Source of the DNA: a phage
Strand: one strand, 5' to 3'
Assembly: GCA_012338575.1 (NCBI GenBank)
Contig: GCA_012338575.1_3616.1
DNA length: 64,000 nt
Shown: positions 1-64,000 of the stretch, in pieces
How the letters are laid out: every line of letters begins with the position of its first letter
Position numbering within the stretch: position 1 is the first letter of the stretch
Notes under the pieces: generated by a model
Database searches by the model: none
What the model was told of the DNA's origin: nothing
The model's input: the letters and a program-made list of their open reading frames with translations, nothing else
Made by a program: the position numbers and the translations under genes

Positions 1-13
1 AAAAAAAAAATTA

Positions 14-41
14 TTGACACGCTGCAAAATTAAAGTAAACT
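14..41 (+). promoter_or_regulatory. sigma70-like promoter (TTGACA, 16 bp, TAAACT)
   Basis: TTGACA 14-19, TAAACT 36-41; leader hairpin GGCGGGAA-tgtt-TCCCGCC precedes SD of CDS 90-485. Confidence 0.4.
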
Positions 42-89
42 AGACACAAAAGGCGGGAATGTTTCCCGCCAACACAAAGGAAAAAGATC

Positions 90-485
90 ATGAATAAGAA
101 CGTACGCCGCATCATGAACGAACTGGCAAACGATGAAAAAATTATTGATATGCATTTGGTCAACATTTGCCGCCGTTGTGTAACATATAACAACCGCGCC
201 GCAAAAGCGCGTGAGATGAACGCAAAAGGCACCTTAAAGCCCTTTCAGGTGGTTGTAAAATCTATAGCTAATGCAGCAGGCCAGGCGCATGACCACAACA
301 ACGAGAGCACTAATATTGATCCGTCTTACGTAATGAAACGGATCCGGACTTGCAAGAATAAAGAGCAGGTGTATAACGTCATAGATTGGCTGGACTCCAT
401 GGGCGATGTGGTTTATAATAGGTTTTCTGCAGCTATCGAGATCCAGCTTGACAGATTGGACGGGAAAGTACTGAAAACTTACTGA
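90..485 (+). CDS. hypothetical early protein (131 aa)
   Basis: ORF with SD AAGGAAAAAG 5-6 nt upstream of ATG; own promoter. Confidence 0.6.
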   Translation: MNKNVRRIMNELANDEKIIDMHLVNICRRCVTYNNRAAKAREMNAKGTLKPFQVVVKSIANAAGQAHDHNNESTNIDPSYVMKRIRTCKNKEQVYNVIDWLDSMGDVVYNRFSAAIEIQLDRLDGKVLKTY

Positions 486-486
486 G

Positions 487-530
487 TTTATTTTTAGATG
501 GCCTTGACTCCAGGGCCATCAATAAAGTAA
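487..530. repeat. conserved 44-bp intergenic element copy 1 (palindrome GATGGCCTTG-ACTC-CAGGGCCATC carrying TTGACT)
   Basis: Near-identical copies at 1106-1150 and 4861-4905, variant at 1444-1485; 10-bp stem hairpin; no U-tract after hairpin on either strand. Confidence 0.7.
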
Positions 531-564
531 CCTAACCACAGTTGAGCGGAAAGGGGGCTTAAAG

Positions 565-684
565 ATGAGTACTACACGCCAGCACACAAAGGTAACTATT
601 ATCGTTTGCATCATTGGTTACATCCTGGCGCAAATGTTGATGGGTAGCGCCAACGGTATCGCAAAATTTTTCTTAAACTTTTAA
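565..684 (+). CDS. small hydrophobic protein (39 aa, predicted single TM helix)
   Basis: ATG 565 preceded by AAAGGGGG; not in ORF track (below 60 aa); translation MSTTRQHTKVTIIVCIIGYILAQMLMGSANGIAKFFLNF. Confidence 0.4.
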   Translation: MSTTRQHTKVTIIVCIIGYILAQMLMGSANGIAKFFLNF

Positions 685-685
685 T

Positions 686-715
686 TGACAAGCTAACTTA
701 GATCAGTATACTAAC
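686..715 (+). promoter_or_regulatory. sigma70-like promoter (TTGACA ... TATACT)
   Basis: TTGACA 686-691 and TATACT about 17 bp downstream; followed by leader hairpin GGGAAAACTTCCC. Confidence 0.45.
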
Positions 716-762
716 CACATAAACGGGAAAACTTCCCAGAACACACAAAAGGAGAAAACACC

Positions 763-1104
763 ATGACTACTATGACCGCCGCAGATAAAGCTATGCAGAT
801 CGCCGCGCTGAAAAAACAGATCGCAGACCTTGAGAACAAGATCGATAACTTTGAAATCGACGAGGACAAGTACGACGAAAACTATGATGAATGGTTAGAC
901 GAGATCTACGGCGAAATTATGATCGGAAACATTTCTTTTCTTCCGTCGCGTATCCTCAAGGAGCTAGATCCTATCGCTTACCGCTGCGGATTTAGCGACT
1001 ACATCGACAGCCTGGATATTGAGGACGATGAAGAATACCAGGAATTACAGACAGAGTTGGAAGAAGCAAAAGAAGAGCTTGCGGAGCTGGAAGAAAACGA
1101 GTAA
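763..1104 (+). CDS. hypothetical acidic early protein (113 aa)
   Basis: ORF with SD AAAAGGAG; strongly acidic C-terminal half. Confidence 0.6.
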   Translation: MTTMTAADKAMQIAALKKQIADLENKIDNFEIDEDKYDENYDEWLDEIYGEIMIGNISFLPSRILKELDPIAYRCGFSDYIDSLDIEDDEEYQELQTELEEAKEELAELEENE

Positions 1105-1105
1105 G

Positions 1106-1150
1106 ATTATTTTTAGATGGCCTTGACACCAGGGCCATCAATAAAGTAAA
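1106..1150. repeat. conserved 44-bp intergenic element copy 2
   Basis: GATTATTTTTAGATGGCCTTGACACCAGGGCCATCAATAAAGTAAA. Confidence 0.7.
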
Positions 1151-1193
1151 CTTTATACTGTTAACACTGAACTAATGCATAGGAGTTAAAACC

Positions 1194-1439
1194 ATGGCCG
1201 CACTAATTACCAAATATTACGCCCCTACCAACACCAAAAGCGCCCGTATCATGGTAAAAGGCTTCGGACGTAAAAAGGTTTACACCTGGGATTATTCCCT
1301 AGACATGGAAGACAACTACACCAACGCGATGACCGATTTTATTAATGAACTAAATAAGCAGATCTTAACCAATTATAAGGTTACCGACATCGCCTATGTT
1401 GGGGAAGGTGGGATCTGTTTTGTCGGTATTGTCAAATAA
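1194..1439 (+). CDS. hypothetical early protein (81 aa)
   Basis: ORF with SD AGGAG upstream. Confidence 0.55.
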   Translation: MAALITKYYAPTNTKSARIMVKGFGRKKVYTWDYSLDMEDNYTNAMTDFINELNKQILTNYKVTDIAYVGEGGICFVGIVK

Positions 1440-1443
1440 GCTG

Positions 1444-1485
1444 TTTTTTCGGTGGCCCTGGTGGCAGGGCCATCTATAAAGATAG
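1444..1485. repeat. variant copy of intergenic palindromic element (GGCCCTG-gtgg-CAGGGCC)
   Basis: Same architecture (T-run, GC palindrome, ATAAAG) as the 44-bp element but diverged. Confidence 0.5.
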
Positions 1486-1515
1486 TTTATTAACACCATG
1501 AAAGGAGAAAGTAAC

Positions 1516-1869
1516 ATGATCAGCGGGGCTAGTTTTATTATTGGCGCTATTGCTACGGCTTTAATTGTAAACAAGATCCAATCTAAAAACGAGAAAGAGA
1601 GCAACGCGCTCACAGAATACCCATTTTGGGTATTCAACGACAATGAAGACTATATTATCAAGTACAAGGATGAGAAAGGAGACCAGGTAACACCGCGACC
1701 GATCCCGGCTTACAAGATGCAAGAAACACTATACCGCCTAAAGGCTGGAGGCGCAAAAATCGTAGACTTTTGGGGATATGATTGCAAGGATCAGGAGGTT
1801 ATAAAACGGCGTATCCGGGCGATTCAGGCAAATATTGAAGTTAGCAAGGGGGGAATATATGAAGATTAA
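1516..1869 (+). CDS. hypothetical protein with N-terminal hydrophobic segment (117 aa)
   Basis: ATG 1516 follows SD AAAGGAG at correct spacing; track ORF starts 18 nt earlier inside the SD. Confidence 0.55.
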   Translation: MISGASFIIGAIATALIVNKIQSKNEKESNALTEYPFWVFNDNEDYIIKYKDEKGDQVTPRPIPAYKMQETLYRLKAGGAKIVDFWGYDCKDQEVIKRRIRAIQANIEVSKGGIYED

Positions 1870-2056
1870 TTTTGAGAAGATTGTAAAGCGATCTCATGAT
1901 TCCGAGGAGTTGCCGGAACGCCGCCAGCGCAACAATAAACTGAATAAGCCAAAAAGATTTGGGAAGATCTGGCGGAATCATTATGATCGTAAATTGCCGG
2001 GCCTACTTTTGGAACGTGAACGACAAGCGGAACGATACCGCCACAAAGGCAAATAG
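1859..2056 (+). CDS. small basic protein (65 aa)
   Basis: ATG 1859 after GGGGGG; overlaps stop of upstream gene; Arg/Lys-rich. Confidence 0.45.
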   Translation: MKINFEKIVKRSHDSEELPERRQRNNKLNKPKRFGKIWRNHYDRKLPGLLLERERQAERYRHKGK

Positions 2057-2063
2057 CAACCAA

Positions 2064-2090
2064 CGCCCCGCCATTGTGCGGGGTTTTTTA
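2064..2090 (+). terminator. rho-independent terminator
   Basis: CCCCGC-cattgt-GCGGGG followed by TTTTTT. Confidence 0.7.
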
Positions 2091-2238
2091 TTTCTATCCT
2101 ACGAATAGCGCCCCTGGTTGGCCCCACAAACGCCACAAAAGCCCCTACCTATGCAATCCCCTTTATTAACCTGAAAACATCACCCAGGGCCGTTTTATGG
2201 TGTTAAAAAATATCATTGACAGTGATTTTATTTAAAGC

Positions 2239-2267
2239 TTGACACCTTGGAATAGTCCGGATATACT
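2239..2267 (+). promoter_or_regulatory. sigma70-like promoter (TTGACA, 17 bp, TATACT)
   Basis: TTGACA 2239-2244, TATACT 2262-2267. Confidence 0.5.
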
Positions 2268-2302
2268 AACCACATCAAAGCAAGAAGGAAGGAGTAAACG
2301 CC

Positions 2303-2563
2303 ATGCGTAAATTAAAAAATTTTGATAAAGTTGATGTTGTCCTGAATAATTTTTACTACTGCAATAACAAGGCCATTTGGTGGCGTGATAGTTCCACCGA
2401 TAAAGTCAAGGCGCGCTTTCTCCAGGGGCACTGGCAAGGCCGTCCAGTGATTAAAATCATGGGGCAATTGGTAGCGTTTAAAAATTGCCGCCGTGTTGAT
2501 GACGTTGAAGAGATTTTAAGCATTTTGCGCCACAATAATTTAAAAAATAGTGTTGACAAGTAA
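2303..2563 (+). CDS. hypothetical early protein (86 aa)
   Basis: ORF with SD GGAAGGAG. Confidence 0.55.
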   Translation: MRKLKNFDKVDVVLNNFYYCNNKAIWWRDSSTDKVKARFLQGHWQGRPVIKIMGQLVAFKNCRRVDDVEEILSILRHNNLKNSVDK

Positions 2564-2580
2564 ATCTCGATAAGTATACT
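2553..2580 (+). promoter_or_regulatory. sigma70-like promoter (TTGACA, 16 bp, TATACT)
   Basis: TTGACA 2553-2558 overlapping stop of upstream gene; leader hairpin GGCGGGAAAACTTCCCGCC follows. Confidence 0.5.
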
Positions 2581-2637
2581 TAAACACACAGGCGGGAAAA
2601 CTTCCCGCCACTAACAAAGAAAATAGGAGAAAATATC

Positions 2638-3261
2638 ATGACCACCGTTAACATTACCACAGGTTACAATTTATCTTTCGACGTGCTGACCGATGAACAA
2701 AAAGAAAAAGCTATTGAAATGGTCCGCGAAAGAGAAGAACACAGCGGGGATAACTTTTTTGCAGAAAGTGTAATTGAAGACTATAAAGAACATATCTTTC
2801 CAGAGTATGGCCTTGAAGATACCAAGGTACATTGGTCCGGATTTTGGTGCCAGGGTGACGGCGCGTCAATCAGTGCGGGAAACGTGGATTTAGAAAAATT
2901 CTTGCGTAAAGTCAAGTCTCTGACTAAATTCCGCTCAATTCGTCACTTGTTCGGCACAATGCACGATGGCGAACTATCCGCAAGTGTTGAGCGTGATCCA
3001 TATAGCCGCTATAGTCACGAAAACACTGTAAGCGGGTACATCGATACTACATGGCTAGATCTGACCGCCAAACAAGAAAACAAAGTGGAAGACCTGGAAG
3101 AACTGATCACCGAGACGGTACGGGAGCTATCCCGCAAGGTTTACGTAGACCTGGAGGAGGCCTATCTAGAACAGTTCACTACCGAAAACCTGATCGGCCT
3201 TATTGAGGCCAATGATTGGCGGTTTGATGTGGATGAATATGGAGAGATGAGTTTTTCATAA
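2638..3261 (+). CDS. hypothetical early protein (207 aa)
   Basis: ORF with SD ATAGGAGAAAA; largest early ORF, acidic. Confidence 0.6.
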   Translation: MTTVNITTGYNLSFDVLTDEQKEKAIEMVREREEHSGDNFFAESVIEDYKEHIFPEYGLEDTKVHWSGFWCQGDGASISAGNVDLEKFLRKVKSLTKFRSIRHLFGTMHDGELSASVERDPYSRYSHENTVSGYIDTTWLDLTAKQENKVEDLEELITETVRELSRKVYVDLEEAYLEQFTTENLIGLIEANDWRFDVDEYGEMSFS

Positions 3262-3269
3262 ATAAAGTG

Positions 3270-3297
3270 TTGCAATAATCTAAAAACCTGCTATATT
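3270..3297 (+). promoter_or_regulatory. sigma70-like promoter (TTGCAA ... TATATT)
   Basis: TTGCAA 3270-3275, TATATT about 16 bp downstream; leader hairpin GGGGGCAA-gacg-TTTGCCCC. Confidence 0.4.
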
Positions 3298-3351
3298 AAA
3301 ACTCAAGGGGGGCAAGACGTTTGCCCCACACAAAACAAAGAGGAAAACATT

Positions 3352-3732
3352 ATGAAAAACACTACTAAAGCTATTGACACCGTTATGTTTAACCTGGTTA
3401 CCTTTCGCGAGGATATGAAAGATCTTCCACGTGAAACAGTGTGCGATCACATTGAAAACTATCGCAAACTAATCAAAGAGTTGCCTTTAAAACGTGACCA
3501 GTATGCGGCTAACGCTATGCTCAACGCCATGATCAAAAAGATGATTCAGTGTGATTTAACCCTGGCCTATGATTATGCAGGTGGTCGTTTTGCAGTATAC
3601 AATCAGCCCGTGCCTGGTATGGGCACCACTGAAGAATTGCACGCGCTCAATCTAAAACAAGACGTGTGGGATAGTATGCCCCGCGTGGTGGTGTGGGCAG
3701 AAAGCGGAAAGATTTACGGCGATAATTTTTAA
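3352..3732 (+). CDS. hypothetical early protein (126 aa)
   Basis: ORF with SD AAGAGGAAAA. Confidence 0.55.
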   Translation: MKNTTKAIDTVMFNLVTFREDMKDLPRETVCDHIENYRKLIKELPLKRDQYAANAMLNAMIKKMIQCDLTLAYDYAGGRFAVYNQPVPGMGTTEELHALNLKQDVWDSMPRVVVWAESGKIYGDNF

Positions 3733-3742
3733 TCAGGTAACA

Positions 3743-3768
3743 GGCGGCATATTTGCCGCCTTATTGTT
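3743..3768 (+). terminator. rho-independent terminator
   Basis: GGCGGC-atattt-GCCGCC then TTATTGTT. Confidence 0.55.
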
Positions 3769-3796
3769 AAACAGAACTGCAAAAGAGGTACATAGA

Positions 3797-4168
3797 ATGG
3801 AATTTATTATTTTGGCCGTATTAGTTGCCTTGTTTAACGCCTGGATCGCTGGCAAGATGGGTAGATCCGCCTTTTTATGGTTTATTATATCTATTTTCCT
3901 GGGGGTGGTTGCAACTATTGTACTTGTTATCCTTGCAATTGTTGACAAAGGCGATAATAGAAAGGGTAAAGTATTTTCCGACCTGTATGACGCGCAAACA
4001 TTTGTCAACGCCTATTATAGTGATCTTCCAGTCTCCCTACGCTGCAGCCTTGCACAACAGGTTTTCGATGAAGCTAAAACCAGAGATCACGCCCATGAGA
4101 TTTGTTTAACTGAGGCGGATCGCCTATTTGAGAGGAATAGAAAATATGTGGGCCAGCCGTTTAAATAA
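3797..4168 (+). CDS. membrane protein (two predicted TM helices at N-terminus)
   Basis: ATG 3797 after AAAGAGG; MEFIILAVLVALFNAWIAG... hydrophobic. Confidence 0.5.
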   Translation: MEFIILAVLVALFNAWIAGKMGRSAFLWFIISIFLGVVATIVLVILAIVDKGDNRKGKVFSDLYDAQTFVNAYYSDLPVSLRCSLAQQVFDEAKTRDHAHEICLTEADRLFERNRKYVGQPFK

Positions 4169-4391
4169 TACCACGTTAATTAATCCCTTTGATGAAGATT
4201 TGAAGCCAGCCGCCTGGCGTGATGGATTCAATAACGAACGCTTTATTTTCAGGCCTGATCTTAAGGAATTTTGTAACAATGGATCGAACAACGACAGAGA
4301 TAATTTTTCTTGTGATGTGCGTGGTGATGGTACTCCTGGGGGCCATTGTAAACCACGTCACTACTACCAGGATGAAAGGGGGAGACGATGA
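4146..4391 (+). CDS. hypothetical protein (about 82 aa)
   Basis: ATG 4146 after GAGAGGAA; overlaps upstream stop. Confidence 0.4.
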   Translation: MWASRLNNTTLINPFDEDLKPAAWRDGFNNERFIFRPDLKEFCNNGSNNDRDNFSCDVRGDGTPGGHCKPRHYYQDERGRR

Positions 4392-4507
4392 CAACCAAGG
4401 ATAAGCCCCGCACCGATAAGGTGCGCCGGGTTATGGTATGGCTTGAGATCATCGCCCTTGAAATATTGTTAGGCGTAGGGATGTATTTTATCGCTGTAAG
4501 TAACTGA
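4388..4507 (+). CDS. small membrane protein (39 aa)
   Basis: ATG 4388 after GGGGGAGACG, ATGA-type overlap with upstream gene; not in ORF track. Confidence 0.4.
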   Translation: MTTKDKPRTDKVRRVMVWLEIIALEILLGVGMYFIAVSN

Positions 4508-4648
4508 TAACGGCCCCCGATCCCTGGGGTCCTAACTTTTTCAAAAAATTTTTCTTCCGGGGTGTTGCAATCCGGTCCGAAATATGGATAATAATAATCA
4601 ACGGGGAGCTAATCCCCACCAACACAAAAACCAGAAAGGAGAAACAAA

Positions 4649-4849
4649 ATGAGCAACAATATCCGCGTTATTAACTTCAAAAAAGAAGAAAAAATTGCCG
4701 TGCTGATTGACGGTCAAGAAATCTTCAAGGGCTATTATGAAGATCATCAAACTGCGATTAGTATCACTCGCGTGATCGGTTACCATAATTTCTACCCCCA
4801 AGGCGCTGAGGCAGCAGTAAAACGAATCAAAGAGATTGTAGGCCTGTAA
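4649..4849 (+). CDS. hypothetical early protein (66 aa)
   Basis: SD AGAAAGGAG; preceded by promoter-like TTGCAA..ATATGGATAATAA and leader hairpin GGGGAGCTAATCCCC. Confidence 0.55.
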   Translation: MSNNIRVINFKKEEKIAVLIDGQEIFKGYYEDHQTAISITRVIGYHNFYPQGAEAAVKRIKEIVGL

Positions 4850-4860
4850 AATTTATTTTT

Positions 4861-4905
4861 AGATGGCCTTGACTCCAGGGCCATCAATAAAGTAAATTTA
4901 AACCC
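4861..4905. repeat. conserved 44-bp intergenic element copy 4
   Basis: TTTATTTTTAGATGGCCTTGACTCCAGGGCCATCAATAAAGTAAA. Confidence 0.7.
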
Positions 4906-4942
4906 TGTTAAAATACCACGCAGTTAACAAGGAGTGATAGAC

Positions 4943-5242
4943 ATGTTTATCCAGGCTAATAATCTTTATTTCTTTGATGGTCAGATCGTAGATGGTGTGG
5001 AAGTGGAGATCACCGGGTGCCCTGGCGGTCAGGCTATGACTTTTCGGAATAATGCCTTTAATGATTCTCATATCGTTATGAGAATGGAAGTTACGAAGCT
5101 GGATGACAAGAAAACACTTATTGACTATTCTGTGAAAGATCATCCAGACTACCACATGATCTATGGTGATTTGTGCATTGTTGACCGTGACAAGGTGAGC
5201 GGCATTGTGATCGCTATTGTGAACGATGTTTTCTCAAACTAA
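4943..5242 (+). CDS. hypothetical early protein (99 aa)
   Basis: ATG 4943 after AAGGAG. Confidence 0.55.
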   Translation: MFIQANNLYFFDGQIVDGVEVEITGCPGGQAMTFRNNAFNDSHIVMRMEVTKLDDKKTLIDYSVKDHPDYHMIYGDLCIVDRDKVSGIVIAIVNDVFSN

Positions 5243-5259
5243 TTTCAACAGGTGATTTT

Positions 5260-5610
5260 ATGAAAGTTAAATTATATTACCTTAATGAGCTTAACCCCCT
5301 TGCCCAGGTCCGCGCCCTAGCTAATACCTTGATTTGTGAGAAATCTGTATATTGTGTTGAGCTTAACGCTATGCGTGAACGTCTCAAAGGTGGTTACTTT
5401 AATATCCATGCTGCAATCAACGGCCTGAATATGGAATTTATCCGTTTACGTAACAGCCGCCGGAATCTGGCAAGAATGGAACAAGATCCGGCCCACCTTC
5501 GTAAGCTGGTTATTGAAAATCATCTGATGTTTAATGCCGAGGGTGATTATTACCATTTTCACCGCAAACGCTGGTACCGTGGCGGCAATACAGGCAAGAA
5601 TGCAAAATAA
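5260..5610 (+). CDS. hypothetical early protein (116 aa)
   Basis: ORF with SD AGGTGA. Confidence 0.5.
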   Translation: MKVKLYYLNELNPLAQVRALANTLICEKSVYCVELNAMRERLKGGYFNIHAAINGLNMEFIRLRNSRRNLARMEQDPAHLRKLVIENHLMFNAEGDYYHFHRKRWYRGGNTGKNAK

Positions 5611-5646
5611 GGCCCCAGGCAGGGCCTACAGCGACCTAAACACTAG

Positions 5647-5680
5647 CAGGCTATGCAATCGCATAGCCTTTATTGTTTTG
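5647..5680 (+). terminator. rho-independent terminator
   Basis: AGGCTATGC-aatc-GCATAGCCT followed by TTTATTGTTTT. Confidence 0.7.
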
Positions 5681-5811
5681 ACGTTACAACGGCCCTAGGG
5701 CGCTTAAAAAATTTTTAAAGAAGTACTTGCATCATTCCCGACAATATGGATAATAAGAGTTGTCGAGGGGGAGGCCTCCAATCATTGACCAGATAGATAG
5801 GAGTTAAAATC

Positions 5812-6096
5812 ATGGCTATTGTTACCGCTGGCGATGTAGTAGAAATGGAAGCAAAATACTTAAAAGCGGGTATGCATATCCTACGGAATGATCAAGAGTT
5901 ATTATTAACGATGGTTGACTATAATCACGGCCAGGATTATCCAAGCATCGACTACTTTTTTGAGTATGTTGATGAAGAGTTGAAAGAGGATGAGGCCTAT
6001 TGCGGTGAGTTCTGCAACTTCTTTTGTCCTGATGAGGTTGTAAAGGTTATTTATCAACCTGGCGTAGCTTTCCCGCTGCACGCTATCAATAAATAA
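5812..6096 (+). CDS. hypothetical early protein (94 aa)
   Basis: SD ATAGGAG; upstream promoter-like TTGCAT..ATATGGATAATAA. Confidence 0.55.
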   Translation: MAIVTAGDVVEMEAKYLKAGMHILRNDQELLLTMVDYNHGQDYPSIDYFFEYVDEELKEDEAYCGEFCNFFCPDEVVKVIYQPGVAFPLHAINK

Positions 6097-6160
6097 ACCT
6101 GGCGGGGCCGAAAAGGCCCCTACAGCATAAAATTATGAAAATAAAGAGAGGTAAATCATC

Positions 6161-6394
6161 ATGATGGAACAAATTAAACGCACCGAGGCTATTAATGGCA
6201 ATGTGATCTATTTTGTTAGCAAAAACGAAAAAGGCGTACCATATGCGGCGGTAATAGTACAACCTGACGGCGATTATTGGTTTACTGTGTACGGCGCTTA
6301 TTCTTTTGGGCGTCCAGTGCATGATAAAATTTTGAAAGTAGCGAACCCTACCGGGAAGAATATCACAGCAGAAAAATTTTTTGAAAATAGTTGA
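6161..6394 (+). CDS. hypothetical early protein (77 aa)
   Basis: SD AAAGAGAGG. Confidence 0.55.
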   Translation: MMEQIKRTEAINGNVIYFVSKNEKGVPYAAVIVQPDGDYWFTVYGAYSFGRPVHDKILKVANPTGKNITAEKFFENS

Positions 6395-6469
6395 CATGAC
6401 CATATAAGACTGTAATATATAAATCAGAGGGGGCAACGAACCCCACCAACTACAAAGAGGATAAAAATC

Positions 6470-6649
6470 ATGGCTATTATTGCAAAGACTGAGATCGTAG
6501 GCTTAGATTCTATTCTCCTCGCATATGAGGAAGCTATAGAAATGTATGTGGTTTCCTATGGTGAGTATATCCGTGAATATAAATCTATTGATCTGGCTTT
6601 TGAATGTTATATCCGCCAGGTTAATAAAGCGTACGATGATTATCGTTAA
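6470..6649 (+). CDS. small protein (59 aa)
   Basis: ATG 6470 after ACAAAGAGGATAAAAATC; own promoter TTGACA..TAATAT; below track threshold. Confidence 0.45.
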   Translation: MAIIAKTEIVGLDSILLAYEEAIEMYVVSYGEYIREYKSIDLAFECYIRQVNKAYDDYR

Positions 6650-6735
6650 AATAGTTTGACAACAGCCATCTTACAAAGCATAATACATAAGGCGGTGGAA
6701 TGGTCCGCCACCTGGAACAAAGAGAGGTAAAAATC

Positions 6736-7011
6736 ATGGCTATCATCGAAAAAGTAAACGTTCCGACTACTTACAATAAAGGCTATAACGGCTATAAAAA
6801 CTATAATCAGTGGAACGTTGCACTGTGGATCAATAACGACGAAAGTTTATACTTCTTTGCCCTGGGCCTGATTAATGAGTGTGGCAATAAAGACGCGGCA
6901 GCTGATTTGATGGTTTACCGCTTGAAAGAAGATGGGATCACTCATACGCCTGATGGGGTGCCTTACAATAAAACTAACATCCGCGCCGCTATGGTTGGAA
7001 TGCCTCACTAA
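6736..7011 (+). CDS. hypothetical early protein (91 aa)
   Basis: ATG 6736 after AGAGAGG; promoter TTGACA 6655-6660 with CATAAT. Confidence 0.55.
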   Translation: MAIIEKVNVPTTYNKGYNGYKNYNQWNVALWINNDESLYFFALGLINECGNKDAAADLMVYRLKEDGITHTPDGVPYNKTNIRAAMVGMPH

Positions 7012-7081
7012 TAGCCGCCTTACCCTGGGGCTGTGGTAGCGGCCCCATGAATAAGGTTACTAACAGAAGAGAATAAACACC

Positions 7082-7186
7082 ATGAAACAGAAATTAATCG
7101 ATGCAGTGATCTTGGTTATTGCCCTGGGTATTGGCCTGATTGCAACCATGTCTAATATGATCTTGTCTTCCAACGGTATCGGGTGA
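7082..7186 (+). CDS. small membrane protein (34 aa)
   Basis: Hydrophobic mini-ORF MKQKLIDAVILVIALGIGLIATMSNMILSSNGIG; weak SD; speculative. Confidence 0.3.
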   Translation: MKQKLIDAVILVIALGIGLIATMSNMILSSNGIG

Positions 7187-7195
7187 GGTTGGCAA

Positions 7196-7411
7196 ATGAT
7201 CACTAACAAAACAGGCAAAACAGAATTTTTACGCAACTTACAGATCGGCAAGCCTGAGATCTGGTACTGCACTAAAACACCGCGTGACGAAATGAAAGAC
7301 TTCACCGCCACGCTGCAACGGGTAAAGATATCTATCACGCAGAAAAAGGCCTTACTAGTGGTGGAAGGGGAGATCCCCCAAACCGTTGTTATAGTTGAGC
7401 GTACCGCATAG
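7196..7411 (+). CDS. hypothetical protein (71 aa)
   Basis: ORF with SD GGTGAGG. Confidence 0.45.
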   Translation: MITNKTGKTEFLRNLQIGKPEIWYCTKTPRDEMKDFTATLQRVKISITQKKALLVVEGEIPQTVVIVERTA

Positions 7412-7502
7412 TTTAATTTATACCGATACCCGAAAATTAACCAACAAATCATAAACAGGCGGTTACCGCCGCCTTAAACGTAGCAGAAAGAGGATAGACA
7501 CA

Positions 7503-7793
7503 ATGAAAAAGATGATCGCAGTGGTTGCCCTGGTTGTTGGACTTAGTGCGCCTGCAATGGCTAATGAGCTGGCAAAAGAGGTTAATCTAACGGATATTCA
7601 TGCCGTCAATCGAATCGGGGTTACTTATCGCTTATGCCTTGCCACTAAAACTTTTAATGACGGTACAACAGAGTACTACGGATTCGAGGGTATCCGGTGC
7701 GGTGAACTTGCTCGCGACCTTAAGGAAGATCCAGACCTGGAAGATTTGCCGATGACGGTAAACGGTAAAGCTTACGTAAACCGCCAACAATAA
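7503..7793 (+). CDS. secreted/periplasmic protein with signal peptide (96 aa)
   Basis: N-terminus MKKMIAVVALVVGLSAPAMA is a classic signal peptide with AxA cleavage motif; SD AGAGGA. Confidence 0.6.
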   Translation: MKKMIAVVALVVGLSAPAMANELAKEVNLTDIHAVNRIGVTYRLCLATKTFNDGTTEYYGFEGIRCGELARDLKEDPDLEDLPMTVNGKAYVNRQQ

Positions 7794-7809
7794 GTAAGGG
7801 CGATGTAAA

Positions 7810-8001
7810 ATGAATACTGAACAAGTTAGAAAGGTATTGGCGGTACTGCGTTATCATAATCATAAAAAGGTGATAGACGATCCTGATTATGTAGATTCAA
7901 GCCTGGAAGAAGACACGCTACAAGCTATAGGCCATATGCAAGAATTGCTTAAACGCATGACAGAGAAAAACCGACCGGACTACATAGGGGGTAAAATATG
8001 A
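7810..8001 (+). CDS. hypothetical protein (63 aa)
   Basis: ORF with SD AAGGG. Confidence 0.45.
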   Translation: MNTEQVRKVLAVLRYHNHKKVIDDPDYVDSSLEEDTLQAIGHMQELLKRMTEKNRPDYIGGKI

Positions 8002-8309
8002 TCGCTATTACGCCAACCGTTTTAGATTGGTATCGGCAACGCATAGCGCCTCCACTGGCTATCTTCAAAGATGCGGAAGCAAAACAACGCCGGATCTCAA
8101 TACATGAGATCATCAACCTTAACGCTGGAGGCACACCATACCGCCCAGGGCCTGGCCGTGAGATGGACAATACATTGGCGATCCTGAAGATACGCCGTAA
8201 ACGGTCCTCCCTTACGCTGGATTCATTACACACAATGCAGTCTCCGTTCCAGGTGACTGGGAAACGGATCGCCAGGTCCTGGACAAAGGCCAATGACCGG
8301 ACCGTATAA
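7998..8309 (+). CDS. hypothetical protein (103 aa)
   Basis: ATGA overlap with upstream gene; SD GGGGG. Confidence 0.45.
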   Translation: MIAITPTVLDWYRQRIAPPLAIFKDAEAKQRRISIHEIINLNAGGTPYRPGPGREMDNTLAILKIRRKRSSLTLDSLHTMQSPFQVTGKRIARSWTKANDRTV

Positions 8310-8527
8310 ATAAAAAGTGTTTTGGTACTGATTTTGGGGTTGACTTGTTCGGCCCCTTTTGCTATTCTTATTAAACGGGCGGCACTTGGGAACAGGGGGA
8401 GACAATCACCAGGCCTGCCTGTCATATAAGAACTATAAAAACCGTTGACATCTGCCAGGGGGTGGGGTAACATTTATCTTGAAGGGGCAAAGGTGCCCAC
8501 ACAACAACCAGAAGAGAGGAAAACACT

Positions 8528-8800
8528 ATGTCAAGCTGGATTAATCAAGAAGTCGAATCACGTTTTAATGCTATTTGGGATCTCATCGAAAAAGAAGACG
8601 GCACATCAAGCCCCTACCTCAACAATTTGGAATTCCATTTTGTGGAAGCGATGAACGCAGAACATGATCACGAAGGTGGTGCGGACGAGTTCGCTAAAGG
8701 GTATGGCTTCAACAATGCCAACGAAATGATCGAGGCGGTTGTACTCCAGGCTGAGGAAGATTATCAATTAAAAACGCTTGAATTCTGCCGCCGTAAGTAA
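8528..8800 (+). CDS. hypothetical acidic protein (90 aa)
   Basis: SD AGAGAGGAAAA; two upstream TTGAC(T/A) promoters. Confidence 0.55.
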   Translation: MSSWINQEVESRFNAIWDLIEKEDGTSSPYLNNLEFHFVEAMNAEHDHEGGADEFAKGYGFNNANEMIEAVVLQAEEDYQLKTLEFCRRK

Positions 8801-8860
8801 TAAGATAATGACACGGGCCGGGAGGCCCACTAATCAGAACCACACAAAGAGGTAAACATC

Positions 8861-9124
8861 ATGAAACGTCTTGATCAGCTTAAACTAGTTCAGTACATGG
8901 CCTACAAAGTTCTTGAAGTCCAAAAAGGTAGCAAAAAAGAGGTTTGCGAGAAAGCATATAAGATCTTTACCCGTAAAAAAGATGATTGGATGTTACGCCA
9001 GACCAAAAAAGCCGATATCCTGGGATACCTGGAAGAAGAGATCCGACTTGAAGAACAAGAAGAGATCCGCCGTAGTGAGGCAGATTATCAGGCAGCTTGG
9101 GAAAACTGGATGAGCAACAAATAA
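8861..9124 (+). CDS. hypothetical protein (87 aa)
   Basis: SD AAAGAGGTAAA; leader hairpin GGGCCGGGAGGCCC. Confidence 0.55.
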   Translation: MKRLDQLKLVQYMAYKVLEVQKGSKKEVCEKAYKIFTRKKDDWMLRQTKKADILGYLEEEIRLEEQEEIRRSEADYQAAWENWMSNK

Positions 9125-9190
9125 TACAACAAGTTACATGGTCAGGGGCAATAAAGCCCCTTGATCGCATAAAAATTATGCTATCCTTGG

Positions 9191-9219
9191 TTGACAAGGA
9201 TCGGCAGTTTTGCTATATT
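9191..9219 (+). promoter_or_regulatory. sigma70-like promoter (TTGACA, 17 bp, TATATT)
   Basis: TTGACA 9191-9196, TATATT 9214-9219. Confidence 0.55.
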
Positions 9220-9267
9220 CTTTTTGAAGGGAAGTTGTAAGAAAATTAACTAAGAGGTAAAAACACC

Positions 9268-9687
9268 ATGAACATTAAATCTAATAATCCGGCATATAGC
9301 TTTGATAACGCTTTTTGTCACGGTCCGGCGGCGAAAGGATTCGAAATCGATGGTAAACTAATTATTGTCAATGTTGACGGGGAAGAGGTTGCAGTATATC
9401 CGGTGGCAGACGTAAAAAGCCGTTTACAATGCCGCATTGATGTTACCGCCTATCAGCTTGATCCGGTCCGCATAGTTGCCCTGGTCTTGGAAGAAGAAAT
9501 TAAAGCCATGCACCATAGCAACAGATTTATTGGTGACGCGCAGGATAATATGAAAGTATGCCGCCATAAAGTTAATGAAGTGCTTAAAGAGTACGGCTAT
9601 AAAGATCTTATGATCAAACGTGAGGAAAAATTCCGCTACCGTAACGACCTGGCAAATCGAATCTATGAAATATACGAATCATTATAA
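9268..9687 (+). CDS. hypothetical protein (139 aa)
   Basis: SD AAGAGGTAAAA. Confidence 0.55.
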   Translation: MNIKSNNPAYSFDNAFCHGPAAKGFEIDGKLIIVNVDGEEVAVYPVADVKSRLQCRIDVTAYQLDPVRIVALVLEEEIKAMHHSNRFIGDAQDNMKVCRHKVNEVLKEYGYKDLMIKREEKFRYRNDLANRIYEIYESL

Positions 9688-9705
9688 TTTCTTAACTAAA
9701 CTATC

Positions 9706-9733
9706 AGGGGCTTTAAAAGGCCCCTTTCTTTTT
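9706..9733 (+). terminator. rho-independent terminator ending the rightward early block
   Basis: AGGGGC-tttaaaag-GCCCCT followed by TTCTTTTT. Confidence 0.65.
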
Positions 9734-10329
9734 GTCTGTATTTCTCCTACCACAAACGGCCCAGCCTGGCAAGTGGAATAATTGACTAGCCATCAATCCC
9801 ACACACTGTACAAATATACATGGAAAATAACTATTGCATAATTTTTCATTGTGTGGTAGCAAGTCCATTTTTACCCGTTTTCTCTCTCAAAATTGCACGT
9901 AATGCCGCTATTGCACAAAATTTAACCTGATGCACATCTTCAATATCTTGTCAACAACTAAAAATCTTTATAAGTCATACACTTACACACTCACAAAAGC
10001 GTGTTCTACGTGAAAAATCGAGTATAACTATAGCCGCCAGATCTCAGAATTTACGTACGCTCACCATTCTATAGTCTGCTAAGTATTTATTCCAACCATG
10101 GAATAACGGAATAGTCAATACCTGCATAAAATAATTATTCGTGTAAACTGCATAACATAAATCAGCTTATGTGTCAACATTCTTGGTAAACAGTCCGAAA
10201 TTGTAACGGTAAGTTATAATAAACAGAGAAATCTTTAGTCGTCTAATGTTTACTGTACATAACTATACTGACTGGAATCATTAGATGACTAAGAGAAAGA
10301 TAAGAAATAATTAACAATACAATTATTTT

Positions 10330-10520
10330 ATCTGTAACAATAAGGCAACTATGCAAACGAATATTATGGCGCGACGGAGTCGCGACATAATATAAAAGCA
10401 GTAACCATCACCCCCGTGATAGTTTGTCTGCAATCTATTAATCAGATCATAGTTGCCTTGTATTCAGTTAATCATGACATAACAAGCAAGGCAACTATAG
10501 ATCTGCTAATAGTTGCCCTG
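10330..10520. repeat. four copies of 12-bp motif ATAGTTGCC(T/C)TG in alternating orientation
   Basis: aaggcaactatg (10334), atagttgccttg (10451), caaggcaactat (10489), atagttgccctg (10509). Confidence 0.6.
10362..10392. repeat. 31-bp near-perfect palindrome
   Basis: TATTATGGCGCGAC-gga-GTCGCGACATAATA. Confidence 0.6.
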
Positions 10521-11359
10521 CTTTTATATTATGTCATAGGAACGCCCGAAGGGGTGACCTAGTCACCTGGCATAGCCAGCGAAAGATTATTAACTTGTTA
10601 ATTGTTAACTTGCTAATTGTTTTCATGCAAACGAATGTCATGGCTTATCCTATCTGTGTAAACAGTTAAGGTGTAAACTATCCAGGCGTAAACAGTCTAT
10701 GCGGGAACAATCTATACGTGAACAGTGAAACATGAAATAATAACAGTCGTTATTGTGTCGAAAGTGTATAAGGTGTATAAGGTGTCAGACAAGTTTTTCT
10801 CCTCTTTGTCAAGTGCTGCATGAAAATTTACAAACTGGTATGGTAGCATTTTTGCGGCCCTGTTTACATTCAGCGATGTATGTATAACCCTTGTTGTGTG
10901 GGCGTTTAGACGTCTGGACGGTCAGAAGTCCGCAGGTTAATATCTAATCTATTGGCTGCTAACTATATCCCACACAAATAGTAAGAAATATAATTGTTAT
11001 GTGCGTAAACGGTAACTCATGTTATCAATCCCTGTATGTATCGCCAGTGGTGCGCATAATGGGTATTATGTTAAATTGCCCGTAATGATAACTATTCTCA
11101 CAATGATAGGTATTCTCATTCAACCACATCAGATAGCTTGCAAATGTTGTGCCACTGTGTGAACGGCCTCGCCTATTAATTTGCCTCACTACCTCGATAT
11201 TTGAGAATTGTTATAAGAATGAGAAGTATTCCCATTCCGTCCGCCTGGCAGCACTCCTGTAGGTCCTGCAAGGACTCTAGCTGAAAGCTAGACCCTTCGG
11301 GCCTCCCTGTAGGTCAGGTCAAAATCGGGGTAGAACTGGGCCTATTTAGATATTTCTGG

Positions 11360-11505
11360 CTGGCTCTTCAGACATGTGTGGGAAAAGCCGACCCCTCCGG
11401 CGGCGGGGAGGGGGTCAATTAAAAAATTTACGTGGTGTATGAAGCGCTCTTCAGGTAAGGCATGTATTATGGGATGAAACCCTCTTCAGGTAAGGATATT
11501 TGTGG
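11360..11505. repeat. repeated CTCTTCAGG(TAAGG) motif cluster with GC hairpins
   Basis: ctcttcagac (11367), ctcttcaggtaagg (11447, 11487), more copies at 11883 and 12543; hairpin GACCCCTCC-ggcggc-GGGGAGGGGGTC. Confidence 0.5.
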
Positions 11506-12254
11506 GTGTGATATTTGCTGGAAAGCCAGATATGACGGGACTCCCGGCGGGGCAGGGGTAGTACAGACAGGGAAAATATGGGGGATGTAGTTGGGTGAAT
11601 TGATCAGACAGGTAGGGTATGGAATATGTTACAAGTATGTTAAATATGGAGGTCGAATATCTGTAGGATTTGTGTGTAAAATCAAAGACTTAAGTGGTGT
11701 TGTGGTATTTTCTATAAATAATTCAAGTTTAATAGGTAATATTTGCCTCTATCCACTTTGTGTGGTAAACAGATTCAGATGAGATTGGTTTACAAGTGTA
11801 TACATAATATACAAATTAAAGATACAAGAAACCCCCCTCCCCCTTCGGCTACCATTCACCTTTTCCTCTGACTGGTACTTAAACACTTATTCAGACTCTT
11901 CAGGTTATCACCCATATATCATATGGCAGTGACTGGTGTCCTCCGGCCCCTCTTTCGTCACCCGTCCGCTTCGCCATGCTAATGCCATAGCCAATGGTTC
12001 GGTTGTTCACCCTGTTCACTCAGGTGTATCTCCATACCCCTTCAAACCGAAGAGAACAGAAAACCCGAATTACTCGGTAAAAGAAAAGAGAAGAACTTAA
12101 TTTTATCAGGATAGGCAAGAATGTCAAGGCATGACTGCTCACTAAACAAGCAAACAGTCATGTGTGGGAGGTAAGTGATTGTGGTGGTAGGAAATTTAGT
12201 TGAAAGATGTGTTATAGGTGCTTCCAGCACTTTAGCCGGGCAGCTAATTGTGTG

Positions 12255-12470
12255 TCAGTCCAGCGGTTCATCCTCTACTTCACTGAAATCAATGTTCATG
12301 GTCTCTTCCCAACCATCGATCTCAGCACAAGAGTGGAGTTCTTTAGGGTTTACTCCCAAAGCCTCAGCAACAGAGTCTATATTTAACACCTCTGGCAGGT
12401 ATGATTCATCGAATTCAAGGTAAATCAGGCCACGAGTGTTGTCAGCTCCACCAAATATTTCTATCTTCAT
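12255..12470 (-). CDS. hypothetical acidic protein (71 aa), last gene of leftward block
   Basis: ORF with SD GAGGAG before ATG. Confidence 0.5.
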   Translation of the reverse strand: MKIEIFGGADNTRGLIYLEFDESYLPEVLNIDSVAEALGVNPKELHSCAEIDGWEETMNIDFSEVEDEPLD

Positions 12471-12591
12471 GAAATCTCCTCTGGAAATGAGAGTGTGAAC
12501 TGGGTTTTATACGTTCCAATGCACAGGAATTATGCACGTTTGCCTCTTCAGGCCATGCTTTAGCATGAGGAACCTGTGTGGGCTCGGTGCT

Positions 12592-12903
12592 TCATAGTCT
12601 ACCACCTCTGAACTCTTCGTGCTCAGGCATAATAGAGAACCAGATATCTACGATGTCTTCCCACGTTAGGTCATCAGCCTCAGGATCTACCTGGAGCGGG
12701 AGCGAAGATGGAGAACCTTCAGAATCGAAGTTTTCCTCTTGCACTGGCTCAGTCAAGGGACATATAGTCACTCCTTTGGATGTCTCTTCAGATGCATGTG
12801 TGTTTATCATGTTCCACCCGTGAGTATTCCGGCAACAGCCGCTATGGACGTAATGATCATCAGGATCACCACCAAAACTTCGGACAATGTTTTCATTGTG
12901 CAC
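12592..12903 (-). CDS. hypothetical protein (103 aa)
   Basis: ORF in leftward array. Confidence 0.4.
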   Translation of the reverse strand: MHNENIVRSFGGDPDDHYVHSGCCRNTHGWNMINTHASEETSKGVTICPLTEPVQEENFDSEGSPSSLPLQVDPEADDLTWEDIVDIWFSIMPEHEEFRGGRL

Positions 12904-13057
12904 TCCATATTCTCCAGACTATGTGTGGATACTATCACTGGAGCGGCAATGTGTCAACAGAAACGCCGCGAGGGTTTGGTTAAAATCCGAGCGTATGGTG
13001 ATTTGGGTCAAAACGGACGTGCGTTCTCGCTACGCTCGAAATGAAAAATATATACAC

Positions 13058-13378
13058 TTAGAGCTTTTTGCGGTCCAGAACCTGCTTACGTTGAATAAAG
13101 TGCATAAACGTCTCAGCCCATGAGCAATTCTGATACTCTCGGTACTTATGCATTGCCTGACGGCTCACACCGTATTCTGCAGCAAATGTGGAGACACGTA
13201 GAAAATCTGGCAGATCATCATCTTCAAAATATACAGTGCTGAGAGCAATATCGTTATCGTCGTATAGAACAATTTTCATAGATGATACCTCAAGATGTTG
13301 GTGGTTTAGGAAAACAGCCAAATTCTTTCTAAAGCGCTCTATAATGAGATTATCTGTACAAGGTATGCAATCGTGCAC
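13058..13378 (-). CDS. hypothetical protein (106 aa)
   Basis: ORF in leftward array. Confidence 0.4.
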   Translation of the reverse strand: MHDCIPCTDNLIIERFRKNLAVFLNHQHLEVSSMKIVLYDDNDIALSTVYFEDDDLPDFLRVSTFAAEYGVSRQAMHKYREYQNCSWAETFMHFIQRKQVLDRKKL

Positions 13379-13434
13379 CAGATAAAGAAAAGGACGCCAC
13401 AGAGCGTCCTAGGTGTCTTAAATTTGATATTTTG

Positions 13435-13746
13435 CTATACCCATGAGGGCTTATCAAGGTTGGAGTAGCTGAAAGGTGTCAAAAGGTGACTGTCAAAATC
13501 TCTCAAACTATCCAGATCTTTTTCCTCGTCCTGACACCATCTGTGCCTACATTTATTGTTGTAGTGCATGGAATGCATAGCGTTCTGCAACTTAACAGGC
13601 ACAAGTGATTCAGGGGTAGATAGTATTGTTGGGTATGCCAGAACCACCTCAAACAGTGGAAACACATCGAAACTAAAGTCTACCTCTGCAGAGGTTGATG
13701 GCATGTAGGAGTATTTAGCCGCCTTTGTAGACATAATCCACCCCAC
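13435..13746 (-). CDS. hypothetical protein (start uncertain)
   Basis: ORF overlapping 3' end of upstream gene; start may be internal Met. Confidence 0.3.
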   Translation of the reverse strand: MGWIMSTKAAKYSYMPSTSAEVDFSFDVFPLFEVVLAYPTILSTPESLVPVKLQNAMHSMHYNNKCRHRWCQDEEKDLDSLRDFDSHLLTPFSYSNLDKPSWV

Positions 13747-14069
13747 ACAGGTTTGATAATACCTTCACCGAATAACTCTTCATATCTAATCTTATCCGGA
13801 TCCCACTCCTGGATAATTTCGAAGACAATATCCAACCCTGGGATAATCACTTCTCCAGTGTCAAGTTTGGCAAGAACAAAACCAGAAGGCTGAATGGTTT
13901 CCCAGTTTCTACGATTGGAATAGAAGACCTCGAAAATATCACCGACCTTGATCTGTTGATCAAGATGCTCAAGGTTCTCTTTCATACGGATGCAGCGGAT
14001 TTTTCGTGCAGGCCATAGACCACCTGCATCACGTTCATTCAATTCTTTTACAGTGATCGGTATACCCAT
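13680..14069 (-). CDS. hypothetical protein (129 aa)
   Basis: ORF in leftward array. Confidence 0.45.
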   Translation of the reverse strand: MGIPITVKELNERDAGGLWPARKIRCIRMKENLEHLDQQIKVGDIFEVFYSNRRNWETIQPSGFVLAKLDTGEVIIPGLDIVFEIIQEWDPDKIRYEELFGEGIIKPVWGGLCLQRRLNTPTCHQPLQR

Positions 14070-14091
14070 CTCAAATCTCCTTCATAGATAG

Positions 14092-14116
14092 TAAAAAGAG
14101 GGGCCCAAGCCCCTCT
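14092..14116 (-). terminator. hairpin terminator (leftward)
   Basis: GAGGGGC-ccaa-GCCCCTC flanked by A-run/T-run. Confidence 0.5.
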
Positions 14117-14124
14117 CTTTGTCA

Positions 14125-14430
14125 TTATTCTACAGAGCGTTTGAACAGAATGTCTGCCTCGGACATGTGCTCAACCTCTTCTTCGATTTTAGCTCGACGT
14201 TTTTCAGCCTCATATCGAATATCGAACTCGGTAGCCACCAGAGATTTGATGAATTTAGGAGAATACAGATGATCCTGCTTCTCAACAAGAATGATATCCT
14301 TGATGGCATCTTTCAGATCTTTAATCTGAAGTTGGAGTTCCACCAGTTCTTCGATTGTTTTGCGAAGGCGATCACGCTCTGCAGTGTCAGAAGGAAGAGA
14401 GGTGAACAGTTCAACTTTAGATTTAGCCAT
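14125..14430 (-). CDS. coiled-coil protein (101 aa)
   Basis: ORF; heptad-like charged sequence. Confidence 0.45.
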   Translation of the reverse strand: MAKSKVELFTSLPSDTAERDRLRKTIEELVELQLQIKDLKDAIKDIILVEKQDHLYSPKFIKSLVATEFDIRYEAEKRRAKIEEEVEHMSEADILFKRSVE

Positions 14431-14458
14431 AGTAAGAGTCTCCTTATGTTGTTTTAAA

Positions 14459-14710
14459 TTAACGTTCTACAAAAATACCGTTCAGTTCAATAACCAGGAA
14501 TTTCTGGTCTTCACTATCGTCTCGTGCCAGCACCTCACAGACGTATCGGTCATCCCCATCATCATCGCAGTCAAATACAAGACTGAGGACTTTATCATGA
14601 TAAACCTTCGCCACTACCGCCTCGTAAGTATTGCCGATTGTGAATCCAAGATAATCTCCGATGCATTTGACAACAACATGGTCGCCAGCATTCAAGTCAA
14701 TCTTCGTCAT
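14459..14710 (-). CDS. hypothetical protein (83 aa)
   Basis: Start at internal ATG preceded by AAGGAG. Confidence 0.45.
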   Translation of the reverse strand: MTKIDLNAGDHVVVKCIGDYLGFTIGNTYEAVVAKVYHDKVLSLVFDCDDDGDDRYVCEVLARDDSEDQKFLVIELNGIFVER

Positions 14711-14865
14711 TACTGCGCTCCTTGGGTAATAATACTGTATGTAAAACTTTAACCAGAGATGTGAATAACGCCCCAAAACACACCGACAGCGCTAAAACAG
14801 ACAAGGCCATCATTAAAGCTTCAGTAAAATCAGTCACTCCTCACCTCTTGTTAGTCACTATACTG

Positions 14866-15129
14866 TCATTTATCCTTGCCGTCAAGAACTTTTTTAAATC
14901 TTTCAGGTATATCGCCTGTTCTTAGATAGTTCATGACCTCACAAGGTTCCCACTTGAATTTCTTACAGAGCAGGGCGGCTGAGATTGTTTCATTGCGAAA
15001 AGAAAGGATATTAATATCCCACTCTGAGAACCCCAACTTCCGAAGGGTAGCTACAGAAATCCTCACCGCAACCCAGCAGCAAAAACATGCAACAAACGCC
15101 ACTGCTACAACCCACATCAGTATGTTCAT
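14866..15129 (-). CDS. membrane-anchored protein (87 aa)
   Basis: N-terminal hydrophobic helix MNILMWVVAVAFVACFCCWVAV. Confidence 0.45.
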   Translation of the reverse strand: MNILMWVVAVAFVACFCCWVAVRISVATLRKLGFSEWDINILSFRNETISAALLCKKFKWEPCEVMNYLRTGDIPERFKKVLDGKDK

Positions 15130-15218
15130 ACAAGCACCTCACTGAAATACAAGACACAGTGTTAAGGTTACAGACCAGCAAATAATTAACAGTGCCGTTG
15201 CAACCTTGGCAAGATTTA

Positions 15219-15506
15219 TCATAGTGCCTCTAAGATTTCATACCCTTCGGGTCGGAATACAAGCCACTCCGTGGCTCCGTTTGGTCGATACGCTTTATAC
15301 AGAACAACCTGATCTCGGCACATGCACATAGCTACATAGTTTTCATCCACACCTGCAGCCTGCATTGCAGCTTCTTCTCCGGCAACTGCTTTGCTTACAA
15401 CCTCCTTAGTTGGCAGGTGTGCGATCAGCTCGTCACCATCATTAATTCCAAAATGGCTGAGTTCTCCATTGGTATCTTTAATCTTAATCTTAACCAGATC
15501 TTTCAT
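15219..15506 (-). CDS. hypothetical protein (95 aa)
   Basis: ORF in leftward array. Confidence 0.45.
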   Translation of the reverse strand: MKDLVKIKIKDTNGELSHFGINDGDELIAHLPTKEVVSKAVAGEEAAMQAAGVDENYVAMCMCRDQVVLYKAYRPNGATEWLVFRPEGYEILEAL

Positions 15507-15835
15507 TAGTCTTCCTCCAGGTTCAAAGGCCCTAAGATTTCATATGCCAGATTAGAAGTTACCAGAGGGTCTTCTGCATCTTTAGTATTGTACCACCCAT
15601 GAATAACCAGAGTCCCACTTTGTTTCATGTCCAACTGGAACTCTTCTGCCGTTTCCTCATCCAGCTCCAAGATTTCCATAAGGTATTTGATGTTAGGAAG
15701 GTATGCAGCTGTTACAGTTCCCTCCACCAAACCTTCGGGCCAACCTACATCTGGATGACAAGTAGGAACCAGGTTGGTCAGCTTAATGGTGTACGCTTTT
15801 TCTGCACGAGCCTTCAGTAACGGGTCAATCTTCAT
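15506..15835 (-). CDS. hypothetical protein (109 aa)
   Basis: ORF, start/stop overlap with neighbours. Confidence 0.45.
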   Translation of the reverse strand: MKIDPLLKARAEKAYTIKLTNLVPTCHPDVGWPEGLVEGTVTAAYLPNIKYLMEILELDEETAEEFQLDMKQSGTLVIHGWYNTKDAEDPLVTSNLAYEILGPLNLEED

Positions 15836-16185
15836 TATTCGTTCTCCTCTGTGGTGCCTGCTTCCAGTAACAAGTTAAGAATATCTTCTGCACAAGGCTC
15901 ATAGAACTCTTGGCCTTCATTATCAATGATTCGGTAGTCATCCCCGCGAATAATCAGAGGATCACTCTCAAAATTATCGAGACCTTTAACAACGACAACA
16001 CGATCGATTGCCATCATTGTAAGAACTTTATCGACATCTTCCTCTGCTACACCGTACTGCAGCAGAATGTCTTTAGTAGGAGGAACAGCATCCACCACAA
16101 CACCGTTACCAAAACCTTCCGGAAGTTCAGCTAAAATATCTTCCGGAACCACATTAACATCAAAACCAGTAATTTCTACTTTCAT
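15835..16185 (-). CDS. small acidic protein, possible distant member of paralog family A (116 aa)
   Basis: N-terminus MKVEITG...; acidic. Confidence 0.45.
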   Translation of the reverse strand: MKVEITGFDVNVVPEDILAELPEGFGNGVVVDAVPPTKDILLQYGVAEEDVDKVLTMMAIDRVVVVKGLDNFESDPLIIRGDDYRIIDNEGQEFYEPCAEDILNLLLEAGTTEENE

Positions 16186-16446
16186 TTACAGCACCTCTTC
16201 GTCAACTACTTCATAAAAATGGCCTGGGATTGCAATAGCGTTCTCACCTTCACCTACAAACACAGTTCCGTCAAGAATCAACATCATAAGAATTTCTGGA
16301 ATATCCTCTTCCGGAACGTTGCCAAAACCTTTAATCAGCGTGTAGGTTGGAAGATTTACCTCTAAGATGTCACCATCTTTAGAGCGGAAATCAACACCAT
16401 CCTGAATCTCTGCCATTTCAAGGTTTTTCAGTTTAATCTTCATCAA
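16186..16446 (-). CDS. small acidic protein, paralog family A (86 aa)
   Basis: MMKIKLKNLE... ends FYEVVDEEVL. Confidence 0.5.
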   Translation of the reverse strand: MMKIKLKNLEMAEIQDGVDFRSKDGDILEVNLPTYTLIKGFGNVPEEDIPEILMMLILDGTVFVGEGENAIAIPGHFYEVVDEEVL

Positions 16447-16522
16447 TCAGTCTCCTGTCTTGTTAAGATGAAGGTATTATTTCACACAGGGTTGGTGTTG
16501 TCAACACCTGTGTGCAAGAAAA

Positions 16523-16918
16523 TTACTGAAACAGTGCGGATAAATTACCTTCTGGTGGGAACTTATCTGCCAAAAACGGTGTTAGCACAGTAGCCTTCTG
16601 AAGATCTGGGGTCCACTCGTTGTTCAGAACATCCCAGTAGTACGCAATGTTGCTGTGTGGGTGCCGCATTACGAACTTTTTCCCTTCGTAATCATCTGAA
16701 ACCTCTACAGAAGAAATAACAACAGAATCTTCAAGGGTTTCTTCATAGAAAGATCCGCCTTCAAATTTCCAACGAGATGCAAGAGCCCCTGCCTTGAACG
16801 CTGCAGATAAAGGACTGTCGGCAAGAACATACATTTCTTGCACTCTGTCGCTGCGATCTTTGCTTCTTACATTGTATACAGTATCTGAGCTATACTCAAC
16901 ACGGTATAGTCTTACCAT
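16523..16918 (-). CDS. hypothetical protein, paralog family B (131 aa)
   Basis: Shares KKFVMRHPHSNIAYYWDVLNNEWTP motif with 18725-19123 (VFVIVHPDSRVKHYWNARTKTWTP). Confidence 0.5.
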   Translation of the reverse strand: MVRLYRVEYSSDTVYNVRSKDRSDRVQEMYVLADSPLSAAFKAGALASRWKFEGGSFYEETLEDSVVISSVEVSDDYEGKKFVMRHPHSNIAYYWDVLNNEWTPDLQKATVLTPFLADKFPPEGNLSALFQ

Positions 16919-17250
16919 TACCGCACCTCCTCAATAACTTCCACATCTGAACCTACCACAAATGCAAAAGGACAGGTTTCATGAAAGACATCCGGATCGC
17001 CGCCAAGCTTGCTAACAATCTCTCCACCACTAATAAACACAAGCTCACCGATATTCATAAGATTGCTGAAATAGTACCCATAATGATTAAAGAATGCAGC
17101 AGGGTCAGGTAGACTAGTGGCCTCAAGCACTACATCGGTTGAGGTTACTTTCTTATCATAACCTCTCGCCTTTTGAGATGCGAGATCTGCAGAATCCTCA
17201 GGCGACCGGAGATGCACAGGAATTGTTTCACCAATAAAGCGTACTTTCAT
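16918..17250 (-). CDS. small acidic protein, paralog family A (about 110 aa)
   Basis: Starts MKVRFIGE (internal ATG after GGTGA), ends SDVEVIEEVR. Confidence 0.45.
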   Translation of the reverse strand: MKVRFIGETIPVHLRSPEDSADLASQKARGYDKKVTSTDVVLEATSLPDPAAFFNHYGYYFSNLMNIGELVFISGGEIVSKLGGDPDVFHETCPFAFVVGSDVEVIEEVR

Positions 17251-17254
17251 ATTA

Positions 17255-17518
17255 TCACCCAACAACCATAACTTCAAAAGGGGTCATGAACGAATAAACG
17301 GCATCATCATCTGCTTCAAGGAATGCTCCCAAAGACTTCATGTCTGAGCCCTTGACAAATACAAGGTTTTGATCAAAAGCTTCTTGAGGATCAATCCGAT
17401 ACATATTTCGTAGAATATCGCTTATCTCCTCATCAAGAGGTGAGTATGCTGTGCACGTTTTTCCGATCAAGCTTTGAGAATCAGGGTATCCACCTGAAGT
17501 TTTAAAATAAACAATCAT
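17255..17518 (-). CDS. small acidic protein, family A-like (87 aa)
   Basis: LVFVKGSDMKSLGAF resembles family A core. Confidence 0.45.
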   Translation of the reverse strand: MIVYFKTSGGYPDSQSLIGKTCTAYSPLDEEISDILRNMYRIDPQEAFDQNLVFVKGSDMKSLGAFLEADDDAVYSFMTPFEVMVVG

Positions 17519-17609
17519 ATAGTATCACCTCTGGTAAGAGATTGGGATTCCTTTCCCACAAATAATTACAAACCTTCCTTATCGAGGAAGTATGCTAATC
17601 CAAGCAGGA

Positions 17610-17879
17610 TTATTCCTCTACAATCTCATACACATCCGGAGTTACAATCAACTCTTCTCCGTTACCCGGTGCAACAAACACCACCATTCCTTCAGGTGTG
17701 TGCTTTTTAGCCATCTCGATAACATCTTCTCGCAGAGCTGGCTCCATCAGATCAAAACCTTCACCTAGGGCATCACGAACCACCTTCATATAGTCAACTG
17801 GTTGTGCTTCGACAATCATGCCTTCAACCAGTCCACAGTTTTTGTCTGCCAGCTCAGTTTTGAATAATTTAATTTTCAT
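17610..17879 (-). CDS. small acidic protein, paralog family A (89 aa)
   Basis: MKIKLFKTELAD... ends DVYEIVEE. Confidence 0.5.
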   Translation of the reverse strand: MKIKLFKTELADKNCGLVEGMIVEAQPVDYMKVVRDALGEGFDLMEPALREDVIEMAKKHTPEGMVVFVAPGNGEELIVTPDVYEIVEE

Positions 17880-18016
17880 TTAGAGGTCTCCTCAATTATT
17901 TGATATTAATAGCCGTAACCTAACACATTAACTACAACTGCGATTGCAAACATAATTTCAAAGCATGCAATCTCTACATTCGGGACTAATTTCTTAATCA
18001 TGCCCATTGTAGCACC

Positions 18017-18334
18017 TCATTCTCCAAAGTCAATCTTTACTTTGCCTTTCCCTTTACCTTTCTTTCCACCGCATTTAGCCAGCTGACGTGCTGCAACATC
18101 TACCATACGGTCAGTTGCCTCGTAAGCATCACTACCTTTAGCCTTGGCAATAACTTCTTTTCCAGAATTGTCAAAAATGAGCGCCATAACTTCCTGGTGA
18201 TCATTTTCAACTTTTACACTCACACGTGCATAGTTGGCAGAGGGGTGCAAACGCTCCAGCTTAGACATTTTGTGGGAAATGAAAGACACCATACCTTCAG
18301 TGATTTCTACGTTGCCAGTGATTTCAATTTGCAT
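18017..18334 (-). CDS. hpf: ribosome hibernation promoting factor / RaiA-family homolog
   Basis: MQIEITGNVEITEGMVSFISHKMSKLERL...VKVEND...DAYEATDRMVDVAARQLAK matches recalled E. coli HPF (MQLNITGNNVEITEALREFVTAKFAKLEQY...VLKVEK...DMYAAIDGLIDKLARQL) along its length. Confidence 0.7.
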   Translation of the reverse strand: MQIEITGNVEITEGMVSFISHKMSKLERLHPSANYARVSVKVENDHQEVMALIFDNSGKEVIAKAKGSDAYEATDRMVDVAARQLAKCGGKKGKGKGKVKIDFGE

Positions 18335-18416
18335 AACGTGTTCCTTTTAAAGAAGAGGGAACCAAACCCTCTTTGAAAACAATGATACTAAATCTGAAGC
18401 GTTGTGTCAACAGTTT

Positions 18417-18707
18417 TTACAGCTTGTTGTCGATAGTTTTTAAAATATCCACAGCAAGATCTGCCATTTTTCGAACATACTCTGCAAACTCAACAGGATC
18501 CTTGATCAAAGAATTCACAGGGTCGTACCCTAGAGCGTTTAAAATGGCTGCAGCATCTACAACCTTCTCATCATTTGCGAAGATCTCTCCGTCAAACTTG
18601 TAGGTCCATTTTGAGTCAACCTTAGCAGAGCAGGGTTTGTCCATGCTTGTTACACCATCGTCTTTAAACTCTCCTGCGTTATCAATATTTAGAATTAAAT
18701 CCATCAT
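18417..18707 (-). CDS. hypothetical protein (96 aa)
   Basis: ORF in leftward array. Confidence 0.45.
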   Translation of the reverse strand: MMDLILNIDNAGEFKDDGVTSMDKPCSAKVDSKWTYKFDGEIFANDEKVVDAAAILNALGYDPVNSLIKDPVEFAEYVRKMADLAVDILKTIDNKL

Positions 18708-18724
18708 GGTGACACCTCACTGTT

Positions 18725-19123
18725 TCAGTTTAGCCTTTCTTCAACAACCCCATAACTTGGGGCAGAGTCAAGAGCTTTCTGGTTTAAAAGTGGAGTAGCA
18801 GAATCTGCAAACGGTGTCCAAGTTTTTGTTCTGGCATTCCAGTAATGCTTCACTCTGGAATCTGGATGCACTATAACAAAAACTTTTTCACTTGTCAACA
18901 CATTAATTTCTTCTACACCCTTGCTGATAATTTCTCCGTCATAGCCCCCAGTCTGGTATCCTTCGTACCAGGTTCTTGCATAGGCATAGCCAGCCTGCCA
19001 GCATGCAGCCTCCTCCGAGGTGGAGACTACGTAGAAGTCTTTCTCAAATTCTGGAATACGCCCTTGCTTTACGCTCCAAGCCCCGCGAATTTTCATTGTA
19101 ACTTTAAACAGTTTATTTTTCAC
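18725..19123 (-). CDS. hypothetical protein, paralog family B (132 aa)
   Basis: See 16523-16918. Confidence 0.5.
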   Translation of the reverse strand: MKNKLFKVTMKIRGAWSVKQGRIPEFEKDFYVVSTSEEAACWQAGYAYARTWYEGYQTGGYDGEIISKGVEEINVLTSEKVFVIVHPDSRVKHYWNARTKTWTPFADSATPLLNQKALDSAPSYGVVEERLN

Positions 19124-19135
19124 AACGGTTACCCA

Positions 19136-19390
19136 TCACAGCTCTACAATATCTGCATCTGACCCTACCCCAAAGGCATAGTAGGACTCTTCCCCGAAAT
19201 AATATTCAGGTGCACCAGCGGTGATCAGGTCTGATCCCAAGATAAACACCACGTTGTGGCCTACATAACCGTGATGTTGCCGCACAGGATCATCCCACGG
19301 CAACCCTTCAAAGTATACCGCAGGAACGACCTTTCCATTCAGGAAGGATTGTCCCAAGTAGACGTTAGAATCAAGAATTTTAACCTTCAT
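19136..19390 (-). CDS. small acidic protein, paralog family A (84 aa)
   Basis: MKVKILDSNVYLGQ...GSDLITAGAPEYY...DADIVEL. Confidence 0.55.
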   Translation of the reverse strand: MKVKILDSNVYLGQSFLNGKVVPAVYFEGLPWDDPVRQHHGYVGHNVVFILGSDLITAGAPEYYFGEESYYAFGVGSDADIVEL

Positions 19391-19607
19391 GATCGTCCTC
19401 CACTACCTCTACATCCTCACCTAGGGCAAAGTTGTAGGTCCACTGACTGTCAAAGCATTCCTGAGATGCACCAGCGGCAATAAGATCTGCTCCTTTTATT
19501 TTTAAAAGGTCAGGGTAATCTTCGTTAGGGACAGCAGTAAACACTTTTCCTACTAAAGGCTCCTGACCAATATAGAAGCTTGAATCTAAAACTTTAACTT
19601 TCATCAA
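19380..19607 (-). CDS. small acidic protein, paralog family A (75 aa)
   Basis: MMKVKVLDSSFYIGQ...GADLIAAGASQE...DVEVVEDD. Confidence 0.55.
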   Translation of the reverse strand: MMKVKVLDSSFYIGQEPLVGKVFTAVPNEDYPDLLKIKGADLIAAGASQECFDSQWTYNFALGEDVEVVEDDHEG

Positions 19608-19891
19608 CGGTCTCCATCAGGTGGTTGTGGGACGTAAACACTGTTACGAATATCGTCCGCAGTATAGTAATAAGTGTCTCCAACCCTATCTCTGGCTGCA
19701 ATGTACTCTGCTATACCAATAAGTGCCATTGATTTGGTGGCGTATCTTCCCAACTCGTTAGCTCCCCAGTAGAATTTAGACCAATAGGGAATAAGACCGA
19801 ACAAATATACCTTTTGACGAACTTCCCAGTAAGTGCCTTTCCCGACAAGTTTAAACTCAACTTCACCACTGTTAATCTTTTTCATTATCAA
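19604..19891 (-). CDS. hypothetical protein (95 aa)
   Basis: ORF, overlapping stops/starts. Confidence 0.45.
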   Translation of the reverse strand: MIMKKINSGEVEFKLVGKGTYWEVRQKVYLFGLIPYWSKFYWGANELGRYATKSMALIGIAEYIAARDRVGDTYYYTADDIRNSVYVPQPPDGDR

Positions 19892-20184
19892 TCTCCCTCT
19901 ACCGTGGTCGGATTGTCAGTAAGAAATTGAGCATTAGCTGGAGGCACGCCTGACATTTTCCACACAACCATAAGTTTGTAACCAGGCACTCTATTAAGCG
20001 CAGATCGAGTAGAGTTTGTGCACGTATACTTTCGCTTTCCAAACCCGTTCTCCATCATAATCCAGTACCCAGTATCTTTGTCACCAGGTATTGGTAGACC
20101 ACCTTCATCAACCCACTGAATGGACCACGGCACGATGGCTACAGCTTTATATTTAAACTTTTTAAACCACTCAAAAAGTTTCAT
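19888..20184 (-). CDS. hypothetical protein (98 aa)
   Basis: ORF in array. Confidence 0.45.
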   Translation of the reverse strand: MKLFEWFKKFKYKAVAIVPWSIQWVDEGGLPIPGDKDTGYWIMMENGFGKRKYTCTNSTRSALNRVPGYKLMVVWKMSGVPPANAQFLTDNPTTVEGD

Positions 20185-20279
20185 AATTCAGCCTCGCATA
20201 GACATAATCACTATAAACAGGCAAACAATGAATCCGAATGCCACGCCACCCATAAACGTTAATATTGATGCAATCATAG

Positions 20280-20465
20280 TCAATCAGCCTCGCTTGGCAA
20301 CTCTTCTACCTTAACATGCCGAAAAGTGTTACCGTAATGGTTGATCCAGGACATCAGCTCACTTTCTTGCTCTTCCTCTGAGATGGACTCTCGAATGCTG
20401 ACAAGTTTTAAGAAAACCCAATCACAATCTGCACCCATTCTACCAGACAGACAATAATGCTTCAT
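20280..20465 (-). CDS. hypothetical protein (61 aa)
   Basis: ORF in array. Confidence 0.35.
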   Translation of the reverse strand: MKHYCLSGRMGADCDWVFLKLVSIRESISEEEQESELMSWINHYGNTFRHVKVEELPSEAD

Positions 20466-20484
20466 AAAAACCCTCCACCCTGGT

Positions 20485-20685
20485 TTAGAATACTGCCTCT
20501 TTTAATGATCCAAGGAGCAGCAGGTGTGAAATCTGATCCACATTCATGGTAGATTCAATCTCCTCTTTTTTGAAAGGTTCTCGGCAAAACAGAACTACAT
20601 TTGGGTTTTCGCTACGCACTATATAATACAGATCGTTCAAATCATTCTCATAGTAGGTATTAAATTTAAGAATTTTGTCACTCAT
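20485..20685 (-). CDS. hypothetical protein (66 aa)
   Basis: ORF in array. Confidence 0.4.
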   Translation of the reverse strand: MSDKILKFNTYYENDLNDLYYIVRSENPNVVLFCREPFKKEEIESTMNVDQISHLLLLGSLKEAVF

Positions 20686-20969
20686 TTTCTAATCCTCTTC
20701 TTAGATTTTTGGGGAGAAACGCTTTCTGCAATACGAGACAAACGTTCTTCTGAAGCCTTGCCTATTCCAGGTTTTTTGAGTGGATTATCTTTATGACCAC
20801 AATCCAATTGGATATTGGATACCTCTCCAACCTTGTAAGTTAATTCTAGCAAAAGGTTGTCGTCCTTGTCAAATGTTCTTACGATAAATTTTTTATCGTT
20901 CTCCTGAACTTCATATCTGGTACCTGCAGTATACAGCATGGTGCCATCAGTGTAGGATATCCAAATCAT
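20682..20969 (-). CDS. hypothetical protein (95 aa)
   Basis: ORF in array. Confidence 0.45.
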   Translation of the reverse strand: MIWISYTDGTMLYTAGTRYEVQENDKKFIVRTFDKDDNLLLELTYKVGEVSNIQLDCGHKDNPLKKPGIGKASEERLSRIAESVSPQKSKKRIRK

Positions 20970-21313
20970 TGCACCTCCTTCTGCTGCAACAGCATTAACT
21001 CTTTGTTGGAAATCTTTACTGCTGTCTTTATTGTTCCATCTTCACGGAACCACGACCAGAATTCTACAGTGTCACCACTATCAAGCAAGGCATGACCATG
21101 GTAAAAATCCTTGTCCTTAGACAGTTTCTCATCTATATCTGCATCGACACATTCGTGATCCATAGCATTTTGCCTGAATGCATCGGTTATGCCAATGCAT
21201 GCCTTGCTCTCAAGACTAGTATATCCAATATCTTTTAATTCAGTTTCCCAAGTCCAGTATCCTACAAAAGCTACAACAGCTACCCACATTAATATCGATT
21301 TAATCTTTGGCAT
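20966..21313 (-). CDS. membrane-anchored/secreted protein (115 aa)
   Basis: N-terminal hydrophobic segment ILMWVAVVAFVGYW. Confidence 0.45.
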   Translation of the reverse strand: MPKIKSILMWVAVVAFVGYWTWETELKDIGYTSLESKACIGITDAFRQNAMDHECVDADIDEKLSKDKDFYHGHALLDSGDTVEFWSWFREDGTIKTAVKISNKELMLLQQKEVQ

Positions 21314-21373
21314 TCTCTCTACCTCTTTCTTAGTTTATTTAGTTATGGCACATCCTTTGTGCCTTATTGCACA

Positions 21374-21835
21374 CTACTTAAACAACAGTTCAAGATAGTG
21401 CAAAATTAACAGAAGTTGAATTACGCCTAGCACAACGGCAAGTATGTTAATCTTAGAATCAAAAAACTTCTTAACTTTTACCCTAAAAGGCTCCTTAATG
21501 TCCTTTACGATCCTATTTATAGATGATTTCATATCCCTGATTACCATCCTGAACATTAGAGACGGATCTTCCTTCTCTGTAACAGAATCGAAAACATACT
21601 CTCTTCGGTCATAAGGACCTCCAGATCTGCGTATTAACCTCTCCACAGAGACCTCGTACGACACACCTGTAACGTAATCATCTATGACAAGGAGTGACGG
21701 GTCTTTATCGTCCAAGGGTATCAAAGTTATCTTTCCAGATTTTGTTAAAATTTCTCCTTTTTCAAGCAAGGTGTACCAATGCTCTCTACCAAGATTGTTG
21801 AGGCACGTTTTTACATATTTAACAAACATCGTCAC
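21374..21835 (-). CDS. hypothetical protein with C-terminal TM helix (153 aa)
   Basis: C-terminus INILAVVLGVIQLLLILHYL. Confidence 0.45.
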   Translation of the reverse strand: MTMFVKYVKTCLNNLGREHWYTLLEKGEILTKSGKITLIPLDDKDPSLLVIDDYVTGVSYEVSVERLIRRSGGPYDRREYVFDSVTEKEDPSLMFRMVIRDMKSSINRIVKDIKEPFRVKVKKFFDSKINILAVVLGVIQLLLILHYLELLFK

Positions 21836-22035
21836 CCCTCATCGCACGTCTGATATAACCACTCTATAAAATCTTGATACCATTCGCCCTCAGAGCGCTC
21901 CGTAGGCCAATAATCTTCACCCTCTCGTGCATTAAAATCTGAGTATTCAACTTTCCACTCCTTTACCAGCTCGTGGAGAAGGTTTTCAGCCTGCTCTAAA
22001 GATTTATTTTTTACCATTGCTGTCTCCTTTTTCAA
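21832..22035 (-). CDS. hypothetical protein (67 aa)
   Basis: ORF in array. Confidence 0.4.
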   Translation of the reverse strand: MKKETAMVKNKSLEQAENLLHELVKEWKVEYSDFNAREGEDYWPTERSEGEWYQDFIEWLYQTCDEG

Positions 22036-22236
22036 GATAGTTATACATCAGAACTACACCACCTAAGATGGCTACCAGTAACAATACCCCAGATAGCATC
22101 TCAATAAACATGGCTTGAAACACTGGAAGGTCTCCCTAAGTTAACGCACCATTTTAAATACATGCTCTTTTCCCATAAAGGTGCCTGGCTAAGATCTGCG
22201 TAGAACGCAATCTCTTTAAGAACAGTATAAACAGTT

Positions 22237-22473
22237 TTAGGTGCGGTCTCCATCCCTACTCTCCTTTTTCTCCTTACGAATATTCTTGTAGTAATCAACT
22301 AGGCACATTATTACGATGAAGATAACAATAGGCCAAAAAGGTGCAGCAGTGATGATGGTGATAAAATCATCAAACTTCACCTTTCGTCTAGACACGATGC
22401 ATATACCTGTCAAGAATACCGCTGTTATAACGGCTATTACCAGGTAACCTATTAGCACAACATTTATACTCAT
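22237..22473 (-). CDS. small membrane protein (78 aa, two predicted TM helices)
   Basis: Hydrophobic segments VVLIGYLVIAVITAVFLTGICIV and ITAAPFWPIVIFIVIMCLV. Confidence 0.45.
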   Translation of the reverse strand: MSINVVLIGYLVIAVITAVFLTGICIVSRRKVKFDDFITIITAAPFWPIVIFIVIMCLVDYYKNIRKEKKESRDGDRT

Positions 22474-22491
22474 TAGCCCTCCCTTTGTAGG

Positions 22492-23037
22492 TTAAATTGT
22501 ATACTGCAGATGGTTGCTGATGGTGTCAAGAAAATTATCCCGTTCTTTCTCAGAGTTTTCACGGGTGTATCTGAAAAACATATCGAGAATAACCTTATTG
22601 ATATATTCCAGCTCCTCTGTGTTCAGGTACTTAGCAGGGTCTACAATGACATCCCAAGTCTCATACAGACCGCACTCATGATACCCCCAACGCTGCTCAA
22701 TTGTCAAGCTGAGTGGCAAATCTTTACCGTCACAAACAACCTTCCATCTACAAATGCTGGTATCTGGGCGTATCTGTGCACGGTATACCTGTACAAAATC
22801 CAGTTTGAATTTGAGGTACTCGTCATACAATTTAAGCACAAAGCTCTCGATTTGGGGAGACACTTTTGCAGCAAACTGTGCGTATTTATACTTGCACTGG
22901 ATGATCTTTCTGCGTTTTGCAGTTAAATTTTTTGCAGCCAGTTGTTCTTCAGTATATCTCCATCTACGATCAACAAACGCAACAGGGTCTTTGTCCCCAT
23001 AGAGGTCTTCCCAGTTAATCAGAAGCATACCTGTCAC
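22492..23037 (-). CDS. hypothetical protein (181 aa)
   Basis: ORF in array. Confidence 0.5.
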   Translation of the reverse strand: MTGMLLINWEDLYGDKDPVAFVDRRWRYTEEQLAAKNLTAKRRKIIQCKYKYAQFAAKVSPQIESFVLKLYDEYLKFKLDFVQVYRAQIRPDTSICRWKVVCDGKDLPLSLTIEQRWGYHECGLYETWDVIVDPAKYLNTEELEYINKVILDMFFRYTRENSEKERDNFLDTISNHLQYTI

Positions 23038-23267
23038 TCCTCCACAACTTCAAGGCCTTTGCCGCCTCGTTCTGGTAGATTACTTAAAGACAGGTAATAC
23101 GTATAGTCAGGAGAGATCCTGCCAGACTCTGCACCTGCAGCTAATAAATCTTTTCCCTTAACCATGACAACATTCTCGTTTGCAGATAGCTGTTTTGCTT
23201 CCACAATTTTACCAACACAGTCAACCAAGGAAGGGTACCCTAAATCTGTAAGAAATTTAACTTTCAT
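23034..23267 (-). CDS. small acidic protein, paralog family A (77 aa)
   Basis: MKVKFLTDLGYP...GKDLLAAGAESG...GLEVVEE. Confidence 0.55.
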   Translation of the reverse strand: MKVKFLTDLGYPSLVDCVGKIVEAKQLSANENVVMVKGKDLLAAGAESGRISPDYTYYLSLSNLPERGGKGLEVVEE

Positions 23268-23306
23268 GCTACCTCCTACTTATACCGTCCCTGGTAAGAT
23301 AAATTA

Positions 23307-23705
23307 TTACTGAACAGAGCGCGGAGCTGGGAAGGATAACTCTTCTAAAGAGAAGATTTCATTTCCCACAATCCATGTTGCCGGATCATCTGGGTTGACT
23401 GGATAGATAATCATCACCTCGTCCGTGTTACATACCCGCTTTTTACCTGTGGAGTTATCAGCAACCAGCATACGAGGTTCTTCAGAAATACACAGGTAGC
23501 CTCCTCGGCCCACTGTTCCTTCCACAGGGTCTTGTCCTTTGATCACGATGATTATCTTCTCTCCTGAGGTGATATTACCTTGCACACTCACCGTTTGACC
23601 AACTTTAGATGTGCCGAACTTGGTGGTTTCAAACATTAAATCTCGAATTACTGTTGCATAGTCTCCAGACACTTTCTTACCTTCTTTAGTGATCTCAATC
23701 TTCAT
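23307..23705 (-). CDS. hypothetical protein (132 aa)
   Basis: ORF in array. Confidence 0.45.
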   Translation of the reverse strand: MKIEITKEGKKVSGDYATVIRDLMFETTKFGTSKVGQTVSVQGNITSGEKIIIVIKGQDPVEGTVGRGGYLCISEEPRMLVADNSTGKKRVCNTDEVMIIYPVNPDDPATWIVGNEIFSLEELSFPAPRSVQ

Positions 23706-23968
23706 ACACTGGGCTCCTTAAATGAATCTATGTAATCAATTAAATCCCAAGCATCCCTATGACCTGTCAGAGGGTATACTTCTCCAAGAGGGATCATAGC
23801 AATAAGTCTATCAAAAACCCAATCTGGGCGCAACATTTTATGGTGATACTCCCACTCACCTTCTACAGATTTTTTCTGAGTAATCAGGATCTCTGTGTAG
23901 TGTTTCGCCTGTCTTGAGTAAATTGAAAATGACTTGTACATAAATGACCCCCTTGTTGAGAACAACAA
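23702..23968 (-). CDS. hypothetical protein (88 aa)
   Basis: ORF in array. Confidence 0.45.
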   Translation of the reverse strand: MLFSTRGSFMYKSFSIYSRQAKHYTEILITQKKSVEGEWEYHHKMLRPDWVFDRLIAMIPLGEVYPLTGHRDAWDLIDYIDSFKEPSV

Positions 23969-23975
23969 TACATAA

Positions 23976-24260
23976 CTACCAGGTTACTGTCAAGTAGGCA
24001 ACCGTGTTATTTTTCTCTGGAGAGATGCCAACAACATCTACCTGCAGACCTCCTGCCCTCAAATCCCCAACAATATGCGGGAAGTAATCTGAGAGATGTG
24101 AGGGTAGATTTATCGAAAATCCGCATCCCAGAAAGCCTGCTAACGCTTTATTTTGTATCTCCCCTACAATCGCATCATAAATGGAGTTAAGCTCGTCAGG
24201 GAGCGTTACAGGACGTTTTAGCGCTAACTGGTGCAACTTGTCCTTAGCACTCATTTTCAT
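23976..24260 (-). CDS. hypothetical protein (about 94 aa)
   Basis: Internal ATG preceded by GAGG chosen as start. Confidence 0.4.
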   Translation of the reverse strand: MKMSAKDKLHQLALKRPVTLPDELNSIYDAIVGEIQNKALAGFLGCGFSINLPSHLSDYFPHIVGDLRAGGLQVDVVGISPEKNNTVAYLTVTW

Positions 24261-24790
24261 TTCAAATCTGCCTCTGGTGGTGCCAACCACATAAACGGCG
24301 GCAAGTCTAAACGGTTTTTCTTATCCCACACAAAATATGCATATGCTTGCCCGTCAGTTCTGCCGTTTGATTGAAATGATGGACGCTTAGATATTGTGAT
24401 CACAGTAGTAGGTGCATTATCAAGCCACCATTCAAATCTGGCTTTGCTTTCCAGAAAATTAAGACGCAAAAGCATAATAACTACGTCAGCATCTTTCAAC
24501 GCCTTGTCTACAAACTCACGAGCCAGGCTGTATGGTGGGTTGGTGATAATACAGTCAACATGGTTGTATTCTGTATTCAGATAGTCAACACCTTCTTGTA
24601 TTTCTCCCCATGCAGATCCTAACGGCATACGGGAGTAGAACACACCTGAGGCACTATTCCTGCAAGGCTCTAAGTAGGTCCAGTCTTCTGGGAACGGAAT
24701 AAGGTCATACAGCCCTTCTGCACACCACTCCGGTGTCACATACTCATCGTAGGCGTTACGTTGTTCATCAGGTTTTCTAGCACAAGTCAT
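24257..24790 (-). CDS. DNA N6-adenine methyltransferase-like (NPPY motif)
   Basis: IITNPPY catalytic motif and upstream acidic SAM-region; 177 aa. Confidence 0.55.
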   Translation of the reverse strand: MTCARKPDEQRNAYDEYVTPEWCAEGLYDLIPFPEDWTYLEPCRNSASGVFYSRMPLGSAWGEIQEGVDYLNTEYNHVDCIITNPPYSLAREFVDKALKDADVVIMLLRLNFLESKARFEWWLDNAPTTVITISKRPSFQSNGRTDGQAYAYFVWDKKNRLDLPPFMWLAPPEADLK

Positions 24791-24807
24791 GCAAATCTCC
24801 AGATCAT

Positions 24808-24830
24808 AAAAGCCCTCCGAAGAGGGCTTT
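24808..24830 (-). terminator. hairpin terminator (possibly bidirectional)
   Basis: AGCCCTC-cgaa-GAGGGCT flanked by AAA and TTT. Confidence 0.5.
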
Positions 24831-24841
24831 AGAATTAATGT

Positions 24842-25891
24842 TTAAGCTTCTTCGACAATTCCTGCACCCAGGATTTTTTCATTGAGCTCTTTTGCTGTTT
24901 TAATAATATTGTCCACCAGACGCTTGCGAGTCTTATCTTTCACCTTAACCTCTTCACCGCCGTTCAGAGTAGTCTTCAATTGAGACAGAATATCCTGAAG
25001 TTCGACGACAGAGAATCGCTGCAGATCTTCTGAAGTAATTTCACCCAGGGCGATCCGGACGGTCTCGCCACTTTCCATCTGCAGATTCAGGAACACAGTG
25101 TGAACATCATCTTTCATACCATTTGCTTTTGCAGACTCAACAGCATGAACTAACTCATCTAAAGATGTGCATTGGTGAACCTCTGGCAGGCCTGCTTCGC
25201 CTAGCACACCCTCTTCATCACTTTTTGCCAAAAGCTTTTTCGGTTTCTGTCCATTCTGAATGCGCTGAATGTTTTCATCGTCCAGAATGATAGCACCAGT
25301 TCTAGATGCCAGCTCTTCTCCATCTAACCACACTTCACCGCCAGCTGTGATGGATGCGATCTCATCTTCTGTCAGCACCCCACCGTAGTATTTTTCGATC
25401 AGGCGTTCAAAACGTTTTTTCCAGTAGCTGACTTGAGTATTCATGTTCACACCGTTACCATAAGTGCCACCTTGATAGTAGTGGAACATAAACTCTGTGT
25501 CCGGAGCCACAGTACGTTCTTTACAACCAAGCCATAAGATTGTTCCAGCAGAGCAGCACATCCCTTCAGCATGTGCAACAACGCTTGCCTGAGACTCTCG
25601 GAATGCCTGCAGATAAGCCATTGCAATGTGCACGCAACCCCCAGGGCTATTGATGATCACCCTAATGCTTTCTTCCGGCTGAGCCATACGGATCGTCTGC
25701 AGACGAGACATATGATCTTGTAAGTCTTCCAAATCGTCGATATAAAGAACGTGGTCAACAACAGGTGTTGGGTAGCTGTATGTTTCCATGATACCGCCCG
25801 GCATACCAAACATTTTATTACTCATAGGTTCGAAACCGTTCTGTTTTTCTTTCATGCCGTGTACCATGGTGCTGCGAGGTGTTAAATTCAT
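24842..25891 (-). CDS. ClpP-family serine protease homolog with long C-terminal extension
   Basis: INSPGGCVHIAMAYLQAF...GMCCSAG...MFHYYQGG aligns with recalled ClpP INSPGGVITAGMSIYD...GQAASMG...MIHQPLGG (Ser and His conserved); 349 aa vs about 207 for ClpP. Confidence 0.65.
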   Translation of the reverse strand: MNLTPRSTMVHGMKEKQNGFEPMSNKMFGMPGGIMETYSYPTPVVDHVLYIDDLEDLQDHMSRLQTIRMAQPEESIRVIINSPGGCVHIAMAYLQAFRESQASVVAHAEGMCCSAGTILWLGCKERTVAPDTEFMFHYYQGGTYGNGVNMNTQVSYWKKRFERLIEKYYGGVLTEDEIASITAGGEVWLDGEELASRTGAIILDDENIQRIQNGQKPKKLLAKSDEEGVLGEAGLPEVHQCTSLDELVHAVESAKANGMKDDVHTVFLNLQMESGETVRIALGEITSEDLQRFSVVELQDILSQLKTTLNGGEEVKVKDKTRKRLVDNIIKTAKELNEKILGAGIVEEA

Positions 25892-25951
25892 GAGAAATCC
25901 TTAATATTGGAAGTTGAAAGCTATTTATTTAAACCTGATTCACATTTACCT

Positions 25952-26263
25952 TTATTTAGCAATCACTATAGAGTACTTACGATTGTCAGAAGCATCACAG
26001 CTCAATGATTGCCAGTCTACCACATACCACGTATCATTGTCAACAATTACTTTATCGCCTGTTCTGTAGCAGGTGCTGCTTTCAATAATCCGAGACTCGA
26101 TAAAGAATCTGTGTCGGCGCTCACGTAGCAACGCTAAGTTGATTATATTACCACCACTGTCCTTGATCCATACATTCTTGGATCCTTTATATGCCAAAAT
26201 TGTCTCGCCGTTATAGACAAACAGGCAGTATATTTTATTCAGTCTCTCTTGTATTGTAGCCAT
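25952..26263 (-). CDS. hypothetical protein (103 aa)
   Basis: ORF. Confidence 0.45.
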   Translation of the reverse strand: MATIQERLNKIYCLFVYNGETILAYKGSKNVWIKDSGGNIINLALLRERRHRFFIESRIIESSTCYRTGDKVIVDNDTWYVVDWQSLSCDASDNRKYSIVIAK

Positions 26264-26361
26264 ACTATCTCCCTCTCTTGTCAGATAATAATATCTAAAG
26301 CTTTACCTGTTTGTCAACAACTGTTTTAGATATTTAAGGGTGGAATAACCACCCTTCTGCA

Positions 26362-27150
26362 TTACTCGGAAACAGGGGTCCAAATATGATTTGCACGATC
26401 CTCAATAAGATTGAGTGCGATCTGACGGCCCAACCCGGAACGAACGACATCGTCTGGACTATCAAAGCTGATCATTCCAACCTCAGGATCTGGATGACGA
26501 GTAAAGAAATCCGTCACCCATGCAAGGCCAGATTTACCAGGGATGTCACGTTGGCTATTATCGCCCATAATTACAAGGGTGGCCTGATCAGAGATCCTTG
26601 TGATAATTGACAACATTTCTTCAGGGTTAGTTTGCTGTGCCTCGTCAATCAGGACAAAGCACCGCTCATCGAAACTACGACCACGAATGCTTTCAACTTC
26701 ACAAATCTCGATACGGCTGTTCTGACCGTCTCCCAGCATTGCGGCAAAAGCACCTTTGCCAACACGACGACAAATCGTGTCCATCATGCTACGAAGGTAA
26801 GGCCAAAGCTTCTGCATTGACGTTCCCGGTTTGTATCCGCTTGATTTTCCGGTCTGTACATAAGGACGTGCAACAATGATCTTATCAATCTCATTCTTAC
26901 GCAGAAGATCACCTGCATATGCAGATGCCATGAATGTCTTACCGGATCCAAACACACCGTTTACAATAATAATCTTACGTGACCCTAGATAATCAAGATA
27001 CTTTTGCTGCTTTTTATTCATCGGTCGGAGAGCTGGAGCGGTGTGCTCTCGTTCGTCAGCAAATTTCTCAGCAGCTTTACGCAGGCGATCAGATTTGCGA
27101 GCCTCTTTAGCTTCATCACGCATGCGTTTTGTTTCTTTAGCTCGACCCAT
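26362..27150 (-). CDS. phoH: PhoH-like ATPase
   Basis: Walker A GVFGSGKT, RGRSFDERCFVLIDEAQ and GDNSQRD motifs typical of PhoH. Confidence 0.7.
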   Translation of the reverse strand: MGRAKETKRMRDEAKEARKSDRLRKAAEKFADEREHTAPALRPMNKKQQKYLDYLGSRKIIIVNGVFGSGKTFMASAYAGDLLRKNEIDKIIVARPYVQTGKSSGYKPGTSMQKLWPYLRSMMDTICRRVGKGAFAAMLGDGQNSRIEICEVESIRGRSFDERCFVLIDEAQQTNPEEMLSIITRISDQATLVIMGDNSQRDIPGKSGLAWVTDFFTRHPDPEVGMISFDSPDDVVRSGLGRQIALNLIEDRANHIWTPVSE

Positions 27151-27188
27151 GTTGGGACTCCTTTCAGATTGAGATGTGTCTGGAACTT

Positions 27189-27539
27189 TTACTGCAACAG
27201 TTTTTCAATAGCCGCTTCCATGCTGCTTGCAACAGCCTGAACTCGGATATTCATCTCTTCTTGGTGGATCAGCTCCTTAAGCTCTTTAATGGTAAATTCT
27301 TTAGAGAAACCCTCCACCATAATCTTGTGCAAGGCTTCTTGCGTGTCTACTTGCAAGAACTTTTCCAGTTTGTTGGCAGAGGCTTCTAAATCAGCCCGAA
27401 TACGAGGGTCATCTGTGCGATTCAGCATTAGGCGTAAACCATCAAGATTAGTGGAAATAGCGTCTGCATGTTGAGTAACTAACCGTGGCAAAATGAGATC
27501 TACAAACTTATTAGCCAAATCGATACGTTCTTGTGTCAC
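27189..27539 (-). CDS. hypothetical protein (116 aa, GTG start)
   Basis: ORF. Confidence 0.45.
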   Translation of the reverse strand: MTQERIDLANKFVDLILPRLVTQHADAISTNLDGLRLMLNRTDDPRIRADLEASANKLEKFLQVDTQEALHKIMVEGFSKEFTIKELKELIHQEEMNIRVQAVASSMEAAIEKLLQ

Positions 27540-27649
27540 TGTTGCACCCCCTCTTCATCTTCATGATGTTTCTTTTCACGCTTGTGTTTTTTCTTAAGCT
27601 CAAGCGCAATCTCTTTCTTGTACGCCTTCTTCAAGGCTTTTTTAGCCAT
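27536..27649 (-). CDS. small lysine-rich protein (37 aa)
   Basis: ATG after AGGAGG (6-nt spacer); MAKKALKKAYKKEIALELKKKHKREKKHHEDEEGVQQ; stop overlaps downstream GTG; not in ORF track. Confidence 0.45.
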   Translation of the reverse strand: MAKKALKKAYKKEIALELKKKHKREKKHHEDEEGVQQ

Positions 27650-27711
27650 TTGGCACCTCCTCTGCTTTCATTACGACAATTATAACCAACTTAACAAAGC
27701 TTTGTCAACAA

Positions 27712-28185
27712 CTAGTCTACCTGAACCCAACCGCCTGATACTTTTTTAAACATTCTTTGGTTATCACTACCTCGGAACGGTTTCTTGGTTGGTAAATCTT
27801 TTACATACTTACCGTCAATGATGATATCAGCCAGTTTAAGAACATCACTAGAGATATGGTCAAATGTGAACCCAGTATATACAAGAATAGTTTTCTTGTC
27901 ACCAAATTTTTCCTTAATTTTCTCCATCAGGCTAATAATATCTGGCTCATTATAGTATGCTAAGGGTTCTCCACCCAGCAGAGAGATACCGCACACAGAC
28001 GGGTTATCTAAATCTGACAAGATTTTTTGCAAGTCTTCTTCAGTGAACTCCCTCCCCTTATCTTTTGACCAAAATGCCTGATTAAAGCAACCAGGGCAAG
28101 CGTGTGGGCACCCAGATACCCACAAGGCAGTTCTAATACCTGGCCCTTCGGTGTAAGATATTTCTGTGTATCCGACAATGTTCAT
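27712..28185 (-). CDS. nrdG: anaerobic ribonucleotide reductase activating protein (radical SAM)
   Basis: GPGIRTALWVSGCPHACPGCFN matches recalled E. coli NrdG GPGTRCTLFVSGCVHECPGCYN (CxxxCxxC cluster). Confidence 0.8.
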   Translation of the reverse strand: MNIVGYTEISYTEGPGIRTALWVSGCPHACPGCFNQAFWSKDKGREFTEEDLQKILSDLDNPSVCGISLLGGEPLAYYNEPDIISLMEKIKEKFGDKKTILVYTGFTFDHISSDVLKLADIIIDGKYVKDLPTKKPFRGSDNQRMFKKVSGGWVQVD

Positions 28186-28298
28186 AGATACTCCGCATCA
28201 CATTTAGGGCAATGCCAGATAAAATCGTCTAGTGCCTTGCACCAACGAAGATTGCAACTACAGCCGCACTTGCAAATTTTATAAATACCTGTAGACAT
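28182..28298 (-). CDS. small Cys-rich zinc-ribbon-like protein (38 aa)
   Basis: ATG after AGGAGG; MSTGIYKICKCGCSCNLRWCKALDDFIWHCPKCDAEYL (8 Cys); stop overlaps nrdG start (ATGA); not in ORF track. Confidence 0.5.
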   Translation of the reverse strand: MSTGIYKICKCGCSCNLRWCKALDDFIWHCPKCDAEYL

Positions 28299-28350
28299 AC
28301 TGTACCTCCTTAGTTTATAGCATGTTTAAGATATGTGTATCTTTCTACGA

Positions 28351-29283
28351 TCATTTACCACAAATCTTCTTGTATACCTCTTCTACCGTGTCAAACACTT
28401 CAGGCCTGTAGTAGAAAAACTCAGTGCTACCGTCAAATTTTACAGGAAAGTTTATTTTATACTTGCTGAAGGCCTTATGCACAGATTTTTCTAAATCTAC
28501 CATGTTTTGAGTTGATCCGCTCCACGTTTTTACTACGTGAAGAGTGTGGACACCTGCGCCAGATTTACGAGCACTGTTAAGCACCTCATTTTTCCTCCTG
28601 TGCATTTTAACGCATACACCGATTTTCATAAGTGTTGGCACTTCTAAGTCATCAACCATAATGTAGAGTTTACCGTACTCATGAGATAAGAATCCATTTT
28701 GTGCGCATTTACAGCAGCCACGACCACTTTTTAGGTTATTAGGTTTAGCAGACCACTTATACCCACAAATTTTGCACCTACATTGCACTTTTGTGTTATC
28801 ATTGGTAATTTTCTCTAATATTTCTATGTCTGGGTTGGCTTTGTGGATAATTGCAGCATGCTCCTTATGGGTTAACGCTTGACTTTGCCCACGTCTTAAG
28901 TCATAGCACTCTGGGCAGCCGTTTCTTTGGTATAAGTGGTTTTCAGGGTATTGTTCAAACACACCGTGTTCAGGGCAAACAATTTTTACAGGCGTTCTCA
29001 TGTTCGCATATTTGACTAATGAGTAATCGTACTTGTCCCCATGAGCAGCCATAGCCTCTTTTATGAACTCTTCAGTGTTCTTTTTCGCTGACCCACCACA
29101 CCTTGGACAACCATGCTTCTTGAAAGCATGTGCCACAGGGGTTTGCCAGAACTCACCGTGCTCAGGACAAATTATACACACAGGTGTCTTGTTGTTTTTA
29201 TACTCCACTTTGAAGTAATCATATTTGTCACCATGTATAGTCTGAGCTTTTTCTATAAACTCTTCGGTTGTTAGTCTCCTCAT
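28351..29283 (-). CDS. free-standing homing-endonuclease-like protein (GIY-YIG/T5orf172-like C-terminal domain, duplicated N-terminal zinc-ribbon repeats)
   Basis: Two tandem repeats of HGDKYDY...CPEHG.F...GCP.C; C-terminus GKLYIMVDD..LMKIGV...GSTEFFYY resembles GIY-YIG-like T5orf172 pattern (family assignment from memory). Confidence 0.5.
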   Translation of the reverse strand: MRRLTTEEFIEKAQTIHGDKYDYFKVEYKNNKTPVCIICPEHGEFWQTPVAHAFKKHGCPRCGGSAKKNTEEFIKEAMAAHGDKYDYSLVKYANMRTPVKIVCPEHGVFEQYPENHLYQRNGCPECYDLRRGQSQALTHKEHAAIIHKANPDIEILEKITNDNTKVQCRCKICGYKWSAKPNNLKSGRGCCKCAQNGFLSHEYGKLYIMVDDLEVPTLMKIGVCVKMHRRKNEVLNSARKSGAGVHTLHVVKTWSGSTQNMVDLEKSVHKAFSKYKINFPVKFDGSTEFFYYRPEVFDTVEEVYKKICGK

Positions 29284-29323
29284 TACCAGACCAGACCCTT
29301 CCGCTATTCACTTTATATTGCAT

Positions 29324-29350
29324 ACTATAGAAAAGAGGAATAGAAGTCAA
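29324..29350 (-). promoter_or_regulatory. sigma70-like promoter for the endonuclease-like gene (TTGACT, 15 bp, TATAGT)
   Basis: On minus strand TTGACT (29350-29345) and TATAGT (29329-29324). Confidence 0.4.
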
Positions 29351-29382
29351 TAAAAACAAAAAATGAGAGCATCCTTGCTCTC
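29351..29382 (-). terminator. rho-independent terminator after nrdD
   Basis: GAGAGC-aaggat-GCTCTC followed by ATTTTTTGTTTTT on minus strand. Confidence 0.65.
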
Positions 29383-29393
29383 AATCTCTTTCC

Positions 29394-30671
29394 TTATTTA
29401 CTCAACGGACACCAGTCTACATTCCCAACATGTTTAACACGTTCGATAACCTCTGCTTGTTTACCTGTGTTATACGGTCTACTGTTCGGGCTGGAGAGAT
29501 AGCCAGACACTCTTCGGATCACTGAGATATATTGTTCATCGTGGCATCCGCACGCAGGGCAGCAGAACCCTTTAGCTGTTGCACTGAACTCACCAGAGAA
29601 ACCACACTTAAGACATTTATCCACAGGTTGGTTAATACCAAAATACATAATGTGTTTATACCCGAAGTCAACAAGAGCCTCTAAAGCATCTAAGTTGTTT
29701 TTCAGATTTGGTGTCTCTACATATCCGATGTTGCCACCAGAGGAGATCATAGCAAAACCTTCCTCATACGCCCACTTATCAAAAGGAGAGCTATTGATCC
29801 ATACTGGCTGATGGAAACTGTTGGTGAGATATTCATGCTCGTGCTTCAACACTTCAGGATATTCACGATCCAGACAGGTTGCAGCTTTATAGCATAGACT
29901 CTCAGAAGGGGTGCCGTACAAGCTAAACGCTAGTCTACTTTCCTTCTTGTATCGCTCACAAGCATCTCTCATGTGCTGAAGGATTCCAAGAGCTAAAGCC
30001 TTGTCACCCTCTCTGCCCAAAATCTGACAGGTTTCATACACACCGATATACCCAATACTGATGGAAGCGTACCCGTCATAGAAGAGTTTATCAATACTCT
30101 CTTCAGGATCCAGGCGGGCAAGAGCGCCTTCACACCACATGATGGGGTTCTGCCCTGCCTTTGTTCCTTTTAGACGGTTAACCCTTACAAGGTGAGCCTC
30201 GTATGCAAGATCCAAGTATTCGTCAAGAACCGCAAAGAAATCAACACCTTCCGTCTTAGCTTTTGCCGCAATCATTGGCAGGTTAAGGCTAACAACACCC
30301 AAGTTGAATCTGCCAAGGTATTTCTCCTCACCTGTTTCCAAGTCATTGTATTTGCTAAGAAAACTCCGGCAACCCATGCTCGTTACTTTGCCATCTGTCG
30401 AGCCTGTCACTTTTCTATTTAGTGGTACAGATACGAAGTCAGGGTAGATACGTTCTGCACAGCATTCCAGAGCTAATCGTTTCAAATCATAGTTAGGATC
30501 CCCAGGGTTCATGTTGACACCCTCTTCCAGGAAGAACAGCACTTTAGGGAACACAGGTGTAATACGTTCTTCACCAAGACCCATTTTGTGGACTTTCAAG
30601 TAGTTTTTGGTAATCATTCTACCAAAGACCGAGGTATCCAGTCCTAAACTTAATGTGATAAAAGGGGTTTG
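29394..30671 (-). CDS. nrdD: anaerobic ribonucleoside-triphosphate reductase, exon 2 (glycyl-radical domain)
   Basis: Begins QTPFITLSLGLDTS (cf. recalled E. coli QTPFVTFGFGLGTS); contains GDPNYD, C-rich zinc site and RVSGYL glycyl-radical motif. Confidence 0.8.
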   Translation of the reverse strand, partial: QTPFITLSLGLDTSVFGRMITKNYLKVHKMGLGEERITPVFPKVLFFLEEGVNMNPGDPNYDLKRLALECCAERIYPDFVSVPLNRKVTGSTDGKVTSMGCRSFLSKYNDLETGEEKYLGRFNLGVVSLNLPMIAAKAKTEGVDFFAVLDEYLDLAYEAHLVRVNRLKGTKAGQNPIMWCEGALARLDPEESIDKLFYDGYASISIGYIGVYETCQILGREGDKALALGILQHMRDACERYKKESRLAFSLYGTPSESLCYKAATCLDREYPEVLKHEHEYLTNSFHQPVWINSSPFDKWAYEEGFAMISSGGNIGYVETPNLKNNLDALEALVDFGYKHIMYFGINQPVDKCLKCGFSGEFSATAKGFCCPACGCHDEQYISVIRRVSGYLSSPNSRPYNTGKQAEVIERVKHVGNVDWCPLSK

Positions 30672-30928
30672 CGGTCCCCACCCTTATGTTTCCACAAGGC
30701 CAGACTATCTCTTGCCTGAAATCACACCGTGTGATTCTTAATCAGACCTCTGCGTTTCGGAATCTTCCATAATCCCTACACCAAAAGGTTAGTCGTTACA
30801 ACCGCCTCACTCCTTGTGAAGCTAGTCACGGGATTGGCATAGCTTTCGCCTTAGCGTTCCCCGTTAGCCAGCGATCAGCTGACCCCTCATACTGAGGTTA
30901 GCAGAGTTTTAAAACGGCCAGTTTGTTA
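30672..30928 (-). mobile_element. group I intron (ORF-less, td-like core) interrupting nrdD
   Basis: 257 nt with no ORF; exon 1 ends in T, intron ends in G; contains AACGGGGAAC, CAATCCCGTG, AACGACTA, CCGAAACG, GATAGTCTGG strings recalled from the T4 td intron core; splicing restores a 712-aa NrdD. Confidence 0.75.
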
Positions 30929-31789
30929 ACCGTTGACAGAAGTTAACGTATTGATTTGATAGAGCAAAGTCTGCATGCTGTCAAATACGTCTTTATCTGT
31001 CATTTGCATTGCAACAGTTTCGGCATCTGGCAACCAATGTTCCTGGCAAAATTTAAGGTTCTTCTCATAGGTTGCTTCAACATACTGTGCCAGATAATGA
31101 TCAATATGGCTCATAGTCTGACCACCATATTGAGCACTAGCTACCGCACTGGAGATTTGGCTAAGGATTGTTGTTGCAACCCCTATTGACTTCGGCTTAC
31201 TGACATGAGCGTTACCAATGTTGAATCCGTTTTCCAACATATCTGGATAGTTTACCAAACAACAGTTTGTTAACGGACTGATCAAGTAGTCAAGATCATG
31301 CACATGGATGAAGCCTTTATTGTGCTCTTCTGAGACACGGTCTGGCAGGATCTGTGTTGATGCAAGGTGTTTGCTAAGGATGCCTGCAAGCAGGTCACGA
31401 TGAGTGTGTACATGATTGGTAGGCTTATTTGCGTTTTCTTTTGTAAATTCATCACAAGTGCGATCCAAGAAGCCACTAATATCTGCAAGCAGTTTTCCAC
31501 CTGCCTCTCTGTTATTATCTCTTGTCTGCCTATACTGGATGTATTCTCTGGCTGCACATTTTAAACCCATATCCATAAGAGCGTCTTCAACAAGGATATG
31601 GATATTTTTTACAGAGATCGTGCACTGGTCGGTTGGTAGATTGTTAGCAACAACTTCATTAACCGCGCAGGCGATCCGGTAAGCTTCTTCTTCAGTATGT
31701 CCAGACTCAAGTAAGGCGGACTCTGCCGCCTTGATCACCTTAATTCCGTTATAGACCTCTTCTCTGCCGTCCCGTTTTACAACTTTCAC
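30929..31789 (-). CDS. nrdD: anaerobic ribonucleoside-triphosphate reductase, exon 1 (ATP-cone and N-terminal half)
   Basis: MKVVKRDGREEVYNGIKV ATP-cone; HDLDY, GFNIGNAHVSKPKSI; ends ...NTLTSVNG as in recalled E. coli ...NTLHTANG. Confidence 0.8.
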
Positions 31790-32064
31790 TTTTTCTCTCC
31801 AAAATCATTCTTAACAAAAGAGATGAAATCGTCGGCACCACCTACATGGACACTATCAAGATCGCTTTCTAAGAAGATCTGCGGTAACGTTCTTGGGACG
31901 ATTGGACTACACTTCTCAATAAGCTCTTCTTTTGTGTATCCATCTCCAAGTGTCTTATATACAAAAGGCAGACCTTTACTGACTGCAAATTCTTTTGCTC
32001 TTACACAATGTGGGCAGTCATCTTTACCGTAAATAATAAAGAAAAAAGATTTTTCACAGCTCAT
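31786..32064 (-). CDS. glutaredoxin-like protein (CPHC active site)
   Basis: YGKDDCPHCVRAKEF thioredoxin-fold motif; ATGA overlap with nrdD start. Confidence 0.65.
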   Translation of the reverse strand: MSCEKSFFFIIYGKDDCPHCVRAKEFAVSKGLPFVYKTLGDGYTKEELIEKCSPIVPRTLPQIFLESDLDSVHVGGADDFISFVKNDFGEKK

Positions 32065-32067
32065 ATA

Positions 32068-33156
32068 TTAAAACTCCCAAATTTCTTCTTCAGCGTCGTT
32101 AACAGTTGTGTTGACTCGGTAGTCGGTGTTCGACATTTCCTGGTTAGCCGTCTGTTGCAATGAAGGTTTCATCCACACCTGCATAAACGGTAGCGGGTCC
32201 TTTGTTGGCGGCACAAAATCTTTGTCGATGTCGTAGTAATCATAAATCGGTGAGCAGTTATAGTCAACCCATTCTTTAAGCAACGGTGAGTTAAGACCTA
32301 TAATCGCTCTTCCTTCGCTGAAAATATAGTCACTCCAACCGTACTCCTTGGTTCGTACTTCATCAAGAATCTCTTTTAACTCTCCCTTTATCTCAAGGAA
32401 GCTTTTCTCCCATGCTGGATCATTAAGCAGGATATCAATGATGGCAAAATCACCTTTCGAATGCAGCATTTCGTCAAGCATGATTTTTTGAACAAGCTGC
32501 GCCACCTGAACAAAAATACCCTGTTCAGCTACTGCGAAAGTGCATGCAAAACTTGCAATAAACTCAATACTTTCTAGAGCTAAAAGTGCAAAAAGCGCTC
32601 TAAGAATGCATTTCCGCACAGTATCTTCTTCAACACTAGAAGGATCCAGTCGATATTTTGCACCAATAATCTCAAGCTCTTGCATGTATTTGACAATAAC
32701 TCCAGATCTGCTCAGTACGTTCTGGTTTTCCTGAATCTCTTCTATAATCTCCCGAGCATTAGGAAGGCATTGTCTAACAATCTCTGAGTAGGTTAGTGCG
32801 TGAAGAACTTCAATCTCTGACTGTTTCATCAATAGAGTGAAAAGCTCACTATTAGTGATGAATGGTGAAAAGAGGCAGATGATCGATCTTGCCGCAACGC
32901 TATCAGCCTCCCATTGCCACATCAAGGTCTGCACCATCACGTCATAAGTTGACTTGGAGCATGTTACAAAATCTGAAATAGATTGCGACAAATCCACTTC
33001 ATCCTCTGCCCAGTCTTGTTCTTTTTGTTTTTTGTACAGTTCGAACAGTTGTGGATATTTTTTGTTAATAGAGTCGTACATACCCATTTGCTGTCCTAAA
33101 AACAGCGGATAGTCACCAGTTTTATGAGCAGTGTTCTCAGCATTAAATACAGCCAT
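32068..33156 (-). CDS. nrdB: ribonucleotide reductase class Ia beta subunit
   Basis: 362 aa; position after nrdA; di-iron/tyrosyl radical protein-like composition and C-terminal EEEIWEF tail. Confidence 0.7.
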   Translation of the reverse strand: MAVFNAENTAHKTGDYPLFLGQQMGMYDSINKKYPQLFELYKKQKEQDWAEDEVDLSQSISDFVTCSKSTYDVMVQTLMWQWEADSVAARSIICLFSPFITNSELFTLLMKQSEIEVLHALTYSEIVRQCLPNAREIIEEIQENQNVLSRSGVIVKYMQELEIIGAKYRLDPSSVEEDTVRKCILRALFALLALESIEFIASFACTFAVAEQGIFVQVAQLVQKIMLDEMLHSKGDFAIIDILLNDPAWEKSFLEIKGELKEILDEVRTKEYGWSDYIFSEGRAIIGLNSPLLKEWVDYNCSPIYDYYDIDKDFVPPTKDPLPFMQVWMKPSLQQTANQEMSNTDYRVNTTVNDAEEEIWEF

Positions 33157-33195
33157 TATTCTACCTCTAAGACAGGGGCCGAAGCCCCTTTAAAA

Positions 33196-35511
33196 TTACA
33201 GTGCACAGCTTTCGCAATACGGATCTTCAACTGAACTATCTGCAATCAAAGGATAGTTCTTTCTGGTTTCATCTTCAGCTTGTTTCTTGGCATGAAGTTC
33301 CTCTGCCAAGGAGTCACCAGCACCAACTCTGGAGTTTAAATAATACCATGTCTTCATCCCGAATTTAGTGGCACGGATAAGGTACCCTAGCTGCTCCTTC
33401 ATTGAAATTTTACCATCTTTCAACTTGGTGTAGTCTATGTATAAATCCGCGCTGATTGCCTGGCCTGTGAATTTTTGAATCACAGCGTACATATCGATCA
33501 TATCGTTAGTATCAACGTCCCAAGCCGAAGTGTAATACTCTTTCAGCTCATCGTATTCAGGAACGATAAACAGCACCTGCCCTTGTGGCGATTTTTTAAA
33601 GATAATGTGCTCACGGACAGGATAAACCCCGTTAGTGGTGTTTGTTGCCAGCGAAGAGCTTTCATTAGGCATATATGCTTCAAGAACGCTATTACGTAGC
33701 CCACCGTTTTCAATGATTTCTTTACGTAACCCTTCCCAATCCTGTTTAAGAGAAGGATCTTTCACCACGCTATCGACCTCTTTGTTATAGGTGTCGATTG
33801 GTAACCAACCTTCTGGATATTTTGTTTTATGCATCCACTCGCAGACACCACGCTCTTTTGCCAACCGTAAACTTGCCTTATGCAAGCTGTAGCTGTGAAG
33901 TTCTGCAAGATCGTGAACAAGCTGTTTACTTTCAGGAGATCCGTAAGTAATCTTGTGGCTGGCAATAAAATGTGCAACGTTGGTAAGGCCAACCCCGATG
34001 GATCTGCGTTTTTTAACAGTGCTCTCCATATTTTCATACGGATATGTCATGATTTCCATAACATTGTCAATCATAAGCACCGTGTAGTATGCAACATCCT
34101 CATACTCTTCTGGAGTAACCCTTCCAGCTACAAGGGATGACAGGAAGCACAATGCAACTTCGCCGTCATCAACATCGTGCTTGAAGATATTACGCATATC
34201 TGAATAGCCTTTTGTCGGGAGGGCTATTTCTGCACACAGGTTACTTGAATAGATCACATCTTTAAAAGGTGTATGTCTATTCATCTCGTCTGTCCAGTAT
34301 ACGTACAGCCTTCCAACCTCAGTACGCTGCGTGATCAGCTCAACAGCAAGATCTCTAGCTCGGATCCATGTTTTAGGAATACTATCATCTTTAGCTATAC
34401 GATCAACCTCTGCATCAAACTCCTCCATAGACATGGTGAAGATACCTTCATGCAGTTGAGGCGCGTGCTTATAAGAAACAAGCATCCAATCTAAATTCTT
34501 AGCCACACGGTTGATAAACGACCTATTAATACCTATAGAGTAGTCCATGGTGTTGATTCTTTTTGAAGCAACAGTCATAGGGTTTCTCAAACGGATTAGC
34601 TCATCAATCTGCGGGTCTAGTGCAAGAAATGATACTGTTGCAGAACCGCCACGTGATTGTTGTCTGTTCTCCTTAACCCCAGCATCAATACCTCGATAAT
34701 ATGGAATCTTACCCATATGTTTAATAGTGTTACCACGAACACCATCGCCTGCAGATCTTGATGATAAATAGTAGCCGATACCTGCTTGGTTAACCGTCAT
34801 TGTGTACGCAACTTCACGTGCCACACCAATAGATTTTGCTGTATCGTCAGCTTTTATTACACAACAAGATGCATACCCTGTCTTACCTGTGCGCAGCCCG
34901 TTTAAGTACGGTGTCGGGGCATTGATCTTTAAGTCGGACAGATAAGTGTATAATTTTACAACATCGTTGATACGACGTTCTTTCGGCATATTCTTCATGA
35001 CAGCCATTGCTATCCCCATAAACATCATCTGAGGAGATTCAAACAAGGTGTCTTTAAGAGTATCCTTGATCCCGTATTTGTCGCGAAACTGTTTAAGGAC
35101 TGCATAGCCATAACCGAGATCTTTACTGTGATCAATAACAGTGCCTAAAGTGTTTAACTCGGTAAAGCTATAACCCATATCCTCCCAATACCCTTTCTCA
35201 ACCATGTCGTTGTAAAATGATGGTAAGGAAGGGATCTTTGTAAACCCTCCAAAAGCCTCTTTATAAATCTGACCAATAAGAACACGACCAGCCATACGGG
35301 AATGTGCTTCGTCTTTACGGCTAACACAGGAGTCTATAATAGCTTGGTTAACTTCTTTGGTTGTACATCCATCATACAGTCGTTTGTATGCATCCAGTGC
35401 AATATGTGACCAATTGCCGTTACCGTCGTCACCGAAAATAGCTGCCTTATTTAAACGTTCTGGATCGAATGCCACTTCACATCCGTTACTTTTAATTACC
35501 TTGGTGATCAA
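33196..35511 (-). CDS. nrdA: ribonucleotide reductase class Ia alpha subunit
   Basis: 771 aa; N-terminal ATP-cone (VIKSNGCEVAFDPERL); catalytic NLCAEIALPT motif. Confidence 0.85.
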   Translation of the reverse strand: MITKVIKSNGCEVAFDPERLNKAAIFGDDGNGNWSHIALDAYKRLYDGCTTKEVNQAIIDSCVSRKDEAHSRMAGRVLIGQIYKEAFGGFTKIPSLPSFYNDMVEKGYWEDMGYSFTELNTLGTVIDHSKDLGYGYAVLKQFRDKYGIKDTLKDTLFESPQMMFMGIAMAVMKNMPKERRINDVVKLYTYLSDLKINAPTPYLNGLRTGKTGYASCCVIKADDTAKSIGVAREVAYTMTVNQAGIGYYLSSRSAGDGVRGNTIKHMGKIPYYRGIDAGVKENRQQSRGGSATVSFLALDPQIDELIRLRNPMTVASKRINTMDYSIGINRSFINRVAKNLDWMLVSYKHAPQLHEGIFTMSMEEFDAEVDRIAKDDSIPKTWIRARDLAVELITQRTEVGRLYVYWTDEMNRHTPFKDVIYSSNLCAEIALPTKGYSDMRNIFKHDVDDGEVALCFLSSLVAGRVTPEEYEDVAYYTVLMIDNVMEIMTYPYENMESTVKKRRSIGVGLTNVAHFIASHKITYGSPESKQLVHDLAELHSYSLHKASLRLAKERGVCEWMHKTKYPEGWLPIDTYNKEVDSVVKDPSLKQDWEGLRKEIIENGGLRNSVLEAYMPNESSSLATNTTNGVYPVREHIIFKKSPQGQVLFIVPEYDELKEYYTSAWDVDTNDMIDMYAVIQKFTGQAISADLYIDYTKLKDGKISMKEQLGYLIRATKFGMKTWYYLNSRVGAGDSLAEELHAKKQAEDETRKNYPLIADSSVEDPYCESCAL

Positions 35512-35738
35512 TTTGCTTCCTCCACTTCATTAACGTATTTATCAAGGCAGGTATCAGTATCTTGCTGGATAAAGGTATCCTCTTCTACAGAGATATTTAT
35601 AATTTTACCTGTATACTCGTCATAATAAACATCATCATACATTTTAATATCGTTTGTCAGACCGTTGAACCAAAGCCAACCAACATATTCTGCCCGACTT
35701 GCAAAACCAAGATCCTTCCACTTGGAGTTATGACTCAT
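35508..35738 (-). CDS. hypothetical protein (about 76 aa) coupled to nrdA
   Basis: Internal ATG after AAGGTGG; stop overlaps nrdA ATG. Confidence 0.45.
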   Translation of the reverse strand: MSHNSKWKDLGFASRAEYVGWLWFNGLTNDIKMYDDVYYDEYTGKIINISVEEDTFIQQDTDTCLDKYVNEVEEAN

Positions 35739-35748
35739 CTTCACCACC

Positions 35749-36249
35749 TTAGCTTTCAATACCGAATAATTTTTCCAGGCGATGCAGATCTTCAAAATTG
35801 AAAGGTTCATCAACAATATGAATATCTTCAGCCTTTTCAGATTGTTTTGTATACTTTCTTACATTAACACGATCCTCTACAGGGATATCATACGGAAGAT
35901 CTTGAACAAGCATTGCCTCACCGGGTGCTTTATCTACATCTAAAATATCTACACCGTTATACATTTGTGGGTATCTAAAGTCTGCACGCATGACACCAGC
36001 AAATACATCTGCCTTTCGATAATGTGTTGGCTTATTTCTGCATCGAACGTTTTTTCCACGAAGAACATCAATACTTTTTAAATCAAACCCTACGGCAAAG
36101 AGTGCAGCTCGGAGACCGTTTCGTGTGCGAACGTTAAACCCGGGAACGGTAGATAGGAAATCTAAAGTAACTGAAATAAATGTCTTTTTAGGAATCATAA
36201 CATTACTCATATCTGTCTCCATTTCTGGCTCACCAACAAAGTGAGCCAT
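35749..36249 (-). CDS. hypothetical protein (166 aa) in nucleotide-metabolism operon
   Basis: ORF; no family recognised. Confidence 0.45.
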   Translation of the reverse strand: MAHFVGEPEMETDMSNVMIPKKTFISVTLDFLSTVPGFNVRTRNGLRAALFAVGFDLKSIDVLRGKNVRCRNKPTHYRKADVFAGVMRADFRYPQMYNGVDILDVDKAPGEAMLVQDLPYDIPVEDRVNVRKYTKQSEKAEDIHIVDEPFNFEDLHRLEKLFGIES

Positions 36250-36308
36250 TATTATAGATTATCTGATAGTATTAGTCAACACAGAAGTTACCTATCGCTG
36301 TGATAGGA

Positions 36309-37292
36309 TTAACCTTTCACGAAGTGGTTATTAAGCAGTTGTCTGTGCTGAACCCACCCACAAAAGTTGGCAGACCAGAATTTACCATCACGGTCTTGAT
36401 GGGTTACACCTTCCTGCCAAACACAGCTGTCTTGTGTGATTTCACATGAAGATAGATAGTAGTTTAAACGTTCCATTGCGTTATCGTGATCCATAGGTGT
36501 TGCCTGGTGCTCGTAAGGGCTTGCATGAATACGATCCCCACCAATCAATTTTTTAGCCACACTGTCTGCCTTTTCAAACGTGCTGTCAATATTTCGATAA
36601 GATACTTGTGCACAGCAACTAGCACTGATAGACAGAGCTTCTTTAGTATCGAGGATGCAGAGCTTTCCTTCTGTGTCACGTACAGCGTAGTTAAACTCTC
36701 CGTCCAAATAAACGTGCTCTACATATGGGGTGTGCCATTGACCCGGTTTAAGGATCTCAGAGGTGCTATTCACAAGAGCTTCCCACATGCAATTAGCCAA
36801 CATCTGAATCGTAGGATCCGCATCGTGCCAGCAACGGAGGTGGAAAAAATTATTCCACTCGGTGCTTGTTACAACTGTTTTCATGCGTTGAAAAGGCTCC
36901 ACTAAGCGGTTACATACTTGCTTATGGTAACCAGCAAGGGCGAACTTCTCTGCATGCCAAGCGGCGTTTTTTGCAGCTTCTTTCCAAAATTCTTCAGGAG
37001 TTAACTCCATGTCAGTGTACTCTACACGGATCTTTTGATCGTGTTCCCCACCATCTTCCATCCCTCGCTTATTTGCACCGAAGCGAACTGGCATTGCAGG
37101 ATTCTCCACAATCTGTTGCAGCATCTTGCCGACAGGAACTGCACGGGAAGACATGGCGTTTCGGCTGAATACTCGATGCGTCATAAGCTCTGAGTGAATA
37201 ATTCGAGGATACTCTAGCTCAAAAGTGGTGATGCGCTTACCTTTCTCGGAAATGCTGTCAGCAATGATCTTTGCAGTGCACAGTTTTAGCAT
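36309..37292 (-). CDS. putative flavin-dependent thymidylate synthase (ThyX-like, divergent)
   Basis: ELMTHRVFSRNAMSSRA resembles ThyX RHRx7S signature but with T in first position; 327 aa is longer than typical ThyX. Confidence 0.4.
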   Translation of the reverse strand: MLKLCTAKIIADSISEKGKRITTFELEYPRIIHSELMTHRVFSRNAMSSRAVPVGKMLQQIVENPAMPVRFGANKRGMEDGGEHDQKIRVEYTDMELTPEEFWKEAAKNAAWHAEKFALAGYHKQVCNRLVEPFQRMKTVVTSTEWNNFFHLRCWHDADPTIQMLANCMWEALVNSTSEILKPGQWHTPYVEHVYLDGEFNYAVRDTEGKLCILDTKEALSISASCCAQVSYRNIDSTFEKADSVAKKLIGGDRIHASPYEHQATPMDHDNAMERLNYYLSSCEITQDSCVWQEGVTHQDRDGKFWSANFCGWVQHRQLLNNHFVKG

Positions 37293-37492
37293 TATTTAGC
37301 TCTCCTTGTTTTAATTTTGGAAATTTCGTCTGGGTTTATGTTGGCCTTAAATGCAAGGTATCTGTTGAACATATCGGAGCACATGTCTTGGGTGATCCTG
37401 GAGGCATACACCAGCTTACCTCCCAGATCATACACCTCTAGCCAGTCACCGTATCTGACTACAGGATCGCCACCTTTAGAACATCTGCCCAT
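37292..37492 (-). CDS. hypothetical protein (66 aa)
   Basis: ORF; stop overlaps downstream start. Confidence 0.45.
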   Translation of the reverse strand: MGRCSKGGDPVVRYGDWLEVYDLGGKLVYASRITQDMCSDMFNRYLAFKANINPDEISKIKTRRAK

Positions 37493-37493
37493 T

Positions 37494-38087
37494 TCAAATA
37501 CCTTCTAAAAACTTTCCTATTTTATACCAGCTGTTAGCGGTATAGTCAACACTGACCTTTAACTCCTCGAATTGCTCATAAGGCGTATCTTTTAGGATTT
37601 TAATAACTTCAGGTCGTGAAGCGAATTGGTTCAGGTATTCATGCCTGTCGTCAATTATAACATCTACAGCCACATTTCCTTTGAAATGTGTGGCGTAGAA
37701 GCCGTGACCCTGGGTGTGATCGTCCAGATCCATAAAATCACTGGTCCAACGCTTTAAGAACCTTGATTTAGATGCAAGGTGACCTTTCTTGCATACCGAG
37801 ATAAATGCAAGCTTGTGACCACGAGCCACCAAATCTTTCATAACCTCAATAGCCCCCTCTTCGGGCTTAAGAAAGTCGTAGAGGAACGGGTCACTCCAGA
37901 AATCAAAAGGCCCTATGATGTTTTCTTTGGGGCGATCAGGCCAATACTTTGACAGATCGTAATACATTAACCCATTAGAAGGTTTAGCGACTGTCTTACT
38001 GGCTGGACCATACAAACGCTCCAACCACTCCCACCATGCTGTTCCTGAGTCTACCAGTGTCAGATCTACATCAATTCCGATTAACAT
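37494..38087 (-). CDS. HAD-superfamily phosphatase (possible 5'(3')-deoxyribonucleotidase)
   Basis: N-terminal IGIDVDLTLVDSG matches HAD motif I (DxDxT). Confidence 0.45.
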   Translation of the reverse strand: MLIGIDVDLTLVDSGTAWWEWLERLYGPASKTVAKPSNGLMYYDLSKYWPDRPKENIIGPFDFWSDPFLYDFLKPEEGAIEVMKDLVARGHKLAFISVCKKGHLASKSRFLKRWTSDFMDLDDHTQGHGFYATHFKGNVAVDVIIDDRHEYLNQFASRPEVIKILKDTPYEQFEELKVSVDYTANSWYKIGKFLEGI

Positions 38088-38698
38088 TCTTCTTGGGCCT
38101 CTTTAGCATCAATATACTTGCACACAATCTCCGATGCACACTCCCAAGGTGCACCTTCAGGGTTTACAACATCAAACTCAACCCCTTTTATTCCGTTATT
38201 TTCCAGACTTAGATAGGTTCTGGAATCATTTCCCCAGTCATATCCGACACGGTGAATACGGAACAACAACAGATCTCCACCTGTGCTGTATGCGTACTCA
38301 CTAAGGCATGCCAGCTCCTCTTTGAATCCACCATCGGAGTAAACAACAACCCCTTTACCTTTAGGGAAATCTTTCTTCAAGGATGTGACTGCGGCCTTAC
38401 CGAAAGCATCTTCACCAAAGATAGGTTTAATCAGATTTTCACTACAATGGATCATCCATTCTCGCGGAGAAACATGCTTGCCGTCTATCATTAAGAAAGG
38501 GCAAGGATCTTCTTTGTAGTGGCGGTCATAAAGTGCATTCCAGAGTTGAGGAGTTACACCAGCTGCCTTAATTGCCACACTGAAGAGCATCTCCTTAACC
38601 TCACGGTGGTGTGAGTTAGGAATAGCTTCCAACAAGAGATCTGCAATGTGGTCCTTACCACTGCTTGGTGGGGCGTTAAGAACAATAATATCCATCAA
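38081..38698 (-). CDS. deoxynucleoside monophosphate kinase-like P-loop protein
   Basis: IIVLNAPPSSGKDHIADLL resembles recalled T4 gp1 IFLSGVKRSGKDTTADFI. Confidence 0.5.
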   Translation of the reverse strand: MMDIIVLNAPPSSGKDHIADLLLEAIPNSHHREVKEMLFSVAIKAAGVTPQLWNALYDRHYKEDPCPFLMIDGKHVSPREWMIHCSENLIKPIFGEDAFGKAAVTSLKKDFPKGKGVVVYSDGGFKEELACLSEYAYSTGGDLLLFRIHRVGYDWGNDSRTYLSLENNGIKGVEFDVVNPEGAPWECASEIVCKYIDAKEAQEEC

Positions 38699-38898
38699 AA
38701 ACCTCCGTGGTATTCTTCAACTGCATCAATAATACTTTTACACTTATCTACCAGCTCGTTAGCCACTACAGCATCGTCTTCCCAAACAGCCTCTTCAATC
38801 TGATCAAGCAATGATCGCATTTTATCCATCATTTCTGGGATAAAGTTTTCTGAAAAGCTGTCTGGAACTGTTAACTTTAGTGTCATTGCGGTCTCCAA
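38695..38898 (-). CDS. hypothetical acidic protein (67 aa)
   Basis: ORF. Confidence 0.4.
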   Translation of the reverse strand: METAMTLKLTVPDSFSENFIPEMMDKMRSLLDQIEEAVWEDDAVVANELVDKCKSIIDAVEEYHGGF

Positions 38899-38913
38899 TC
38901 ATACTATTCGTTA

Positions 38914-39372
38914 TTAGAAGTTTGTTTTTACACGTCCCTTTTCATCTACCTCATTGTTAGCTAAAAGCGTTACAAAGTCTGTGAAACGGACATGAAGAAC
39001 TCTTTTCTTGTCAAGGTATCCTAAAGCCACCCCTGAAAAATTTAGCATCAAGGGGGCTAAAGAAGCTCTAGCACTGAAATGCTGTTGTTCTACTCTTCCA
39101 ACACCTTTAGTGTAGGATGGGTTAAGATTGTAAGTTCTGAATCCCAGTTTTGTTGGAGCTTTAGAATTAAAAACAACTTTATAGCGTTTCTTACTCAACT
39201 TATGCTCCAGGATAATAATTCCCTTATCACCCTTGATAAGTTGAAAATCTGTAAAGTGCTCTTTTAAGACGAAAGGTAGTGCCAGTCCCATAGCCTGGCC
39301 TCTTTGTACCGCTGTCTCACCAAAAGCTTTTGCATCAGTAAGTTCTTTGGTCAAGTCTATGCTTTTGATCAT
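38914..39372 (-). CDS. hypothetical protein (152 aa; start uncertain)
   Basis: ORF overlapping 3' end of upstream methyltransferase gene. Confidence 0.4.
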   Translation of the reverse strand: MIKSIDLTKELTDAKAFGETAVQRGQAMGLALPFVLKEHFTDFQLIKGDKGIIILEHKLSKKRYKVVFNSKAPTKLGFRTYNLNPSYTKGVGRVEQQHFSARASLAPLMLNFSGVALGYLDKKRVLHVRFTDFVTLLANNEVDEKGRVKTNF

Positions 39373-40153
39373 ACCGGGTCTCCAAAATGTATTGTAGTTC
39401 TTTCTTGCCTATACTCTTCATTCCAGCAGTCTTACCTGCTTCTTCTTGAAAAGAAGAATAGCATTCAGCAAACACTCTGTCAACACCGTCAACTAAAGAT
39501 TTTATGAAATATGTAGATTCTTCAGATTTTGGATCATCATCACCCAATACTTTTCCAGCGTTATACCCAACACGTCTTACACAGAAGTCGTAGTCATCCG
39601 GTGTGCTAAAAGAAAATAACTTATTCTCTCCAATATCTACAGGATCCCTATTGCACTCCTTCTTCTCCCAAATTTGGAAAACACATGGCACGTCATAAGG
39701 TTTGCCATTAAGTAAAAACGAGTTCTTAGGGCACCTTTCGCTGTAGACAAGGTGCATAGACATGTCCAGTTTGTTTGAAAAAAATATTTTTTCAAATGTC
39801 CGTGGCAAGATGAAGGCTATAGCCCCGCCAAGCTCTAGCAATGATGCACAATGGTTAAAGAATTTGCAAGCTAAAGATGAATTCTTACCAAACGGTGGGT
39901 TACCTATGAAGACATCTGCCTTGGGGTGCACCTCCAAGAAGTTTGCCTGGATGCACGGTGTTGGTCCTTCAAATTCAGGATCTGGTACTAAATCGTACGA
40001 CAGTATCTCTGAAAATAGTTTTGAAAAAGAACCTCTTCCAGCAGAAGGCTCAACGTATGCACAATTCCCATACTTATCTTTTACTTTACCAACAAGATAT
40101 TCTGCATACTCAGGGTTTGTGTAATATTTGTCGTTGGACTCTTTCTTACTCAA
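39335..40153 (-). CDS. DNA adenine methyltransferase (gamma-class-like, NPPF motif)
   Basis: SAM-binding EPSAGRGSF and catalytic VFIGNPPFG motifs. Confidence 0.65.
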   Translation of the reverse strand: MSKKESNDKYYTNPEYAEYLVGKVKDKYGNCAYVEPSAGRGSFSKLFSEILSYDLVPDPEFEGPTPCIQANFLEVHPKADVFIGNPPFGKNSSLACKFFNHCASLLELGGAIAFILPRTFEKIFFSNKLDMSMHLVYSERCPKNSFLLNGKPYDVPCVFQIWEKKECNRDPVDIGENKLFSFSTPDDYDFCVRRVGYNAGKVLGDDDPKSEESTYFIKSLVDGVDRVFAECYSSFQEEAGKTAGMKSIGKKELQYILETRYDQKHRLDQRTY

Positions 40154-40162
40154 AGTGCCTCC

Positions 40163-40190
40163 AAAAGGAAAAGGGAGGCTTGCGCCTCCC
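40163..40190 (-). terminator. rho-independent terminator (leftward)
   Basis: GGGAGGC-gcaa-GCCTCCC followed by TTTTCCTTTT on minus strand. Confidence 0.65.
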
Positions 40191-40198
40191 TATACTTG

Positions 40199-41182
40199 TT
40201 AGATTATCTGAATCAGGGTGTTTTTCATCTCTTCTCTGGTACGGATGTTGTTACGATCACGAACAACAGATCCACAACCTTCACAGCGGTATGTTTTAAA
40301 TGCACTCAGCTGAGTATATGCCAAAGCTTCTTCCTCGTGAAGGTGTTCTCCACCACAGCGTGGGCAACGAACCTTTGGCTCCTCGTCCTGGTAGTACAAT
40401 GACATGTTTGGGTGCTGCTTAGCAAACGGGCGAGCCAGCAAATACAGTCCTTCCAGAGACAGGATATCACCAACATTATACTCCCGCATCTGTTTAAATG
40501 CCTCAAGATCACCATGGACACACTTGATCCACATTTCAAATGTGTGATCAATCAGTTTCTGTCGGGCCAGTTGGAAGTATTTGCATGCATACTCCAAAGT
40601 GTTTGCATTCAAACGAAATGCCTTTTTGATCATTTTAAGGGTGTCAACATCTTTGTAGGGGCTTGTTGGAGGCAACCCGTGAAATGCAAATCGTTGGTTG
40701 GCCCACCCGCAGTCAAAACCTGAATTGTGGGCTACTGCGACATCGCATTTATCCAGATAATACCACAAATCCTGAATCAATTCGAGATCATTGTGAATAT
40801 CCTCATCCCACATTTTGTAATCTGGAAGAGCGCAATCAACCACACTAGGGCTGTCTAACCACTTACCTGCGAAAGTTAGCATATAGGGCATAACTTCAAT
40901 ACCACAGGTTTGAATGTTGGTCTTATAGTGCCCAAAGAACCAGCCGTTTGTTGGGGATGTCTCTGTATCATACACCCAAACTTTAGCACCTTTGTGCTCT
41001 TCAAGGAAGCGCTCCGTTGCCTCTCCTACAATCTCTGACATATTCTCTTGTGCACGTTTAAGCTGTAGTCGGATCCAGCTCTCACGTGACTCACGGCCTA
41101 AAAATTCACGAGCAATTTGTCTATTAGTGTATCCCTGTTGCTTTAGTGTTAAAATTTGCTCAAGAGTTAACTTTGTCATCAT
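40199..41182 (-). CDS. putative DEDD-type 3'-5' exonuclease with N-terminal HTH and C-terminal zinc ribbon
   Basis: VWVYDTETSP and HNSGFD exonuclease-like motifs; N-terminal LKQQGYTNRQIAREF HTH-like; C-terminal CPRCGG...CEGCG. Confidence 0.45.
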   Translation of the reverse strand: MMTKLTLEQILTLKQQGYTNRQIAREFLGRESRESWIRLQLKRAQENMSEIVGEATERFLEEHKGAKVWVYDTETSPTNGWFFGHYKTNIQTCGIEVMPYMLTFAGKWLDSPSVVDCALPDYKMWDEDIHNDLELIQDLWYYLDKCDVAVAHNSGFDCGWANQRFAFHGLPPTSPYKDVDTLKMIKKAFRLNANTLEYACKYFQLARQKLIDHTFEMWIKCVHGDLEAFKQMREYNVGDILSLEGLYLLARPFAKQHPNMSLYYQDEEPKVRCPRCGGEHLHEEEALAYTQLSAFKTYRCEGCGSVVRDRNNIRTREEMKNTLIQII

Positions 41183-41194
41183 CGTTAAGATTCC

Positions 41195-41416
41195 TTAGTA
41201 AAACTGAAGAATGTCTTTTAAAGCGAAGTCACGATATTCGCCCTTGTCTACATCGAAGGCACGCATCAACCACTGCTCTTCTTTATGATACTCTGTAGAG
41301 CCAAACCATAAATTAGGCTCAGTAACGCAGCGATCTGCAACAACACCTTTCCAGTTACGGTATTTCATCCTGATCAGGACTGAGTCGCAAGGATTGAATA
41401 CCTTTTTCATCCCCAT
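41195..41416 (-). CDS. hypothetical protein (73 aa)
   Basis: ORF. Confidence 0.4.
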   Translation of the reverse strand: MGMKKVFNPCDSVLIRMKYRNWKGVVADRCVTEPNLWFGSTEYHKEEQWLMRAFDVDKGEYRDFALKDILQFY

Positions 41417-41960
41417 AGAAATCTCTCTCCTCAGTTTTCTTTATAAACTCTTGCATGTAGAACTCAATAGCCTCATGCTTGGTGCACTCCGGATCAATGA
41501 CAAGATTGAGATCTGATTCTGCTCGTGCAATAATCGTAGCTTTAGAGCATCTCCTCAAGAACTTTGTCATATCATCTCTGTAGTTTTTGTGGAGCGGGAA
41601 GTCGCTGTAGTCTTTCTCCAAATAGTCAGCCATCCGGCGCAACGCCTCTGATAAACTGCAATCTGTATACTCGTTACAGTATTTCATCCAGTATTTAAGC
41701 ACATACCCCTCAAAGGTATTAGTGCATTGAGACAAAACACCCCTGCAACGACCAGTCAGATGATCATGATCTAAACAAGGCTTACGAAGTGGCTCGCACA
41801 AGATCGGATCAAGACCATCCTGCTCCTCTGACAATTCTTTTCGAAAGTTGGCTATGTCCTTAGAATCTTTTAACCACCCGTTATGAACTGGAGCTTTGAC
41901 AGCTTTCTTTCTTATTTTACGCTTTGCGATAATCCCTCCAGATGAGCCCTGCCTATCCAA
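41355..41960 (-). CDS. endonuclease VII-like (HNH-related) nuclease
   Basis: CLDHDHLTGRCRGVLSQCTN matches Endonuclease-7 signature (DHDH.TG..RG.LC..CN). Confidence 0.6.
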   Translation of the reverse strand: MDRQGSSGGIIAKRKIRKKAVKAPVHNGWLKDSKDIANFRKELSEEQDGLDPILCEPLRKPCLDHDHLTGRCRGVLSQCTNTFEGYVLKYWMKYCNEYTDCSLSEALRRMADYLEKDYSDFPLHKNYRDDMTKFLRRCSKATIIARAESDLNLVIDPECTKHEAIEFYMQEFIKKTEERDFYGDEKGIQSLRLSPDQDEIP

Positions 41961-42541
41961 TAAGCATCTGCGAGATCGGCCTTACCTTGTACCAAATTGA
42001 TCCCGTCTAGGAACCCAGGTTCAGATACTTCGCAGGCCTTAACCATCAACTTTTTATCCATTGTAACAGGTTTCTTCACAGTATGCTCTTTACCTGTCTT
42101 TTTGTCAAGCTTTTTCTTCTCCTCAAAAGCAAGTTCTTCAGGAAGATGACTACGAGCAAACTTTTTGGCAGTTGTTGGTGTCACTGTGTGGACCTTAAAC
42201 AGGCCGTCATTTTCACAATCAGCTAAGGCATCCCAAAGCATAATTTCAAGACCGTAAAACAACCCAGCCAGTTCACGTGTGGCATCCCCGCGTGATCCAA
42301 AGGAAAGCCCTTCCATAACCACGGTGTCAACGTGATGCGTGTGGATATAATATCTGACCTGTTTGCAGATCCAGTCAATACGCTCAGCAGCTGTTGCAAA
42401 AGAAACCGTCCCTGGTTTCTTCTCTTTTGCAGATGAGCTTTGAGTTCGTAACACAACCTTATGAACAGGCTTTCCATCGTCCCATACAACGCAAGCTGTG
42501 TGTGTCAACGACTGGTCTATGGATAATAGACGCTCTCTCAT
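41912..42541 (-). CDS. putative RuvC-like Holliday junction resolvase
   Basis: N-terminal LSIDQSLTHTACVVWD and internal EGLSFGS, C-terminal DAYWIG resemble RuvC catalytic acidic motifs (weak). Confidence 0.4.
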   Translation of the reverse strand: MRERLLSIDQSLTHTACVVWDDGKPVHKVVLRTQSSSAKEKKPGTVSFATAAERIDWICKQVRYYIHTHHVDTVVMEGLSFGSRGDATRELAGLFYGLEIMLWDALADCENDGLFKVHTVTPTTAKKFARSHLPEELAFEEKKKLDKKTGKEHTVKKPVTMDKKLMVKACEVSEPGFLDGINLVQGKADLADAYWIGRAHLEGLSQSVK

Positions 42542-42873
42542 GCTTCCTCATCCTCCTCTCCTTCATCAGGAGCATAAGCCTTATCTTTGAACAAGACGAG
42601 AGAGCAAAGCTTAACATCTGTTTCCACACTGGTGAACATGCATAACCGCTCGCCCTCAATCAGTTCACAATCCTCTTTTAAAACAGCAGACCATACACGG
42701 TCATCTGCGTAATCATCAGTGTACAGGATGTATGAAATGGTGTCATCTTCATACAACCGCCACATACCTGTGGCAACAACGAATGTATTTTTTGTTTTAA
42801 GTGTCCCTGTTGTATGATCATCCTCAAAAACAGCTTCCATAATTGCACTATCTACAGAATTTTTAGTCATCAA
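42538..42873 (-). CDS. hypothetical acidic protein (111 aa)
   Basis: ORF. Confidence 0.45.
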   Translation of the reverse strand: MMTKNSVDSAIMEAVFEDDHTTGTLKTKNTFVVATGMWRLYEDDTISYILYTDDYADDRVWSAVLKEDCELIEGERLCMFTSVETDVKLCSLVLFKDKAYAPDEGEEDEEA

Positions 42874-44009
42874 ATTGCTCCAACATTTCTAAGAACGTTA
42901 ACAAGTTTTGTTTGATCATTGAATGTTCGCTTCATATACAAACAGTCAAAAATTATACTCATCCATTGACCTACGGAAATTCTACGATCAACACCATTGA
43001 AGTCAGTATACTTAACAACACCTTTCGGGAACCACTTCTTGTACTGATCAATAATAGCCACCCACATCTCCTTTGGAGTGCTGCACTGAGACAGCAGGTA
43101 GAATGCTGAGGCATCCCCGAACTTACCCTTACCGATAAGTCCTTGATACGGCTTAATATTGTCGGCAGAGTCACCACACAGCATTTGGTATCCGAAGAAC
43201 AGCATTCCGTAACCACCAACCTCTCCATTAGGCTTCATGAAGATGTTCCCCATACCGTTATCGATCAGCATAGGGGTTTCCCTTACAAAATCTCCCTTAT
43301 CGTTTCGCATGGGATCGAACACAAGCCCCGGTAGTGTTCTTTGGTCCTTATCAATAGAGATAATAAACTTGTTGAACTTACCTGTTTTTTGGTAGTGGTT
43401 CCAACCTTCAAATTGCTGGATAGCTAACCAGTCGTCAGCCTCGATACCGTTGATCACTTGAGCATTGTACTGCTTTTGGAGATACTGTCTTGCATCTCCA
43501 AGCAGCAGTGGTCGAAGAGTATTGTTACGGTTGGCTTTATATCTTTCCGGCATTGGGAGATCTAGTCTGAAGTTACCTGTGCCTCCCAGCACCCCAACGC
43601 ACCGATCTTCCGGAATACCGAGATAATTAAGGACTGCATTAGCTTTACACTTAATTGTGTGCAAGCAGTTCTCTACAGGATCTGGGGTTTGGATATCCAA
43701 GACATCGAAATCTTCTCGTGTCCACGGAATAAACTCCTTGCCAGCCTTTTTACATGCAGCTTCACGGTTGGTATTCTCAGCTTTTAACCAACCACCAACG
43801 GTGTTCTTCTGCCGCCCCCAGAACTCTGTTCGTGTTTTAAACATCTTCTTACGTCCGGAGGCTTTGTGTGTTACCTCAATTGTCCTTTTTTCACAACTTG
43901 CTGCAGCTTGATATGCAACCTGATCGAAGTCATAATAAACTATAGCGTCAGGTTCAAGAAGATCAGTCAGACAATCTATGGACTCAATAAGTGGATATTC
44001 TCTACTCAA
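42870..44009 (-). CDS. 5'-3' exonuclease / flap endonuclease (FEN-like)
   Basis: GIEADDWLA, IISIDKDQRTL and GDSADNIKPYQGLIGKG motifs typical of the 5' nuclease family. Confidence 0.6.
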   Translation of the reverse strand: MSREYPLIESIDCLTDLLEPDAIVYYDFDQVAYQAAASCEKRTIEVTHKASGRKKMFKTRTEFWGRQKNTVGGWLKAENTNREAACKKAGKEFIPWTREDFDVLDIQTPDPVENCLHTIKCKANAVLNYLGIPEDRCVGVLGGTGNFRLDLPMPERYKANRNNTLRPLLLGDARQYLQKQYNAQVINGIEADDWLAIQQFEGWNHYQKTGKFNKFIISIDKDQRTLPGLVFDPMRNDKGDFVRETPMLIDNGMGNIFMKPNGEVGGYGMLFFGYQMLCGDSADNIKPYQGLIGKGKFGDASAFYLLSQCSTPKEMWVAIIDQYKKWFPKGVVKYTDFNGVDRRISVGQWMSIIFDCLYMKRTFNDQTKLVNVLRNVGAI

Positions 44010-44310
44010 AGACCCTCCTGTTAGTTATTCTGCAAGATGGTTGGATGCTGTAATGGAATGCATCATCACTCTCTGCAATAAGTGACTCAACATCCCAATA
44101 CTTTTCAAAAAGGAACGGATTAGACCCCCAGTGGTAGGTTATTTTCATCAAGGAGTCTGGTATCATATAACCACAGATCTTAATTACATCGCCCGGTTGA
44201 ATTGTGTTTTCATGAAGGTTTTTTGCCTTCTTCAGAATCATACCTTTGTGATTCTCATTTGCATACAACTGGACGATATCTTTATCTTCAACAATGAAAA
44301 TTTTAAGCAT
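44002..44310 (-). CDS. hypothetical protein (102 aa)
   Basis: ORF. Confidence 0.45.
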   Translation of the reverse strand: MLKIFIVEDKDIVQLYANENHKGMILKKAKNLHENTIQPGDVIKICGYMIPDSLMKITYHWGSNPFLFEKYWDVESLIAESDDAFHYSIQPSCRITNRRVFE

Positions 44311-44369
44311 ACCTAGTTCTCCTAGTTAATAAATAGTTAACTGATAATATCAGATCAGAGACTCATTTG

Positions 44370-44663
44370 TCAAGACTTTTTAGTCTTTCTCGGAGAGCTT
44401 TTTGTTGATCTTTTTCTTTTGTGGTAAATTCCAAGTGCAGCATTTTCTTGGGCACACGTTTTAACGGTTTTTAGATCAGATCTTTCAGCTTTAGGTAGAT
44501 TAAGCTCCCACCAACCCAACCAGTAAAGCTCTGATTCTGACAGCTGCTCAGATTCAGCCTTCCGATACAAGGCTTGCATACCTCTGATGATATCGTCCAA
44601 AGGTGTATCGAATACAAAAGCTGTCTTATCAAATTTCTCTTTTACAGGTTTCTTAGCCATCAA
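44370..44663 (-). CDS. hypothetical protein with basic C-terminal tail (97 aa)
   Basis: ORF. Confidence 0.45.
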   Translation of the reverse strand: MMAKKPVKEKFDKTAFVFDTPLDDIIRGMQALYRKAESEQLSESELYWLGWWELNLPKAERSDLKTVKTCAQENAALGIYHKRKRSTKSSPRKTKKS

Positions 44664-45117
44664 GGTAACCCTCTATCCACGAAAAGTCAGTCTTCCATTC
44701 TGGAACTTTACTAAGCTCACGCCACTCTGCAAAGCAGTCTCGGTAATAGGCCTCTGCCATACCCTTGGTGATCTTATTCACCTTAGCTAACTGACTAACT
44801 GCCTGAGCATACTTCCCACGGATATTTGCTAACCCAGGATGCACCGATGTGTGACAATCCGGGCACAACGCTATCAGTCCGACAAGCCGGATCACTCCCT
44901 CTTCGAAAGTGTAAAGTTCATGACACTCCACTGGGTGTTTGCTTCCTTTACCGCCGCACACCTCACAGGTGTAGTTGGCTTCTCTATAGCACTTCTTGCG
45001 GATCTTATCCCACTCACTCTTCTTCACAGCGTTTCGGAGGTTATTATACCAAGCTGTTTCTGGGATCAGTTGCACAATAAGCCTGCGTTCAGACTTCATT
45101 AAACGTCCGTCTTCCAC
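44653..45117 (-). CDS. zinc-binding protein (HNH-like Cys/His cluster)
   Basis: CEVCGG...HPVECHE...CPDCH arrangement. Confidence 0.35.
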   Translation of the reverse strand: MEDGRLMKSERRLIVQLIPETAWYNNLRNAVKKSEWDKIRKKCYREANYTCEVCGGKGSKHPVECHELYTFEEGVIRLVGLIALCPDCHTSVHPGLANIRGKYAQAVSQLAKVNKITKGMAEAYYRDCFAEWRELSKVPEWKTDFSWIEGYLDG

Positions 45118-45126
45118 GTATTCTCC

Positions 45127-45333
45127 TCACTCAAAGAAATGGGTGCGAGGACAAGATCCAGCCTCGCCTTGTTTCACAAGCTCGTAGAGCTCACCTTGAC
45201 TTGTCTCATAAAGGCAAATACGTTTACCATTGTCCCGATATACATCGACAAGATACGCTGTTTCACCTGCAAACACGACACCACAGGCCAGACATGCTGC
45301 CATGAACAAAATTGCCAACAGAAAGTCTTTCAT
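45127..45333 (-). CDS. small secreted protein (68 aa, signal peptide)
   Basis: MKDFLLAILFMAACLACGVVFA hydrophobic leader. Confidence 0.45.
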   Translation of the reverse strand: MKDFLLAILFMAACLACGVVFAGETAYLVDVYRDNGKRICLYETSQGELYELVKQGEAGSCPRTHFFE

Positions 45334-45396
45334 GGTTAAACCCTCCTAAACATTTTATGAGGTAACAATACCACGTCCGTGTGGTTATGTCAATGA

Positions 45397-45867
45397 TCAA
45401 TCAAGGACAACACCGCCTGACTTTTTAAACACCTCGATCAACTTCTCAATCTTCTGTTCATGCTGACCATATCCAGCACCAGGCAACGAAGCCCAGCGGG
45501 AACGGCATTTATGGATAGCCTCGTGGATACGCCCTTCGTCAATGTCGGCGAGAGCCTTGCACTCACGGATCAGTTGCAACGCAATCTTGTCCTGACTGGC
45601 AGGGCCAAAATCTGGCAATCCTAACTGTTCCATGTAGTGTTTAGCAAACTTCTCCAAAACCTGGTAACGCCCAGCAGCGGAGGAGGTAAGTTTAGCATTT
45701 AGCTTAACGTAAACACCGGGATGCTTGCTGTAATCGCTGAACAGCTTGCCTCCGACTATGACATCGTATCCCCGATCCTTGGTAGGTTGTCTACCATTAT
45801 CTGTGCCTTCCGAATATGCGATCATATCCAAGAAAGCCTTTCGTTGAACATTTTTATCAAGTTTCAT
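45397..45867 (-). CDS. endolysin, lambda R-like lytic transglycosylase
   Basis: QRKAFLDMIAYSEGTDNGRQ...YDVIVGG...AGRYQ...WASLPGAGYGQHE is near-collinear with recalled lambda R (QRKAFLDMLAWSEGTDNGRQ...YDVIVGG...AGRYQ...WASLPGAGYGQFE). Confidence 0.85.
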   Translation of the reverse strand: MKLDKNVQRKAFLDMIAYSEGTDNGRQPTKDRGYDVIVGGKLFSDYSKHPGVYVKLNAKLTSSAAGRYQVLEKFAKHYMEQLGLPDFGPASQDKIALQLIRECKALADIDEGRIHEAIHKCRSRWASLPGAGYGQHEQKIEKLIEVFKKSGGVVLD

Positions 45868-46009
45868 TTTTCATACTCTCCAGTTCACTCATAACGAGCC
45901 CCGATCAGCACCACTGTGTGGTGTGGCTAGGTTGCACAGTTCATACATCAGGGCATATGTAGGTGCAAATTGAAAACACTTATTCAATTGGCTACTAAAC
46001 ATACCTAAA

Positions 46010-47293
46010 TTATTCCAGCACCTCCCAAGTGTCTGGGTTAACATTTCGGACGCAGATACCGACAGGGAATTGGTAGTTGTTGTCTTCTGTCCTTGCTTGA
46101 TATTTGAAGGTGACAAACTTGCCGATCATTTCCTGCATTCTGTCATAGCTACGCTCCTCGTGCGTACCTTTCATCTTCATTTTAACAACAATACCTTCCT
46201 TGTCAACACAGATAAGAACACCTTCATCATTCTTATCTTTCTCAACGTCAATAACTTTCACCTCTGCGTCGTTGAACTTTTTCCATTTCAATGCTTCAGA
46301 TGTTCGCTGACCGTACTCGTATTTACCGCAGAAATTACGCATGATAGTACCTTCATATCCTTCGGACATGAATATACCAACAGATTCTTCGCAATGATCA
46401 ACTGTGTACGCAAGCTCTGCGTCAACAACCTTGATATGGTCAAGCATCAGAGTGGTAACGGTATCCTCTGCATCCATAAGATCCTTGCAGCGTCCAGACT
46501 CTGTTTCTGGATCCCACCACACCTTGTCGCTAGGAATATCAAAAATGTGATACTCAAGATCGTAGCTACAGTACCCACCGTAACGCAAATCATCACGAAC
46601 AGGCTCAACATCGACAGGAATATCTACCTTGTTGAAGTTTTTGTATGTTGATAAGCCTGCCTTAATTGCGGCATGACGGCGTTTTTTATCTGCCTCATAG
46701 TCTTTATCGATCTCGGCCTGAATCTCTTCCTGTGTGCGCCACCGTTTAGCAAGAGACACTATTTTCTGCAAAGGAAGACCATGAATGTATAGTTCCCCAT
46801 CAAGTTGTTTAATCCCAGTGGTAGAATGGAAAGAACGAAGTTGCTCTAAAAGCTTTCCTTGAATAGGGTAGGACTTATTACCACGGGAAATAAATTTAGG
46901 CTCACCATTTTGGAAAACAACAAGCAGACGAAGGCCATCTAACTTACGCAAGATCCAGCAAGGTAGTTTAAGTGCCTTGCCACGCTTCAGGTAGTCATGC
47001 ACCAGCATGGGTAAAAGATCAACACCCTGCTCGCAATCTTCCATGTTTTCAACATACCCCAGACGGACTTGTTTTTCCCACTTGCTGATAGCCTCAAGCT
47101 CGGCCTGTTGCTCAGCGGTAGTCTCATTGGCACGACCTACGTTCTTAGGTGTGCATACCGTCTCTTTGTACTGCAATTTACCGTCAAGCTTGCCAAACTC
47201 TACGATAACCTTTTCGCCATCAGTGAATACTTTCCACTGTTGGTAGCTGCCATCTTTGTTCAGTGCGTACAGTGTTGTTTTGATTTGATGCAT
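46010..47293 (-). CDS. ATP-dependent DNA ligase-like nucleotidyltransferase
   Basis: Motif I RKLDGLR (KxDGxR), motif IV EGTIMR, motif V LKWKKF. Confidence 0.6.
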   Translation of the reverse strand: MHQIKTTLYALNKDGSYQQWKVFTDGEKVIVEFGKLDGKLQYKETVCTPKNVGRANETTAEQQAELEAISKWEKQVRLGYVENMEDCEQGVDLLPMLVHDYLKRGKALKLPCWILRKLDGLRLLVVFQNGEPKFISRGNKSYPIQGKLLEQLRSFHSTTGIKQLDGELYIHGLPLQKIVSLAKRWRTQEEIQAEIDKDYEADKKRRHAAIKAGLSTYKNFNKVDIPVDVEPVRDDLRYGGYCSYDLEYHIFDIPSDKVWWDPETESGRCKDLMDAEDTVTTLMLDHIKVVDAELAYTVDHCEESVGIFMSEGYEGTIMRNFCGKYEYGQRTSEALKWKKFNDAEVKVIDVEKDKNDEGVLICVDKEGIVVKMKMKGTHEERSYDRMQEMIGKFVTFKYQARTEDNNYQFPVGICVRNVNPDTWEVLE

Positions 47294-47562
47294 TACTCGG
47301 CCTCTTCCTTAAAAATTTTAAACATCTCTTCTTTACTCATTACCAACCAGTCTCCCATAAAGTCAACTAGCCAATCTCCCTGGTACAAGACAAGGTTACC
47401 AAAAGGCTCGACAAGCTCACACATGCGACGAAGATCTCTGGTCCGAACAGGTGACGATGTAAACACACCTGTATCAATCCACCGTTGCAGATCAGATACT
47501 GATGAAGAGCTTCCGTCAAACTGGTGGGCTTCTACAGGTTTAGCAAGATTAAATAACGGCAT
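47293..47562 (-). CDS. hypothetical protein (89 aa)
   Basis: ORF. Confidence 0.45.
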   Translation of the reverse strand: MPLFNLAKPVEAHQFDGSSSSVSDLQRWIDTGVFTSSPVRTRDLRRMCELVEPFGNLVLYQGDWLVDFMGDWLVMSKEEMFKIFKEEAE

Positions 47563-47857
47563 TGCAGTCCTCCTTCTGTAGTAGGTCTTTTATAGGATAA
47601 ACAAGTAAGTGTGGATCGGAATAACGTATAGTCTTATTCTGCCACACTATGAACTTTATTACAACCAAATTTACAATATCTTTATCACCATGTAGCCCAA
47701 CACACACATTTGTCCATATTTTGTGGTTGAAGATCTTGCTATCGATGTAGATTTTAGTGTCAAACTTATCTTCCATTCTACCTATAAGTTTGATCAGCTC
47801 CTTCATCTGGTCGCCAAACACAGCATCTTTTTCAAGATCTCTGGAATGCTTGTACAT
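47549..47857 (-). CDS. hypothetical protein (102 aa)
   Basis: ORF. Confidence 0.45.
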   Translation of the reverse strand: MYKHSRDLEKDAVFGDQMKELIKLIGRMEDKFDTKIYIDSKIFNHKIWTNVCVGLHGDKDIVNLVVIKFIVWQNKTIRYSDPHLLVYPIKDLLQKEDCNAVI

Positions 47858-47887
47858 AACTAACTACCTCGCTGCATACTTTCCATA

Positions 47888-47912
47888 ATAAGTAAAGCCG
47901 GGATCACCCGGC
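47888..47912 (-). terminator. hairpin terminator (leftward)
   Basis: GCCGGG-tgat-CCCGGC followed by TTTACTTATT on minus strand. Confidence 0.5.
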
Positions 47913-47919
47913 TATGTTG

Positions 47920-48633
47920 TCAAATATACTCTGTTACATCCTTGAAGCTCGAAGGCTTCATAATCTTACCTTTGCTGTCAAGGAATATAATAACTTTATT
48001 GCCGTTGTAGAACTCCTCTTTAGCAACGAAACCTTCGTAGCGACCACCAAAACGACGCTCAAGATCTTTAATCTCCAACTCGATGAGTTGTTCAGCAGGC
48101 ATATCTGCACTGGCACCGTGTGAATGCCGTAGATGGTTGATCCGCGCAAACTTACTGTCATTAGATTTGAGAACCTTCCGCATCATCCCACACACATCCC
48201 CGCTAAGCTGGAACAGCAAAGCTGTTGATAACTCCGCTAGTCGGTAAGCAGACGCTTTTTGCTTTGGTGTGTTTTTAGCAGCGATCAGTGTATCATAGAA
48301 CTCCCCAATCTTAAACTTAATATCTCGCGAATTATCAAACAGACTTGTCCACTTTTCGTAGTTATCGTTGACAAGATAAGCGGCATAACTTGTAACAACG
48401 TGCAGATCACAGGCCTCTTTTAGCAGGTGATCTCCACCATCACCTTTCTCCAACTCTTCAAGAACCTCATTAAACTCTTCTTCAATAAAACTGAGCTGGA
48501 GTTCGAATGGTGTGTATGATTTTTTCACTTTAGCTGCTACACGGTTCCAATTTTCCACCCAACTGGCAGACCAAAGGTAGTTTTCTGGCTGAGACAGTTT
48601 TTCCAGGTTGTCGATCAGTTTAGTATTTAGCAT
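47920..48633 (-). CDS. possible MazG-like nucleotide pyrophosphohydrolase
   Basis: FIEEEFNEVLEELEKGD...LKEACDL acidic helix pattern reminiscent of MazG EExxE motifs; weak. Confidence 0.35.
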   Translation of the reverse strand: MLNTKLIDNLEKLSQPENYLWSASWVENWNRVAAKVKKSYTPFELQLSFIEEEFNEVLEELEKGDGGDHLLKEACDLHVVTSYAAYLVNDNYEKWTSLFDNSRDIKFKIGEFYDTLIAAKNTPKQKASAYRLAELSTALLFQLSGDVCGMMRKVLKSNDSKFARINHLRHSHGASADMPAEQLIELEIKDLERRFGGRYEGFVAKEEFYNGNKVIIFLDSKGKIMKPSSFKDVTEYI

Positions 48634-48647
48634 TAAAAGGTCACCTC

Positions 48648-49409
48648 TTACAGTTCCATAAAGTTTTCTACAGTTTCAATAAATGCTTTATCAGAGAAAG
48701 CGTCAACAGCACCGTTAAACCATACAGGGATCCCGCGATCCTCATATTGATAAAGGTCGCTACGTGAAATGCCACTTCCATCTGCACTCTGCGAATCATA
48801 CTTGTTTACAATCAGCAGTTTTGTGCCTTTACAAGTAGCAGGAAACAATTCCCAGTTAAAATTAATAACTGTGTTAGAACAACCTACCAGGATCACCATA
48901 TCATTGCTGGTAAGAGATGTCAACAGGTCATACATGTCTGTATACTTAGGAGCAACCTCACCGAAGAACACTACATTGGGCTTAACCCAGGTATACTTGC
49001 CTGTATCTACCTCCGTGTACCCTATATTTTTAATTACATCATTACCTTCAGCATCTTCATAGGTGATTTCAGGCAAATACCCGTGGACATGTAAAATATC
49101 TTCATGTTTTACACCAGCACGCTCCAGCAAATCATCTACATTGGTGGTCAGGTTGATCACACGACCAGACCAGCGGGAATACCACTCAGCGATCCGGAGA
49201 TGTGCAAGGTTAGGATCAACACTGCCCAGAGCTACACGACGTGCATTGTAAAAGTCATGCACCTTATAGTAGTTCTTGGCGAAGGTGTGGATGTTGCACA
49301 CCTCATCTATGCTGAAATTCTCCCACATTGCAGTACTACCAGATCGGAAAGTGGGAATACCAGATTCAGCGCTCAAACCAGCACCGGAGATAATAATCAG
49401 TCGTCGCAT
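48648..49409 (-). CDS. Sir2-family NAD-dependent deacylase-like protein
   Basis: ISGAGLSAESGIPTFR (GAGxS..GIPxFR), TTNVDDL (cf. TQNxDxL) and HVHG motifs. Confidence 0.7.
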   Translation of the reverse strand: MRRLIIISGAGLSAESGIPTFRSGSTAMWENFSIDEVCNIHTFAKNYYKVHDFYNARRVALGSVDPNLAHLRIAEWYSRWSGRVINLTTNVDDLLERAGVKHEDILHVHGYLPEITYEDAEGNDVIKNIGYTEVDTGKYTWVKPNVVFFGEVAPKYTDMYDLLTSLTSNDMVILVGCSNTVINFNWELFPATCKGTKLLIVNKYDSQSADGSGISRSDLYQYEDRGIPVWFNGAVDAFSDKAFIETVENFMEL

Positions 49410-49417
49410 AAGTGCCC

Positions 49418-49768
49418 TCAGTAGATGTTTTGTTTAATCTCTATTCCAAACTTTTTAAACGAGTCAGCTGCAAGCATGAATTTACGAGCCGCTGATGGAT
49501 TAGAAGTATGTACGAAAATCTTCACGTTGTCAACCACGGGAGGCTTACCGAATACAAATTTTTCCTCCAACATGGATAGGCAATCGTATCCTTCGAATAC
49601 TTCTCCTAGGTCGTTGTCCATATGCCACTCAGAAACGCGTCTGTAGAGCTTTCCCTTATCGTTAATAAAATCCATAAACTCGGAGGAATTCTTCAGCCAA
49701 ACAGCGTCTGGGAGCCCGTAATTTGACGGATCTCTTAAGTCATCTAGCCACACAATCAACTTCTTCAT
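49418..49768 (-). CDS. hypothetical protein (116 aa) between Sir2-like and ligase-like genes
   Basis: ORF; no family recognised. Confidence 0.45.
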   Translation of the reverse strand: MKKLIVWLDDLRDPSNYGLPDAVWLKNSSEFMDFINDKGKLYRRVSEWHMDNDLGEVFEGYDCLSMLEEKFVFGKPPVVDNVKIFVHTSNPSAARKFMLAADSFKKFGIEIKQNIY

Positions 49769-50700
49769 TGCATATAGTTCTCGTTGTGGAAATAGTAATC
49801 AAGTATCTCACGGCGTTCCTGCTCCAGGAGGCAGTTCCACACATCCTCTGTGTAATTGCTACGAATGAAGTTTACCATGCCGTAAAACTCTTCGTCAACA
49901 CGTTTAAAGATATCATCATCCCAAATCTTCCAAGCTTTACCCCTCATTACGGCCTTCCGTGCCAGATAGTATGGAGACTTGATCTTCAGCTGCAGATCAT
50001 AAGGGTAGTAAGGCTTACGAATCATATACCCTTCACCTCTTGTTTCTGCAGCTAATTCTTTTGCATAGCTGAACGGAATTTCACGCACAGTGTGAGGACG
50101 TTTTGCACCAAGGTATTTGGCAATCCCATCTAAAGCTGCTTCTGGTAGCATTATTCCAGAATCATTATATCTGCAACCTATCAAATATGCGCCATGATCT
50201 TCCTGAACAATATGCGGATCTGAAGGGTGACAAATTTCAAACATGAATGTCATGTTTTCATTGCCCATAACCTTCTTGATAAGATCTAAATTACCACATT
50301 GCTCTTGGATGGTTTCCTTTGCAAGGTTACAATATGGAGAATCAAGAGACCCGGTTGTTGAGAACAATAGTTCACCTTTATGAGATGATACCACACCGAG
50401 GAATCCGTTCTTTTTCTCTACCGCAGTAACAAGTTTACTGTCCGGTAGGTTGGTGGAGTTTTCTCCTAAGTTGAATACTTTTGTGAAAGGCCATGCCACA
50501 ACATTCCCCTCATTGCCAACAACAATACCTCGGCACTCCAGTAAACGCGGAGACAAATGCCACAGATTGTTGTAGAATACTTTTCTGGCATATTTATAGA
50601 TCTTTAATCCAAGATCTGGATAATACCGACTGGTTACAAGACCTTTGTCTACTAGGTCATCTGCATTAAAATACTTCATCATACGTTCCTCATTTGTCAT
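49765..50700 (-). CDS. RNA-ligase-like nucleotidyltransferase (Rnl2-like motifs)
   Basis: Motif I EKKNGFLG (KxNG), motif IV GEGYMIRKPYYPYD (cf. recalled T4 Rnl2 EGYVLKPCYP), motif V LKIKSPYY. Confidence 0.5.
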   Translation of the reverse strand: MTNEERMMKYFNADDLVDKGLVTSRYYPDLGLKIYKYARKVFYNNLWHLSPRLLECRGIVVGNEGNVVAWPFTKVFNLGENSTNLPDSKLVTAVEKKNGFLGVVSSHKGELLFSTTGSLDSPYCNLAKETIQEQCGNLDLIKKVMGNENMTFMFEICHPSDPHIVQEDHGAYLIGCRYNDSGIMLPEAALDGIAKYLGAKRPHTVREIPFSYAKELAAETRGEGYMIRKPYYPYDLQLKIKSPYYLARKAVMRGKAWKIWDDDIFKRVDEEFYGMVNFIRSNYTEDVWNCLLEQERREILDYYFHNENYMQ

Positions 50701-50800
50701 TTTGTCAGTCTATCCTGCCACACAAATAACCTAGTGTCAACACTTGAAATTAACAAAACAGTTAGGTATACTATCATTAAAATTAAAACGGAGGATTGCT

Positions 50801-51211
50801 ATGTCTAAAATGCTATATATCGTGCGTGGTCTGCCAGGGTCTGGCAAATCAACACTGGCAAATGCGCTATCTTTAGAAGGTCTGTATCCACATTTTGAGA
50901 ACGACATGTTCTGGTATGACGATGACGGCAATTACAACTGGGATGCAAGTAAAGTAACACTCGCAGCAAAATGGTGCAAAGATAACGTAGAAGATATGAT
51001 GCGTATGGGATACGACCGTATCGTGGTAAGTAATACGTTTACAAAAGAAAAACATGTGCAGGAATATGTTGACATGGCAATCAGTCACGGGTATAGTTAT
51101 ACCGTGATCGTGGTTGAAAACCGCCACGGTAATAAAAGCATTCATGATGTTCCAGACAAGGTTGTGGATCGTATGGAACGCCAGCTTAAAAACTGCATTA
51201 AACTTAAATGA
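50801..51211 (+). CDS. P-loop polynucleotide-kinase-like kinase
   Basis: ATG 50801 after GGAGG; LYIVRGLPGSGKSTLAN resembles recalled T4 Pnk kinase IILTIGCPGSGKSTWA. Confidence 0.5.
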   Translation: MSKMLYIVRGLPGSGKSTLANALSLEGLYPHFENDMFWYDDDGNYNWDASKVTLAAKWCKDNVEDMMRMGYDRIVVSNTFTKEKHVQEYVDMAISHGYSYTVIVVENRHGNKSIHDVPDKVVDRMERQLKNCIKLK

Positions 51212-51218
51212 GGAATGT

Positions 51219-51773
51219 ATGAAATACTTTGTAACAAGCGACACACACTTTCTCCACCAGCGGGTCATGGAGTTTGATTCATGTCAAAAACACAGATCTC
51301 AGTATGATCACAATCTTGACAGTATGAATGCGGGAATCATCGCCGAGTGGAACTCTGTTGTGTCACCTGCAGACACTGTGTTTCACTTGGGAGATATTGC
51401 GTGCACTAATGATAAGAATATCAACAAATTGCTCCCAGATGTTCTAAATATGTTGAACGGACATATTATTCTTGTTCGTGGTAACCATGACACAAGGACG
51501 ACTGTCAGAATTATGAAAGAGTTCGGTCATGATGTTGTAGATTATTACGAGCTTCGCCACAACAAGAATTTGATCTGTATGAGCCATTACCAGTTTGCAA
51601 AGTGGAACAGAAAGCCTCACGGATCAGTCCAACTGTTCGGTCATGCTCACGGAACCACACAGCAGTTGTTTGGCAGGCAGTTTGATGTCGGTTGGGATGT
51701 GTGGGGGAGACTCTTACCATTAGAAGAGGCATACCGTATTGCAATGAGTCTTGCTATTGACAGCGGGGAGTAA
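51219..51773 (+). CDS. calcineurin-like metallophosphoesterase
   Basis: ATG 51219 after GAGGAA; motifs SDTHF, HLGDI, LVRGNHD, GHAHGT. Confidence 0.6.
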   Translation: MKYFVTSDTHFLHQRVMEFDSCQKHRSQYDHNLDSMNAGIIAEWNSVVSPADTVFHLGDIACTNDKNINKLLPDVLNMLNGHIILVRGNHDTRTTVRIMKEFGHDVVDYYELRHNKNLICMSHYQFAKWNRKPHGSVQLFGHAHGTTQQLFGRQFDVGWDVWGRLLPLEEAYRIAMSLAIDSGE

Positions 51774-51820
51774 TCCCTGCTATTTTAAAGAAAATTGCCA
51801 CACAAGGAGAATCAGGAGAT

Positions 51821-52171
51821 ATGAAAGATGGGGATAAGCTGCTATATCTTAAAGTCCCCCTTGAAATACTGTCTATGTCAAAAGTTTTGAATGACACAAC
51901 TGGGGAGGCTGTTGTTCTTGACTTATATGACAAGATCGTATACTGCTACCTGCACAACTGGTATAAGCTTGGAGGAAATTCACGCTTCACACCAAGCACA
52001 AGGAAAATTGCAGCAGATGTTGGGATAAAGAAAACAAAAGCAGCAGCGTGCGTTAAAACTTTAGAATGTGCAGGAGTGGTTGAAATATCCACACAAGGGA
52101 GAGGTAAAAGATGTACATTTTCCAAAGTTTTGCCACCAGAAGAGGTTATTCGAATGTCAACAACTGGTTAG
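51821..52171 (+). CDS. putative DNA-binding protein (HTH-like)
   Basis: TRKIAADVGIKKTKAAACVKTLECAGVV helix-turn-helix-like segment; adjacent to tandem palindromic repeats. Confidence 0.4.
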   Translation: MKDGDKLLYLKVPLEILSMSKVLNDTTGEAVVLDLYDKIVYCYLHNWYKLGGNSRFTPSTRKIAADVGIKKTKAAACVKTLECAGVVEISTQGRGKRCTFSKVLPPEEVIRMSTTG

Positions 52172-52242
52172 ACCAGTAAAAACTTAAATATCTGTACTAT
52201 AAGGATTCGTATGTTTTATGTTCGCTCTGGAACAGAGGTCAG

Positions 52243-52286
52243 TAACTGTCCGTGATACGGACACTAACTGTCCGTGATACGGACAC
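52243..52286. repeat. perfect tandem duplication of 22-bp unit TAACTGTCCGTGATACGGACAC (each with palindrome GTCCGT-gat-ACGGAC)
   Basis: Two identical adjacent copies; followed by AT-rich GTAC-repeat region 52320-52410. Confidence 0.8.
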
Positions 52287-52429
52287 ATAAAGAATATAAC
52301 TAAAATAACTAAATAATAAAAAATAAAAGATCTAGTACTTATGGTACTAAGTACATATACTTAACTTATGTAGAATATACTAGATCCTAAGTACCATGTT
52401 TTAAAATTATTACTTACTATAGGTAGTGT

Positions 52430-52700
52430 CGGCCCTTCATTGGCACTCGCCTACGAGGGGCGAGATGCCGGGCCTCCTTGGTGCACACAATAACAGAAGT
52501 GCATACATGCAGGTCTGTTAACATGTGTGGGAGCGAAGCGATAGCGCAGGCCAAAGGCCGAGCACTGATGTGGACCACCGACGAAAGCTTGCCAGCTCCG
52601 TAAGGAGTCGGTTGAGAGTCTCCCGCGCGAGCTTGGATGAAGTTTATGTGTGGAAACTGACAAGAAGGCCCCTAAATCGCTCCACAGCTATATGAACTAT
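52430..52700. other. GC-rich hairpin-dense non-coding region (candidate structured RNA)
   Basis: No plausible ORF; long hairpin GGCCC..GGCA-CTCGCC-tacgagg-GGCGAG-a-TGCC-GGGCC and several palindromes in otherwise AT-rich DNA. Confidence 0.35.
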
Positions 52701-52789
52701 ACCAGGTAATGCAATCGCACCAGTTTGATAGAAAAGCTCGTTACAAAGTGATACAGTGAGTTTTTCTATAACTTGAAGAGGAGGCAGCT

Positions 52790-53368
52790 ATGGGTTCACG
52801 CAAAGATGACCGTGAAAAGATTGCAAAACGTTATCAGAATGAAGAACAGATGGAGAAAACTTTCAAGTGGAAGCCTGGTTTCCAGCGTAATCATTCTAAC
52901 GCTCGTGATCGTAAGCATCCGGATAAGTGGCTAACACCGCCAAATGATGGCATGCAGGTTGGTGATGAGAAGGAGATGTCACCTGGAAAAGATGGCAACT
53001 ACATTCGCACTAAGGAAGCTGGTCCAAAGGATGACAGCTATCTTGTAGATAAGGTTCTTAATGGTATTGATGTAGATGTTGACACTGCACGAAACCTTTT
53101 TCTTGGTTGGTATCGTACAGGGTTTTTCGACATCAAGGCTATTCGTCGTGTTTGCGATATTAAAAAGTCTGCCTATGATGATGACTCCCTACATCGCACT
53201 CTGAGACAATACTCAGAGAGATACGGTCATCCAGTTATCACTCTTGACGATATTAACGAAGTGATGTATCATGCAGAGGTTGTTGCAGGTAGATTCGGTG
53301 ATGCATATCTAGATATCCTTTCTGCAAAGGATGAGGTAATGTTAAATAAGATTTACTATGAACGCTGA
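52790..53368 (+). CDS. hypothetical protein (192 aa)
   Basis: Strong SD GAAGAGGAGG. Confidence 0.6.
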   Translation: MGSRKDDREKIAKRYQNEEQMEKTFKWKPGFQRNHSNARDRKHPDKWLTPPNDGMQVGDEKEMSPGKDGNYIRTKEAGPKDDSYLVDKVLNGIDVDVDTARNLFLGWYRTGFFDIKAIRRVCDIKKSAYDDDSLHRTLRQYSERYGHPVITLDDINEVMYHAEVVAGRFGDAYLDILSAKDEVMLNKIYYER

Positions 53369-53567
53369 GGGGTGCTTAATGAACAATCCGGTAGCAAAGA
53401 ACTGTACTAAGTTTAATAAGTCTGCGATTCACACTGACAGGAAAAAGGGCTGGTCTCCTGACATTGACGAGGAGCTTGAGAGTTACTTTGAAGACCTGGT
53501 CACTAATGCAGATGAGGTTGCGATTAAAGAATACGCAGACAGGAAGGATAAGGCCGGAATCTGTTGA
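53358..53567 (+). CDS. hypothetical protein (69 aa)
   Basis: ORF overlapping upstream stop. Confidence 0.4.
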   Translation: MNAEGCLMNNPVAKNCTKFNKSAIHTDRKKGWSPDIDEELESYFEDLVTNADEVAIKEYADRKDKAGIC

Positions 53568-53643
53568 CAAAAATAGTGTTACCTGATAAGATCTGCAATA
53601 TGATGTGATGCAATTTTAACTTACGAGGTCTACAGGTAATGCT

Positions 53644-53886
53644 ATGTTTAAGGTTAAGCTCGTTTTTCGTTCCATGAATGAGGATTATTTAGAAGATGAA
53701 GGTGAATTTCGTGCACTGGATGATGCAATAGATTTTGCCAACGACTTAGCTTGTATGAATACAGGTTATGGGCTATGTTGTTGGGATGGTGGTGTTCAGA
53801 TCGGTGATAGCAAGATCTTCTACTTCTACCCTGAGCCTGATAACAAACAAATTAAGTATGTTTTATTTATTTGTGCTTTACAATGA
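53644..53886 (+). CDS. hypothetical protein (80 aa)
   Basis: ORF. Confidence 0.45.
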   Translation: MFKVKLVFRSMNEDYLEDEGEFRALDDAIDFANDLACMNTGYGLCCWDGGVQIGDSKIFYFYPEPDNKQIKYVLFICALQ

Positions 53887-54176
53887 GGTTGTTTTCGTGT
53901 ATCATGATGAATATCCAATTTAAAGATGAATTTGATGGCTTTATCTCCGGATGCTTTGAAACAGGGTTCGGAGAAGACTGAGTTCCCTTAGAGGGCTTGA
54001 TAGTGCACCACACTTAAAATGGTAGGGGCAGCCAGCACATGACGATGTGACCCCAGCCAACCTGTAATAAGGTCGAGCCTGAGCGCGGTAATGGGTATAG
54101 CTGGAAAACCCACTTGTTGGGTCTTGCTGGTCCAGGACGCTGGACAAGTCGCAGGGAATACCACCCTGCGGCGAAC

Positions 54177-54205
54177 TTGACAATCAGTATTTGCTATGAT
54201 AAAAT
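54177..54205 (+). promoter_or_regulatory. sigma70-like promoter (TTGACA, 17 bp, TAAAAT)
   Basis: TTGACA 54177-54182, TAAAAT 54200-54205. Confidence 0.5.
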
Positions 54206-54233
54206 CCACCTATCACGTGATAATGGAGGAAAC

Positions 54234-54572
54234 ATGGCGGATACAACTAAAAAGCGTCGCCGTAGAGGCAGACCTCTGAAAGAGGAGTCCAACGCCATTC
54301 AGCTAGAGAAGAACATCCTTGATATGAAGGAATCTTTTATAGCGATGGTTCCAGAAGCTCACAAAGTTTTAAGAGAGCTGATGTTGGACCCGAAAACCAA
54401 ACAAAATATTCGTCAAAGCATTGCAGAGTATGTTCTTGATAAGGCAGACCGAATGCAGGAAGAATATGATGAGATGTTTGGTGAAGAGGAAGAGGTGGTA
54501 GTAGAAGAGGCTGAAAAACCAGCACCTTTTATGCCATTTACCACAGAAATACAGCCTGTTGGCAATAGTTAA
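54234..54572 (+). CDS. hypothetical protein with basic N-terminus and acidic C-terminus (112 aa); possible DNA-binding/small terminase-like
   Basis: ATG 54234 after GGAGG; KKRRRRGRPLKEE N-terminus. Confidence 0.45.
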   Translation: MADTTKKRRRRGRPLKEESNAIQLEKNILDMKESFIAMVPEAHKVLRELMLDPKTKQNIRQSIAEYVLDKADRMQEEYDEMFGEEEEVVVEEAEKPAPFMPFTTEIQPVGNS

Positions 54573-54581
54573 AATATTTTC

Positions 54582-54610
54582 TTGACAAACTTTGCTTAAC
54601 AGTGTAATAT
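54582..54610 (+). promoter_or_regulatory. sigma70 consensus-like promoter upstream of tRNA cluster
   Basis: TTGACA 54582-54587, 17-bp spacer, TAATAT 54605-54610. Confidence 0.6.
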
Positions 54611-54668
54611 TGTAAACATGGTCTCCCACCTTTTCTGGCGGCTAAGGTGTAAAAGAAAGCCACCCAGT

Positions 54669-54743
54669 GCCCTGTTAGCTTAGTGGATAAAGCAGCGGCC
54701 TTCTAAGCCGTTGACACTGGTTCGAGTCCAGTACGGGGTGCCA
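54669..54743 (+). tRNA. tRNA-Arg (anticodon TCT)
   Basis: Manually folded cloverleaf: acceptor GCCCTGT/ACGGGGT, D-arm GCTT-AGTGGATA-AAGC, anticodon loop CTTCTAA, T-arm ACTGG-TTCGAGT-CCAGT, CCA encoded. Confidence 0.8.
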
Positions 54744-54873
54744 AGTTCTTTTTAATGTAGCTTACTTTAGCAGAGTAAATCTTCGGCAAGTGGCGGTAAC
54801 CACTTTACCGATACCTCATAGTTAGTGGTGAGAACACTAGCTATTTTAAAAAGAATTTAAATATTAGTATTTA

Positions 54874-54961
54874 GGTGAGTTAATTCCGTAGGGGTAGCGG
54901 GGCAGACTGTAAATCTGTTATCATTGCGATTCGGGTGGTTCGACTCCATCACTCACCACCA
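54874..54961 (+). tRNA. tRNA-Tyr (anticodon GTA), long variable arm
   Basis: Acceptor GGTGAGT/ACTCACC, anticodon loop CTGTAAA, T-loop GGTTCGACTCC, CCA encoded; 85 nt plus CCA. Confidence 0.8.
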
Positions 54962-55075
54962 AATTTATATTTTTAAATGCATAAATCATACAGGTAATGG
55001 CATTGATATTTATCGTCGTTTATACTAGTCACTAACTGCTCGAAAATCAGTGTCATTATCAGTATTGTTTATAAA

Positions 55076-55166
55076 AGAGGGTAGGGAGCAATGGTGCTCA
55101 AGCGGTCTTGAAAACCGTCCCGTTGAGGATGACTCGATGATGGTTCGATTCCATTATCCTCTGCCA
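55076..55166 (+). tRNA. tRNA-Ser (anticodon TGA), long variable arm
   Basis: Acceptor AGAGGGT/ATCCTCT, anticodon loop CTTGAAA, T-arm GATGG-TTCGATT-CCATT, CCA encoded. Confidence 0.75.
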
Positions 55167-55264
55167 TATTGTTGACCTTGTAATTAAGCGAAAGCCGGAA
55201 GCAGAACCGGATTATCAAATGTTACAGTCGTCATCGCCGACTAGCAACATGGTCAACATACTGA

Positions 55265-55361
55265 GCTAGGTAAGCCCTTTGGCAAGGGCGAGGATTTTTA
55301 ATCCTGAAAATAGACGAGGTAGTCGTTGAATACATAGGTGGTTCGATTCCATCACCTAGCA
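55265..55361 (+). other. aberrant tRNA-like element (canonical acceptor, D- and T-arms; anticodon region replaced/expanded)
   Basis: Acceptor GCTAGGT/ACCTAGC, D-arm GCCC-TTTGGCAA-GGGC, T-arm GGTGG-TTCGATT-CCATC, but middle is AGGATT-TTT-AATCCT hairpin plus about 30 extra nt; no encoded CCA. Confidence 0.4.
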
Positions 55362-55368
55362 CCTTTTT

Positions 55369-55444
55369 GCTGATGTAGCACAATTGGTAGTGCAATTGAT
55401 TTGTAATCAATAGGTTGCAGGTTCAAGTCCTGCCATCAGCACCA
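55369..55444 (+). tRNA. tRNA-Thr (anticodon TGT)
   Basis: Acceptor GCTGATG/CATCAGC, D-arm GCAC-AATTGGTA-GTGC, anticodon stem ATTGA/TCAAT loop TTTGTAA, T-arm GCAGG-TTCAAGT-CCTGC, CCA. Confidence 0.85.
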
Positions 55445-55445
55445 T

Positions 55446-55520
55446 GGCCCTGTAGCTGGAAGGTTCAAGCAAGCGACTCATAATCGCCAGACGGTGGTTC
55501 AATTCCACCCAGGGCCACCA
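55446..55520 (+). tRNA. tRNA-Met (anticodon CAT; elongator or Ile2-type)
   Basis: Acceptor GGCCCTG/CAGGGCC, anticodon loop CTCATAA, T-arm GGTGG-TTCAATT-CCACC, CCA; paired 1:72 argues against initiator. Confidence 0.75.
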
Positions 55521-55531
55521 AATAGTAAATA

Positions 55532-55608
55532 CTCCGCGTAGCTCAGCTTGGTAGAGCGCCTGATTTGGGATCAGGAGGTCGAGTGTTCGAATCACTCCGT
55601 GGAGACCA
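55532..55608 (+). tRNA. tRNA-Pro (anticodon TGG)
   Basis: Acceptor CTCCGCG/CGTGGAG, D-arm GCTC-AGCTTGGTA-GAGC, anticodon stem CCTGA/TCAGG loop TTTGGGA, T-arm GAGTG-TTCGAAT-CACTC, CCA. Confidence 0.85.
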
Positions 55609-55654
55609 CTTTCAGTTATACTTTAAACATATACAAACAAAAGGAACCTTTAAA

Positions 55655-55924
55655 ATGTATACACTTAAAATTGTAGAGCGTGTAAATCCAACCCATACCG
55701 TAGATTTTCGTGACGATTTCAATCCTCTGGCTGTAAATCTTCGAGAGTCATATCATGAACTCAGCTGCGATGCAGTGGTGGTCTTTTTTGAAGACAACTC
55801 TGAAGGGGCAGTAGCTTGTGTTGTTGATAGTGAGCAGAAGTTTTATATTTACAGAGATGTAGATGCATACTTGATGAATGAAAATGCAGTTACTGTTAGA
55901 ATCATCCACCGAGTGCCTCGATAA
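55655..55924 (+). CDS. hypothetical protein (89 aa)
   Basis: ATG 55655 after AAAGGAA; track ORF start lies inside tRNA-Pro. Confidence 0.5.
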   Translation: MYTLKIVERVNPTHTVDFRDDFNPLAVNLRESYHELSCDAVVVFFEDNSEGAVACVVDSEQKFYIYRDVDAYLMNENAVTVRIIHRVPR

Positions 55925-55977
55925 GTATTAGTCTCCTTTTAGTTAGTTTCGATCTATTTAGGTTACTCAATTTTAAC

Positions 55978-56011
55978 CCGCCCCGTTAGCTGTATAGCTG
56001 CGGGGTTTTTT
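55978..56011 (+). terminator. rho-independent terminator
   Basis: CCCCG..AGCTGTATAGCT..CGGGG followed by TTTTTT. Confidence 0.65.
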
Positions 56012-56029
56012 CGTTTCTGGAGCCTTAAA

Positions 56030-56428
56030 ATGATTTCAGGTTTAACATGGCTGAGTAGGTATAGAGGGATCATAAAAGGTTTAGTTTTTGCAGCGGCTAT
56101 AGGTACAGCTTATCTTGGGGCCGTGTATTGGTTTAACTCTAAGCTTAATGATGCCTACCAAGAGGGTGTGTCAGCAACAGAGTTAAAGTGGGAACGGATC
56201 CTTGATCAGCAACAAAAGCAGGCCGACAAAATTAAAATGGGCCACGCAGAGGAGGTTAAAAACCTTGAAAAATCTCTTTCTGACCTACAGGATAAATTAA
56301 ACATGGCTGAGAAGGCAGGTAAAGAAAAGCAGATTATCTACCTCCAATCACCTGAAGGTAAGAAGTCAACACTCCCTGATCAGCTTATAGATATTTATAA
56401 TGAGAGTATCAATCAGGAGGATCGATGA
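56030..56428 (+). CDS. i-spanin (Rz-like inner-membrane spanin)
   Basis: N-terminal TM helix LVFAAAIGTAYLGAVYWF then periplasmic coiled-coil; immediately precedes lipoprotein gene. Confidence 0.55.
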   Translation: MISGLTWLSRYRGIIKGLVFAAAIGTAYLGAVYWFNSKLNDAYQEGVSATELKWERILDQQQKQADKIKMGHAEEVKNLEKSLSDLQDKLNMAEKAGKEKQIIYLQSPEGKKSTLPDQLIDIYNESINQEDR

Positions 56429-56712
56429 GAGTTGCTACACTGTTTATTGCGTGCTTGTTATTATGTGGGTGTGCAACCAGTGTTGAGAAAGAATACAAGA
56501 TTGACCCTCCAGATGTAGGAAGGTTGATTGTTAAACCCCCGGAAGGTGCCATGAAACCACCTGCTAAAGCTATACCTTTAAAGAAAGGTGCGCCAGATGC
56601 GGTGAATTCTGGCATTATGAGGGATAATAATCTGTCTTGTAGCAATGATAGAGCTAAATTGATCATTTTGCAAGACTATATTAGAACACTGTTTCCAAAG
56701 GAGAGAGGTTAA
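56425..56712 (+). CDS. o-spanin (Rz1-like outer-membrane lipoprotein)
   Basis: Signal peptide MRVATLFIACLLLCGC with lipobox Cys; Pro-rich mature part; ATGA overlap with i-spanin. Confidence 0.55.
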   Translation: MRVATLFIACLLLCGCATSVEKEYKIDPPDVGRLIVKPPEGAMKPPAKAIPLKKGAPDAVNSGIMRDNNLSCSNDRAKLIILQDYIRTLFPKERG

Positions 56713-57137
56713 TGTCTAAGATTTACGGACCGTGTTCTGAAAAGCAGAAGATGATCCTCGAAAACGATGCAGATATTTTGGTAATCGGCGGTGCCGCAGG
56801 GTCTGGCAAGTCGTTCCTTTTGCAGTTGATGCCGCTTAAAATTATTGATGACCCCCACAGCTCTGTGGTTATGTTCCGAAGAACAACTCCACAGTTGGAG
56901 GGTGAGGGTGGACTATGGCCTAAAGCAGTAGCTATTTATAGTGATCTGCCTGAAAACATTAAGCCAAAGTTCAGAGAGAAGGATCATAAGTTCATTTTTC
57001 CACGGTTTGATCCTAACACTGGTAAGTGGGATAGAAGCAAAAAGGGAGCTGTTGTAAAATACTGCCACATGGAGTATGTACAAGATAAGCTTAACCATCA
57101 AGGGCTTGAGTACACCATGGTTTGCTTCGATGAGGGT
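56712..57137 (+). CDS. terminase large subunit, exon 1 (ATPase Walker A/B)
   Basis: Walker A GGAAGSGKS, Walker B MVCFDEG; reading frame hits stop at 57138-57140 inside intron. Confidence 0.75.
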
Positions 57138-57456
57138 TAATTTGTAGCTCTCGTAAAACCTCCCTAATTGCGGGGAAATCTTTATTATTGACACCACCAA
57201 CCTGTTATGGTAACATGATAGAGGCTTCGAAGAGAGATCGAAGGTATGGTAACAGTGTGTTAATTTAGATAATCCGCAGCGAAGCATCCGAGGGGATGAA
57301 CGTTCAACGACTAGTCGAAAGACGTAGAATCAAGCGATTCGAAACGGGAGGGTAAGCGGTTGTTGTCGCTTATAAGATATAGTCTGGTCTGCATGGAGAC
57401 ATGCAGCTGCCTGAAAATGGCGGGGCAAGACTAGCGACCTTGCCCGAACATAAACG
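57138..57456 (+). mobile_element. group I intron (ORF-less, td-like) interrupting terminase large subunit gene
   Basis: 319 nt without ORF; begins TAATTTG after exon T, ends ...GAACATAAACG; contains AGTCTGGTCTGCATGGAGACATGCAGCTG, AACGACTA, CGAAACG strings recalled from T4 td intron; splicing 57137/57457 is in frame. Confidence 0.75.
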
Positions 57457-58578
57457 ACACAATTCGAATGGGAGCAGATAGACTACCTGATGTCTCGTCT
57501 GCGATCTCAGTCAAAGTATCCATCAAGGATGGTTATCAGCTGTAACCCCGATTCAGAACACATGCTTGCCAAACTGGTTAGATGGTGGTTGGACGATGAA
57601 GGGTATCCAGATCCGGAGAAATGCGGTAAGAAAAGATATTTTATCCGACGCGACGGTGAATTTATTTGGGGAGACTCTAAGGAAGAGTTGATAGAGAAAT
57701 ACACCACGGTTAACGGACTGGGTGTAGAGATCAAGCCAAGACCGTTGTCATTCTCGTTCATAGGCGCAACAATATTCGATAATCCTGTCTGTTTGAGAGA
57801 CAACCCAGAATACCTTGCTTTCCTTGAAGGCCTGCCAGAACTTGAAAAAGCCCAGCTTCTTCATGGCAACTGGTTTGCAAAGCCTGAGGGTGCAAACTAT
57901 TTTCAAAGATCTTTCCTTCGTGATGCCGATAGAGTACCCCTTGGATCAGTATCTTGCAGGGCATGGGATAAGGCAGGAACCGAGAGAACTTCCGGTAATA
58001 AATTTCCTGACTTTACCGCCAGTGTTAAGGTAAGTAAAGATAGCGACGGCTTTTATTACCTGTCCGGTGATTATTGTCCTGAGAACGTGGATGACGGGAG
58101 GTATTCCACAGGTCTGGAAGGTAAGTTCTGTAAAAAGGCTGGTGAACGAGATGTGATCATCAGGAAACAGGCGCAGTTTGATGGTGATGATTGTATAATC
58201 GTATTCTCTGTGGACCCCGGTCAGGCAGGTAAGAGTGAGTTCTTAACATCCTCCAGATCCTTGCTTGCCGAAGGGTTTAGGGTTGAAGAAGACCCAATGC
58301 CTTCCAACAAATCTAAACTGACAAGGTTCTCACCTTTTGCCAATCTTGCCCAACAAGGAATGGTTAGGATTGTAAAATCCAGTTTCCATCCTGATACTCT
58401 GGAAGCATTTCTGACTGAACTTGAAAAATTCAACGGGGAAAGATCAACATTTAACAGGAAAGACGACTGGGCCGACTGTGTAGCTTCTGCGATTAATTTC
58501 CTGGAGAAAGAGGAGGTAGCACTTCCTTGTGTGATTCCATCAATCTCATCACCTTCTATGTTCAAGCGTTTTATCTAA
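57457..58578 (+). CDS. terminase large subunit, exon 2 (nuclease domain)
   Basis: Frame open from 57457 (TQFEWEQIDYLMSRL...); 373 aa C-terminal part; followed by terminator. Confidence 0.7.
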   Translation, partial: TQFEWEQIDYLMSRLRSQSKYPSRMVISCNPDSEHMLAKLVRWWLDDEGYPDPEKCGKKRYFIRRDGEFIWGDSKEELIEKYTTVNGLGVEIKPRPLSFSFIGATIFDNPVCLRDNPEYLAFLEGLPELEKAQLLHGNWFAKPEGANYFQRSFLRDADRVPLGSVSCRAWDKAGTERTSGNKFPDFTASVKVSKDSDGFYYLSGDYCPENVDDGRYSTGLEGKFCKKAGERDVIIRKQAQFDGDDCIIVFSVDPGQAGKSEFLTSSRSLLAEGFRVEEDPMPSNKSKLTRFSPFANLAQQGMVRIVKSSFHPDTLEAFLTELEKFNGERSTFNRKDDWADCVASAINFLEKEEVALPCVIPSISSPSMFKRFI

Positions 58579-58628
58579 GTGTTGCCAATCTTAATTAGAT
58601 GTGGTAGAATAGAGTAATCGGAGATACT

Positions 58629-58656
58629 AGCCCTCTAACACGAGGGCTATTTTGTT
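58629..58656 (+). terminator. rho-independent terminator
   Basis: AGCCCTC-taacac-GAGGGCT followed by ATTTTGTT. Confidence 0.6.
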
Positions 58657-58680
58657 ATACTGTTTTGAGGGGTAAAGCTT

Positions 58681-60237
58681 GTGTCCAAAAAGAACCGCAG
58701 GAAACACAACGCCACAGCCAAAACTGTGAATAAATCTGGGAACGCAGGCGCACCAACTCATAATGTTCGTATGAGTGAGATCGGTTCTGGCGCACTTTCC
58801 CAAATTATGGCAGAATCGCAATCTATGATGGTTGAGGAATTGCGTTGGCCTCAGCTGATTGCCACAGTGGAGACTATGAAATGTGATTCCACAGTTGCTA
58901 CTGCCTTAGATACAAAATATGTTTTCATCACGAAAGCATTCAATGATTTTAAGATCCTTTATAATGTTAAAAGTGAAGACTCTAAGAAAGCTGCCGAGCT
59001 TATAGAGTATTCTTTGCGTAATTTGGCAAACCAACAAACTCTTCGAGATATTGCAAGAAGCGCAGCTACCTTTAACGAGTATGGTTTTTCACTGTTTGAG
59101 AAAGTATACCGCAGAGAGAAAGAAGGTAAATATGCCGGGATGCTTCTTATTGATAAAATTGCATTCCGACCTCAGGCCAGTTTGTCCAGATCAGAGCCGT
59201 TTGTCTTTGACAAGAATAGTAGAACACTGACAGGTATTTATCAGTCACCTAATGCATTTCTAAACACTCAGAATGCACGCTGGGCTGGACCTCTTGCTGC
59301 AATGCCTTCAAAAGGCTTTAATGAGCCTGAAATTTTCATCCCTGCTAAAAAGCTTATGCTCATGACCCTGTCAGGAACAGAATCTAACCCTGCAGGTGTG
59401 TCACCTATGATAGGTTGCTACAGATCTTTCCGTGAGAAAGTTCTGATTGAAAACCTTGAGGTTGTTGGCTGTTCCAAAGACCTTGGTGGTGTGCTTGAGC
59501 TGAAAATTCCTTCCAATATTTTGAACAAGGCCAGCATTGACCCGAATTCAATGGAAGGGAGAATGGTTGCAGATCTTATGCTTGACGCAGCAAATGCCCA
59601 TAGTGGGGAGCAAAGTTTCTTTATACTTCCGTCTGATAGAGATAAGTCTGGTAAAGAGCTTTACTCCATGACCCTGAAGGGGGTTGATGGTATGGGTAAG
59701 CAGTATTCGACTAAAGATTTGATTGATGCCCGTAAGAAGGCGATTCTTGACCGTTTCGGTGCTGGCTTTATTAACCTCGGTAACGATAACGTTGGATCCT
59801 TCTCTCTGTCTGAGTCAAAACAGTCTATCCATGGTCATTTTGTTCAGCGTGATATAGATATTATCACTGAAGCCTTCAATAAGGATCTTATTCCACAGCT
59901 TCTGGCATTGAATGGTATCATCCTTGAAGATGATGATATGCCTAAACTGAAACCTGGTCTGATTGAAGAGGTGGACATGGAGAGCTTCTCCAAGTTTGTC
60001 CAGAGGATCGGTGCTGTAGGTTACTTGCCAAAAACTCCTGCAGTAATTAATAAGATTCTTGAAGTAGGCGGGTTTGATGAAAGATTTGACGAGGACATGG
60101 ATCAGGAAGAGCTGATGAAGCTCTTGGGCCAGGACATCAGTAGGGCTGGTGATGGAATGGCTGCAGGATCCACTGGTAACGGCACTTCTAAGATGTCATC
60201 AACCAGAGATAATTCCATATCCAACATGGAAAATTAA
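58681..60237 (+). CDS. portal protein (GTG start)
   Basis: 518-aa ORF immediately after terminase with SD GAGGGG; size and position typical of portal. Confidence 0.6.
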   Translation: MSKKNRRKHNATAKTVNKSGNAGAPTHNVRMSEIGSGALSQIMAESQSMMVEELRWPQLIATVETMKCDSTVATALDTKYVFITKAFNDFKILYNVKSEDSKKAAELIEYSLRNLANQQTLRDIARSAATFNEYGFSLFEKVYRREKEGKYAGMLLIDKIAFRPQASLSRSEPFVFDKNSRTLTGIYQSPNAFLNTQNARWAGPLAAMPSKGFNEPEIFIPAKKLMLMTLSGTESNPAGVSPMIGCYRSFREKVLIENLEVVGCSKDLGGVLELKIPSNILNKASIDPNSMEGRMVADLMLDAANAHSGEQSFFILPSDRDKSGKELYSMTLKGVDGMGKQYSTKDLIDARKKAILDRFGAGFINLGNDNVGSFSLSESKQSIHGHFVQRDIDIITEAFNKDLIPQLLALNGIILEDDDMPKLKPGLIEEVDMESFSKFVQRIGAVGYLPKTPAVINKILEVGGFDERFDEDMDQEELMKLLGQDISRAGDGMAAGSTGNGTSKMSSTRDNSISNMEN

Positions 60238-60304
60238 AAATTATCAACACAGGGGGTTGCAAAACCTCCTTTGGCGTGATAAAATAATCCACATGGGGAA
60301 TAAG

Positions 60305-60724
60305 ATGCCACAGGAAGAAATGATTTCCTACGAAATCATCTACGAACCTGACACTAAAGATGCTCACGGTGAGTGGATGAGTAAAGACACCATCAAAAAG
60401 GCTAAAGATAATTGGGACGCAGCATACGCCGCAGGCCTAGTTTCTGAAAACCTTTTTCACTTGACCTCTACAGATGCTTTCACTATTGAAAAGACGTGGA
60501 TTCAAGAAGAGTTTGATGTTGTAGTAATTGGCACTGAGCAGGTCATCAAGGCTGGCTCTTGGGTTGCTAAAGTTAAATACAATAATCCTGAACTATGGGA
60601 AGCTAAGAAGGCTGGCATTGTTGGTGGCCTAAGCATTCAGGCAACAGGTAATGTTGATGAAGAAACTGGTGAAATTACCAACGTAAACTTCGGGATCAGT
60701 GTTGTAGAAGAGGGCAATGAATAA
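60305..60724 (+). CDS. head morphogenesis protein (function unclear)
   Basis: ATG 60305 after GGGGAA; between portal and scaffold genes. Confidence 0.45.
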   Translation: MPQEEMISYEIIYEPDTKDAHGEWMSKDTIKKAKDNWDAAYAAGLVSENLFHLTSTDAFTIEKTWIQEEFDVVVIGTEQVIKAGSWVAKVKYNNPELWEAKKAGIVGGLSIQATGNVDEETGEITNVNFGISVVEEGNE

Positions 60725-61701
60725 TGTCTGAAAAAACGATTACTATTAAAGAGAAGGGGATTGCCCTGTGCCACAAGGCGCAAGGCTATAGCGCTAACAA
60801 TAGACCTGTATCTCTTTTGATGAAGAGTGATCTTAAGCCTGAGCAGTTAACAGACGATATTGTTAAGGCACTTCGCCAAGTTACTGTGGAGCTTAGTTTT
60901 GAAGAATACCTGCGTCGTTTCTTCGATATGTGGTATGATGATGCTAAAGCACTTGCACACATGCTTGGTTTTGAGATTGAAGAGGAGGCTTGGGCTAAAG
61001 AGCATCCTGATTGGGAATGGGCGCAAGCTGACGCAGAGTCTTGTATTGCATGGCTGGAAGAGCGTTGTGATAACGTGACCATTCATAAGGCTGCAAAAGA
61101 AGGCAAGCAGCTTAGTGTGGTAGATCAGTACAGCCTGTTAAAAACACAACAGATTTTTGAACAAGTAACCGCTGATCTCTTCGATAAAGAAGGGAACCTG
61201 ATCAAGGCGGTACAGGAACCTGCTGAGGTGGATAAAACTACCGAGGTGGATGATGTTGCAAAATCCGCAAATACCGAGGAGAATCCGGTGGACGTAACCA
61301 AAACTAAAGAGTATCTGGATCTGCTGAAGCAAGTAGAAGAGCTGAAAGCAACCCAGAGTAAAGCTGAAGAAATCATCAAGGCCCAGGTTGAAGTTGAAAA
61401 AGCTAAAATGCTGACTAAGGCTCAAGCTTTAAGCTTTGTTGGTGAAGAAGATCACGCAACCCTGGTTGACTTCATGCTGGAAAAAGCTAACGAACCTATC
61501 GTAGCTATGCTGGAGAAAGCTCAAGCAAAAATTGAAGAGCTGGAAGCAGAGGTGCATAAAACTAAAGAAGAGTTTGCCACCACTGAACATGGTAATGATG
61601 GCGAACCTGTTGTGGATGATATTGCAAAATCCGCAGAAGAAATTCTTGCTGAAAACGTTGCAAAAGCACTTGCTCGTGCACGTGCAGAATCTAACAAATA
61701 A
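60724..61701 (+). CDS. putative scaffolding protein (acidic coiled-coil, internal VDD(V/I)AKSA repeat)
   Basis: Ala/Glu/Lys-rich helical sequence; located directly upstream of decoration and capsid genes. Confidence 0.5.
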   Translation: MSEKTITIKEKGIALCHKAQGYSANNRPVSLLMKSDLKPEQLTDDIVKALRQVTVELSFEEYLRRFFDMWYDDAKALAHMLGFEIEEEAWAKEHPDWEWAQADAESCIAWLEERCDNVTIHKAAKEGKQLSVVDQYSLLKTQQIFEQVTADLFDKEGNLIKAVQEPAEVDKTTEVDDVAKSANTEENPVDVTKTKEYLDLLKQVEELKATQSKAEEIIKAQVEVEKAKMLTKAQALSFVGEEDHATLVDFMLEKANEPIVAMLEKAQAKIEELEAEVHKTKEEFATTEHGNDGEPVVDDIAKSAEEILAENVAKALARARAESNK

Positions 61702-61721
61702 GACATTAACGGGGGAAATAA

Positions 61722-62111
61722 ATGATTACCGCTCAATATTCTGATATCGTGCTCGGCAAAGTTGATTCTAGCGATGCTGGCTACAATTTTAAAGAGATGG
61801 AAATTACACTGACAGAGCACCATCATGCTGGTACTGTTGTAACAAAAACTGGCACTATCGCTAACGATGATGGCTCAGACGTTTATGGCGTTCTCGTAGA
61901 CCGAGCTCTGGTAAAAGATGCAGGAAAAGTTCATCTCGCTGAGCCTCTGCAAACAGGTCAGAAATATAAACTGGTTGTTGCAGTTCATGGTGTTACCTTT
62001 GCAAAAGATAAGCTGCTGGGGTCTAACGGTGAAGCAGCTAAGCAGGCTGTTCTTGAAAAGCTGGAAGCTCTGGGTAACAAAGTTCACGTCCAGACTCTTG
62101 GTGAAGAGTAA
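61722..62111 (+). CDS. putative head decoration protein
   Basis: 129-aa ORF between scaffold and major capsid genes (lambda D-like position); highly expressed codon usage. Confidence 0.4.
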   Translation: MITAQYSDIVLGKVDSSDAGYNFKEMEITLTEHHHAGTVVTKTGTIANDDGSDVYGVLVDRALVKDAGKVHLAEPLQTGQKYKLVVAVHGVTFAKDKLLGSNGEAAKQAVLEKLEALGNKVHVQTLGEE

Positions 62112-62159
62112 GTCCTAAATTGTTCGGGAAAATATTTAAGTTTTACTTTGGAGAAATAA

Positions 62160-63167
62160 ATGATTACTCGTAAAGATGAATTTGGCATTGTTGATTTAGG
62201 TGCTACTCTGGACCTTGTTCCGCGTCAATTCCGCCTGATTACTGGTATGGATCTGTTCGAAACTCGTCTCGGCACCTCAACAATTGCTCAGATCGAGCGT
62301 GTTGATGAAGTTGTAACAGACATTCCGGCACGCCGTCGTGGTGGTGAGCGTAACTACGTTGGTAATGAACGTGCTCAGGTTAAAAACCTGAACATCCCGT
62401 TCTTCCCTCTGGATAAAGGCATCACTGCTGCAGATGTTCAGAACTTCCGTCGTTACTTCACTCCTGATGCTCCGAAAACTGTTCAGGACGTAGTAACCCG
62501 CGTTGTTCGCCGTATCCGTGTTTCCCATGAAGCACTGCGTGAGAAAGCGCTGTTCCAGGCTATTCTGGGTAAATCCTATGCACCTGGTGACGCTACCTGC
62601 CAGTATGACTACTACACTCTGTGGGGTGTGGATCAGAAGTCTGTTGAGATTGACCCTGCAAAAGCAGATCAGGACCCTATGGAGGTTCTGGAAGAAGCTC
62701 GTCTGCACATCGCACTGCAAGCTGGTGATAACGCAGCTGGCTATCGCATCGTAGCCCTGTGCTCACCGGAGTTCTTCAGTGCTGTTACCCATCACCCGCT
62801 GGTAGAACTGGCATACACCTATTACGGCTCTGCTCAGGAACCTCTGCGTCGCCGTCTGGGTGCGGGTGGTCAAGACAGCGTATACCGTGTGTTTGAGCAT
62901 AAAGGTATCACCTTTATCGAAGATATCTCTGGCAATATTCCTAAGAAAGAAGCTCGCATTCTGCCGATGGGTATTGATCAGATGTTCCAGCTGCACTTTG
63001 CTCCGGCAGACGATGTTAACGAAGCAAACACTCCAGCACAGGAACTGTACATGTGGTATAAACACTCTGCATACCTGCGTGAAGAGAAGATTGAATCTGA
63101 AACTTCCATGCTGGCAGTTAACACCCGCCCAGAGCTGGTTGTTAAAGCAACTCTGAAAGGTGACTAA
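62160..63167 (+). CDS. major capsid protein (lambda E-like family likely)
   Basis: 335 aa (lambda E about 341); strongly biased high-expression codons (CTG, CGT, GGT); followed by the strongest terminator in the window. Confidence 0.6.
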   Translation: MITRKDEFGIVDLGATLDLVPRQFRLITGMDLFETRLGTSTIAQIERVDEVVTDIPARRRGGERNYVGNERAQVKNLNIPFFPLDKGITAADVQNFRRYFTPDAPKTVQDVVTRVVRRIRVSHEALREKALFQAILGKSYAPGDATCQYDYYTLWGVDQKSVEIDPAKADQDPMEVLEEARLHIALQAGDNAAGYRIVALCSPEFFSAVTHHPLVELAYTYYGSAQEPLRRRLGAGGQDSVYRVFEHKGITFIEDISGNIPKKEARILPMGIDQMFQLHFAPADDVNEANTPAQELYMWYKHSAYLREEKIESETSMLAVNTRPELVVKATLKGD

Positions 63168-63189
63168 TCACTAATGTGATTCATCCCAT

Positions 63190-63225
63190 ATGGGGAGGGG
63201 GTTCTCCCCCTCCCCTTTTTATTTA
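63190..63225 (+). terminator. strong rho-independent terminator
   Basis: GGGGAGGGGG-ttct-CCCCCTCCCC followed by TTTTTATTT. Confidence 0.85.
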
Positions 63226-63248
63226 TTAGGGTTTAACAGGAGTGTCCC

Positions 63249-64000
63249 GTGAAGAGAGCCGTATATCCAGTTGAGTATGATCCTCTATTAAGAGTTTTCA
63301 ACAATCAGTTAAGTTTTTATCAATTTTTAGCACAATATAACCCAGAAATCAATGTTGGTTTATCAGCCCTGCTGCCACCAACAGAATTCGTTATCGGCAG
63401 TGTTCACTATCCATGTAGAACGATTGTAGACTTCTTCGAGAAGATTGCAAAACACACAGGTCTGCCAATTGATACTGGTATTTCAACTATCCGTATGGGT
63501 GTTATTCTTCTGTTCTTCACAGAGAACCTTGATGAAAGCACTTTAACACTACAAAGCGGGGATGTCAATATCACACTCACCCCGTCGGTGTTTAAAGAGG
63601 TAGATGCTGCTTTCCAAGTTTCCGTGGCAGAGGGCCATTTATGGGACCCTGTAGGGATGCCTAAAAAAGTGACCATAAACGATGAGCAATGCAACATTGT
63701 TTATGAAGAAGATACCCAAACTTTCACCATTGAGTGGCCTAAGAAACGTTCTCAGGTTGTAAATCTTGGGCTGGTCTCTACGATAGCTCCACCGCCTGAA
63801 CCAGAGCCGGAGCCGCCTGTAGGTCCTACTGAACCTGGTGGTGACGGTGAAGTTACTGTAGCAGATCCTCAAGATGTGACTGTATCCTCTTCCTCATTTG
63901 TAGCCATTGAGAATAAGGATGAAATCCTTAAACAGGCTGCAGCTCTTAACAACGAAGATGACAAAAGTGGTTCAAAAGATGCACTCCAAACCTTCGCTAA
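63249..64000 (+). CDS. structural-module protein, 3'-truncated by window end (GTG start)
   Basis: Open frame from GTG 63249 after AGGAG to window end (over 250 codons), absent from ORF track because it has no stop; Pro/Glu-rich linker PPPEPEPEPPVGPTEPGG. Confidence 0.55.
   Translation, partial: MKRAVYPVEYDPLLRVFNNQLSFYQFLAQYNPEINVGLSALLPPTEFVIGSVHYPCRTIVDFFEKIAKHTGLPIDTGISTIRMGVILLFFTENLDESTLTLQSGDVNITLTPSVFKEVDAAFQVSVAEGHLWDPVGMPKKVTINDEQCNIVYEEDTQTFTIEWPKKRSQVVNLGLVSTIAPPPEPEPEPPVGPTEPGGDGEVTVADPQDVTVSSSSFVAIENKDEILKQAAALNNEDDKSGSKDALQTFA

Follow-up and report, generated by a model that had tools for sequence, protein, structure and literature searches.

A putative structured RNA of lytic phages, encoded before the tRNA cluster of a Vequintavirus and before vs.8 in T4

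Phage tRNA islands are now regarded as loci of counter-defence and host takeover. The put RNA of phage HK022 is a cis-acting antitermination RNA made of two stem-loops without a pseudoknot, and a pseudoknotted three-way junction whose junction bases do not vary is typical of riboswitch aptamers. The phage-encoded GOLLD and ROOL RNAs, which often lie beside tRNA islands, are highly structured and pseudoknotted and have no known protein partner or function (PMC12286853). Theta ribozymes, phage members of the HDV-like class, are located at the 3' ends of tRNAs, and HDV-like ribozymes require a C at the first position of J4/2 (PMC10879173). Here we set against these systems a non-coding island found in 64,000 nucleotides of phage DNA (the window), which belongs to a Vequintavirus (rV5-like) phage and is 99.6% identical to phage HdK5.

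The GC content of the window is 0.49-0.53 over approximately 53925-54224, compared with 0.34-0.43 in the flanks, and the ORFs on either side belong only to families of unknown function. A first-pass annotation had described 53890-54176 as a GC-rich, hairpin-rich stretch without a credible ORF, ending at a promoter, and had suggested a small RNA, a leader or a decayed gene. This description is accurate for 53985-54176, where no convincing ORF was found and whose 3' limit is indeed a near-consensus plus-strand promoter, TTGACA-17-TAAAAT with an extended TG (54177-54205; 11 of 12 consensus positions). It fails for the first ~90 nt (53890-53981), which are AT-rich and overlap a plus-strand ORF of 25 codons at 53904-53981, MMNIQFKDEFDGFISGCFETGFGED. 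This ORF may be real and probably lies outside the RNA; it has a weak match to phrog_6828 (E=4e-4), and its KDEFDGF motif is also found in an 8-codon ORF of a divergent relative, L030. A promoter-like site on the plus strand, TTTACA-17-TATCAT (53877-53905; 10 of 12 positions in a consensus scan), overlaps the last part of the 80-aa ORF that precedes it as well as the beginning of the small ORF, and could initiate a transcript near 53912 that runs across the island. Since 53890-53981 is AT-rich and overlaps both this site and the small ORF, the RNA proper would begin near 53985. The promoter at 54177-54205 serves a downstream gene (54234-54572) and the tRNA cluster from 54669. The same layout of motif followed by promoter occurs in L030 (687-715) and L059 (9203-9231), and in L030 a stronger promoter, TTGACA-17-TATACT (11 of 12, with TG), immediately precedes the RNA.

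Comparison with other phages strongly supports the reading of 53985-54176 as a non-coding structured RNA on the plus strand, whose centre (54025-54104) is, judged from sequence, one copy of a phage-specific RNA family absent from Rfam. The motif is ~70-110 nt long, or ~190 nt with its Vequintavirus extensions. In the proposed fold, helix P1 would enclose one pseudoknot strand and an optional hairpin and would abut P4, P4 would close a three-way junction of two small hairpins and an invariant GGUAA, and the 3' tail would complete the pseudoknot. The 5' half (54025-54054), from a hand parse checked against real sequences, pair counts and within-lineage compensatory changes, comprises the P1 5' strand GGGG (54025-28), the pseudoknot 5' strand CCAGC (54032-36), the optional hairpin P2, ACAU-GACG-AUGU (54037-48), and the P1 3' strand CCCC (54051-54). 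The invariant core at 54056-54096, CCAACCUGUAAUAAGGUCGAGCC-NNNGN-GCGGUAAUGGGU, scored 62.6 bits (E=2e-19) with covariance model R1 and contains the junction, with P4 pairing GCC (54056-58) to GGU (54094-96) around hairpin Pa (ACCU-GUAAUA-AGGU, 54060-73), hairpin Pb (GCC-UGA-G(C)GC, 54077-86) and GGUAAUG (54087-93). The pseudoknot 3' strand, GCUGG at 54100-54104, is the partner of CCAGC. This is the single real R1 copy in the window, the next-best match reaching 13.5 bits; the 41-mer core, at up to three mismatches, occurs once where none is expected by chance.

Two Vequintavirinae-specific parts flank the motif on the plus strand. The 5' block (53985-54024), a hairpin CCC-UUAGA-GGG followed by CUUGAUAGUGCACCACACUUAAAAUGGUA, is near-invariant in an alignment of the window, HdK5, L016 and L030, in which the adjacent motif helices have changed, and blastn matched it only in 119 Vequintavirus records. 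The 3' part (54109-54170) holds the hairpins CCCA-CUUGU-UGGG (54109-21), GUCCAG-GACG-CUGGAC (54130-45) and CGCAGGG-AAUACCA-CCCUGCG (54150-70), of which the last two are the hairpins that the first-pass annotation had picked out; both are real and read on the plus strand. L030 retains the first two with other sequences (CCC..GGG; GCUGG..CCAGC) and lacks the third. With a separate promoter 3' of the RNA and no terminator, the window copy would need processing to obtain a discrete 3' end. Two short likenesses were dropped: an 8-nt match to the 16S rRNA 530 loop, GCGGUAAU, is of the size expected by chance, and GAGUUCCC at 53980-87, which presumably resembles the E. coli type I-E CRISPR repeat, is not retained in L030.

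Loci were gathered by pattern scans of viral and metagenome collections, blastn of phage records and the covariance model, and approximately 65 of them scored 43-68 bits, compared with at most 28 bits for chance pattern matches. In blastn the core matched 680 phage records, with one copy per genome in nearly all; a tandem pair of copies stands before vs.8 in L034 and L037. Roughly 500 T4-like genomes, that of T4 among them, carry the core at ~85-98% identity. It is present as well in 119 rV5-like genomes, in relatives of the N4-like phage Pylas, in Vibrio phages (at least 35), in one phage of 360 kb and in phage contigs from metagenomes. The hosts span Enterobacterales and Vibrio. Two loci, L031 and L057, had no megablast match among phage records. 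All complete E. coli genomes lacked a blastn match to the motif, and scanning 185,579 species genomes of bacteria and archaea for the pattern returned four matches, all chance ones without Pb and P4.

An Rfam scan had been proposed as a check on the island, and none of the 4227 models of Rfam 15 matches the motif. At gathering thresholds the whole window contains tRNAs and a group I intron only, the region 52300-54300 gave chance matches of at most 20 bits at E up to 10, and seven other loci, including that of T4, had no Rfam match at the motif. This empty result does not refute an RNA. Literature searches (core sequence, vs.8, RNAs of tRNA clusters) found no description of the motif. It may already figure, without a name, among the viral RNA structures that have been catalogued computationally on a large scale (PMC10690425).

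Conserved pairing was assessed on 33 hand-parsed representatives, in which 99.4% of cells are paired and, in 11 of the 16 pairs, both partners have changed. Their covariation score is 0.72, compared with 0.16 in shuffles and 0.08-0.15 when the 3' partners are slid. The hand parse replaced an automated greedy helix finder that mis-assigned P1 and P4, and pairs were counted on a condensed alignment of paired segments, an N-padded alignment having been re-gapped by MAFFT. RNAalifold predicts P4 and Pa from a plain, unguided MAFFT alignment, P4 with CG, AU and GC pairs. Compensatory changes occur in five helices, and within lineages they were taken where the alignment is unambiguous: in P1 (AAAGG/CCUUU, AAAGC/GCUUU, AAAGA/UCUUU; GGGAA/UUCCC, GGGAG/CUCCC; GAGUG/CACUC, GAAUG/CAUUC), in the pseudoknot (GGGUA/UACCC, GGGAG/CUCCC, ACAAGAA/UUCUUGU), in Pa (ACCU/AGGU, GCCU/AGGC, ACCA/UGGU) and in Pb (GCC..GGC, GUC..GAC). 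Across lineages the flanking helices differ wholly in sequence and still pair, the pseudoknot positions doing so through unrelated sequences that also include GUGAGGG/CCCUUAC, AAACCA/UGGUUU and CUCCGG/CCGGAG. G-U pairs are confined to the motif strand. Hand assignment was used for the registers of P1 and the pseudoknot. An unguided shuffle control gave the pseudoknot moderate support, with significance only when lineages were pooled (Fisher p=7e-4), and gave none to P1 by itself (p=0.06). P1 and P4 draw on the same bases in several lineages, a competition that could reflect alternative folds and so a switch.

Outside the T4-likes, tRNA genes on the same strand lie 3-730 nt from the motif in approximately 20 lineages, and the motif always shares its strand with the neighbouring tRNAs. 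The window copy is just upstream of a tRNA cluster whose first member is tRNA-Arg(UCU). P1 begins 3-5 nt past the CCA of a tRNA-Met in L071 (3-4 nt) and of a tRNA-Ser in L057 (5 nt), and the motif follows a tRNA-Glu by roughly 25 nt in the 360-kb phage; most copies are 100-700 nt from a tRNA and those of T4 ~6 kb away. T4 carries the motif between denV and what is probably the true start of vs.8, inside the over-extended annotated start of that gene, which encodes a P-loop protein of unknown function. In several hundred T4-likes it stands 60-70 nt before vs.8 with no promoter or terminator between, and T4-like loci have an additional 3' module, also conserved, whose end lies 10-25 nt short of the ribosome-binding site. 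Outside the T4-likes no vs.8 homologues were found and the downstream genes are mutually unrelated, and no protein neighbour common to different phage families was found. In Vibrio phage 1.012.O, tRNA-Tyr, motif and terminator form a unit on the strand opposite all neighbouring structural genes; in L066 no gene follows the motif on its strand; and in the N4-like Klebsiella phage Pylas the motif lies in a 1-kb ORF-free stretch after the tRNAs. Intrinsic terminators are located 27-90 nt past the core in L031, L057, L058 and L059, the order in L031 being motif, terminator, ribosome-binding site and ORF. Motif loci are found in plastic regions, where homing endonucleases and introns occur as well.

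The most likely reading, to which we give about an even chance on sequence comparison, is a stable, early-expressed phage RNA whose binding partner is a host factor or a small ligand. It would be expressed early, from sigma-70-type promoters, and would share its transcripts with the tRNA cluster and with small early genes. The invariant junction would be its recognition surface, directed at something common to gammaproteobacterial hosts, for which a host protein, an RNA of the tRNA or translation machinery, an anti-phage defence factor and a small ligand are candidates. The RNA would then act as a stable decoy or sponge and not as the switch of one particular gene; in T4-likes the same module would have been placed before vs.8, where action in cis is also possible. 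A stand-alone RNA is supported by the unit of 1.012.O, the terminators of L031, L057, L058 and L059, the promoter of L030 and the ORF-free stretch of Pylas, and also by the unrelated downstream genes outside T4-likes, to which vs.8 homologues are restricted. A host target is supported because the families share no protein neighbour, the motif is absent from the bacterial genomes scanned and the hosts are Enterobacterales and Vibrio.

The T4-like position before vs.8 looks like that of a cis-acting leader and counts against this reading, as do the hand-set registers of P1 and the pseudoknot, the competition between P1 and P4 and the lack of a terminator after the window copy; the role may differ between phage families, a free small RNA in some and a leader in others. 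A riboswitch-like leader, whose junction would bind a metabolite or protein and whose folding would control downstream read-through or translation (of vs.8; elsewhere of early genes and tRNAs), is possible though not probable. In its favour, the motif directly precedes vs.8-type genes, with the extra 3' module, in essentially all T4-like loci, and tandem copies do so in L034 and L037; it also fits the gene order of L031 and the overlap of P1 and P4, which permits alternative folds in some lineages. The anatomy is also typical of an aptamer, with covarying helices, a pseudoknot and a three-way junction of invariant bases. A single downstream gene class, however, is found in the T4-likes only (vs.8), the motif strand of 1.012.O carries nothing after the motif, and a separate promoter stands between motif and next gene in the window, L030 and L059. 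Inspection of the sequences revealed no overlap between the aptamer helices and any terminator or anti-terminator pairing, and no Rfam riboswitch model matches. A role in the processing of tRNA operons, as a new self-cleaving ribozyme or a structure cut by RNase P or RNase E, is unlikely; the cut would define where the tRNA or mRNA ahead of the motif ends and where the motif RNA itself begins. The nested double-pseudoknot order of HDV-like ribozymes (P1, P2, P3, P1', P4, P2', with P2 and P2' corresponding to our pseudoknot strands) is found in 34 of 34 parsed sequences, as a matter of topology only, and the gap after CCA in L071 and L057 is the usual spacing of adjacent tRNA genes, with the copy after tRNA-Glu in the 360-kb phage also close. 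Against this, the first base of the J4/2 equivalent, after the P4 3' strand, is not a conserved C: it is A in the window and T4, U in type B T4-likes and the L048 group, G in L058 and L059, and absent in L028 and L026. P1 does not begin with a conserved G, the P3/L3-equivalent hairpin is variable or missing, copies other than those of L071 and L057 are 25-730 nt from a tRNA (mostly 100-700 nt) and those of T4 ~6 kb, and no Rfam ribozyme family matches.

An element acting at the level of DNA, whether a site of homing or recombination, a signal for replication or packaging, or a small mobile insertion that has spread horizontally, is suggested by a core ~90% identical among unrelated phage families and by its location in plastic regions, and we consider it very improbable. 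Compensatory changes that include G-U pairs keep the helices as RNA on a single strand, that strand is always the one of the neighbouring tRNAs and genes, and neither terminal repeats nor target duplications were seen; flanking helices that have diverged wholly around a constant core point to long-term selection and not to recent transfer. That the island is a protein gene in decay, or a spacer that is GC-rich by composition only and forms hairpins by chance, hardly deserves credence. The folding energy is only modestly unusual, ~2 SD below shuffled sequence (z = -2.2 on the plus strand, -1.4 on the minus strand), and the beyond-chance status of the island rests on comparison with other phages and not on thermodynamics. 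The two antisense ORFs of 73-80 codons (minus strand, 53941-54183 and 53988-54209) could suggest coding, but the former has no PHROG match, the best match of the latter is not significant (E=0.27), and indels of 1, 5, 8 and 14 nt disrupt the frames in L030. Comparison with related phages, another check proposed for the island, found no relative with a protein gene at its position. Copies of the core from different phage families score 43-68 bits, five helices covary, and the conservation is at the level of nucleotides and base pairs. The conserved blocks lie in different frames in T4 and type B T4-likes, the indels are not multiples of three and the positions that vary are not synonymous ones. 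The decayed gene was rejected on these grounds. A peptide encoded in the leader or at an extended N-terminus of vs.8 (MD..CA.EWP), seemingly conserved in some T4-likes, was rejected because the same nucleotides are in another frame or interrupted by stops in L010 and L014.

A core of ~40 nt is thus near-invariant across T4-like, rV5-like, N4-like, Vibrio and jumbo phages, families with almost no genes in common, and an invariant core with helices that vary freely and remain paired is the signature of a catalytic RNA or one that binds a ligand or protein. The motif was overlooked in T4 itself, inside the mis-annotated vs.8 start, and is also present in phages used for therapy and typing. That it represents a new class of functional RNA used against the host by lytic phages of Gammaproteobacteria, T4 included, is a doubtful but consequential idea. 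Such a class may take the form of an abundant early aptamer or decoy for a defence factor, a tRNA-targeting factor or an immune signalling nucleotide, or that of a new self-cleaving ribozyme with HDV-like topology and a different active site that matures phage tRNA transcripts. In either form it would be a previously unrecognised RNA-based function in the best-studied phage, and an RNA partner in tRNA islands would open a testable question in the tractable phages T4 and rV5. Should the function merely be RNA stabilisation or processing, an RNA gene and a corrected vs.8 start would still be useful annotation.

Compared with known systems, the motif resembles riboswitch aptamers in its size, its invariant junction, its variable yet paired helices and, in T4-likes, its place in a 5' leader; it differs from them in having no common downstream gene class or evident expression platform, and some copies stand alone. 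With theta ribozymes it shares a small pseudoknotted form, the helix order, a setting in phage tRNA regions and, for a few copies, a position 3-5 nt past a tRNA. However, it has no catalytic C and the first base of its P1 is not conserved, the majority of copies do not adjoin a tRNA, and the bases that it conserves fall in the counterpart of P4, a region that HDV-like ribozymes can do without. GOLLD and ROOL are likewise phage-encoded and near tRNA islands, a likeness borne out by the same-strand tRNAs of ~20 non-T4-like lineages, but they are multimeric cages of roughly 500-800 nt or longer, whereas the motif is far shorter, matches no Rfam model and occurs in virulent phages of Gammaproteobacteria and not in the scanned bacterial genomes. 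T4 species 1 and 2 (rnaC and rnaD) are small stable RNAs of unknown function in a phage tRNA operon, and they occupy tRNA-like slots right after tRNA-Arg(UCU); the window motif stands just before a cluster that begins with tRNA-Arg(UCU). Their 3' parts are tRNA-like, however, the T4 copy of the motif is ~6 kb off, before vs.8, and there is no similarity of sequence or structure to either RNA, R1 finding nothing above 8.4 bits in the T4 tRNA region. The HK022 put RNA is comparable as an early phage RNA that precedes terminators and long untranslated RNA genes, and on this comparison the motif would work through a conserved host machine. The motif is distinguished by its pseudoknot, by its occurrence also after the last tRNA and at the ends of operons, and by its presence in N4-like phages, which have polymerases of their own.

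The window region shares 99.6% identity with the Vequintavirus (rV5-like) Escherichia phage vB_EcoM_HdK5, and blastn found the whole island at ≥95% identity in 119 phage records, nearly all of them rV5-like coliphages. The first-pass annotation described 53890-54176 as a GC-rich island with no credible ORF. GC content is indeed about 0.5 over 53925-54224, but the first ~90 nt are AT-rich. The two antisense ORFs that it discounted have no significant PHROG family match and are broken by indels in L030, a divergent rV5-like relative. At 53904-53981 lies a 25-codon ORF that is possibly real. Since the AT-rich segment also carries a promoter-like site besides this ORF, we place the RNA proper at ~53985-54176. 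Both hairpins named by the annotation were confirmed on the + strand (GTCCAG-GACG-CTGGAC, 54130-45; CGCAGGG-AATACCA-CCCTGCG, 54150-70), and its promoter at the island end, TTGACA-17-TAAAAT (54177-54205, +), agrees with the consensus at 11 of 12 positions. The RNA of L030 is immediately preceded by a strong promoter (TTGACA-17-TATACT) and followed by another; their counterparts in the window are a weaker promoter-like site at 53877-53905 (+) and the promoter at the island end. By itself, the folding energy does not stand out (z = -2.2, + strand). The 25-codon ORF (MMNIQFKDEFDGFISGCFETGFGED), which may encode a genuine micro-protein, weakly matches phrog_6828 (E=4e-4). In L030, its KDEFDGF motif persists in an ORF of 8 codons behind a good ribosome-binding site.

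As a blastn query, the island matched 680 phage records, about 560 of which are T4-likes aligned to 54053-54097 only (87-98% identity). Both the window and T4 have a single copy of the 41-mer CCAACCTGTAATAAGGTCGAGCCTGAGCGCGGTAATGGGTA; the T4 copy has 2 mismatches and lies between denV and vs.8. Degenerate pattern scans of IMG/VR and metagenomes, together with R1, a covariance model of the core, recovered ~65 loci scoring 43-68 bits, whereas pattern matches due to chance reached at most 28 bits; the single R1 copy in the window (54056-54096) scores 62.6 bits. The carriers are T4-likes of three sequence types, rV5-likes including L030, the N4-like Klebsiella phage Pylas and its relatives, Vibrio phages (at least 35 records), one 360-kb phage and several unclassified contigs. 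By blastn the core is absent from E. coli genomes, and a pattern scan of 185,579 bacterial and archaeal species genomes returned four matches, all due to chance. In an Rfam scan, which the first-pass annotation had proposed, no Rfam 15 family matched the motif locus of the window or seven others. The core sequence had no match in the literature searched, and the motif may be listed, unnamed, in large computational catalogues (PMC10690425). To specialists, its conservation pattern and the fact that it went unnoticed in T4 would come as a surprise.

The lineages are unrelated in sequence around the invariant core, yet pair at equivalent places. In the fold that we propose, the 5' part would comprise a P1 strand, a pseudoknot strand, an optional hairpin and the P1 return strand; P4 would close a three-way junction of Pa (ACCU-GUAAUA-AGGU), Pb (GCC-NNN-G(N)GC) and GGUAA, and a short linker would lead to the second pseudoknot strand. 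On the + strand of the window, hand parsing pairs GGGG (54025-28) with CCCC (54051-54) as P1 and CCAGC (54032-36) with GCUGG (54100-04) as the pseudoknot. Hairpin P2 occupies 54037-48, P4 pairs GCC (54056-58) with GGU (54094-96), and Pa (54060-73), Pb (54077-86) and the junction GGUAAUG (54087-93) lie within it. Vequintavirinae add an invariant 5' block (53985-54024, +) and 3' hairpins (54109-54170, +), the first two of which persist in L030 although their sequences differ. GGCUUGA in the 5' block (53993-53999) can form 7 bp with UCGAGCC of the core (54073-54079); both segments are invariant and the pairing is present in the minimum-free-energy fold. It would exclude Pb and is therefore a possible alternative conformation.

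Run unguided on 19 sequences aligned with plain MAFFT, RNAalifold predicted P4 (CG, AU and GC pairs), Pa and a variant of Pb; for Pb, perfect covariation of the middle pair (C-G, n=25; U-A, n=8) favours the hand-chosen register. Thirty-four sequences were parsed by hand, each checked against the real sequence, and pairs were counted on 33. In the condensed alignment of these 33, 99.4% of cells pair, 11 of 16 pairs have changed on both sides, and the covariation score is 0.72, compared with 0.16 in shuffled controls and 0.08-0.15 when the partners are slid. The P1 and pseudoknot registers were hand-chosen; in an unguided best-helix test against shuffled flanks, the pseudoknot gave Fisher p = 7e-4 over 15 lineages, and P1 only p = 0.06. 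The strongest support for the fold comes from compensatory changes within lineages, where conserved flanks fix the alignment. For P1 these are AAAGG/CCUUU, AAAGC/GCUUU and AAAGA/UCUUU in type B T4-likes, GGGAA/UUCCC and GGGAG/CUCCC in T4 and locus L018, and GAGUG/CACUC and GAAUG/CAUUC in the N4-like group. The pseudoknot has GGGUA/UACCC, GGGAG/CUCCC and ACAAGAA/UUCUUGU in the Vibrio-phage group, and Pa has ACCU/AGGU, GCCU/AGGC and ACCA/UGGU. G-U pairs are confined to the motif's strand. T4 and the type B T4-likes read their common block in different frames, changes at variable core positions are non-synonymous, and indel lengths are not multiples of three. The motif is an RNA structure, neither coding sequence nor DNA site. 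An apparent leader peptide in T4-likes was rejected, being out of frame or interrupted in two loci (L010 and L014).

Outside the T4-likes, the motif lies near tRNA genes and shares their strand. It is ~570 nt upstream of the tRNA cluster in the window, 130-520 nt upstream of tRNA genes in L030, L026, L029, L036, L040 and L051, 3-730 nt downstream in Pylas, L031, L045, L050, L057, L066 and L071, and between tRNAs in L048, L052, L054, L056, L068 and L074. In L071 and L057, P1 begins 3-5 nt past the CCA end of the upstream tRNA. Vibrio phage 1.012.O (L066 1807-2153) has an RNA-only unit of tRNA-Tyr, motif and bidirectional terminator, on the opposite strand to all neighbouring structural genes and convergent with them; ARAGORN and the annotation of the record itself assign this tRNA-Tyr to opposite strands. 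Downstream of the motif, L031, L057, L058 and L059 have intrinsic terminators. Among the motif loci, no protein neighbour common to different phage families was found.

The T4-like copies lie ~6 kb away from the tRNAs and invariably 5' of vs.8, a gene for a functionally uncharacterized P-loop protein that the other motif phages lack; one locus has an extra gene in between and two have tandem copies. The annotated T4 vs.8 (NC_000866 64253-64912; L003 1754-2413, minus) starts upstream of the motif, so its first ~40 annotated codons are the RNA element. In relatives, vs.8 starts at MRTFLTG, 120 nt downstream of the annotated T4 start, behind a good ribosome-binding site.

Several features of the surrounding regions were also recorded. 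A first GC-rich island (52420-52700, ~300 nt) has no credible ORF, no Rfam match, and blastn matches only in the 119 Vequintavirus records (88-99% identity); possibly it is another structured RNA in this stretch of RNA genes. On its 5' side (52243-52400) lie two copies of a tandem hairpin repeat, TAACTGTCCGTGATACGGACAC, and an AT-rich palindrome. Relative to HdK5, ~127 nt are inserted at 54744-54873, between tRNA-Arg(UCU) and the next tRNA (54874-54958). The latter scores 39 bits as an Rfam tRNA, is annotated as tRNA-Tyr in HdK5, shows compensatory differences in its acceptor stem and receives no ARAGORN call in the window. At 55265-55363 is an unusual or interrupted tRNA, a 99-nt ARAGORN "tRNA-???" with a four-base anticodon (atcc), 35.5 bits as Rfam tRNA and the same annotation in HdK5. 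A group I intron follows the cluster (57128-57406; RF00028, 83.6 bits, E=9e-20), and the motif-bearing contig L031 likewise has one (54 bits). In Pylas, two long hairpin "cassettes" flank the motif (L028 10416-10735; ~66.8-67.2 kb) with conserved stems, CACAACAG-RUAA-GRGCAUUG ... CAGUGCYMUU-CGUUGUGG, and variable inserts, one holding a T-arm like that of a tRNA; none of the 1-kb stretch is annotated.

The motif is a conserved, strand-specific, pseudoknotted, phage-specific RNA module, mostly within tRNA/early transcription units. The first-pass annotation had offered a small RNA, a leader or a decayed gene; of these, the RNA reading is strongly supported, by the conserved core and the compensatory changes in its helices. 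A decayed gene or chance, to which the modest folding energy and the antisense ORFs might point, is scarcely credible given the conserved core and covarying helices. An element acting as DNA would fit a core common to unrelated phage families, but is highly improbable, as pairing is kept on one strand only.

The invariant junction could form a binding or catalytic surface. Because the carriers share gammaproteobacterial hosts but no proteins, its target would most likely be a host component or a small molecule, and because several copies stand alone, with unrelated downstream genes or none, we favour a stable decoy or sponge RNA acting in trans; we give this statement as a whole about an even chance. 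A riboswitch-like leader, suggested by the placement in front of vs.8 in T4-likes, is a tentative alternative, since no downstream gene class is shared outside them. It is doubtful that the motif is a tRNA-processing element or new ribozyme: its helix order is HDV-like and it occasionally adjoins tRNA 3' ends, but its first J4/2 position is not the catalytic C by which HDV-like and theta ribozymes are defined (PMC10879173).

Among known RNAs, those nearest to the motif in context are GOLLD and ROOL, phage RNAs of unknown function near tRNA islands (PMC12286853), and the T4 species 1 and 2 RNAs; Rfam scans and a search of the T4 tRNA region with R1 found no homology to any of these. The motif resembles HDV-like ribozymes in topology, although their defining sequence features are missing, and junction-plus-pseudoknot aptamers in anatomy. 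We rate it as a new family among the structured RNAs that phages carry at tRNA islands.

What the first reader, a model, noticed from the sequence alone, without database searches (positions are those of the whole stretch)
55265..55361. Aberrant tRNA-like gene in the tRNA cluster
Between tRNA-Ser and tRNA-Thr lies a 97-nt element with a well-paired acceptor stem (GCTAGGT/ACCTAGC), a good D-arm and a canonical T-arm (GGTGG-TTCGATT-CCATC). The anticodon region folds instead into AGGATT-TTT-AATCCT (3-nt loop) followed by about 30 extra nt; forcing a 7-nt loop gives TTTTTAA (Lys-like UUU) with a mismatched stem. It could be a tRNA pseudogene, an unusual tRNA needing processing, or a tRNA-like decoy.
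Basis: seen in the sequence. Interest (0 to 1): 0.5.

Follow-up and report, generated by a model that had tools for sequence, protein, structure and literature searches.

The report
Conserved tRNA-shaped RNA in phage tRNA arrays
The odd "tRNA" is real: it is one member of an undescribed, well-conserved family of tRNA-shaped RNA genes that moves between the tRNA gene clusters of large enterobacterial phages, and its anticodon arm is too short for it to look like an ordinary decoding tRNA.

Summary
Window 55265-55361 (+) lies in the tRNA cluster of an rV5-like coliphage. It has a perfect 7-bp acceptor stem, a D arm, a canonical T arm, a short anticodon-position arm and a 30-nt extra region. ARAGORN calls it tRNA-???, and Rfam tRNA scores 35.5 bits (threshold 29).

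It is not a pseudogene. Single-copy homologs occur in five Vequintavirinae genera, in about 31 Stephanstirmvirinae coliphages and in one N4-like Salmonella phage. None occur in bacterial genomes. My covariance model scores them at 72-119 bits, against 32 bits or less for ordinary tRNAs. In 28 distinct sequences 99% of stem positions pair, and 13 of 21 pairs show compensatory changes. The D-loop/T-loop elbow pair also switches from G:C to U:A. The element is as conserved as the neighbouring tRNA-Thr, while the spacers are randomised.

It departs from tRNA in several ways:
- The anticodon-position arm is 15-16 nt instead of 17, and 23 of 28 members have a 5-6-nt loop.
- The loop sequence differs between clades: UUUUA here, and UUAUA, AUCAA or CNNCCA elsewhere.
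- The D arm is tRNA-Sec-like.
- Two invariant A-rich single strands flank a covarying hairpin.

Best reading: a functional tRNA mimic matured by the tRNA-processing machinery and probably not an ordinary decoder. Its role is unknown. I favour a decoy or binding function; a nuclease-resistant tRNA-Lys(UUU) is the main rival.

The parts
55265..55361 (+). The tRNA-shaped RNA gene, from G1 to discriminator A73 (97 nt)
   Evidence: ARAGORN tRNA-???. Rfam tRNA 35.5 bits. Family model R1 98.6 bits. MFE cloverleaf z = -4.1.
55265..55271 (+). Acceptor stem, 5' strand (GCTAGGT). It pairs with 55354-55360.
   Evidence: 7 of 7 pairs. Across the family 100% of cells pair and 5 of 7 pairs show compensatory changes.
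55274..55289 (+). D arm: stem GCCC/GGGC with loop TTTGGCAA. It can also be drawn as a 6-bp stem with a TGGC tetraloop, which is tRNA-Sec-like. G19 = 55282.
   Evidence: 3 of 4 stem pairs covary. Every member gives a 6-bp/4-nt MFE fold. G19 (55282) with C56 (55344) switches to U:A in 10 of 26 sequences.
55291..55305 (+). Anticodon-position arm, 15 nt instead of 17: AGGAT-TTTTA-ATCCT. Alternative reading: AGGA-TTTTTAA-TCCT, with UUU in the anticodon position.
   Evidence: The fifth pair 31:39 covaries (C:G 14, U:A 9, C.A 5), leaving 5-6-nt loops in 23 of 28 members.
55306..55313 (+). Conserved A-rich 5' linker (GAAAATAG)
   Evidence: G and AAAA are invariant in alignment A1. The segment is unpaired in all MFE folds.
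55314..55326 (+). Variable-arm hairpin ACGA-GGTAG-TCGT
   Evidence: A hairpin is present in every member, with different sequence and length. Compensatory change in Av-05: ACGG/CCGT.
55327..55336 (+). Conserved 3' linker TGAATACATA (AATACATA is invariant in the 26 A1 sequences)
   Evidence: Invariant columns in A1. Only the Stephanstirmvirinae member has an insertion, AAUACgAAAUA.
55337..55353 (+). T arm GGTGG-TTCGATT-CCATC, with a canonical T loop. C56 = 55344.
   Evidence: 100% paired with covariation at 3 pairs. Loop TTCGATT changes to TTAGATT together with the D-loop G-to-T change.
55354..55360 (+). Acceptor stem, 3' strand (ACCTAGC)
55362..55368 (+). 3' trailer CCTTTTT, which is also the leader of tRNA-Thr. 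CCA is not fully encoded here; most other family members encode U73-CCA.
54582..54610 (+). Sigma-70-like promoter TTGACA-17-TAATAT upstream of the tRNA array. It is the likely start of the polycistronic precursor.
   Evidence: Consensus scan, 10 of 12 matches. Not tested functionally.
54669..55608 (+). The tRNA array that holds the element: Arg(tct) 54669-54743, Tyr(gta) 54874-54961, Ser(tga) 55076-55166, the element, Thr(tgt) 55369-55444, Met(cat) 55446-55520, Pro(tgg) 55532-55608

Best explanation
The element is a functional gene for a tRNA-shaped RNA. It belongs to an undescribed, horizontally mobile family that lives only in the tRNA arrays of large virulent enterobacterial phages.

Shown here:
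- The RNA keeps a 7-bp acceptor stem, a 5-bp T arm with a canonical T loop, a D arm, and the D-loop/T-loop elbow pair. It therefore folds into a tRNA-like L shape and is under purifying selection.

Inferred:
- It is transcribed with its tRNA neighbours from the promoter-like site at 54582.
- It is cut out by RNase P and 3' trimming. Family members usually start 2 nt after the CCA of the upstream tRNA. This one ends 7 nt before tRNA-Thr.
- In rV5-type phages, where the gene reads A73-CC-U, it is completed by the CCA-adding enzyme.
- Its anticodon-position arm is 1-2 nt too short. In most members the loop has 5-6 nt, and its centre is the least conserved part of the molecule. I therefore infer that it is not an ordinary decoder.
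- It would instead be a tRNA mimic that is bound by, and titrates or serves, some factor that recognises the tRNA body. The two invariant A-rich single strands around the variable hairpin would be its specific surface.

Speculative last step: the partner belongs to the tRNA-centred conflict between phage and host, for example a tRNA-targeting defence toxin.

My confidence by step:
- Functional structured RNA gene: about 0.9.
- Matured like a tRNA: about 0.7.
- Not an ordinary decoder: about 0.6.
- Decoy for a defence factor: about 0.2.
For: Family and specificity:
- There is one copy per locus, scoring 72-119 bits with model R1, against 32 bits or less for all ordinary tRNAs.
- It is present in Vequintavirus, Avunavirus, Seunavirus, Mydovirus and Henunavirus.
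- It is present in about 31 Stephanstirmvirinae coliphages.
- It is present in one Schitoviridae phage. There, close relatives lack exactly this roughly 113-nt cassette.

Structure:
- 99.0% of stem cells pair and 13 of 21 pairs show changes on both sides.
- The covariation score is 0.469, against 0.181 for shuffles (0 of 500 reached it) and 0.109 or less for slid controls.
- The tertiary pair G19:C56 becomes U19:A56 in 10 of 26 sequences with no exception.

Selection:
- Mean pairwise identity is 0.78 for the element, 0.80 for the adjacent tRNA-Thr and 0.57 for the downstream spacer.

Evidence against ordinary decoding:
- The arm is 15-16 nt in all members.
- The 31:39 pair covaries, leaving 5-6-nt loops in 23 of 28 members.
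- Loops differ by clade: UUUUA, UUAUA, AUCAA, CNNCCA.
- In six otherwise near-identical sequences only four columns vary. The two loop positions that would be 33 and 34 each show three states (clustering P about 2e-4).
- U33 is replaced by A or C in most members.
- Seunavirus and Avunavirus loci that carry a UCC-like or UAU-like loop also encode a normal tRNA-Gly(tcc).
Against: - There is no expression, end-mapping, aminoacylation or binding data. Everything beyond 'conserved structured RNA' is inference.
- In this window the loop can be drawn as a canonical 7-nt anticodon loop UU-UUU-AA, and the discriminator is A73. Together these are the E. coli lysine identity set (PMC9976931). A73 is found only in this clade; the others have U73.
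- Part of each loop is conserved within clades (AUCAA; C..CCA), so the loop is not irrelevant.
- The covariation alignment A2 was fitted to the model structure, and related sequences can beat shuffles without any structure. The independent MAFFT alignment A1 gives the same picture.
- The element is dispensable in at least one phage, V18, and is absent from Certrevirus CR3.
Confidence: 0.5

Rival explanations
1. It is a working but structurally unusual tRNA-Lys(UUU). The anticodon stem opens to 4 bp, giving the 7-nt loop UUUUUAA. LysRS charges it through UUU and A73. It keeps AAA decoding going when host tRNA-Lys is cut by anticodon-stem-loop nucleases such as PrrC or PARIS, which would not recognise its altered arm.
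For: - Rfam tRNA aligns it this way, above threshold.
- The loop differs from the E. coli tRNA-Lys loop CUUUUAA only at position 32, and it shares the 8-mer UUUUAAUC with the host tRNA (host sequence from PMC11464382).
- A73 occurs only in the UUU clade. The anticodon triplet plus A73 is the lysine identity set (PMC9976931).
- rV5-type phages have no other tRNA-Lys.
- Several GenBank records annotate it as tRNA-Lys.
- Precedent: T5 tRNA-Lys escapes PARIS through anticodon-stem changes (PMC11464382).
Against: - It needs a 4-bp stem capped by G.G. The thermodynamically preferred fold is 6 bp with a 3-nt loop.
- Orthologs carry other loops of 5-6 nt, and the closing pair covaries.
- A 30-nt variable region with long single strands is unknown in lysine tRNAs. 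From my own knowledge of class IIb synthetase complexes, it would face the synthetase.
- It has A8/U14 instead of U8/A14.
- The sister clade Av-05 has UAU with U73 or C73.
Confidence: 0.25
2. It is an allo-tRNA/selC*-like recoding tRNA. The ancestral form, with loop CAUCAAA (UCA) and U73, would be a weak opal suppressor or missense tRNA charged by a synthetase that tolerates anticodon changes. The rV5 version would be a retargeted descendant.
For: - In other family members the best Rfam match is tRNA-Sec: Hena1 39 bits, SSE121 27, GAP31 23.7, L040 22.8.
- The Sec-like D arm (6 bp with a tetraloop) and long variable arm are predicted in all members.
- The CAUCAAA/UAUCAAA loop is conserved in the most divergent lineages: Henunavirus, Stephanstirmvirinae, Ithacavirus and metagenomic contigs.
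- Hena1 annotates it as tRNA-sup(tca).
- Mukai 2016 (PMC5389517) describes Sec-like tRNAs with U73 and UCA or other anticodons, some of them in phages.
Against: - The acceptor/T split is 7/5, not 8/4, 9/3 or 8/5.
- Position 33 is A, not U.
- The stem has 4 bp, or the loop closes to 5 nt in L034 and L040.
- C2:G71 is invariant, and it is a reported antideterminant for E. coli SerRS (PMC9976931).
- The window member has neither UCA nor U73.
- I did not look for, and know of no, in-frame UGA genes in these phages.
Confidence: 0.1
3. It is only a processing or punctuation signal, or a weak terminator. A tRNA-like handle would let RNase P cut the precursor, or the T-arm/acceptor hairpin plus U5 would stop transcription. 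The RNA itself would have no function.
For: - It sits in tight tandem with real tRNAs.
- The terminator-like scan flags the T-arm/acceptor hairpin followed by CCTTTTT.
Against: - Neighbouring tRNAs already provide RNase P sites.
- A handle would not need the invariant linkers, the anticodon-position arm, the variable hairpin or the elbow pair, all of which are conserved or covary.
- The U-run exists only in the rV5 clade; the others end in CCA.
Confidence: 0.06
4. It is a decaying tRNA pseudogene (for example a former class II tRNA) or a chance tRNA-like fold.
For: - Some records label it tRNA-Pseudo or tRNA-OTHER.
- V18 lost it without losing viability.
- Within the genus Vequintavirus its conservation is uninformative, because whole genomes there are 97-99% identical.
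Against: - It is conserved across genera and families at the level of tRNA-Thr, while spacers are at chance identity.
- Compensatory changes occur in every stem and in a tertiary pair.
- Between rV5 and Av-05 the element is 92% identical, against 71% for tRNA-Thr.
- It was gained as a discrete cassette by an N4-like phage.
Confidence: 0.04

Closest known systems
allo-tRNAs and selC* tRNA-Cys (Mukai et al. 2016, NAR, PMC5389517)
   Same: These are irregular tRNAs found through similarity to the tRNA-Sec model. They share the long variable arm, the tRNA-Sec-like D arm (long stem, tetraloop), U73 in many members, and anticodon triplets that vary between relatives (UAU, UCA and others). Some are charged but not used in translation, and some occur in phage tRNA clusters.
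   Different: Those have an 8/4 or 9/3 acceptor/T split and longer anticodon stems. This family is 7/5 with a shortened anticodon-position arm and long invariant single strands around the variable hairpin. The window member has A73 and UUU.
tRNA-Sec (Rfam RF01852)
   Same: It is the best Rfam match for most family members. It shares the 6-bp D stem with a 4-nt loop and the long variable arm. The family's widespread loop CAUCAAA differs from the model consensus CUUCAAA only at position 33.
   Different: All scores are below the gathering threshold (39 or less, against 47). The acceptor/T helix has 12 bp (7/5), not 13. There is no G73. The window member lacks UCA, and its best Rfam match is the general tRNA model.
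Phage T5 tRNA-Lys, which escapes the PARIS nuclease (Burman et al. 2024, PMC11464382), and phage tRNAs with altered anticodon loops (PMC10264068)
   Same: It is a phage-encoded RNA with a UUU triplet and an anticodon stem-loop different from host tRNA-Lys, in a virulent coliphage tRNA array.
   Different: T5 tRNA-Lys is an otherwise canonical 76-nt tRNA with a 5-bp stem, a 7-nt loop and a short variable loop, and its function was shown experimentally. None of this holds or is known for the element here.
Non-decoding tRNA-like RNAs made by the tRNA machinery: mascRNA (as summarised in PMC9976931) and Bacillus cereus tRNA-Other (cited in PMC5389517)
   Same: Each is a tRNA-shaped RNA with a defective or absent anticodon loop that is processed like a tRNA and acts by binding proteins rather than by decoding.
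   Different: They are unrelated in sequence and host. Similarity to them was not tested here, so the resemblance is functional analogy only.
Stable RNAs C and D (species 1 and 2) in the phage T4 tRNA region (from my own knowledge, not checked here)
   Same: They are small stable RNAs of unknown function encoded inside a phage tRNA cluster and processed with the tRNAs.
   Different: No sequence similarity was found. The element-specific searches found no T4-like phages.

Membership tests
Canonical tRNA (Rfam RF00005) | Score at or above the curated gathering score (29 bits) | tested here: met
   The window element scores 35.5 bits. For other family members the best clan match is tRNA-Sec, below its own threshold.
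Canonical tRNA (Rfam RF00005) | 7-bp acceptor stem, 5-bp T stem, T loop UUCRAnn, and D loop with G18 G19 pairing to the T loop | tested here: met
   G19:C56 covaries to U:A.
Canonical tRNA (Rfam RF00005) | 17-nt anticodon arm: 5-bp stem plus 7-nt loop with U33 | tested here: not met
   The arm is 15 nt here and 15-16 nt in all 28 members. It reads as either 5 bp + 5 nt or 4 bp + 7 nt with a G.G cap. Most members have A or C at position 33.
Canonical tRNA (Rfam RF00005) | Variable region that is short (4-5 nt) or a class II arm with only 1-2 unpaired nucleotides flanking it; U8 and A14 | tested here: not met
   The variable region is 30-31 nt: 8 unpaired, a 13-nt hairpin, then 10 unpaired. A8 and U14 are invariant. 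The 'normal' ranges come from my own knowledge.
Canonical tRNA (Rfam RF00005) | Aminoacylation and use on the ribosome | not testable with these tools
   This needs acid-gel Northern blots, charging assays and reporter decoding.
tRNA-Lys(UUU) | Lysine identity set: anticodon U34 U35 U36 plus A73 (PMC9976931) | tested here: inconclusive
   UUU and A73 are present in the sequence if the 7-nt loop reading is taken. The alternative closed-stem reading removes the anticodon loop. Charging was not tested.
tRNA-Sec (Rfam RF01852) | Score at or above the gathering score (47 bits) | tested here: not met
   The best family member is Hena1 at 39 bits; others score 23-27. In the window the tRNA-Sec hit is outscored by the tRNA model.
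tRNA-Sec (Rfam RF01852) | 13-bp acceptor/T helix (8/5 in bacteria), UCA anticodon, G73 | tested here: not met
   The split is 7/5 in all members. UCA occurs only in the Hena-type members. The discriminator is A in the window and U in most others. The defining values come from PMC5389517 and my own knowledge.
tRNA-Sec (Rfam RF01852) | 6-bp D stem with 4-nt D loop, and a long variable arm | tested here: inconclusive
   Both are predicted in every MFE fold. However, the two extra D-stem pairs (UU/AA) never vary, so covariation cannot confirm them.
allo-tRNA (Mukai 2016) | 12-bp acceptor branch split 8/4 or 9/3 | tested here: not met
   The split is 7/5, with 100% pairing of both stems.
allo-tRNA (Mukai 2016) | Sec-like D stem-loop, long V arm, and G73 or U73 | tested here: inconclusive
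   The D arm and V arm fit. U73 is found in most members, but the window member has A73.
tmRNA | tRNA-like domain plus tag-peptide reading frame | tested here: not met
   ARAGORN reports no tmRNA. Rfam gives no tmRNA hit on the element. The 30-nt insert is too short for a tag ORF with pseudoknots.

The most novel reading that the evidence does not exclude
The family is a new class of phage RNA counter-defence or host-manipulation factor. It would be a mobile tRNA mimic that is excised and CCA-tailed by the host tRNA machinery but cannot decode. Through its tRNA body plus the invariant A-rich strands, it would sequester or misdirect a host protein that acts on tRNAs. Candidates include a toxin that modifies or cleaves the acceptor end or class II tRNAs, or a synthetase. 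The clade-specific loop would tune which partner is engaged.
Probability: 0.17. Interest if true: 0.85.

Novelty: new variant of a known kind. Interest (0 to 1): 0.6.

Why it matters
Phage tRNA genes have recently been recast as weapons against tRNA-cleaving bacterial immunity. This family has several notable properties:
- It is present in roughly 220 sequenced phages of E. coli, Salmonella, Klebsiella, Cronobacter, Enterobacter, Erwinia and Proteus.
- It is conserved as strongly as a real tRNA.
- It has moved between unrelated phage families.
- Annotation is contradictory or missing: Lys, Ile, Arg, Ser, Thr, TERM, OTHER, Pseudo, a hypothetical protein, or nothing.
- It has no Rfam family, and I found no description in the literature searched.

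If it is a non-decoding mimic, it would be a compact bacterial-virus counterpart of tRNA-like regulatory RNAs and a candidate RNA anti-defence factor in phages used for therapy and biocontrol. If it decodes, it would show that a tRNA with a 4-bp anticodon stem and a 30-nt variable region can work on the ribosome. In either case it corrects tRNA counts and isotype calls in many phage genome papers.

Tried and rejected
- ARAGORN in relaxed and intron modes gives only artefactual folds: an 8-nt loop that pairs the U-run with the A-run, or 'tRNA-Gln with a 5-nt intron'. That U-run/A-run pairing exists only in the rV5 clade.
- Rfam with a permissive E-value gives nothing on the element except tRNA and tRNA-Sec.
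- A protein-coding reading is rejected. Five of six frames contain stops, and the open minus-strand frame is a mechanical ORF that runs into tRNA-Thr. The small CDSs annotated over homologs in some records are not conserved.
- An outer helix in the variable region (AUGU/ACAU, suggested by the tRNA-Sec alignment of Hena1) is not maintained in other clades.
- The idea that the CNNCCA loop mimics a tRNA 3' end (N-CCA) fits Seunavirus and Mydovirus members only. It does not fit the AUCAA or UUUUA loops.
- The idea that the family is glycine-accepting (U73, G1:C72, C2:G71, C35, C36) fits one clade only. Those phages also carry a normal tRNA-Gly(tcc).
- Second copies or paralogs: none. There is one hit per locus.
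- Bacterial or prophage origin: there were no hits in one genome per GTDB species using the 3' motif, nor in 5,426 complete E. coli genomes.
- Certrevirus CR3 has no member in its tRNA cluster.
- Seven literature searches and the rV5 genome paper gave no description of the element.
- tRNAscan-SE was not available.
- I did not test stop-codon usage in UCA-type phages. I judged it to have low power.
Full report
**What is there.**
The window is from an rV5-like coliphage (genus Vequintavirus). The 1.5 kb around the finding is 99% identical to Escherichia phages ECML-10, JEP1 and many others. Window 55265-55361 (+) sits in a tRNA array:
- Arg(tct) 54669-54743
- Tyr(gta) 54874-54961
- Ser(tga) 55076-55166
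- the element
- Thr(tgt) 55369-55444
- Met(cat) 55446-55520
- Pro(tgg) 55532-55608

A sigma-70-like promoter, TTGACA-17-TAATAT, lies at 54582-54610.

- Acceptor stem GCTAGGT/ACCTAGC, with discriminator A55361.
- D arm GCCC-TTTGGCAA-GGGC.
- T arm GGTGG-TTCGATT-CCATC.
- An anticodon-position arm AGGAT-TTTTA-ATCCT, which can close to a 6-bp stem with a UUU triloop.
- 31 further nucleotides before the T arm.

The minimum-free-energy fold is this five-arm cloverleaf at -34.2 kcal/mol, with z = -4.1 and 0 of 200 shuffles as good.

**Standard tools.**
- ARAGORN calls it tRNA-???(atcc). Relaxed and intron modes give only artefacts.
- Rfam's tRNA model scores 35.5 bits (gathering score 29). To do so it deletes one anticodon-stem position, reads the loop as UUUUUAA, and inserts about 26 nt in the variable region.
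- Public records disagree. The same sequence is labelled tRNA-Lys, tRNA-OTHER, tRNA-Pseudo, tRNA-TERM, tRNA-???(atcc), 'hypothetical protein', or left blank.
- The rV5 genome paper lists six tRNAs and not this element (PMC3606486).

**It belongs to a family.**
- BLAST with the element, and then with diverged homologs, found it in five genera of Vequintavirinae:
  - Vequintavirus
  - Avunavirus (Av-05)
  - Seunavirus (KE22, SSE121, GAP31, FENT2)
  - Mydovirus (Mydo, DP, NDO71)
  - Henunavirus (Hena1, pEa_SNUABM_56)
- A search for the conserved 3' motif added viral and metagenomic contigs, and found none in one genome per GTDB species.
- A covariance model built from 26 distinct sequences finds exactly one copy per locus at 90-119 bits. 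Ordinary tRNAs score 32 bits or less.
- The model also finds a member in about 31 Stephanstirmvirinae coliphages, unannotated there (EmilieFrey, 72.6 bits).
- It finds one in a single N4-like Schitoviridae phage, Salmonella phage UTK0002 (98.9 bits).
- Other Ithacavirus genomes have the same flanking (8/4) tRNA-Ser and tRNA-Asn but lack exactly the element plus a CCAAATTT spacer, about 113 nt.
- No match exists in 5,426 complete E. coli genomes.
- Certrevirus CR3 has no member in its tRNA cluster.
- Phage V18 carries a deletion that fuses the 5' part of tRNA-Tyr to the 3' part of the element.
- The element is therefore a discrete, mobile, phage-only cassette that can be lost.

**The tRNA shape is under selection.**
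- On the MAFFT alignment A1, 97.9% of cells pair and the acceptor, D and T stems pair at 100%. The D-loop/T-loop elbow pair G19:C56 is replaced by U19:A56 in 10 of 26 sequences without exception.
- On the model-guided alignment of 28 distinct sequences, 99.0% of cells pair and 13 of 21 pairs carry changes on both sides. The covariation score is 0.469, against 0.181 for shuffles (0 of 500 reached it) and 0.109 or less when partners are slid.
- Two caveats apply. That alignment is fitted to the structure, and related sequences can beat shuffles without structure. The slid controls and the independent alignment argue that the signal is real.
- Over 13 loci the mean pairwise identity is 0.78 for the element, 0.80 for the neighbouring tRNA-Thr and 0.57 for the 150 nt downstream.
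- Between rV5 and Av-05 the element is 92% identical, while tRNA-Thr is 71% identical.
- Identities of the element and of tRNA-Thr are incongruent between phages (for example 0.98 against 0.76, and 0.71 against 1.00). This indicates module shuffling.

**How it departs from a tRNA.**
1. *Short arm.* The anticodon-position arm has 15-16 nt, never 17. The closing pair 31:39 covaries (C:G 14, U:A 9, C.A 5). This leaves loops of 5 nt (rV5, Av-05, L034, L040) or 6 nt (Seunavirus, Mydovirus) in 23 of 28 sequences. Only five have a 7-nt loop, on a 4-bp stem.
2. *Clade-specific loop*.
   - UUUUA in this window.
   - UUAUA in Av-05.
   - (C/U)AUCAAA in Henunavirus, Stephanstirmvirinae, UTK0002 and metagenomic contigs.
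   - CNNCCA in Seunavirus and Mydovirus.
3. *Variable loop centre.* In six otherwise near-identical sequences the only variable columns are the two loop positions corresponding to 33 and 34 (three states each) and two others (clustering P about 2e-4). In a decoding tRNA these are among the most constrained positions.
4. *Sec-like D arm.* The D arm can form 6 bp with a tetraloop in every member. Outside the rV5 clade the best Rfam match is tRNA-Sec, always below threshold (39 bits or less, against 47).
5. *Long variable region.* It is a hairpin whose sequence and length change but whose stem is kept. It is flanked by two single strands that are nearly invariant, G-AAAA(A)UA and AAUACAUA.
6. *Core positions.* A8 and U14 replace the usual U8 and A14.
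7. *3' end.* Most members encode U73-CCA. The rV5 clade has A73-CC-UUUUU and Av-05 has U/C73-ACA.

**Interpretation.**
The acceptor/T-arm helix, the elbow, the tight tandem spacing to real tRNAs and the CCA (or near-CCA) ends make it very likely that the RNA is cut out and finished by the tRNA maturation machinery. That step is inferred, not shown.

Whether it decodes is open.
- *Against decoding:* the short arm, the small loops, non-U33, variation at positions 33 and 34, orthologs with unrelated triplets, and coexistence with a canonical tRNA-Gly(tcc) in loci whose element has a UCC-like loop.
- *For decoding in this particular clade:* the loop can be drawn as UU-UUU-AA. It differs from the E. 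coli tRNA-Lys loop only at position 32 (host sequence in PMC11464382). A73 appears only here. UUU plus A73 is the lysine identity set (PMC9976931). rV5 has no other tRNA-Lys. A phage tRNA-Lys that escapes anticodon-arm nucleases has a precedent in T5 (PMC11464382).

I weight the family-wide evidence more heavily and favour a non-decoding tRNA mimic, with the conserved single strands as a specific binding surface. A role as a decoy in tRNA-centred defence and counter-defence is plausible but untested.

Invariant C2:G71 is a reported antideterminant for E. coli SerRS (PMC9976931). This argues against simple serylation despite the long arm.

**Comparison with known kinds.**
The nearest described objects are the irregular, tRNA-Sec-like allo-tRNAs and selC* tRNAs of Mukai et al. 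(PMC5389517).
- They share the Sec-like D arm, the long V arm, U73, variable anticodons including UAU and UCA, cases that are charged but not used in translation, and occurrence in phages.
- The defining 8/4 or 9/3 split is not met here, since this family is 7/5. Their anticodon stems are longer, not shorter.
- The element also fails the tests for tRNA-Sec (score, 13-bp helix, G73, UCA) and fails the anticodon-arm and variable-region criteria of canonical tRNA.

I therefore file it as a new variant of the known kind 'irregular or tRNA-like RNA genes in tRNA clusters', not as a member of any named family. I found no Rfam family and no paper describing it. The literature library is incomplete, so prior description elsewhere cannot be excluded.

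**Verdict.**
- The pseudogene option is rejected, and 'unusual tRNA-like RNA' is upheld.
- The function is unresolved. A non-decoding mimic is favoured (about 0.5 overall). A nuclease-resistant tRNA-Lys is the main rival (about 0.25).
- Interest is moderate to high. The family is widespread, strongly constrained, mobile, mis-annotated and directly testable in tractable coliphages.

Noticed in passing
window 55076-55166: The tRNA-Ser(tga) has an 8-9-bp terminal helix and a 4-bp T stem. It scores 39.4 bits with the tRNA-Sec model (below threshold). It looks like the (8/4) tRNA-Ser type that Mukai et al. reported in phages. The same type lies unannotated next to the element's homolog in Salmonella phage UTK0002 (L046 about 1396-1482) and in FSL SP-076 (L050 about 308-395).
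   Followed up: partly
window 54874-54961: ARAGORN misses a class II tRNA-Tyr(gta), but Rfam tRNA finds it at 39 bits. Tool-dependent tRNA counts in these phages are unreliable.
   Followed up: partly
L003 (Escherichia phage V18) 1453-1545: This is a chimeric gene: the 5' part of tRNA-Tyr fused to the 3' part of the element (junction ...CTATTGG|TCGTTGAATACATAGG...). A deletion removed tRNA-Ser and half of each partner. The two acceptor strands no longer match.
   Followed up: partly
L002 about 1800-1885 (Av-05); L049 about 1404-1490 (EmilieFrey): There are further irregular tRNA-like genes with a UCU anticodon-type loop, a paired acceptor stem and a T arm, but no normal D arm. They are not annotated and not called by ARAGORN. 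In EmilieFrey one follows a strong promoter-like TTGACA-N17-TATAGT.
   Followed up: no
L046 1488-1600 versus L050 395-400: There is a clean presence/absence of one roughly 113-nt cassette (the element plus CCAAATTT) between (8/4) tRNA-Ser and tRNA-Asn in otherwise about 93% identical Ithacavirus genomes. The spacers on both sides resemble each other (CCAATTATG and CCAAATTTG), which suggests recombination between tRNA 3' ends or spacers.
   Followed up: partly
GenBank MG0656xx records (hits): Eighteen records named 'Campylobacter phage' are 99-100% identical to rV5-like coliphages across this region. The host label looks doubtful.
   Followed up: no
tRNA arrays of 241Ecol014PP, SSE121 (L009 516-902) and CR3 (L048 20937-21293): HNH homing-endonuclease genes are inserted inside or next to these tRNA arrays. 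Together with the incongruent identities of neighbouring tRNA genes, this suggests endonuclease-driven shuffling of tRNA cassettes.
   Followed up: no
window 55167-55264: The 98-nt spacer between tRNA-Ser and the element folds with a long-range stem, TGTTGACC (about 55170) with GGTCAACA (about 55250), at z = -2.6. Its significance is unknown.
   Followed up: no
L049 1-246; L048 14551-17283: In Stephanstirmvirinae and Certrevirus the tRNA array lies directly downstream of the genes for nicotinamide phosphoribosyltransferase and ribose-phosphate pyrophosphokinase (NAD+ salvage).
   Followed up: no

Follow-up and report, generated by a model that had tools for sequence, protein, structure and literature searches.

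A T4 td-like group I intron that splits a Vequintavirus large terminase gene

Group I introns are known from the large terminase (TerL) genes of phages. For rV5, Kropinski et al. 2013 (Virol J 10:76, PMC3606486) described three gene segments and one intron with a homing endonuclease in a section headed 'Introns in terminase', crediting D. Shub with help in defining the intron location, and RefSeq NC_011041 gives the rV5 gene (gp065, 'ORF64ABC') as a 3-piece join of 2846 nt, which is 1548 + 319 + 979. In the BASEL collection, whose authors used comparative genomics for intron boundaries, the gene of phage JohannBauhin (MZ501083) is a 2-piece join of 1867 nt (1548 + 319), the layout that we describe below. 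Lactobacillus phage LL-H (Mikkonen and Alatossava 1995) and Certrevirus CB7, a member like our phage of the subfamily Vequintavirinae, likewise have group I introns within their large terminase genes, each differing from ours by the presence of a homing endonuclease gene; splicing of the CB7 TerL intron was shown by RT-PCR (PMC7344957). Two introns in other genes are also close to the one considered here. The T4 td intron (IA2) differs from it in having P2, a short P5, and the I-TevI gene (GIY-YIG) in P6. The phiKZ intron (PHIKZ072/downstream RNA polymerase gene) resembles it in being ORF-less and without P2, and differs in host and in its short P5.

We analysed a 64,000-nt stretch of phage DNA (contig GCA_012338575.1_3616.1), called the window here. 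The phage is a Vequintavirus (an rV5-like coliphage), and its TerL locus is 98% identical to those of Mangalyan, naswa, and rV5. Its TerL gene is split between Gly142 and Thr143 by 319 nt that are almost certainly a self-splicing group I intron of the T4 td-like type (subgroup IA). The features of the locus are as follows; slashes in sequences mark junctions.

56712-57137, + strand: TerL exon 1, codons 1-142 (ORF list; colinear with the intron-less TerL of ime and bov10K2)
57138-57456, + strand: group I intron, 319 nt, ORF-less, td-like, subgroup IA type (RF00028; missing from intron-less alleles)
57457-58578, + strand: TerL exon 2, codons 143-515 and stop, encoding the remaining ATPase and the RNaseH-like nuclease domain
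57773/57774, + strand: empty site of TerL intron 2, ...GCA ACA AU/A UUC..., IGAT/IFDNP (BLAST mapping, sequence)

The exact CDS join for the window is 56712..57137,57457..58578. Intron 1 of rV5 TerL lies in the same gene at the same insertion point (GGT/.../ACACAA), is also 319 nt long, and differs by 5 substitutions in 319 nt; the two are the same element. rV5 also has a second intron, 979 nt with an HNH gene, at the position corresponding to 57773/57774, which is unoccupied in the window. The intron is thus already known, having been published for rV5 and annotated in public genomes, and is real but ordinary.

Exon 1 encodes Walker A (GAAGSGKS) and Walker B (MVCFDE), followed by Gly142. The corresponding ORF (56712-57140) specifies 142 aa with the C-terminus ...MVCFDEG and then TAA, the opening triplet of the intron, which is in frame with exon 1. 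An earlier note on this DNA had placed an in-frame stop three codons past Walker B; the stop is there, but it is the first intron triplet and follows Asp-Glu after a single codon, Gly142. The intron begins with TAATTTG directly behind exon T57137, as that note had reported, and ends with ...GAACATAAACG. The last base of exon 1, U57137, is the 5' splice-site U, and the last base of the intron, G57456, is the terminal guanosine (omega G), which adjoins exon 2 as set by the intron-less alleles. Where the earlier note had the protein resume about 320 nt on with no ORF between, the gap measures exactly 319 nt; between the two terminase ORFs there is no + strand ORF of at least 30 aa, and stops occur in all six frames. 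The second ORF (57490-58578, 362 aa) shares its frame with the codons from 57457 on, and codons 143-153 (TQFEWEQIDYL, 57457-57489) lie 5' of its first ATG (57490). Joining 57137 to 57457 is in frame (...FDEG/TQFEWEQIDY), again as proposed, and gives a product of 515 aa.

Natural alleles that lack the intron allowed us to fix both junctions. The ime and bov10K2 TerL alleles are without precisely positions 57138-57456 of the window: these intron-less genomes read ...GATGAGGGC/ACGCAGTTC..., and the window reads ...GATGAGGGT, then the 319 nt, then ACACAATTC.... The boundaries that had been inferred from the letters alone are therefore exact to the nucleotide. When the spliced N-terminal half was used as a tblastn query, bov10K2 and ime each matched as one unbroken 861-nt piece with 100% identity. 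The spliced TerL is identical to the uninterrupted ime TerL at 515/515 residues, which settles the comparison with intact large subunits that the earlier note had suggested, and is one residue off bov10K2. Pfam Terminase_6N matches aa 25-294 of the spliced protein, across the junction (E 6e-20, 72 bits versus a threshold of 22), and Terminase_6C matches aa 394-489 (E 3e-6, 27.9 bits versus 22.6). A PDB sequence search with the spliced TerL gave no match at E up to 0.01, so that the evidence for Walker B is the motif together with the Terminase_6N match.

At the junction, the intron-less allele reads GGC/ACGCAG and the intron-plus allele GGT/ACACAA. The differences nearest the junction, at -1, +3, and +6, are all synonymous and fall inside a 7-nt exon stretch, and beyond these the closest exon differences lie 36 nt to the 5' side and 27-69 nt to the 3' side. 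The U at -1, which is needed for the P1 wobble described below, is present in all six intron-plus loci that we fetched, with C at this position in both intron-less ones.

An alternative account of the two ORFs is a terminase split at the protein level, in which the RNA is never spliced and polypeptides of 142 aa and about 362 aa (from ATG 57490) assemble after translation. The Aeh1 NrdA protein, whose gene is interrupted by mobE, reportedly consists of two such assembling polypeptides and would be the model. The two mechanical ORFs themselves fit this account, several GenBank records list two separate terminase CDSs, and the CB7 paper, in which some HNH-associated insertions are non-spliced (PMC7344957), also counts for it. 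However, 11 conserved in-frame codons (TQFEWEQIDYL), identical to those of the intron-less allele, would be lost, and the GGGAG that precedes ATG 57490 lies 16 nt 5' of it, a poor Shine-Dalgarno spacing. The gap is, moreover, filled by a complete, conserved, and covarying ribozyme core, documented in the following paragraphs, and we regard a split terminase as very improbable.

To identify the 319-nt element, we scanned the entire window against Rfam 15. The group I model RF00028 (Intron_gpI) matched 57128-57406 with 83.6 bits (gathering cut-off 50; E 8.9e-20) over model positions 1-253 of 253, the sole non-tRNA match at the gathering threshold, so the search proposed in the earlier note returns the full model. 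The minimum-free-energy (MFE) fold of 57128-57465 has -113 kcal/mol, with a z of -5.1 against dinucleotide shuffles, and 0/100 shuffles fold as well. The helices, all on the + strand, are listed here with their source.

57130-57139 / 57145-57154, + strand: P1 (cmscan alignment, MFE fold)
57143-57145 (UGU) / 57457-57459 (exon-2 ACA), + strand: P10, 3 bp, putative (read by eye)
57159-57164 (CCUCCC) / 57346-57351 (GGGAGG), + strand: P3 (cmscan, MFE fold)
57168-57174 / 57273-57279, + strand: P4 (cmscan, MFE fold)
57178-57181 / 57267-57270, + strand: P5 (cmscan, MFE fold)
57187-57194 / 57257-57264, + strand: P5a (MFE fold)
57202-57221, + strand: P5b hairpin with GUAA loop (MFE fold)
57225-57243, + strand: P5c hairpin (MFE fold)
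57280-57302, + strand: P6/P6a (cmscan, MFE fold)
57309-57313 (GACUA) / 57380-57384 (UAGUC), + strand: P7, a pseudoknot with P3 (hand-placed from the model's conserved strings)
57314-57323, + strand: P7.1, GUC-GAAA-GAC
57327-57340, + strand: P7.2, GAAUC-AAGC-GAUUC
57352-57373, + strand: P8 hairpin (MFE fold)
57389-57406, + strand: P9 with GAGA loop
57409-57421, + strand: P9.1
57423-57445, + strand: P9.2, followed by the 3' tail GAACAUAAACG

P1 comprises 10 bp and pairs exon AUGAGGGU (57130-57137) plus intron UA with the internal guide sequence 57145-57154; its U57137.G57147 wobble, present in both the cmscan alignment and the MFE fold, marks the 5' splice site. P2 is absent: cmscan deletes it, and only GUAAAA separates P1 from P3. 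P5 encloses a branched extension of ~78 nt, where cmscan puts a 59-nt insertion in the P5 loop. P6 proper has 2 bp (C57280-G57302 and G57281-C57301) and is extended by the P6a hairpin CAUCC-GAGG-GGAUG (57285-57298). The conserved J6/7 and J8/7 strings align to RF00028, and from established group I knowledge we take the region of the G57309-C57384 pair to be the guanosine-binding site. Extra hairpins P7.1 and P7.2 between P7 and P3' are typical of subgroup IA (td-type) introns. The earlier note had named the lack of a foldable P1-P9 or P7 as part of what would speak against its reading; P1 and P3-P9 fold, and a putative P7 G-binding region could be placed. The points against a self-splicing intron are the absence of P2, the 3-bp P10, and the 2-bp P6 proper. 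P2 is a peripheral element and no requirement for group I membership.

To ask if these helices are maintained by compensatory change, we aligned the 3' modules, from P7 to the terminal G, of the window intron, phiKZ, td, the 4HA13 DNA polymerase intron, the VSe102 NrdD intron, and TerL intron 2. A first MAFFT alignment was discarded, its intron-2 row being truncated. The structure was drawn from the window's own sequence, and five in-register helices (P7, P7.1, P7.2, P9, and P9.2) were scored; P8 and P9.1, out of register in the second alignment, were excluded from the pair count and folded as anchored segments. Standard pairs occupied 96.3% of cells compared to 29-40% when the 3' partners were slid by 1-3 columns, and both sides had changed in 11 of 27 pairs, values that 0/500 shuffles reached. 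All five P7 pairs are invariant across the six related introns. Pairs changed on both sides number 2/3 in P7.1, 3/5 in P7.2, 3/7 in P9, and 3/7 in P9.2. P8 and P9.1 form hairpins at the same anchored place in 6/6 introns, with unrelated sequences. The group I intron called in the earlier note is thus borne out by the RF00028 covariance model, by helix covariation, and by intron-less alleles that fix both junctions.

Among Vequintavirus copies of the intron, the substitutions fall in loops or exchange G.U with G-C or A-U, including in the P5 extension, and none occur in P3, P4, P6a, P7, P7.1, P7.2, or P9 of the sister copies. The lone pairing exception is a C-U mismatch in the peripheral P5b of Mangalyan. 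These changes bear on the possibility that the element is a decayed relic, self-splicing inefficiently and dependent on low-level splicing or on a factor from host or phage. Such decay would fit the lack of P2, the short P10, and the missing homing endonuclease gene, and the absence of an ORF could be a trace of decay that set in once mobility was lost. However, the core helices and the conserved junction strings are all intact, the substitutions among copies keep pairing save for the one Mangalyan mismatch, the Rfam score equals those of the other functional phage introns scanned, and the gene is essential and the intron-bearing phages are viable laboratory isolates. We consider a relic extremely improbable.

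The P5 extension also contains two features of other kinds. At 57188-57216 (+) there is a sigma-70-like sequence, TTGACA-17-TAACAT with an upstream TG (10/12 matches); as many such sites occur in the region as are expected from shuffled sequence, and this one has probably arisen by chance. The Mangalyan record annotates a 26-aa 'hypothetical protein' with an RBS in the extension (positions 1989-2069 of locus L001, about 57188-57268 of the window). This 26-aa ORF, like the exons listed as separate terminase genes, is an annotation artefact of the unrecognised intron.

How the intron would act can be outlined from the computed fold and the known chemistry of this intron class. The TerL gene would be transcribed as one pre-mRNA, and the intron RNA folds into P1, P3-P9, P7.1/P7.2, and P9.1/P9.2. 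In the first step, exogenous guanosine bound in P7 would attack on the 3' side of U57137, the base singled out by its wobble pair with G57147. In the second, the 3'-OH of exon 1 would attack after G57456, with the short P10 (ACA/UGU) aligning the exons, and the ligated mRNA would then yield the 515-aa TerL made by the uninterrupted allele. On unspliced RNA, translation would halt at the intron-opening TAA and leave a 142-aa fragment. Splicing without the help of proteins is assumed from family membership. Literature searches returned no experimental splicing data (RT-PCR, RNA-seq) for this specific intron. TerL is essential and locus spans in about 19/45 sampled isolates fit the intron, and splicing must therefore occur in vivo. 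Since Walker A and B lie on one ORF and the remaining ATPase together with the nuclease on the other, it can soundly be inferred that virion assembly in this phage would depend on splicing.

The td strings that the earlier note had listed hold against a T4-type td intron: AGTCTGGTCTGCATGGAGACATGCAGCTG corresponds to td AGTCTGATCTGCATGGTGACATGCAGCTG, AACGACTA and CGAAACG are identical, and GAACATAAACG corresponds to GAACATAATG. BLAST against the td intron gave 72% identity over the 3' 130 nt (E 7e-18). In a sensitive BLAST with the intron alone as query, T4-type td introns matched at 82% over the last 79 nt and nrdB introns at 82% over 50 nt. The phiKZ intron matched at 72% over 187 nt (71% over 203 nt on pairwise re-alignment, plus the P3-P4 5' strand) and is the closest full-length relative outside the Vequintaviruses among the matches listed. 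Further related introns interrupt DNA polymerase genes (4HA13, Pseudomonas PT07) and the NrdD gene of Felixounaviruses, and another occurs in an Alteromonas phage. P7, P7.1/P7.2, P9, P9.1, P9.2, and long identical strings are common to the td and window introns, and both start with UAAUU and end with GAACAUAA(A)(C/U)G; unlike td, the window intron is without P2, has the branched P5 extension of ~78 nt, and carries no ORF. Of the subgroup IA features, P7.1/P7.2 are present and covary, whereas the P2 of td is absent. Because of P7.1/P7.2 and the td homology, we place the window intron in the T4 td-like lineage, subgroup IA, where its IA2 assignment would follow from homology and not from a subgroup-specific model.

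To determine how the intron is distributed, we measured locus spans in 45 Vequintavirus isolates, an evenly spaced sample of the ranking obtained with the HdK5 locus as query, all of them ~98%-identical phages. The following states were found.

1582 nt: no intron, about 22/45 isolates (ime, Murica, FV3, FFH2)
1901 nt: short intron 1 only, the window's state (LL12, slur16, magaca, JohannBauhin)
2465 nt: intron 1 with the endonuclease VII gene (JES2013, DrSchubert)
1850 nt: short intron 2 only (C7, VB-EcoM-WM)
2561 nt: HNH intron 2 only (PDX, YP-6)
2169 nt: both introns short (RudolfGeigy)
2880 nt: short intron 1 and HNH intron 2 (rV5)
3444 nt: both introns long (HdK5)

With two TerL introns in three states each, 8 of the 9 possible combinations occur in Vequintaviruses. 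Intron 1, short or long, fits the locus spans in the about 19/45 isolates mentioned above. An assembly artefact was ruled out, the intron being found in dozens of independently sequenced genomes. The intron is absent from about half of the sampled sisters and is therefore dispensable. Polymorphic presence and absence at a fixed site is a characteristic of mobile introns, and an element that sister phages can do without has the appearance of a selfish mobile one; one would not expect a regulator built into the gene to be missing from sister phages. About 18 GenBank records within MG065644-MG065677, named as 'Campylobacter phage' C2, C7, A13b, A140, A142, A147, D1, and others, have TerL loci with ~98% identity to those of rV5-like coliphages and share the intron polymorphism, and their 'Campylobacter jejuni' label looks odd.

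In JES2013 and HdK5, intron 1 has a long form of 883 nt whose P8 holds an endonuclease VII-type gene of 196 aa (Pfam PF02945, Endonuclease_7, E 2e-21). By BLAST and sequence, ~582 nt replace window positions 57354-57371 within a different, longer P8 stem.

1155-1736 of the JES2013 locus (L003) and 1157-1747 of the HdK5 locus (L004): endonuclease VII-type cassette, equivalent to window 57354-57371

An ORF together with its own P8 stem stands in place of the short P8 hairpin, and the two forms are therefore related by a cassette swap rather than by a simple deletion. The catalytic domain of the long-form enzyme is 41% identical over 83 aa to the product of an endonuclease VII gene in the Pseudomonas PT07 DNA polymerase intron, which lies upstream of P7.2 in what we read by eye as the P6 loop. 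Intron 2, for which the window site is empty, measures 979 nt in rV5 and HdK5 with an HNH + HTH gene (HNH_3 Pfam match) and 268 nt, ORF-less, in RudolfGeigy (RF00028, 95.6 bits); the codon at this site is ACA in the window versus ACC in intron-2-plus alleles. At the gathering threshold, Rfam gave no match for the endonuclease-containing intron 1 (JES2013, HdK5), for intron 2 of rV5, or for the TH18 gap described below; a miss of the endonuclease-containing forms is expected from their large ORF insertions and is no evidence against them.

More distant TerL genes have insertions elsewhere. The Aeromonas 4L372D TerL intron (L015, 1238-1537; 300 nt, td-like, RF00028 85 bits) was considered as an occupant of the same site and rejected, since it lies about ten codons upstream, at HQG/L. 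Escherichia phage TH18 has a 245-nt gap in TerL at HQG/L (L016, 1205-1449) with group I-like P1 and P4 strings. The HQG/L site adds to the two Vequintavirus sites, and there are therefore at least three insertion sites in the ATPase domain of this TerL family. Mobile introns usually target conserved catalytic-site codons, and the pattern seen here is of that kind.

Outside the intron, the window contains other RNA features. Just 3' of TerL, a stem-loop and T-run form a terminator at 58628-58659 (+), where rV5 has an annotated Rho-independent terminator. An unusually long tRNA-like gene of 97-99 nt occupies 55265-55363 (+), with 35.5 bits in the Rfam tRNA model, an anticodon loop UUU (Lys), and an extra arm of ~26 nt; ARAGORN reports it as 'tRNA-???' with a 4-base anticodon, and in sister genomes it is entered as 'tRNA-OTHER' or as a 99-nt tRNA-Lys, a type that does not typically have a long variable arm. 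At 54874-54958 and 55076-55166 (+), the tRNA finders disagree: a type-II tRNA-Tyr(GUA) scored 39 bits in Rfam and was missed by ARAGORN, and a tRNA-Ser(UGA) was found by ARAGORN, with only a sub-threshold match to the tRNA-Sec model in Rfam.

What the work adds is nucleotide-exact boundaries via the natural intron-less allele, a helix map, the replacement of P8 by an endonuclease VII gene in the long form, and an overview of how two introns, each in three states, are distributed among sister phages. It involves no new principle, as group I introns of this kind are textbook: they sit at conserved catalytic-site codons in essential phage genes, may or may not carry homing endonuclease genes, and are patchily distributed. 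On the practical side, many rV5-like GenBank records still give the gene as two 'terminase large subunit' CDSs, sometimes with a spurious small ORF within the intron, and several of these records belong to phages that serve, or have been suggested, as biocontrol agents. As to the biology of the element, no homing endonuclease gene was found in the window's copy, whose 319 nt hold no ORF, and from the polymorphism this copy would be the short form of a mobile element. It is conceivable, though we think it unlikely, that the 319-nt form is still mobile and spreads in trans during co-infection with the endonuclease VII-type enzyme being supplied by the 883-nt form, and with GGC/ACGCAG versus GGT/ACACAA being changes that confer resistance to cleavage; a more speculative variant is that splicing efficiency might gate the supply of TerL late in infection. 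If mobility in trans does occur, the Vequintaviruses would be a natural system for the persistence of endonuclease-free introns.
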